A stretch of DNA of 15,777 nt from Candidatus Sumerlaeia bacterium (GTDB lineage: Bacteria; Sumerlaeota; Sumerlaeia; SLMS01). The translations under genes and the position numbers were made by a program. Shown in pieces: positions 1-15,777 of the stretch; the stretch's first letter is position 1, and the number at the start of each line of letters is the position of its first letter. The stretch spans positions 1 to 15,777 of the forward strand of contig JBBQYG010000089.1 of the NCBI GenBank assembly GCA_038208905.1, given 5' to 3'. The notes under the pieces were generated by a model. The model did no database searches and had not been told where the DNA came from. It saw only the letters and a program-made list of their open reading frames with translations.

Positions 1-25
1 GATCGGGTACCTCGGGTGACGAGTC

Positions 26-409
26 TTATCCGCGCGTATACGAGCCTTGAAATTGGTCGGACAGCGTCTGACCAATTGCAAGGACGACCGGAGCCAAGCC
101 GGGATCCAGCGAGACCAGTTCGGGCCATCCCAAGTAGAACAGCCGCGTCGTCTTCAGATTGCTAACGGCCCCCCTCCCGAACTCCGCCGCAAGCGCCTCG
201 GAGAGATGCTGAAGCGTCTCCTTGCCATAAGCCGCCCGCTTAGCGTCGGCCTACTCGTGCTCGAAGATGAGCCGCCCGATCTCGAAGTCGGTCAGCACCT
301 GCAGCCGATTGACGTTCGCCGCTGCCGCGCGGCGAGCGGCCTGGACCAACGCGCGCACCTGACCAACGAGCGGCCCGAGCGCGCGCCTAGAGGACGGCTT
401 CGCGTCCAT
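26..409 (-). pseudogene. DUF1016 / YhcG-family N-terminal domain remnant (in-frame TAG at 253-251; ends before any nuclease domain)
   Basis: Manual translation from ATG 409 (GAGGT 7 nt upstream): MDAKPSSRRALGPLVGQVRALVQAARRAAAANVNRLQVLTDFEIGRLIFEHE*ADAKRAAYGKETLQHLSEALAAEFGRGAVSNLKTTRLFYLGWPE...IGQTLSDQFQGSYTRG* (TAA 28-26). The motifs EIGRLI.EHE, RA.YGK..L..LS..L..EFGRG and NL...R.FY match the DUF1016 N-terminal consensus on both sides of the stop. Confidence 0.8.
47..81. repeat. 35-bp imperfect palindrome inside the DUF1016 remnant
   Basis: TTGAAATTGGTCGGAC-AGC-GTCTGACCAATTGCAA; 14 of 16 arm positions are complementary. Confidence 0.85.
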
Positions 410-536
410 CTTATCGACCTCGAAGAACTGGGCGATGAGGAGTGCCCCACCCACTCCCCCATTGCCTCCCCCTCCTCCGCGCCATCCTCATGGCCCCCGC
501 AGCCCAATCACCCCGGCGAAGGACCCTCCCCCACCC

Positions 537-1688
537 ATGAACACGCATCCCCTCGGCATCGACCTGTCGCTGTTTCCCATTCGCGAGAATCTGACTTATG
601 TGAACCACGCGGGGACGTCGCCGATTCCGCGGACGGCGGCGGATCGGTTGAAGCAGTTTGCCGACGAGGTGTCGGGTCATGCGAGTTCGGTGTATGACCA
701 GTGGACGCTGGGCCTGAACGCGACGCGGGCGAGCGCGGCGAGGTTGCTTGGGTGCGACACGGCGGAGGTGGCCTTTGCGCGCAGCACCACGGCGGGGCTG
801 AACCTGGTGGCGCTGGGGATCGACTGGAAGCCGGGCGATGTGATCGTGGCGGAGGAGAAGACCTTTCCCGCGAACTGGATCGGTTGGCGCGACATCGCGG
901 GCGGGCGCGGGGCGGAGCTGTGGTCGTGGCCGGAGCACGCCGATTACAAGTACCATCTGGAGGATCTGGAGGCGCGCCTCAAGCAGGGCGGCGTCCGCCT
1001 GGTCGCGGCGACCAGCGCCAACTTCGCCACGGGCTTTCGTCAGGACATGGAGGCGGTGGGGAAGCTCTGCAAGCAATACGACGCGCTGTTGTGCGTGGAC
1101 GCGATCCAGACGCTGGGCGTGTTCCCGCTGGACGTGAAGAAGTGCCACATCGACTTCCTGGCCGCCGACAGCCACAAGTGGCTGATGGGGCCGGAGGGGG
1201 CGGGGATTTTCTATGTCGCCAAGGAGCGGCTGGAGATGATCGATCCGGCGCTCGTCGGCTGGATGGGGCGGCGCAATTTCGGGCAGTACGAGAAAATGGA
1301 CCATCCGCCGGACCCGACCGCGCGCCGCTTCGAGGAGGGCTCGCCCAACGTGGCGGGTACGCTGGCGATGGGCGAGTCGCTGCGGTTCCTTCTGGAGACC
1401 GGCATCGACCGCATCGCCGTCCACAACCAGTCGATCTGCCGCGTGCTGCGCGAGGGCCTGGCGGACCTCGGCTGGTCGGTGGCCACGCCCGCCGCCGCCG
1501 ACTGCTCGGCCTCCATCATCGCGGCCCACCGCCCGGGCGTGGACTCCCAGGCTACCGCGTCGGCGATGTGGAAGGAGGGCAAGGTCTGGGCCGCCGCCCG
1601 CCGCGGATTCCTGCGCATTTCTCCCCACGTCTATCAGACGGAGGATGACATGCGGCACATTCTGGAGACGGTGAAGAAGGTGATGTAG
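537..1688 (+). CDS. Aminotransferase class V, PLP-dependent enzyme (cysteine desulfurase/cystine lyase-like)
   Basis: Motifs YVNHAGTSP, EVAFARSTTAGLNLVA, LCVDAIQTLG, DFLAADSHKWLMGPEGAG (PLP lysine), RRFEEGSPN and LRISPHVY. The start is placed at ATG 537 (GAAGGA upstream) because the extension to 435 is only poly-Pro low complexity. Confidence 0.93.
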   Translation: MNTHPLGIDLSLFPIRENLTYVNHAGTSPIPRTAADRLKQFADEVSGHASSVYDQWTLGLNATRASAARLLGCDTAEVAFARSTTAGLNLVALGIDWKPGDVIVAEEKTFPANWIGWRDIAGGRGAELWSWPEHADYKYHLEDLEARLKQGGVRLVAATSANFATGFRQDMEAVGKLCKQYDALLCVDAIQTLGVFPLDVKKCHIDFLAADSHKWLMGPEGAGIFYVAKERLEMIDPALVGWMGRRNFGQYEKMDHPPDPTARRFEEGSPNVAGTLAMGESLRFLLETGIDRIAVHNQSICRVLREGLADLGWSVATPAAADCSASIIAAHRPGVDSQATASAMWKEGKVWAAARRGFLRISPHVYQTEDDMRHILETVKKVM

Positions 1689-1734
1689 CGAGGCTAAGGC
1701 GGGAGCGTGTAGTCCCCTGTGTGGCGCACTGCCT

Positions 1735-1779
1735 GTAGGATTTCGATACCCAAGTTGCATTATGGTATCGGAATTCTAC
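1735..1779. repeat. REP-like hairpin bounded by GTAG...CTAC, 46 nt after the aminotransferase stop
   Basis: GTAGGATTTCGATACC-N13-GGTATCGGAATTCTAC: a 16-bp stem with 14 Watson-Crick pairs and 2 G-T pairs. Confidence 0.7.
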
Positions 1780-1809
1780 GACCCTTTCAGTTGTGGCGAA
1801 GCCATGCCG

Positions 1810-2019
1810 AAGAAAACGGCATTCACCACCGAGGTCACAGAGGACACGGAGAAAGGCACTGCGGGTAGCGGGTTATGCTCCCAGATCATCTGTGTGGGGA
1901 GAATGGGAGGCCGTGTTGGAAAGGGCCTTCGTTCTTCGGATTGTCTGTATAGGCATCTATACAAGGGCGCCGGACTGGCTCCGTGCTCTCCGCGCACTCC
2001 GTGGCGGAATGCTTTTCTT
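1810..2019. repeat. MITE/REPIN-like element: long imperfect terminal inverted repeats made of 9-nt CACGGAGNN-type units
   Basis: Left arm 1819-1851 GCATTCACCACCGAGGTCACAGAGGACACGGAG matches the reverse complement of 1979-2012 (GCATTCCGCCACGGAGTGCGCGGAGAGCACGGAG) at 25/33 positions with one gap. Outer AAGAAAA/TTTTCTT extend the match. The spacer is ~127 bp. Confidence 0.7.
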
Positions 2020-2130
2020 GCGGGTCCAGAGTCGGCAATAATGAAGTGAAGAACGACCCCAGACAAACCAAGACGATTCCGGACGCGCCCTGGGAAGCAC
2101 GGAGGGGGGGGATCTTGGGACATATCGTCC

Positions 2131-2364
2131 CTAGGATCCGAGAGTTTCTGCGAAGCGATCCCAATCAGTCACCGCGTAGTGATCAAAATTGATGGACTCT
2201 TTGCGAGGTCCCCTATTGTTTGAACTACGGTACTCGAGGCATTCAGCATAGTCGAGAATCTGGTCTCGAACGCTAGGCATGGCCGACTTGCCCTCTTTGA
2301 TTTCCACGATTACAAAGTCGTTGGCTCCGCGCCCTAGCAGCAGATGTATTCGGCGGCCAAGGGT
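2131..2364 (-). pseudogene. Startless PD-(D/E)xK nuclease-like (NucS/EndoMS C-terminal-like) fragment
   Basis: Manual translation: TLGRRIHLLLGRGANDFVIVEIKEGKSAMPSVRDQILDYAECLEY...FAETLGS*. This fits the RIDLL...hVIVEhK...QhxxY pattern, with His at the usual Asp position. A TGA lies immediately upstream and no proper start precedes the motif. Confidence 0.5.
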
Positions 2365-2427
2365 TCAAATTCTGGCAATGCGGAATTATTTGTGGAGAAG
2401 GCCCGATGCGCACCTACTGTGAAAGTC

Positions 2428-2442
2428 CCCCGACCTTCGGGG
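2428..2442 (-). terminator. Possible weak terminator hairpin after the HEAT-repeat gene
   Basis: The minus strand reads CCCCGA-AGG-TCGGGG followed by GACTTTC, about 36 nt after the stop at 2479. The U-tract is short. Confidence 0.25.
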
Positions 2443-2478
2443 TGTAAAGCGGCTGGCACCCCTCGCGATTGCTCCCTC

Positions 2479-2943
2479 CTACTTCGCCGCGTCCGCATCC
2501 CCGTCGGCGGGCGTCGCGCCGTCGCGGGCGTGTTTCTGCAGGCGCCTCACCACGGTGAGAATCTCGCGGCGCAGGGTGTTGCTGGTCTGGTCGCCGAAGC
2601 TGCGTTCCAGCGCGGCGAGGGCGACGGAGTCGCCGGCGCCGTGGAGGCCGAGGGCGGCGACGGCGGCCTTGCGGACGAAGGGGCTCTCGTCCCGGAGGGA
2701 TTTCACGAGGAAGGGGGTGGCTTCGGGAAAGGGGTCGCTCATCTCCCCCAGGGCGTGGGCGGCGAGGAGGCGGACCTCGACCCGGCGGTCGCTTAGGGCG
2801 TGGAGGACTCGCAGCACCACCTCGCGGTCGAAGCAGCGCCGGTCCGTGACGGATGCAATGGAGTCGAACAACTCGAGTGGGTCATCGCCCCCCGCGCGGA
2901 GGAGTCCCTTCTCGGCGTCGGGCACCAAGTTGAGCGTAAACAT
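2479..2943 (-). CDS. HEAT-repeat (PBS lyase HEAT-like) protein, 154 aa
   Basis: Tandem HEAT motifs LHALSDRRVEVRLLAAHALGEM and FLVKSLRDESPFVRKAAVAALGLHG, plus a degenerate third repeat. Confidence 0.85.
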   Translation of the reverse strand: MFTLNLVPDAEKGLLRAGGDDPLELFDSIASVTDRRCFDREVVLRVLHALSDRRVEVRLLAAHALGEMSDPFPEATPFLVKSLRDESPFVRKAAVAALGLHGAGDSVALAALERSFGDQTSNTLRREILTVVRRLQKHARDGATPADGDADAAK

Positions 2944-3286
2944 ATCGAGAATCCCTCACTCGCAATCGTCTTCTCGACTGGGGAAGGAAAGAATCGTACC
3001 GACACAACATCGCACTGCGGTGCTGGCGGGGAACCTTGATTCCACTCGATTTGGGCGCGAGTGGATCGTCACCGGGCTGAAACTTGTATGGATTGGAGTC
3101 TCAGCGTGAGACCCAAGCCCGGATTTCACGCGAGCCTTTCGCTCCGGCACCGAGCCGCCCCGCAAACTGCGGCCTCCCGCCGTCTCGTCGCCGCTGATGT
3201 GCCCCGGCACACGGCACTCAACGACGGAAAGACCTGATAGTGCGGGCGCTTCTTCGCCTCGCCTGAAAGTTTGTGGGAAACCCGGG

Positions 3287-4414
3287 CTAACAGAGCAGGC
3301 GATAGATATCGCGGACGCGCTCCGCTGCCTCCCGCCAGTCGAACTGGTGGGCCCGGGCGTGGCCCCGTGCGATCAGGTCCTCGCGGAGGCTGGCCGAGCC
3401 GAGGATGCGGATCAGCGCCGCCGCGATGTCCTCGGGTTCGTCGGGATTCACAAACTCGGCGGCGTTGCCACAGATCTCCGGCAGGGCGCCAGACCGCCCG
3501 GCGATCACGGGGACGCCGGCGGCCATCGCCTCCAGGGCGGGGAAGCCAAATCCCTCGTACTTGGTGGGAAACAGGAACACCCGCGCCGAGCCCAGGATTG
3601 CCCGCTGGTCCGCTGGCGGAATCTGGTCCAGCACGCGGACGCGCGATTCCCGGTCCAGATTCTTGATCACGCGCTCCACGTCGCGATAGAATCGGTCCTT
3701 CTTCACGATCAGGAGCAGGTCGGTGTCCTCCTCCTCCGCCTGGCGGATGAGCAAGTCGAACCCGCGCACGATATTGAGCAGGTTCTTGTTGGGGCGCGTG
3801 GATCCGTAGTACAGGAGATAGGGCCGCTGAAGCTGATACCGCTTCTGCACCTCGCGGGGGTCGCGCTCGGGTGGTTCGAAGAGGCTCTTGTCCAGGCCCG
3901 AGTTGATGACGATCAGCTTGGGGATCTCCGCGGGAAAAAACTCCTTCACCAAGTCCTGGGTGTGATAGCTGACGGAGATGATCCACTTCGCGCGCTTGAG
4001 CACCGCCGGATAGGCGTACCCATAGAACATGCGATAGGCGAGTTGGATCCACGGCATCCGCCGCGCGGAGAACTCCGGGTCCACAAACGGTTGCAAGTCG
4101 TGAATCGTCACCATCAACGGCGTCCGCATCGCCAGCGGCGCCAGCGGGAAGAGGCTGTGTACCAAGTCCACGCGAAGCGAGTCGATGTAGTTTCCCAGCG
4201 CCGCCAGCGTCGCCACGCTGACGGGCTTGGGCGAGTAGCTGATCAGGCGGAAGTTTGGGCCGACGGTAAGCCCCGCGCCGAACCCGGGGCGCACGAGCAC
4301 GTAGTACTCGTTCTCCGAGTCCACGCGGGAGAGGTTTTCGATCAGGTTCTGTGAATACGTGCCGATGCCGCTGAAGGAGCCGTCGAGATAGCGCGCGTCG
4401 ATGAGGATCTTCAT
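3287..4414 (-). CDS. Glycosyltransferase family 4 (GT-B fold), 375 aa
   Basis: N-terminal MKILIDARY...SGIGTY; VTIHDL; IISVSYHTQDL; YYGSTRPNKN; FLFPTKYEGFGFPALEAMAAGVPVI (EX7E motif); C-terminal FDWREAAERV. Confidence 0.95.
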   Translation of the reverse strand: MKILIDARYLDGSFSGIGTYSQNLIENLSRVDSENEYYVLVRPGFGAGLTVGPNFRLISYSPKPVSVATLAALGNYIDSLRVDLVHSLFPLAPLAMRTPLMVTIHDLQPFVDPEFSARRMPWIQLAYRMFYGYAYPAVLKRAKWIISVSYHTQDLVKEFFPAEIPKLIVINSGLDKSLFEPPERDPREVQKRYQLQRPYLLYYGSTRPNKNLLNIVRGFDLLIRQAEEEDTDLLLIVKKDRFYRDVERVIKNLDRESRVRVLDQIPPADQRAILGSARVFLFPTKYEGFGFPALEAMAAGVPVIAGRSGALPEICGNAAEFVNPDEPEDIAAALIRILGSASLREDLIARGHARAHQFDWREAAERVRDIYRLLC

Positions 4415-4444
4415 TCGGTGATCCGCGCGCCCGCCGGGGGCATG

Positions 4445-4588
4445 TCAGTGATGATCGTGATGGTCCGCGCCCTGGTCGCCCTCGTCCTCGGCATGGTCCA
4501 GCTTCAACAGCGTGGCGAGCAATATAGTGCAGCCCACCACCGCGGAGGTAAGCAGGAAAGCCAGCATGAAGATCTGTTTGGGTTCCAT
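4445..4588 (-). CDS. Small single-pass membrane protein (47 aa) with an acidic/His-rich tail
   Basis: Manual translation: MEPKQIFMLAFLLTSAVVGCTILLATLLKLDHAEDEGDQGADHHDHH*. It is co-oriented with its neighbours, fills the gap, and ends 30 nt before the GT4 start. No clear RBS. Too short for the ORF track. Confidence 0.65.
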   Translation of the reverse strand: MEPKQIFMLAFLLTSAVVGCTILLATLLKLDHAEDEGDQGADHHDHH

Positions 4589-4681
4589 CGGCGGCACGAT
4601 CCGGGATACGGGAATGACCTTCGCAATACGGCCGAAGGGTGTGGATCGTGCCGGGCGGAAGGCAACCCGATTCTGTAATCT

Positions 4682-7387
4682 CTAATGGAGCATCCACATC
4701 GTGGCGTTGGTATTCGCCACGGTGACGGTGCCGCCCAGCCCGGAAAGGCCATCGACCGTGGCGCCGTTCCCACGGACGATATTTGTGATCCGGGCATCCC
4801 CGCTGACGCCGAGCATGGCCTGGCCGAGGCCGATCGCGCGGAGCTGGATCGTGGCAAAGGCAAGCGTTCCCGGGCGGTCGGTGTCGGAAAGCCCCGCCAG
4901 ATCCACCCCGCCCGTGAAGGGATTCATCACCGTTGCCTGGTTGAAGATCAGCGGATTCACCTGGCCGCCGGCCACCTGCAGGATATCCGGCGGAAAGGTG
5001 AGTCGCGTTCCCGCCGCGCGGATGGCGTTGGGGCCGGTCTCGATCACCAGATTGACGGAGAACTCCTGGTTGAGGACCACGTTGGAGGGGAAGTTCTGAA
5101 TGCTGAGGGAAATGGTGTCGCCCTTGGCGTCGGAGAGGTCCTCGCCCACAAGCGACTTGCCGAACTCGCCCAAGTTGCAGGGCACCTCCACAAGCAGGCA
5201 ACCCGGCGCGCCGACGTACTCGCTGAATAGCTTGAGCCCCACGGTGTCGAGGTCGGCGCTCGTGACCAGGCCGTTGCCGTTGGCGTCGCCACGCCCCCGG
5301 CATTCGACGCAGGTATAGTCGGCGCCGAGGTTGCTCTGAACGAAGACCAGATCGGCGGCGTTGACGAACAGGCTCAGGTCCGCGTCGCCCTGATACCCCG
5401 CCACGATCGGCGGATCCGTCTGGCTGGGATTGGTGCCGTTGTCCTGCTCCTCGATGTTGGGCAGGCCGTCTCCATCGGAGTCGTCGTTGGCGCCCTCGTT
5501 CTGGTTGCCGAAGTTGAAGATCTCCCAATCGTCGTCCAGCCCGTCGCCGTCGCTATCCACGAACGGCGGAACGGCCCCGGGCGCGCGGGAAACGATGCCC
5601 ACCACTTGGGCACGGGGGGACGATTCGCTGCAGTTGTCCACATTCACGACGGCGCGAAGGACCACGGAGCTGTTGTCGGCAAACGTATCGGCCAGCCCGG
5701 TGAGGCGATACGTCGTGCCATTGGCCGTAAGCCGGAACCCCGAGGGCGCGGCGATGATCGTGCCGGAAAGCACCGTCTCCGCGGGGGCAAGCGTCGCGAA
5801 GAATGCGTCCACTTGGGCGGCCACGAAGGGGAAGTTCGTGATGCGCACGCCGGCGGGAATCTTGAGCGGGTCGATGGCCTCTCCCGAAAAAACAGAGGCG
5901 ATCTGGCGGTTCATGGAGATCTCTCCCGGCGAGGTCGCGAACCGGAAGTAGTCGGTGACGACGGCGATCATCTCCGGCGTGACGGCGGCCTCGATGGCGG
6001 TAAGCAGCAACGCCTCGTTGCGCTTGGCGCGCAGGGACAGGACCACCTCGGGCGGCGGGCCTTCGTTCTCCACGCCGGGCAGGTAGCTCTCGCCCATTTC
6101 GCGCTCGTAGTAGTGATTGAGCAGGAACGCCGCCGCCGTGGAGCGCGGATCGACGGCCTTGCCATTGATCGCACGCAGGATCGCGGCATCGTACTGCAGG
6201 CGATACGCCGTGCGCCATGTGGCCAGCGTGGTTGACTGGTTGCAGAAGGCCGCCGCATCGATACACAGGCCACGCGGCGCAATCGCGGCCAGAAGCTGGC
6301 GCCCGCTGCCATCCAGCGCCTTTGCGCGGATCAGGTGGAATTGTTCGCCGGAGGTGCGGATGCCGAAATTGGCGGCGGTCTGCACGGGCGAGGACATTGC
6401 AAGGCCGCCCGGTGTCAGGACCTCCACCGCATAGGAAGCAGGATAGGGCTTCAGCGGAACCGGCGCGCCCGGCGGCATCACGCCCGCCGACGTGGGGGCA
6501 ACCGCGCCGCCCACCGTCAGCTCGACTACATCCAGCGACGGAGCCGCGGGAAACGAATTCACATCGCCCGCCGCGGTTGCGCGCAGCGTCTCGTCCAGCG
6601 TGGACCAATTGTCGCCATCCGTGTCCGCGAACTGCGGCGCCACGCTCATCGGGAGAATCGTGGGCGCGCCGCGCAGCAACTCGTCCAGGTCGTTGATGTT
6701 GTTGCCATTCGCGTCGCCCTGGGCGATGAATGGATCCGTGCCGACCACGACCTCGATGCGGTCGGGGATGGCGTCGCCATCCACGTCCGAACAGGGGAGC
6801 GAATCGATTGTATAGACAACGGTCTTGGTGGGGCCCGTGTCGCCGCCGCGCACGCCGCGATAGGCGACCGTGGTGGTCTGGACAACGGTGATGGCGCTGG
6901 AATCCCAATCCTGAAACCCGCCGCCGTTAATCGCATACTGTACCGTCGTTAGCGCATCGGGCGTCTGGAACCGCACGCGCTGCGGAGTCAGATAAGTCCC
7001 CGGATTCGGCGTCGCCAGCGCGCCGGTGAAGTCATACACGCCCGGCGCCCCGAAGAAGGACACCGCGCGGTCGGCGGCCACCTGATTGATCGAAACGAAC
7101 ACCCCCGGCGGAGCGACCTGCTCCACCACGAGGTTCGACTGCGGTGCAAAGCCCGTGGCCGCGCTGGTCGTGTCGCGGGCGACCGTGACCTGGCCCCCGT
7201 TGTAGGGAACAGCGATCCCCCTCACATAGCCGGGAACAAGGCGCCCCACCAGGGGGTAAGCCTCCGGATCGGTGTCGGGATTGCCGCTGTAGAAAAACAC
7301 GTTGCTCGTGGGCGCCTGGGCGCCAGCAAAGCCGACCGACGCGGCGACGAGGAGGAGCGAGGCGAGATACCGGCTGTTGAGTCGCAC
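4682..7387 (-). CDS. Secreted modular protein: Ig-like (CHB_HEX_C/Fn3-associated-like) module, TSP3-like Ca-binding repeats, dockerin-like and cohesin-like domains
   Basis: Start GTG 7387 with AAGGAG 6 nt upstream (alternative ATG 7432 overlaps the upstream stop as ATGA). Signal peptide RLNSRYLASLLLVAASVGFAGA|Q. Ig-like TPNPGTYLTPQRVRF...VQYAING...TTTVAYRGV. Repeats DVDGDAIPDRIE, DTDGDNWSTLDE, DSDGDGLDDDWE and DSDGDGLPNIEEQDNGTNP. Duplicated GDADLSLFVNAADL / GDANGNGLVTSADL. Cohesin-like VVLNQEFSVNLVI...LTFPPDILQV...LAFATIQLRAIGLGQAML. Confidence 0.88.
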   Translation of the reverse strand: MRLNSRYLASLLLVAASVGFAGAQAPTSNVFFYSGNPDTDPEAYPLVGRLVPGYVRGIAVPYNGGQVTVARDTTSAATGFAPQSNLVVEQVAPPGVFVSINQVAADRAVSFFGAPGVYDFTGALATPNPGTYLTPQRVRFQTPDALTTVQYAINGGGFQDWDSSAITVVQTTTVAYRGVRGGDTGPTKTVVYTIDSLPCSDVDGDAIPDRIEVVVGTDPFIAQGDANGNNINDLDELLRGAPTILPMSVAPQFADTDGDNWSTLDETLRATAAGDVNSFPAAPSLDVVELTVGGAVAPTSAGVMPPGAPVPLKPYPASYAVEVLTPGGLAMSSPVQTAANFGIRTSGEQFHLIRAKALDGSGRQLLAAIAPRGLCIDAAAFCNQSTTLATWRTAYRLQYDAAILRAINGKAVDPRSTAAAFLLNHYYEREMGESYLPGVENEGPPPEVVLSLRAKRNEALLLTAIEAAVTPEMIAVVTDYFRFATSPGEISMNRQIASVFSGEAIDPLKIPAGVRITNFPFVAAQVDAFFATLAPAETVLSGTIIAAPSGFRLTANGTTYRLTGLADTFADNSSVVLRAVVNVDNCSESSPRAQVVGIVSRAPGAVPPFVDSDGDGLDDDWEIFNFGNQNEGANDDSDGDGLPNIEEQDNGTNPSQTDPPIVAGYQGDADLSLFVNAADLVFVQSNLGADYTCVECRGRGDANGNGLVTSADLDTVGLKLFSEYVGAPGCLLVEVPCNLGEFGKSLVGEDLSDAKGDTISLSIQNFPSNVVLNQEFSVNLVIETGPNAIRAAGTRLTFPPDILQVAGGQVNPLIFNQATVMNPFTGGVDLAGLSDTDRPGTLAFATIQLRAIGLGQAMLGVSGDARITNIVRGNGATVDGLSGLGGTVTVANTNATMWMLH

Positions 7388-7428
7388 GGAAGGCTCCTTG
7401 CGGAGGCGTTGTATAGACACGGAATTGG

Positions 7429-10400
7429 TCATTGCGGCGCTATCTGGACCTCGATCTGGAGCGGGCCGATCAATTGCTCCAGTTCGAAGGTCTTCTTGTT
7501 CAGCTTGAGAATCACGTAGGCGTAGGGCCTAAACGGCACATGCCCCGAGTTATCGACGAAGAAGACCGTGGTGTTCTTCTTGAAGAAGAAGGGATCGTCG
7601 ATGACGCCATTGGTCCGGCGGATCTCCTCGATCACGGGAGAGACCGCGTGCCACTGGACACTGCTCAGGTCCGACCGCCTGCGCCAGACGATGAACGGCG
7701 GCTCCAGCACATCGAGCGGCGGGAACTCCGGGTTTTCCGAGCGGATGCCGATCAGTACGCTGCCGCCACGGACACCCTGTTCCGAGGTGATGGTCAGGTT
7801 GCCCTGGGGAACCGACTCCGGCAGGGGGCGCGCCGCCCAGCGCAGAAGCCCCATGCCGCCGGGCGCAAACTTCTGGGACGCCCAGATCAGGGGGAGCTGG
7901 TTGGTGCTGGACGCCGCGGCGCCGGCCTTGGGAACCGCGGCCACACTGACCTGATACTCCGCGTTCGTATCGAAATCGCTTCCGCTTCGGTCCAAGCTGC
8001 GCGTCGTGATCGAGTACTCGTTGTTGGCCGCGTCATAGGAGAAATTCCCCACGGCTCCCGGGTCGTTCACGTCGGAGAGCGGAAACTCCAGCGGCAGCGT
8101 CGGCGTTCCGATCTGGTTGATTCCCGCCTTCTTTGCAATCTTCACGTTGTAGTGCGAGATCCCCTGGCGCGGGCCCGTCCACTTCACCGTCACCGCGCGC
8201 TGGGCGGGGATGTCGTCGCCGCTGGCGAGGACTTCCAGAACCGTGGGGCGCGGCACGTTGCCCACCACCACGACCTCGGCCGGCACCACATAGGGGATGC
8301 CGATATTGCCGTGCTTGTCGAAGGGGGCCACGCTGTACTTCACCTGGGCCAGGCCCTCGGGATGGTAGTCGTCCACCAGGTCGAGGGTCGCCTCCACGCC
8401 GCAGGGAAACTCCTTCACCAAGGTATAGGAATTCCCGCCATCGACGCTGCGATACAGGCGAAACCCAGCCGTCTCTCCGCCGCCGCAGGCAACCTTGAGG
8501 CGGATCGGCGGGGTGTTTCCGCCGGGGAACGCGATGAGCTGCAACGGCTCGTTGGCGAGGTTGCCGCCCACGCAGTTCTCCTCCACGCCGCGCGATTCGA
8601 GAGACACCTCGTAGCACACGCGCGGCCCGCCCGGCACCCACGTCTGCGGCGGCGCGACATCGATGGTGGTCAGGCTGCCGTCAAACGTGACCGCCTCGAA
8701 CTTGTAGGTCGGAATCTCCCGGCTGCTGGTGACGGATTCATCCTCCGGCAGATCGACAATCTGAGTGCCGAGGCTGCTGAGGCTGGTGGTCGAAATCAGT
8801 TCCTGCCGTGATCCGCCCGTCACGTCGGTTTCCGTGCGATAGACGCGGACCTCGGTGTAGAGCTGGCTGGCCTTGGTGAACTTGAGGAGCGGAACCCACG
8901 TATCGCGGGAGGTGCCGGGCACCTCGCGCGTGGAACCCACGAGGAACGGCAGCGCGCGCGTCCCGCAGATGTCCAGGATTCCCTCCAGCGTCGGCGGCAA
9001 CACATCGTCGATCACGCCGCGCGCGGGGGGCGAGAGCGCGCTCTCGTTCCCGTGCGCGTCCACGGCGGAAACACAGTACCAGAACACGCGGCCCGGCGTC
9101 GTGGTCCCCGGCGGCAGATCGTCGAACACGATGCGCCGCTCGTTGGGATCGGCGGGCTGGTTGAGCGCCGTGATCAGTCCCTCGGTCAAGCCGTCCACCG
9201 CGGGAAACGGACCCTTCAGTCCCTGGTTCTCGTACTTCTGATAGCGATAGAGTCGATAGGTCGCCGTATCCTCGTCCTGGCGCGTGAAGAACACGCGGAG
9301 GAAGGGGACATCGTTGGCGCCGCGTTCCCTGACGACGTTCATGCCGCGCGGGGTGTTGGGCTCGAAGGTGTCGCGCACCGTCGCCTGGAGGGCGTTGCTC
9401 GGCAGGCCCGCGGTCCCCAGCAGATCGCGCGCGACGGCCCAGTAGGTGTAAGTCGCGCCGACGGGGAGAAGATCGTCCTCGTTCTCCGTATCGAGCCACG
9501 ATCCGTCGTCGGCGAAGACATACGACTGGTCCCCGGGCTCGTCGGGGATCGGCGACGGCGGAAGAATTGGGAACTCGTTGACGAGCGTTAGGTCGGCCTT
9601 CACCGAGTCGAAGTCCTCGCCCGGCCCGAGCGCGCGGCCCAGCTTGTAGATGTCGTATCCGAAGTTCACGTCGCGCTTGTCGTACAGCTCCGGCGGCACG
9701 TCCCAGTCGAAGAAGACGCGGCGGTGGTTGCCGCGCGCGGGCGTGAAGCCATCGCGGCCCCTGAGGAAGACTTCCTTCAGCGCGGCGGGTGCCGGCAGCA
9801 CCAGCGGCTCCGTGGGATCGAGGGTGATCTTGCCCAGCGCGTTCAGCGCGTTCCCCGCGGCGTCGCCCTGCCACAGCTCGTAGACATAGGGCCCGCCGTT
9901 CACGTCCACCACGTCGAGGTAGCCGAAGCCCTCGATCACGGAGAAGCCGTAGTTGATCTGCATCAGGAAATTGCGGCGCGTGGTGGCGTAGTCGGAGGCG
10001 TCCTTCCCCTCCAGCAGGTCGATGCAAAGCTGGGCGAATTCATCCTCGCTCTGGCCCGCGTTGCCATAGACGCGCTTCAGCGTTTCCCTGGCGTGCTCCA
10101 GGATGCGTCCCTCTCCGGGGCGGAAGAAGATGCCCTTGATCACGGCGACGGAGCGCGTCTTCTTGACCGTGCCGATCTGCTCGCGGACGCCGTTGTTCCC
10201 GGTGCGGAAGATCACCGAGGAATCGAGCTGGATCAGTTCCTCCAGCGTGTACCAGCGCAGCAGCACGCGCCGCCCGCCGGTGGTGTCCCCGCCGACGATT
10301 CCCGTGTAGTAGAGCGGCATCGGATTCGGCTGCGTCTGTGCCCGCGCGGAGCCCGCGGCGACCAACACCGCGCACGCCACCAGGAAGATTCGCACAGCCA

Positions 10401-10452
10401 GCCTTGCCATCGCGGATGGTCTCATCGTTGGTCCCTGTTGGAGTATGCTCAT
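7429..10452 (-). CDS. Secreted fibronectin type III-like multi-domain protein (~1007 aa)
   Basis: Start ATG 10452 overlaps the upstream TGA (10451-10449); in-frame ATGs at 10425 and 10410 are alternatives. The track extension to 10908 overlaps the real upstream gene. Signal peptide RLAVRIFLVACAVLVAAGSARA|Q. Fn3-type signatures: FGYDIYK...GATYTYWAVARDLLG; YRLYRY...WYCVSAVDAHGNESALS; GFRLYRSVDGG...KYSVAPFDKHGNIG; VTVKWTGP...YQVSVAAV. Confidence 0.88.
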   Translation of the reverse strand: MSILQQGPTMRPSAMARLAVRIFLVACAVLVAAGSARAQTQPNPMPLYYTGIVGGDTTGGRRVLLRWYTLEELIQLDSSVIFRTGNNGVREQIGTVKKTRSVAVIKGIFFRPGEGRILEHARETLKRVYGNAGQSEDEFAQLCIDLLEGKDASDYATTRRNFLMQINYGFSVIEGFGYLDVVDVNGGPYVYELWQGDAAGNALNALGKITLDPTEPLVLPAPAALKEVFLRGRDGFTPARGNHRRVFFDWDVPPELYDKRDVNFGYDIYKLGRALGPGEDFDSVKADLTLVNEFPILPPSPIPDEPGDQSYVFADDGSWLDTENEDDLLPVGATYTYWAVARDLLGTAGLPSNALQATVRDTFEPNTPRGMNVVRERGANDVPFLRVFFTRQDEDTATYRLYRYQKYENQGLKGPFPAVDGLTEGLITALNQPADPNERRIVFDDLPPGTTTPGRVFWYCVSAVDAHGNESALSPPARGVIDDVLPPTLEGILDICGTRALPFLVGSTREVPGTSRDTWVPLLKFTKASQLYTEVRVYRTETDVTGGSRQELISTTSLSSLGTQIVDLPEDESVTSSREIPTYKFEAVTFDGSLTTIDVAPPQTWVPGGPRVCYEVSLESRGVEENCVGGNLANEPLQLIAFPGGNTPPIRLKVACGGGETAGFRLYRSVDGGNSYTLVKEFPCGVEATLDLVDDYHPEGLAQVKYSVAPFDKHGNIGIPYVVPAEVVVVGNVPRPTVLEVLASGDDIPAQRAVTVKWTGPRQGISHYNVKIAKKAGINQIGTPTLPLEFPLSDVNDPGAVGNFSYDAANNEYSITTRSLDRSGSDFDTNAEYQVSVAAVPKAGAAASSTNQLPLIWASQKFAPGGMGLLRWAARPLPESVPQGNLTITSEQGVRGGSVLIGIRSENPEFPPLDVLEPPFIVWRRRSDLSSVQWHAVSPVIEEIRRTNGVIDDPFFFKKNTTVFFVDNSGHVPFRPYAYVILKLNKKTFELEQLIGPLQIEVQIAPQ

Positions 10453-13400
10453 AGCCCGCAGTCCGCCTTTGTTTCCACTGACCAGCCGTTTCGATACAGC
10501 GCGTCGGCATAGAGAACGCAGGTGGCGCACCACTTGTCGGCCCACACGTCGTCGGTGGTGAACCATGCCTCGGGCTCGCAGAAGCCGATGCCGCCGGCCA
10601 GCCAGCCGATGCCCTTGAAGAAGAAGCCGCCCGATTCCTTGCCGCCCAGAAGCACCAGCTTTCCGCGAACGGAGATGATGCAGATGCCCTTGCCATACAC
10701 CCCGGCGGTCAGCTTGCCGCCATAGGTTGGTCCCTCGGCGAAGTACCAGAATCCGGCGCCCGCCGTGGCGCCTACCCGCAGGAAGCATCCGTAGTCCACG
10801 ATGGGAATCGAGGCTTCGCCGAAGGCGTATATACCAGTCAGCTCGTCCTTGGTGATCACGCCGTCGATCTCGGGATCGATGGTGGAGATGATCTCGATCG
10901 CATTGCACGTCCGGCCCAGAAAGATGCCGCCGCGCATCGCCACCTTGTTGAAGACCACGGAACCGCGGAACGCGATGAAGGTTTCGTTCTCGCCAACCCC
11001 CGCCGCAAACGCGGGAGAGAGGATCTTGACGGCCTCGAAGTTGATCTCGCCCGTCGTCTCGATGCGGCCCGCCACGTCGGAGAGATAGAAGATCAGCGGG
11101 TCGTCGGGCTCGGGCGGCAGCTTGGAATTCAGCCGCAGCGACAGCTCGATGATATCGGCCACCAGCTTGCCGCGCGGCACCCGGATCGGCAGGTCGAAGA
11201 CGGCGATGGTGATGCGAATCGATTCGGCCCCCGCGGGCGTTCCGCAGATGACGCCCTCGGAATCGTTCTTGAATCGTTCCATGTCCAGCGCGCCGCGGAA
11301 GCCCATGTCGTCGGGTACCGACAATTCGAACGCGGCGTCGATATGCAATCGGTCGAGCGACTGGCCGCCGAAGACCGCGTAGCCGCTCATCTCCGCCGCC
11401 TTCACGCCAACCACGTCGTTGAACTGCTGCGTCACGTTGTTGAGCGAGCCGCCGATCTCGTCCAGATACGCCTTCATCTGGTTGTTCACCGTGTCGAAGA
11501 GGCCGTTGAGGAGGTTCTGGGCCTGTTGCCGCAAGGGCTCCAGCAGCTTTGCCACAACCTGGTTGATCGCCTGGGTGAACGCCGTGTTCAGCAGCGTGTC
11601 CACGATGAAGGTGTTCACCTCGTCCACGTCGAGGTTGCGGATCTTGGCCGAGTCCGACGCCCGCGCGGAGAGGAAGGTGTTCAGTTTCGACTGAATCTGG
11701 CTGATCGCCTGGTTGAACTGGGGGCCATCGATCAAGTCCTGTATCTGGGGAAGATTCACCAGGTCGCCGGGCGCGCCGATCGTGTTGCGAAGCTGGATCA
11801 GCGCGGGGCGAAGCTTCTCGTTGATGAGGACGTTCACGATATAGTCGCGCGCCGTGTTCAGGTCCGCGAACACCGTCTCGACGCCGCTGGAATCCCCGCC
11901 CGCGATCTCCACCAGGGCGGTGAGGATCTGGCCGATCTGTTCCGTCTCCAGCGAGTCCACCGTGTCGGCGATCGTCTCCAGCGCCGTCAGCGCCTCGTCG
12001 ATCTTGGCCAGCACCGGCGCCGTTGGCGAGTTCATCGCGTCGCGGATTTCCTGCTCGATGCTGCCGATGCGGTTGTTCACCGCCGCGGTCAACTGGTTCA
12101 CGTTCACTTGGCCCTGGGGAACCGCCTGGCCGATGTTGCGCAGCTCCGTCACCAGGGGCGCCACCGCGGGCCGCGTCAGGTTCTTCAGCGGCCCGCGCAG
12201 CGCGTCGGCAAGGCTGCCCGAGAGCGACTGGTTCACGTCGTCCATCGCGTTCTTGAGGGGAGAGAGCAGCGCCTGCACCGCCGGGTCGGCGATGTCGCCC
12301 ACGATGCTCGACAGGTTGAGCACCGGCAGGCCGTTGTAGCTCAGGCCGAAGAGGATCTCCGTGTCCTCCCGCGTGATGCCGCGGACGGACGAGGAGACCT
12401 CCACCACGACGAGGTCGCGGCCCTTCTCTTCTCCGCCGACGGTGGCGAAGCGGCGCGAGATGTTGTCGTACTTCACCTGGTATTCCAGGTCGATGATGCC
12501 CGCAAAGCTACCCTGCACCACGGGCCGGCGATCCGGCGCGTTCAGGTAGGCGTCCACCGAACTCACGCCCGCGGGGAAACCGTTGCGGTCGGGGTCGATG
12601 TCGCCCGGCGGCGTCGCGGCATAGGCGCGCCCGTCGAATACCTGGGGCGTGGCGCCGATATCCCACAGCGCCACCACCGGCGTCGCGCCCCAGAAGGGGA
12701 GTTTCATGTCGCCGATGACGATCGTGCGGCCCGCCAGCGCCTGTCCCCCGCCGTAGCGCGTATAGTAGATCGAGCGCAGCGTGAAGTCGTATCCTTGCAG
12801 CGTCGCGCTCGGCTCGCCCAGCACCGAGTTCTGCAGGATGTCGCCGTTGCCGGCGAAGTTTGTCTCCAGCAGGATCACGGTGGTCAGTTCCGGCACCGTG
12901 TTGGTGCTCGTGGTCCACAGCGTGCGGACCTCCGTGCTGATGCCGCCGCAGTCCACCGTTTGGGGATCGGCGAGCGGGCGGAAGTCGAGACTGGAAAAAT
13001 TGAAGTCGCGGTTCCAATAGGCCAGCGTTTCCTTGGCCGGCTGGGCGACCCGGGCGCCGCCTGGGGCGCCGCATTGTTCAAGCTCCAGCCCCTCGAAAGC
13101 CAAGTCGATTCCCGCGGGGAAGGGGAGCGAGACCACGCCGTCGATCTGGCTGTCCGCGTGCTGCTTGTTGTCCAGCAGCGTGTAGTTGAACTTGGTCAGG
13201 ACTGTCGGGTACTCGTTGTAGAGATCGAGCGGCGGCAGCGCCGCCACCGACGCGTCGGAGGCCTCCATCGTGCCGCTGACTCCGCCAGGGCGTATATACA
13301 GCTTGTTGGCGTCCGACGCGGTGAAGGGGGCATTCTTGCACGCCAGCACCAGGCTGAAATTCGTCCCCGTCAGTTCGCTCCGCGGCAGGTTGTAGCCCGC

Positions 13401-14618
13401 ATAGTGGCCGTCGCCGATGCTGTACTCCTCCTCGCCATACACGGCAAGGGAGGCCGCGTTCACGCCGGAGTTCACGCGCCCCGCCAGCAGGTATTGCGCG
13501 GGGGTGCTCGTCCCGCCCACGATGCGGAAGCCCGGCAGATACAGCGTTCCGTCAGCCGAAAGCGGCCCGTAGGAGAACGCGTCGAACTCATAGGTCTTCG
13601 CCGACTGCCCGCTGTTGTCCACCGTCCCCAGCAGGCCGCCGTCCTGGCCGATCGCCAGCGTTGCGGGACCATAGGCAACCGACTGCTTGTCGTTCGGCGA
13701 ACCCGAGCAGGCATCCTGGCGGAACTCCGTCAACAGCCCCTGCAGCGTCATCGATCCGTTGGCCAGCATCTGATTCGCGACATAGGAAAGCTGGAACTCC
13801 GCCAACCCGGCCAGCCAGAAATAGGGGAACCCCGTCACAAACGTCTCGCTGCCGTCGCTCTCCAACTGCACGGCGAGGCCGTTCTTGTCGATAAAGGCGG
13901 TGTTGGACGGCGCCACGGCGTTGGCGAAATAGGCGTCGTTTGAGCCGCGCGCCGCACTGCTCAGCGCGATCTCGTCGGCGTGGATGTAGTCCACCGACGC
14001 CACGGTGAGGAGAAAGCCCGTCGCATCGTTGAAGGTCGCGCTGGCAATCGCGACGGTGAAGGGCTGGCCCTCGATCTTCACGCGCTTGAGGCCGTTGCCG
14101 ACCGCCGCATTCGCCTTGAGGACGAGATCCTCGTCGATGCTCCCCATCGACAACGGCATAGGATCGTCGGAATACCAAGGCGAGGTATCAACTTCCTTAT
14201 AGACCAGCGGCGCGGCCAACTGCACGGCGTAAGTACCCGTGGCGCCCCCGGGCCCCAGCGCCGTGTTGGAGGAGAAGTATGGCCAATTCCCCGTGGGGGC
14301 CTCATACGGCTGGGGGAGCACAAAGGGGACGCTTCCGCCCAGAACCACCAGAACCGCCGGATTGCCGCCGTCGGGCGCCGCATCCAGCAGGCCCGTGTTC
14401 AGCGCGGGAAAAGGCCCCCAGCTGATCGTGCCCGAAAATTGGGCCGCGTTCAGCACCGCGATATTCGTGATGTCCGTCGTGATGTCGCCAAAGCGGAGCT
14501 GTGTCGGCTGGGCCGCCACAACGCCCGAGACCAAGAGAATCGCCGAGACGGCCAACCAGCGGGCCACGCGGAATGCGCAAAAGGACATGGGGGGAGTCCG
14601 TCCGTGGCCCCCGGACAC
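10449..14618 (-). CDS. Very large secreted hypothetical protein (~1389 aa): beta-rich N-terminal half, amphipathic helical middle, Gly/aromatic/Cys-rich C-terminal region
   Basis: Uninterrupted 4.17-kb frame with protein-like composition. GTG 14618 has GGAG upstream (alternative ATG 14588). Signal peptide RVARWLAVSAILLVSGVVAA|Q. The stop overlaps the next gene's ATG. Confidence 0.9.
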   Translation of the reverse strand: MSGGHGRTPPMSFCAFRVARWLAVSAILLVSGVVAAQPTQLRFGDITTDITNIAVLNAAQFSGTISWGPFPALNTGLLDAAPDGGNPAVLVVLGGSVPFVLPQPYEAPTGNWPYFSSNTALGPGGATGTYAVQLAAPLVYKEVDTSPWYSDDPMPLSMGSIDEDLVLKANAAVGNGLKRVKIEGQPFTVAIASATFNDATGFLLTVASVDYIHADEIALSSAARGSNDAYFANAVAPSNTAFIDKNGLAVQLESDGSETFVTGFPYFWLAGLAEFQLSYVANQMLANGSMTLQGLLTEFRQDACSGSPNDKQSVAYGPATLAIGQDGGLLGTVDNSGQSAKTYEFDAFSYGPLSADGTLYLPGFRIVGGTSTPAQYLLAGRVNSGVNAASLAVYGEEEYSIGDGHYAGYNLPRSELTGTNFSLVLACKNAPFTASDANKLYIRPGGVSGTMEASDASVAALPPLDLYNEYPTVLTKFNYTLLDNKQHADSQIDGVVSLPFPAGIDLAFEGLELEQCGAPGGARVAQPAKETLAYWNRDFNFSSLDFRPLADPQTVDCGGISTEVRTLWTTSTNTVPELTTVILLETNFAGNGDILQNSVLGEPSATLQGYDFTLRSIYYTRYGGGQALAGRTIVIGDMKLPFWGATPVVALWDIGATPQVFDGRAYAATPPGDIDPDRNGFPAGVSSVDAYLNAPDRRPVVQGSFAGIIDLEYQVKYDNISRRFATVGGEEKGRDLVVVEVSSSVRGITREDTEILFGLSYNGLPVLNLSSIVGDIADPAVQALLSPLKNAMDDVNQSLSGSLADALRGPLKNLTRPAVAPLVTELRNIGQAVPQGQVNVNQLTAAVNNRIGSIEQEIRDAMNSPTAPVLAKIDEALTALETIADTVDSLETEQIGQILTALVEIAGGDSSGVETVFADLNTARDYIVNVLINEKLRPALIQLRNTIGAPGDLVNLPQIQDLIDGPQFNQAISQIQSKLNTFLSARASDSAKIRNLDVDEVNTFIVDTLLNTAFTQAINQVVAKLLEPLRQQAQNLLNGLFDTVNNQMKAYLDEIGGSLNNVTQQFNDVVGVKAAEMSGYAVFGGQSLDRLHIDAAFELSVPDDMGFRGALDMERFKNDSEGVICGTPAGAESIRITIAVFDLPIRVPRGKLVADIIELSLRLNSKLPPEPDDPLIFYLSDVAGRIETTGEINFEAVKILSPAFAAGVGENETFIAFRGSVVFNKVAMRGGIFLGRTCNAIEIISTIDPEIDGVITKDELTGIYAFGEASIPIVDYGCFLRVGATAGAGFWYFAEGPTYGGKLTAGVYGKGICIISVRGKLVLLGGKESGGFFFKGIGWLAGGIGFCEPEAWFTTDDVWADKWCATCVLYADALYRNGWSVETKADCGL

Positions 14619-14665
14619 ACCTGCTCCGGGGAGGATGAAGATCGATTGCGACTACTAATGGCGAA

Positions 14666-14695
14666 AGCATGGCTACGCCATTCGGCGTGCGTCAA
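14666..14695 (-). promoter_or_regulatory. Candidate sigma70-type promoter for the three-gene secreted operon
   Basis: The minus strand has TTGACG (14695-14690), an 18-nt spacer, then CATGCT (14671-14666), about 47 nt upstream of GTG 14618. The -35 box is good and the -10 box is weak. Confidence 0.35.
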
Positions 14696-14820
14696 CCCGT
14701 CGCTTCGAGAAGAATAAGATTCGGAGAATAAAGGCAAGGTTCTCCGGCCAAATCGCGCGCGGCCTCGGGAAATCCCGCAGAATCGGAGGGCGGGGAACAG
14801 CGAGTGCCGCCATCGCCAAT

Positions 14821-15777
14821 CTATACAACTTTGTGCGGCTCGCCGTCCGTCGCCCTGCGCGAGTGCATGCGCTGCAGCAGCACCGGCGGCAGGAGAAAGA
14901 GGGAGAGGAACACCGCGACGATGACAAACGAGTCCAGTGACTGCGCTTGGGACGGGGCGCGGAAGTGCCAGGTGGAATCGTTCCCCGCGGCCACGAGCAG
15001 AACCGTCAGGCCCATCGTCAGCAACACGAGCGGGCGAATCGCGCGCGGACCCGGCGGCGACCCGAGGAGTGCCAGCAGCGGCAGTTGAAGAATCACAAAG
15101 AAGGTTGCACACACGCCGATCACGTTGCTCCCGCCGAGGAGGATCTGGTTCATGCCCCTTCCCATCCTCATCCCCTCGAAGGCTCCATAGGCCCCCCCCA
15201 CCAACAGCCCCGGCAAAAAAAGGATCACGCCGTGCCACGCCGCGCTCAGCAGGTATGAACCCGTCAGGATTGTCGGCGGGGCCTCTCCCTCGCGACGCCG
15301 CAGCGCGATGATCGCGACCAGCACCAGGAAGCAGAGCAGGGCCTTGGGCCCTAAGAGCGTCGCGAGGTACTTGTGGATTCCCCTGCCAACCGCCATCCGC
15401 GCCGCAAGGCCCGCCATCATCGCCACGCACGTCAGCAACGCCGCTGGGACCATCGCGCGAAACGTCGCCGGGGCCCGCTTAGCCACGCGCCAGAAGTACG
15501 GCCACAACGCCGCCGCGCGCTCCTCGGGCTCCGTCCAGCCGCTCGCCTCCATCGAGGCCCAGCTCACCCGCCTCAGCGTCTCGCCCTCGACCTGCGCAAA
15601 GAACCGCAAACCCGCGAAGCGCCCAAATCGATAGCACCAATAGACCGCCAACGGAAATAGAATCGCTGCGTCGGCGAAGTCCGAAAATACCAATCGCGCG
15701 ACCGACACCCGCGATCTCCACTCGTTATTCGCGAATTCATAGAGCACGCCGCCGATCACCTGCCTCGGGACAACCTC
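14821..15777 (-). CDS. Multi-pass membrane hypothetical protein (frame open to the window edge; possibly 5'-partial)
   Basis: Several hydrophobic segments, e.g. AAILFPLAVYWCY, ALLTCVAMMAGLAA, ALLCFLVLVAIIAL, GVILFLPGLLVGG, VCATFFVILQLPLLALL, LVLLTMGLTVLLVAA and FVIVAVFLSLFLLPPVLL. No stop lies between GTG 15759 and position 15777. Confidence 0.75.
   Translation of the reverse strand, partial: EVVPRQVIGGVLYEFANNEWRSRVSVARLVFSDFADAAILFPLAVYWCYRFGRFAGLRFFAQVEGETLRRVSWASMEASGWTEPEERAAALWPYFWRVAKRAPATFRAMVPAALLTCVAMMAGLAARMAVGRGIHKYLATLLGPKALLCFLVLVAIIALRRREGEAPPTILTGSYLLSAAWHGVILFLPGLLVGGAYGAFEGMRMGRGMNQILLGGSNVIGVCATFFVILQLPLLALLGSPPGPRAIRPLVLLTMGLTVLLVAAGNDSTWHFRAPSQAQSLDSFVIVAVFLSLFLLPPVLLQRMHSRRATDGEPHKVV

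Follow-up and report, generated by a model that had tools for sequence, protein, structure and literature searches.

Three adjacent genes encode large exported proteins, here called A, B and C, which, judging from their shared order in several phyla, probably form one ancient, self-contained envelope module. The explanation that we favour, at a little short of an even chance, is that they make up a single undescribed outer-membrane-anchored module, probably a surface-display or adhesion scaffold, with the assembly of its subunits proposed from gene order. The cassette reaches beyond one MAG: every inspected locus has the same three genes, with C cut off at one contig end. No Pfam or NCBIfam family and no solved structure covers the cores of A, B or C, and one third of A is predicted to adopt a confidently modelled fold without a structural relative. 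Should A prove to be a barrel of the outer membrane with two obligatory partners, the trio would be a widespread envelope system that is absent from the catalogues of secretion and surface-assembly systems.

Gene organization and family assignment

The three ORFs lie next to each other on the minus strand and fill about 9.9 kb (4682..14618) of the window, which is the whole stretch of 15,777 nucleotides that was analysed. The ORF of A (10449..14618) has 1389 aa counted from a GTG, that of B (7429..10908) has 1159 aa if the first GTG is used and 1007 aa with the ATG at 10452, and that of C (4682..7432) has 916 aa counted from an ATG. The public gene calls of identical proteins start A at the ATG at 14588 (P0004, 1379 aa), B at the ATG at 10410 (P0017, 993 aa, 38 nt past the A stop) and C at the GTG at 7387 (P0032, 901 aa). 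The features of the locus are as follows.

10449..14588 (-): gene A, 1379 aa, giant exported protein, the founder of its superfamily (ORF, translation and identical database protein; alternative GTG at 14618)
14508..14588 (-): A residues 1-27, Sec-type signal peptide, MSFCAFRVARWLAVSAILLVSGVVAA followed by QP (translation; homologues also have hydrophobic N-termini; cleavage by eye)
12399..14507 (-): A residues 28-730, all-beta region (AlphaFold model)
11409..12311 (-): A residues ~760-1060, about nine helices packed as a bundle (DSSP of model 1)
10455..11405 (-): A residues 1062-1378, 16 long amphipathic beta-strands, outer-membrane-barrel-like, the most conserved part of the superfamily (AlphaFold model and fold matches)
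10449..10452 (-): A/B junction, ATGA, stop of A and longest-ATG start of B (minus-strand sequence ...gggctATGAgc...)
7429..10452 (-): gene B, 1007 aa or, with the start at 10410, 993 aa; signal peptide and about seven Fn3/Ig-like modules (translation, alignment of 20 sequences)
7429..7432 (-): B/C junction, ATGA, stop of B and ATG start of C (minus-strand sequence ...cgcaATGAcc...)
5393..7432 (-): C residues 1-680, conserved core of ~670 aa (alignment of 16 sequences)
5240..5389 (-): C residues ~683-732, clade-specific stretch with a dockerin-like double EF-hand (segment-only scan)
4682..5215 (-): C residues ~740-916, clade-specific C-terminal domain, ending in the family-wide W-x-hydrophobic-aromatic motif (...TMWMLH)

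The preliminary description had placed ATGA overlaps at both junctions (10452/10449 and 7432/7429), and both are present in the minus-strand sequence. The overlaps hinge on the choice of start, and any alternative start still leaves gaps of less than 50 nt. The Sec-type signal peptides assigned to all three proteins (cleaved between VAA and QP, ARA and QT, and AGA and QA) are borne out by charged and then hydrophobic N-termini in the translations; their cleavage sites were assigned by eye. Between positions 4300 and 15000 we found no promoter-like site (1.3 expected) and eight terminator-like sites (6.5 expected, that is, chance level), which is compatible with a single transcript for A-B-C. 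Rfam and tRNA scans of the window gave no matches.

The trio had been called uncharacterised and free of recognisable catalytic motifs. Neither A, B nor C reached the curated cut-offs of Pfam or NCBIfam, so that none could be assigned to a family described there, and the scans gave no catalytic family. Profile searches of the PDB by sequence had best E values of 0.21 for A and 0.075 for C and no match at E<=1 for B. In the ESM Atlas, the best feature score of A was 0.84, which is below the usable level, with a stray DUF6603 cluster at 0.79, and the C core had no usable match. The listings and abstract openings returned by a full-text literature search held nothing on the A/B/C family.

Conservation of the trio

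The suggestion that the trio may be a conserved cassette was confirmed by comparison with 17 other loci, namely six from Sumerlaeota, five distant ones including an Omnitrophota MAG, and six metagenome loci. A and B are adjacent in all 17, and C comes next in 16; at the remaining locus the contig ends. The full-length versions of A, B and C share one set of six among the 75 genomes of the phylum, and within the phylum none turns up at full length without the others. The gene-neighbourhood comparison that had been proposed as a check thus showed homologues that keep synteny in several phyla and, at the loci inspected, do not occur singly. The three proteins diverge in step, with about 48/42/41, 30/28/25 and 24/24/28 % identity for A/B/C. 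The flanking genes differ between loci, and no fourth conserved gene was found beside the trio in the loci compared.

The C-terminal half of A defines a superfamily with 658 cluster representatives (50 % identity), of which 354 match at E<=1e-30. Its proteins are mostly 1750-2300 aa long; those of the six metagenome loci have about 1800-2060 aa, and one is split into two ORFs. A-type relatives carry FG-GAP, Calx-beta, LamG or beta-propeller add-on domains at their N-termini, and the add-on domains of C-type relatives are FG-GAP or dockerin-like.

Predicted structure of protein A

A had been described as a long beta/helical subunit, in keeping with the beta/helical/beta build of the AlphaFold models. 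The model of residues 28-730 has a mean pLDDT of 89.4 and a pTM of 0.73. A wide VIA-align search of 48161 chains of solved structures gave no match at Z>=5 (best Z 4.8), the Foldseek matches in the PDB had TM<=0.14, and the viral structure library BFVD had none at E<=1e-3. As modelled, the N-terminal ~700 aa of A are a novel all-beta fold without a detectable relative among solved structures.

For the helical bundle, structure searches returned generic helical-bundle matches only. Its final helix (58 aa) continues directly into strand 1 of the C-terminal domain according to DSSP of model 1. We rejected an assignment of the helical region as a ZorA tail, since the PADLOC match has 19 bits and is probably compositional. 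Kinship of A with vitellogenin, MTP and ApoB was also rejected, with a Foldseek probability of <=0.23 and only an ApoB beta-belt fragment recurring on re-search.

The C-terminal domain is modelled as 16 strands of 10-17 residues each, with pLDDT of about 85-94. Membrane beta-barrels make up 42 of the 50 rows in the wide VIA search with the helical/C-terminal model, with Z up to 13.5. The matches include maltoporin (Z 13.5, rmsd 10.0 Å, 280 aligned residues) and AIDA-I (Z 10.8, rmsd 7.2 Å, 173 aligned). In a second structure comparison, Fiu matched with Z 14.5 (rmsd 8.4 Å, 252 aligned), and the open amphipathic beta-belt of ApoB100 was also among the rows (Z 13.1). In an alignment of 37 sequences, the strands alternate between hydrophobic and polar residues, and the two faces average 0.16 and -0.80 on an octanol-type scale. 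As modelled, A has the even number of long amphipathic strands with alternating faces that is the generic mark of outer-membrane barrels.

The C-termini of the superfamily point in the same direction. Among 149 representatives, the last residue is Y, F, L, H, I or V in 115, and 55 end in a beta-signal-like W-x-hydrophobic-x-hydrophobic motif (for example, NGSWDVDY). The A protein of the window, which ends in ...WSVETKADCGL, deviates from this pattern: its motif is internal (WSVET), with Thr in place of the relatives' aromatic residue and a six-residue extension (KADCGL). Four Cys residues of the superfamily are nearly invariant, each being present in 143-148 of 143-149 representatives, as would suit a location in an oxidising compartment. 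The genome also encodes an Omp85 homologue (PF01103, 151 bits) that is separate from A.

From the models, we conclude that the C-terminal domain of A is probably an outer-membrane barrel. Its closure into a membrane barrel is predicted and unproven, because the barrel matches carry a high rmsd (7-11 Å), a Foldseek search of the PDB with model 1 gave no match at E<=0.001, and the open belt of ApoB100 matches as well. Barrels with 18 and 22 strands align from model residue ~65-94 on, and two to six extra strands ahead of the helical bundle may join the sheet. If they do, the bundle would interrupt the sheet as an insertion, with the N-terminal body perhaps in the periplasm.

Proteins B and C

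B had been described as an Fn3 scaffold. It has the appearance of an Fn3-type chain, with the module count and the strand motifs read by eye, but the window protein scores 18.8 bits against Pfam fn3 (PF00041), below the cut-off of 25. Of the 20 sequences in the B family, 6 give an fn3 match at E<=0.05, the best of them at 2.5e-4. The first module, which contains a helical insert, shows the strongest conservation in the 20-sequence alignment.

The core of C consists of the signal peptide, an N-terminal domain, an Ig-like module of the CHB_HEX_C type, acidic Ca-binding repeats of the TSP3 type, a central domain of ~330 aa that matches nothing, and a second TSP3 block. TSP3_bac (PF18884) matches 8 of 16 members of the family with a best E of 8.9e-18; the window C protein, at 16.9 bits, stays under the cut-off of 25. 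The acidic D-x-D-x-D-G motifs do not vary among the 16 aligned sequences. C is predicted to be a Ca-binding TSP3/Ig-like protein. TSP3 repeats are also known from periplasmic linkers in OmpA-type proteins, which counts against the favoured surface scaffold.

The Ca-dependent dockerin/cohesin anchor of the preliminary description did not hold up. The dockerin-like extension is outside the conserved core, occurs in close kin only and is missing from most C homologues. Dockerin_1 (PF00404) reached E 0.0017 and 18.9 bits on the isolated segment of the window protein, below the cut-off of 22.9, and exceeded it with 25.3 bits in the relative P0037. For the cohesin part, the last 177 aa matched no Pfam family at E<=1. 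The models suggest that the membrane anchor is likely the barrel-like C-terminal domain of A, which the preliminary description had missed, rather than this tail of C. C retains a short hydrophobic C-terminal tail behind a flexible acidic linker, and in sequence this tail looks like a docking strand. Distant C-like proteins terminate in a hydrophobic strand instead of the W-x-hydrophobic-aromatic motif.

Proposed assembly and comparison with known systems

On the favoured explanation, A would be a Sec substrate whose C-terminal domain, with 16 or more strands, would be inserted in the outer membrane by the BAM machinery, as the models and the sequence suggest. The long helix and the 300-aa helical bundle would be placed directly ahead of the barrel, and the 700-aa all-beta body would form the N-terminal part. 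B as an Fn3-like rod and C as a Ca-binding protein with a hydrophobic tail would be produced in concert with A and would assemble on it, as proposed from gene order, from which we also infer binding of the three proteins in a fixed stoichiometry. A would act as an autotransporter-type anchor, but with two obligatory partners, and the conserved core would bear exchangeable binding modules at the N-termini of A-type and on C-type proteins. We place the scaffold at the surface because relatives carry adhesion-type add-on domains at their ends. Against this placement, no outer-membrane route can be recognised for B and C apart from the general secretin pathway; the genome holds four secretin genes, and secretins could export both proteins.

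The order of A (signal peptide, large beta-rich region, helix before strand 1, terminal barrel-like domain) is that of classical autotransporters, and their transport units match it with Z 10.8 (AIDA-I), 10.2 (Hbp) and 9.9 (EspP). Unlike them, A has no match to the autotransporter beta-domain of Pfam at E<=0.1, 16 or more predicted strands instead of 12, a 300-aa helical bundle instead of a short linker, and an N-terminal body with no recognisable beta-helix. Autotransporters are also single self-sufficient genes, whereas A is accompanied by B in 17/17 and by C in 16/17 other loci. Two-partner secretion and other Omp85 systems (FhaC, BamA, PlpD) share with the trio a C-terminal 16-strand barrel-like domain and a neighbour with a conserved N-terminal module, here the first Fn3-like module of B. 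FhaC (Z 10.4) and BamA (Z 10.0-11.2) match A, but porin-type barrels score higher than Omp85 barrels. A has no Omp85 or POTRA match, while the true Omp85 of the genome was found easily, and B has no TPS-domain match.

The trio may instead be a trans-envelope transport or assembly machine, which we consider somewhat doubtful. The barrel of A would then have 18-22 strands and act as a gated pore, plugged by the inserted helical bundle, and the N-terminal body of A, B and C would be periplasmic or pass through the pore. The cargo would be a lipid, a polymer or the Ig-like partners themselves, and the arrangement might be likened to the usher plug between barrel strands or to LptD with its periplasmic beta-jellyroll. 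Larger barrels do cover more of the A model: TonB-dependent transporters align from residue ~65 over 297-314 residues (Z 10.2-12.5), and the usher FimD aligns from residue 57 over 265 residues (Z 10.0), a generic fold match. We read the model as having short turns on one rim and long loops on the opposite one, with both chain ends at the short-turn side. Periplasmic B and C, with Sec signals only, would need no further export step. Against this, the A strands ahead of the helical bundle are less confident (pLDDT 60-84), the add-ons of relatives (FG-GAP, Calx-beta, LamG, dockerin-like) are typically extracellular, and no inner-membrane or ATPase component was found conserved beside the trio.

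Two known systems bear on such a machine. Chaperone-usher systems (FimD/PapC) likewise have a large barrel, in A a predicted one and possibly with an inserted domain, encoded beside partners of Ig-like fold, and the short hydrophobic end strand of C could serve as a donor strand. However, Pfam shows no Usher or PapD-like family in any of the three proteins, there is no chaperone gene, the insert of A is helical and not a beta-sandwich plug, and the partners have about 1000 aa compared with about 150 aa for pilins. LptD-LptE and the AsmA/TamB bridges also join a giant beta-rich protein with an outer-membrane barrel. Sub-domains of the N-terminal body of A match LptD, LptC, the TamB beta-taco and TamA with Z 3.6-4.2, but these matches are weak, since a Z of around 4 is under the meaningful level of the tool; the top Foldseek ranks for A model 1 (vitellogenin, MTP, ApoB) are weak as well. 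A has no family match to these bridges, its sole inner-membrane anchor is a cleavable-looking signal peptide, and the helical and Fn3/TSP3 parts of the trio have no counterpart there. It is doubtful, too, that the trio is a new kind of phylum-spanning outer-membrane machine of Sumerlaeota, Omnitrophota, Verrucomicrobiota and some Gammaproteobacteria, in which A, with a helical gate and the novel 700-aa body, would be the dedicated platform that exports and assembles B and C, and the C tail would be the docking strand. Such a machine would amount to a pathway of secretion or surface assembly that has yet to be described.

It is unlikely that A, B and C share a transcript and a pathway without a physical complex, for example as independent surface or matrix proteins. 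In favour of this reading, each has its own signal peptide, the add-on domains of relatives vary independently, and the A-B-C interface is so far a proposal. However, order, tight spacing and strict co-occurrence persist down to about 24-30 % identity across several phyla, no member stands alone at full length within the phylum searched, and the hydrophobic tail of C after the acidic linker resembles a docking strand.

A secreted three-component toxin of the ABC/Tc or tripartite pore-former type, with A inserting into membranes and B and C for binding and delivery, is very improbable: three large, adjacent and coupled genes for proteins of about 1000-2000 aa do recall TcA/TcB/TcC, Foldseek with the N-terminal body of A ranks Rhs, teneurin and TcB-TcC cocoons highest in the PDB (E 2.7e-4 to 3e-2), and the helical part is weakly like HblL1, ClyA, SmhB and Cry6Aa (E about 0.01-0.06), but those cocoon rows have TM-scores of 0.04-0.10, rmsd above 34 Å and probability <=0.12, none of 989 re-aligned Foldseek-ranked chains reaches Z 5 and the top 50 hold no Rhs or Tc chain, A, B and C lack Tc, SpvB, RHS or toxin Pfam families, the C-termini are the most conserved parts, unlike variable toxin tips, and no small immunity-like gene was found conserved beside the trio. 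We accordingly rejected a Tc/Rhs identity.

If the outer-membrane-anchored module that we favour is real, the trio would offer a way into the study of cell surfaces in poorly known phyla. Oceanococcus atlanticus, a cultured and named bacterium, carries an A-type protein, so that bench testing is possible.

Gene organization of the trio

The region 4682-14618 of the window is filled by three long minus-strand ORFs in the ORF listing. We name the genes and their proteins A, B, and C in transcription order. The window has the following features.

435-1688, plus strand: class-V aminotransferase, a neighbor without a link to the trio in other genomes
2479-2943, minus strand: small HEAT-repeat protein, likewise without a link
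3287-4414, minus strand: GT4 glycosyltransferase, likewise without a link
4682-7432, minus strand: ORF of C, 916 aa from the ATG at 7432
7429-10908, minus strand: ORF of B, 1007 aa from the ATG at 10452
10449-14618, minus strand: ORF of A, 1389 aa from a GTG

For A, the most probable start is the ATG at 14588 (1379 aa), in agreement with P0004, an identical database protein. The preliminary description had claimed ATGA overlaps at both gene junctions, and the minus-strand sequence bears them out: gggctATGAgc at 10452-10449 between A and B, and cgcaATGAcc at 7432-7429 between B and C. For the identical B and C proteins, the starts chosen by gene callers lie downstream of the overlap ATG (ATG at 10410, 993 aa, for B; GTG at 7387, 901 aa, for C). 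Even with these starts, the intergenic gaps are <50 nt. Each N-terminus has, by eye, a positive charge, a hydrophobic stretch, a small-x-small site, and then Gln. This agrees with the signal peptides with a cleavage-type site before Gln that had been assigned to A, B, and C, and all three proteins are predicted to be exported. Within 4300-15000, no sigma-70-like site was found against 1.3 expected, and the eight terminator-like sites are at chance level (6.5 expected).

The ORF directly upstream of A (14821-15759, minus strand; 312 aa) contains several hydrophobic segments; it has no Pfam family and is not kept beside the trio in other loci. The stretch at about 1760-2480 has a G+C of 0.58 compared with about 0.65, and it contains no long ORF matching a family, no tRNA, and no Rfam family. 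Genes A-C are overlain by long antisense ORFs reaching 866 aa (e.g., 11343-13943, plus strand). Their counterparts at related loci are no more than shadows of the sense genes, and these ORFs are a high-G+C effect, not additional genes.

Conservation of the trio

With A as the query, 6 of 41 related genomes matched, counting the window's own genome, and one genome had two copies. At six loci in five other genomes, tblastn recovered all three genes with order and orientation unchanged, with identities of about 42-49% for A, 40-44% for B, and 40-45% for C. The glycosyltransferase, HEAT, and aminotransferase genes flank the trio in the window; the flanks of other trio loci vary and include FG-GAP, cupin, PAS/GAF, NrfD, or Na+/H+ antiporter genes. 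The related genome G012 holds the whole trio twice (loci L010 and L013). In its second copy, A is longer (1501 aa), and C (1233 aa) is extended at the N-terminus by about 350 aa. Among 75 Sumerlaeota genomes, the A-domain, B, and C profiles matched at full length in the identical six genomes, with seven copies each, and each remaining match was an isolated Fn3-like or TSP3-like stretch scoring 59 bits or less.

The C-terminal domain of A found eight loci in 185,579 species genomes. Three are known Sumerlaeota contigs and five are distant, from one Omnitrophota MAG and four other bacterial MAGs (G+C 46-59%). The distant loci carry consecutive A-like (about 29-31%), B-like (27-29%), and C-like (23-26%) genes; one contig stops after B, so the C-like gene is seen in the other four only. 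Remote, larger relatives served as seeds for a metagenome scan, which yielded six loci, and profile searches found the A-B-C order in all of them. Their A-type proteins have about 1800-2060 aa, the B-type 1097-1174 aa, and the C-type 1136-1479 aa, and the B/C junction is frequently a 4-nt overlap. At locus L027 (5332-11455), the A-type gene consists of two overlapping ORFs of 688 and 1354 aa with a junction at 7391-7398, which is a frameshift, an assembly error, or a true split.

In total, B follows A in 17/17 other loci and C follows B in 16/17, the 17 inspected loci being drawn from several hundred. The conserved cassette suggested in the preliminary description is thus upheld. An all-against-all comparison of the remaining ORFs gave antisense shadows only and no fourth common gene. 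The identities of A, B, and C fall in parallel over three tiers of relatives; since the loci are kin, we take this as a description and not as a statistical test. The trio is one old three-gene unit, mobile or patchily retained.

Family searches and the superfamily of A

Neither Pfam nor NCBIfam gave a match above the curated cut-off for A, B, or C. In Pfam, A matched Prominin alone at 14 bits (cut-off 34), and C matched TSP3_bac at 16.9 bits (cut-off 25) and CHB_HEX_C_1 at 13.2 bits (cut-off 22). In NCBIfam, A and B had no match, and C matched the MtsD and CglD models through its TSP3 stretch alone, at 13-19 bits (cut-offs 400-800). Profile searches of PDB sequences with all three proteins found nothing significant, and the ESM Atlas gave no usable match for A and the C core. 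The single weak PADLOC match was between the helical part of A and the ZorA tail (19 bits). The listings and abstract openings returned by literature searches held nothing on the A/B/C family. Judged by sequence, none of the three proteins is a described family.

A word-based search of 5.8 billion proteins gave 13 (A), 15 (B), and 19 (C) matches. Their source names include "hypothetical protein", "fibronectin type III domain-containing protein", and [quoted passage not shown], and some organism labels are Candidatus Sumerlaeia. We also compared the last 740 residues of A with 1.84 billion cluster representatives in an exhaustive profile search. It yielded 658 representatives at E≤0.001, 563 at E≤1e-10, and 354 at E≤1e-30. 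Among the 150 matches listed, most have 1750-2300 aa, and the matched part is the extreme C-terminus. No Pfam family covers the conserved part in 18 representatives, whose variable N-terminal add-ons include FG-GAP (119 bits), Calx-beta (29-36 bits), and a Rax2-type propeller (33 bits). One further relative carries LamG domains. The named members of this superfamily belong to a Verrucomicrobiota MAG and to Oceanococcus atlanticus, a non-pathogenic marine bacterium available in culture, whose protein (ORE86880.1 / WP_146680223.1) is labeled solely "Calx-beta domain-containing protein". NCBIfam has no model for the named members.

Predicted structure of A

A was modeled with AlphaFold2 in two runs, residues 640-1379 (model 1, 37-sequence alignment) and 28-730 (model 2, 34-sequence alignment). 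Model 1 has a mean pLDDT of 78.6 and three parts.

Model residues 51-112: a few strands, pLDDT 60-84
Model residues 120-421: about nine helices
Model residues 423-739 (A 1062-1378): sixteen strands of 10-17 residues each, pLDDT mostly 85-94

The 58-residue final helix continues straight into strand 1. Foldseek found no PDB match for model 1 at E≤0.001. In an exhaustive VIA-align search, membrane β-barrels made up 42 of 50 rows, with high rmsd values; the other eight rows are helical bundles aligned to the helical part. The barrels include maltoporin (Z 13.5, rmsd 10.0 Å, 280 aligned), OprD-type channels (Z about 13), TonB-dependent transporters (Z 10-12.5), AIDA-I (Z 10.8, rmsd 7.2 Å, 173 aligned), and FhaC (Z 10.4). 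Rows of a second look included Fiu (Z 14.5, rmsd 8.4 Å, 252 aligned) and one match of another type, an ApoB100 beta-belt fragment (Z 13.1). The alignments of 18- and 22-strand barrels begin at model residue ~65-94, so the earlier strands may share a sheet with the sixteen, in which case the helical bundle would be an insert.

Four features of the domain agree with a membrane barrel. Strand polarity alternates across the alignment, and in our reading of model 1 one rim has short turns and the other longer loops. The C-terminal residue is Y, F, L, H, I, or V in 115 of 149 representatives, which is β-signal-like, and 55 of the 149 end in W-x-hydrophobic-x-hydrophobic (e.g., NGSWDVDY). In the window's A, the motif is internal (WSVET) and is followed by KADCGL; its close relatives also have the motif plus a short Cys-containing extension. 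Four Cys (A residues 1228, 1268, 1303, and 1337) in the domain at 10455-11405 (minus strand) are nearly invariant (143-148 of 143-149 representatives) and may form two conserved disulfides. Up to four further Cys are present in the Sumerlaeota clade, one of them within the six-residue C-terminal extension. An Omp85 gene is present in the window's genome. With moderate support, we infer that A is an outer-membrane protein with a C-terminal barrel anchor.

Model 2, the N-terminal body, is all-beta (mean pLDDT 89.4, pTM 0.73). VIA-align against 48,161 PDB representatives gave no match reaching Z 5; the best was Z 4.8 over 121 residues, where models without a clear match usually peak at Z 7-8 according to the search tool's own note. 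Weak rows (Z 3.6-4.8) pointed to small up-and-down barrels and to LptD, LptC, and TamB-type sheets. Model 2 exceeds the tool's recommended size, and single sub-domains may still have relatives. The viral structure library gave no match.

Foldseek ranked Rhs/teneurin/TcB-TcC cocoons first for model 2 (E from 2.7e-4). We rejected this lead, which had TM 0.04-0.10 and rmsd >34 Å; on re-alignment, none of the 989 Foldseek-ranked chains reached Z 5.

Architecture of B and C

B is conserved end to end in a 20-sequence alignment. By eye, it appears to consist of about seven successive Fn3/Ig-like modules that each close with a Y-x-Y-x-V...D..GN-type strand. Module 1 (about residues 40-215) would contain most of the invariant positions and be interrupted by a helical insert (about 70 residues). 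The fn3 family matches weakly in 6 of the 20 members (best E 2.5e-4). In agreement with the Fn3 protein previously described, B may be a string of Fn3-like modules, with the window's own fn3 score in Pfam (18.8 bits) under the cut-off of 25.

The conserved core of C spans residues 1 to ~670. It consists, in order, of an N-terminal domain, a CHB_HEX_C-type Ig-like module, acidic repeats, a center of ~330 aa that matches nothing, and a second TSP3 block. The acidic repeats (D-x-D-x-D-G...D..E) are invariant, and TSP3_bac is found in 8/16 members (best E 8.9e-18). FG-GAP repeats occur at the N-terminus of 5/16 members. A dockerin-like stretch and a domain without a match form the C-terminus of the window's C and its closest kin. 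The proposal of a dockerin/cohesin anchor was not sustained, as the window's dockerin stretch scores 18.9 bits against a cut-off of 22.9 and its last 177 residues have no match.

A short hydrophobic/aromatic tail, preceded by an acidic linker, closes nearly all C-type proteins (window 4685-4702, minus strand; loci L009-L013, L020-L022, L024-L027, and L029). The near group ends in WMLH, WVFF, or WLAY, and four of the five complete C-type genes from distant metagenomes in HFYFLYLSLL or similar. The tail may be a docking or donor strand.

Possible function

Gene order suggests that A, B, and C may assemble together. Our tentative explanation is that the trio is an outer-membrane-anchored display or adhesion scaffold. 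A would be anchored in the outer membrane with its parts ordered as in autotransporters, the variable end add-ons of A- and C-type proteins would act as adhesion-type modules, and the secretins of the genome could export B and C. It is this part order, these add-ons, and the presence of such secretins that lead us to favor a scaffold. In the main alternative, which we consider rather unlikely, A would be an usher- or LptD-like gated pore or transport bridge, and its N-terminal body, B, and C would reside in the periplasm or be in transit. Additional strands in the sheet of A, if present, would fit such a role, as would B and C having no dedicated export route. Less likely are that the three proteins form no complex, which is improbable, and that the trio is a toxin, which we give very little weight.

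Among described systems, the trio comes closest to type V autotransporters, chaperone-usher systems, two-partner secretion, and LptD-type proteins. In Pfam, A falls outside the sequence families of all four, and its strand number, its insert, and its partner genes set it apart from them. The likeness is one of principle, not of membership. The trio probably belongs to a known kind, that of barrel-anchored giant envelope proteins, and there is a real chance that it is a new type of machine.

Distant C-type proteins (L019, 14437-18747; L025, 14945-18550) match the NCBIfam model "Amuc_1099 family pilus-like system protein" at 24-30 bits (cut-off 50). This sub-threshold match spans about 30-37 residues and may reflect a shared repeat motif alone, although it hints toward an Akkermansia pilus-like gene cluster.
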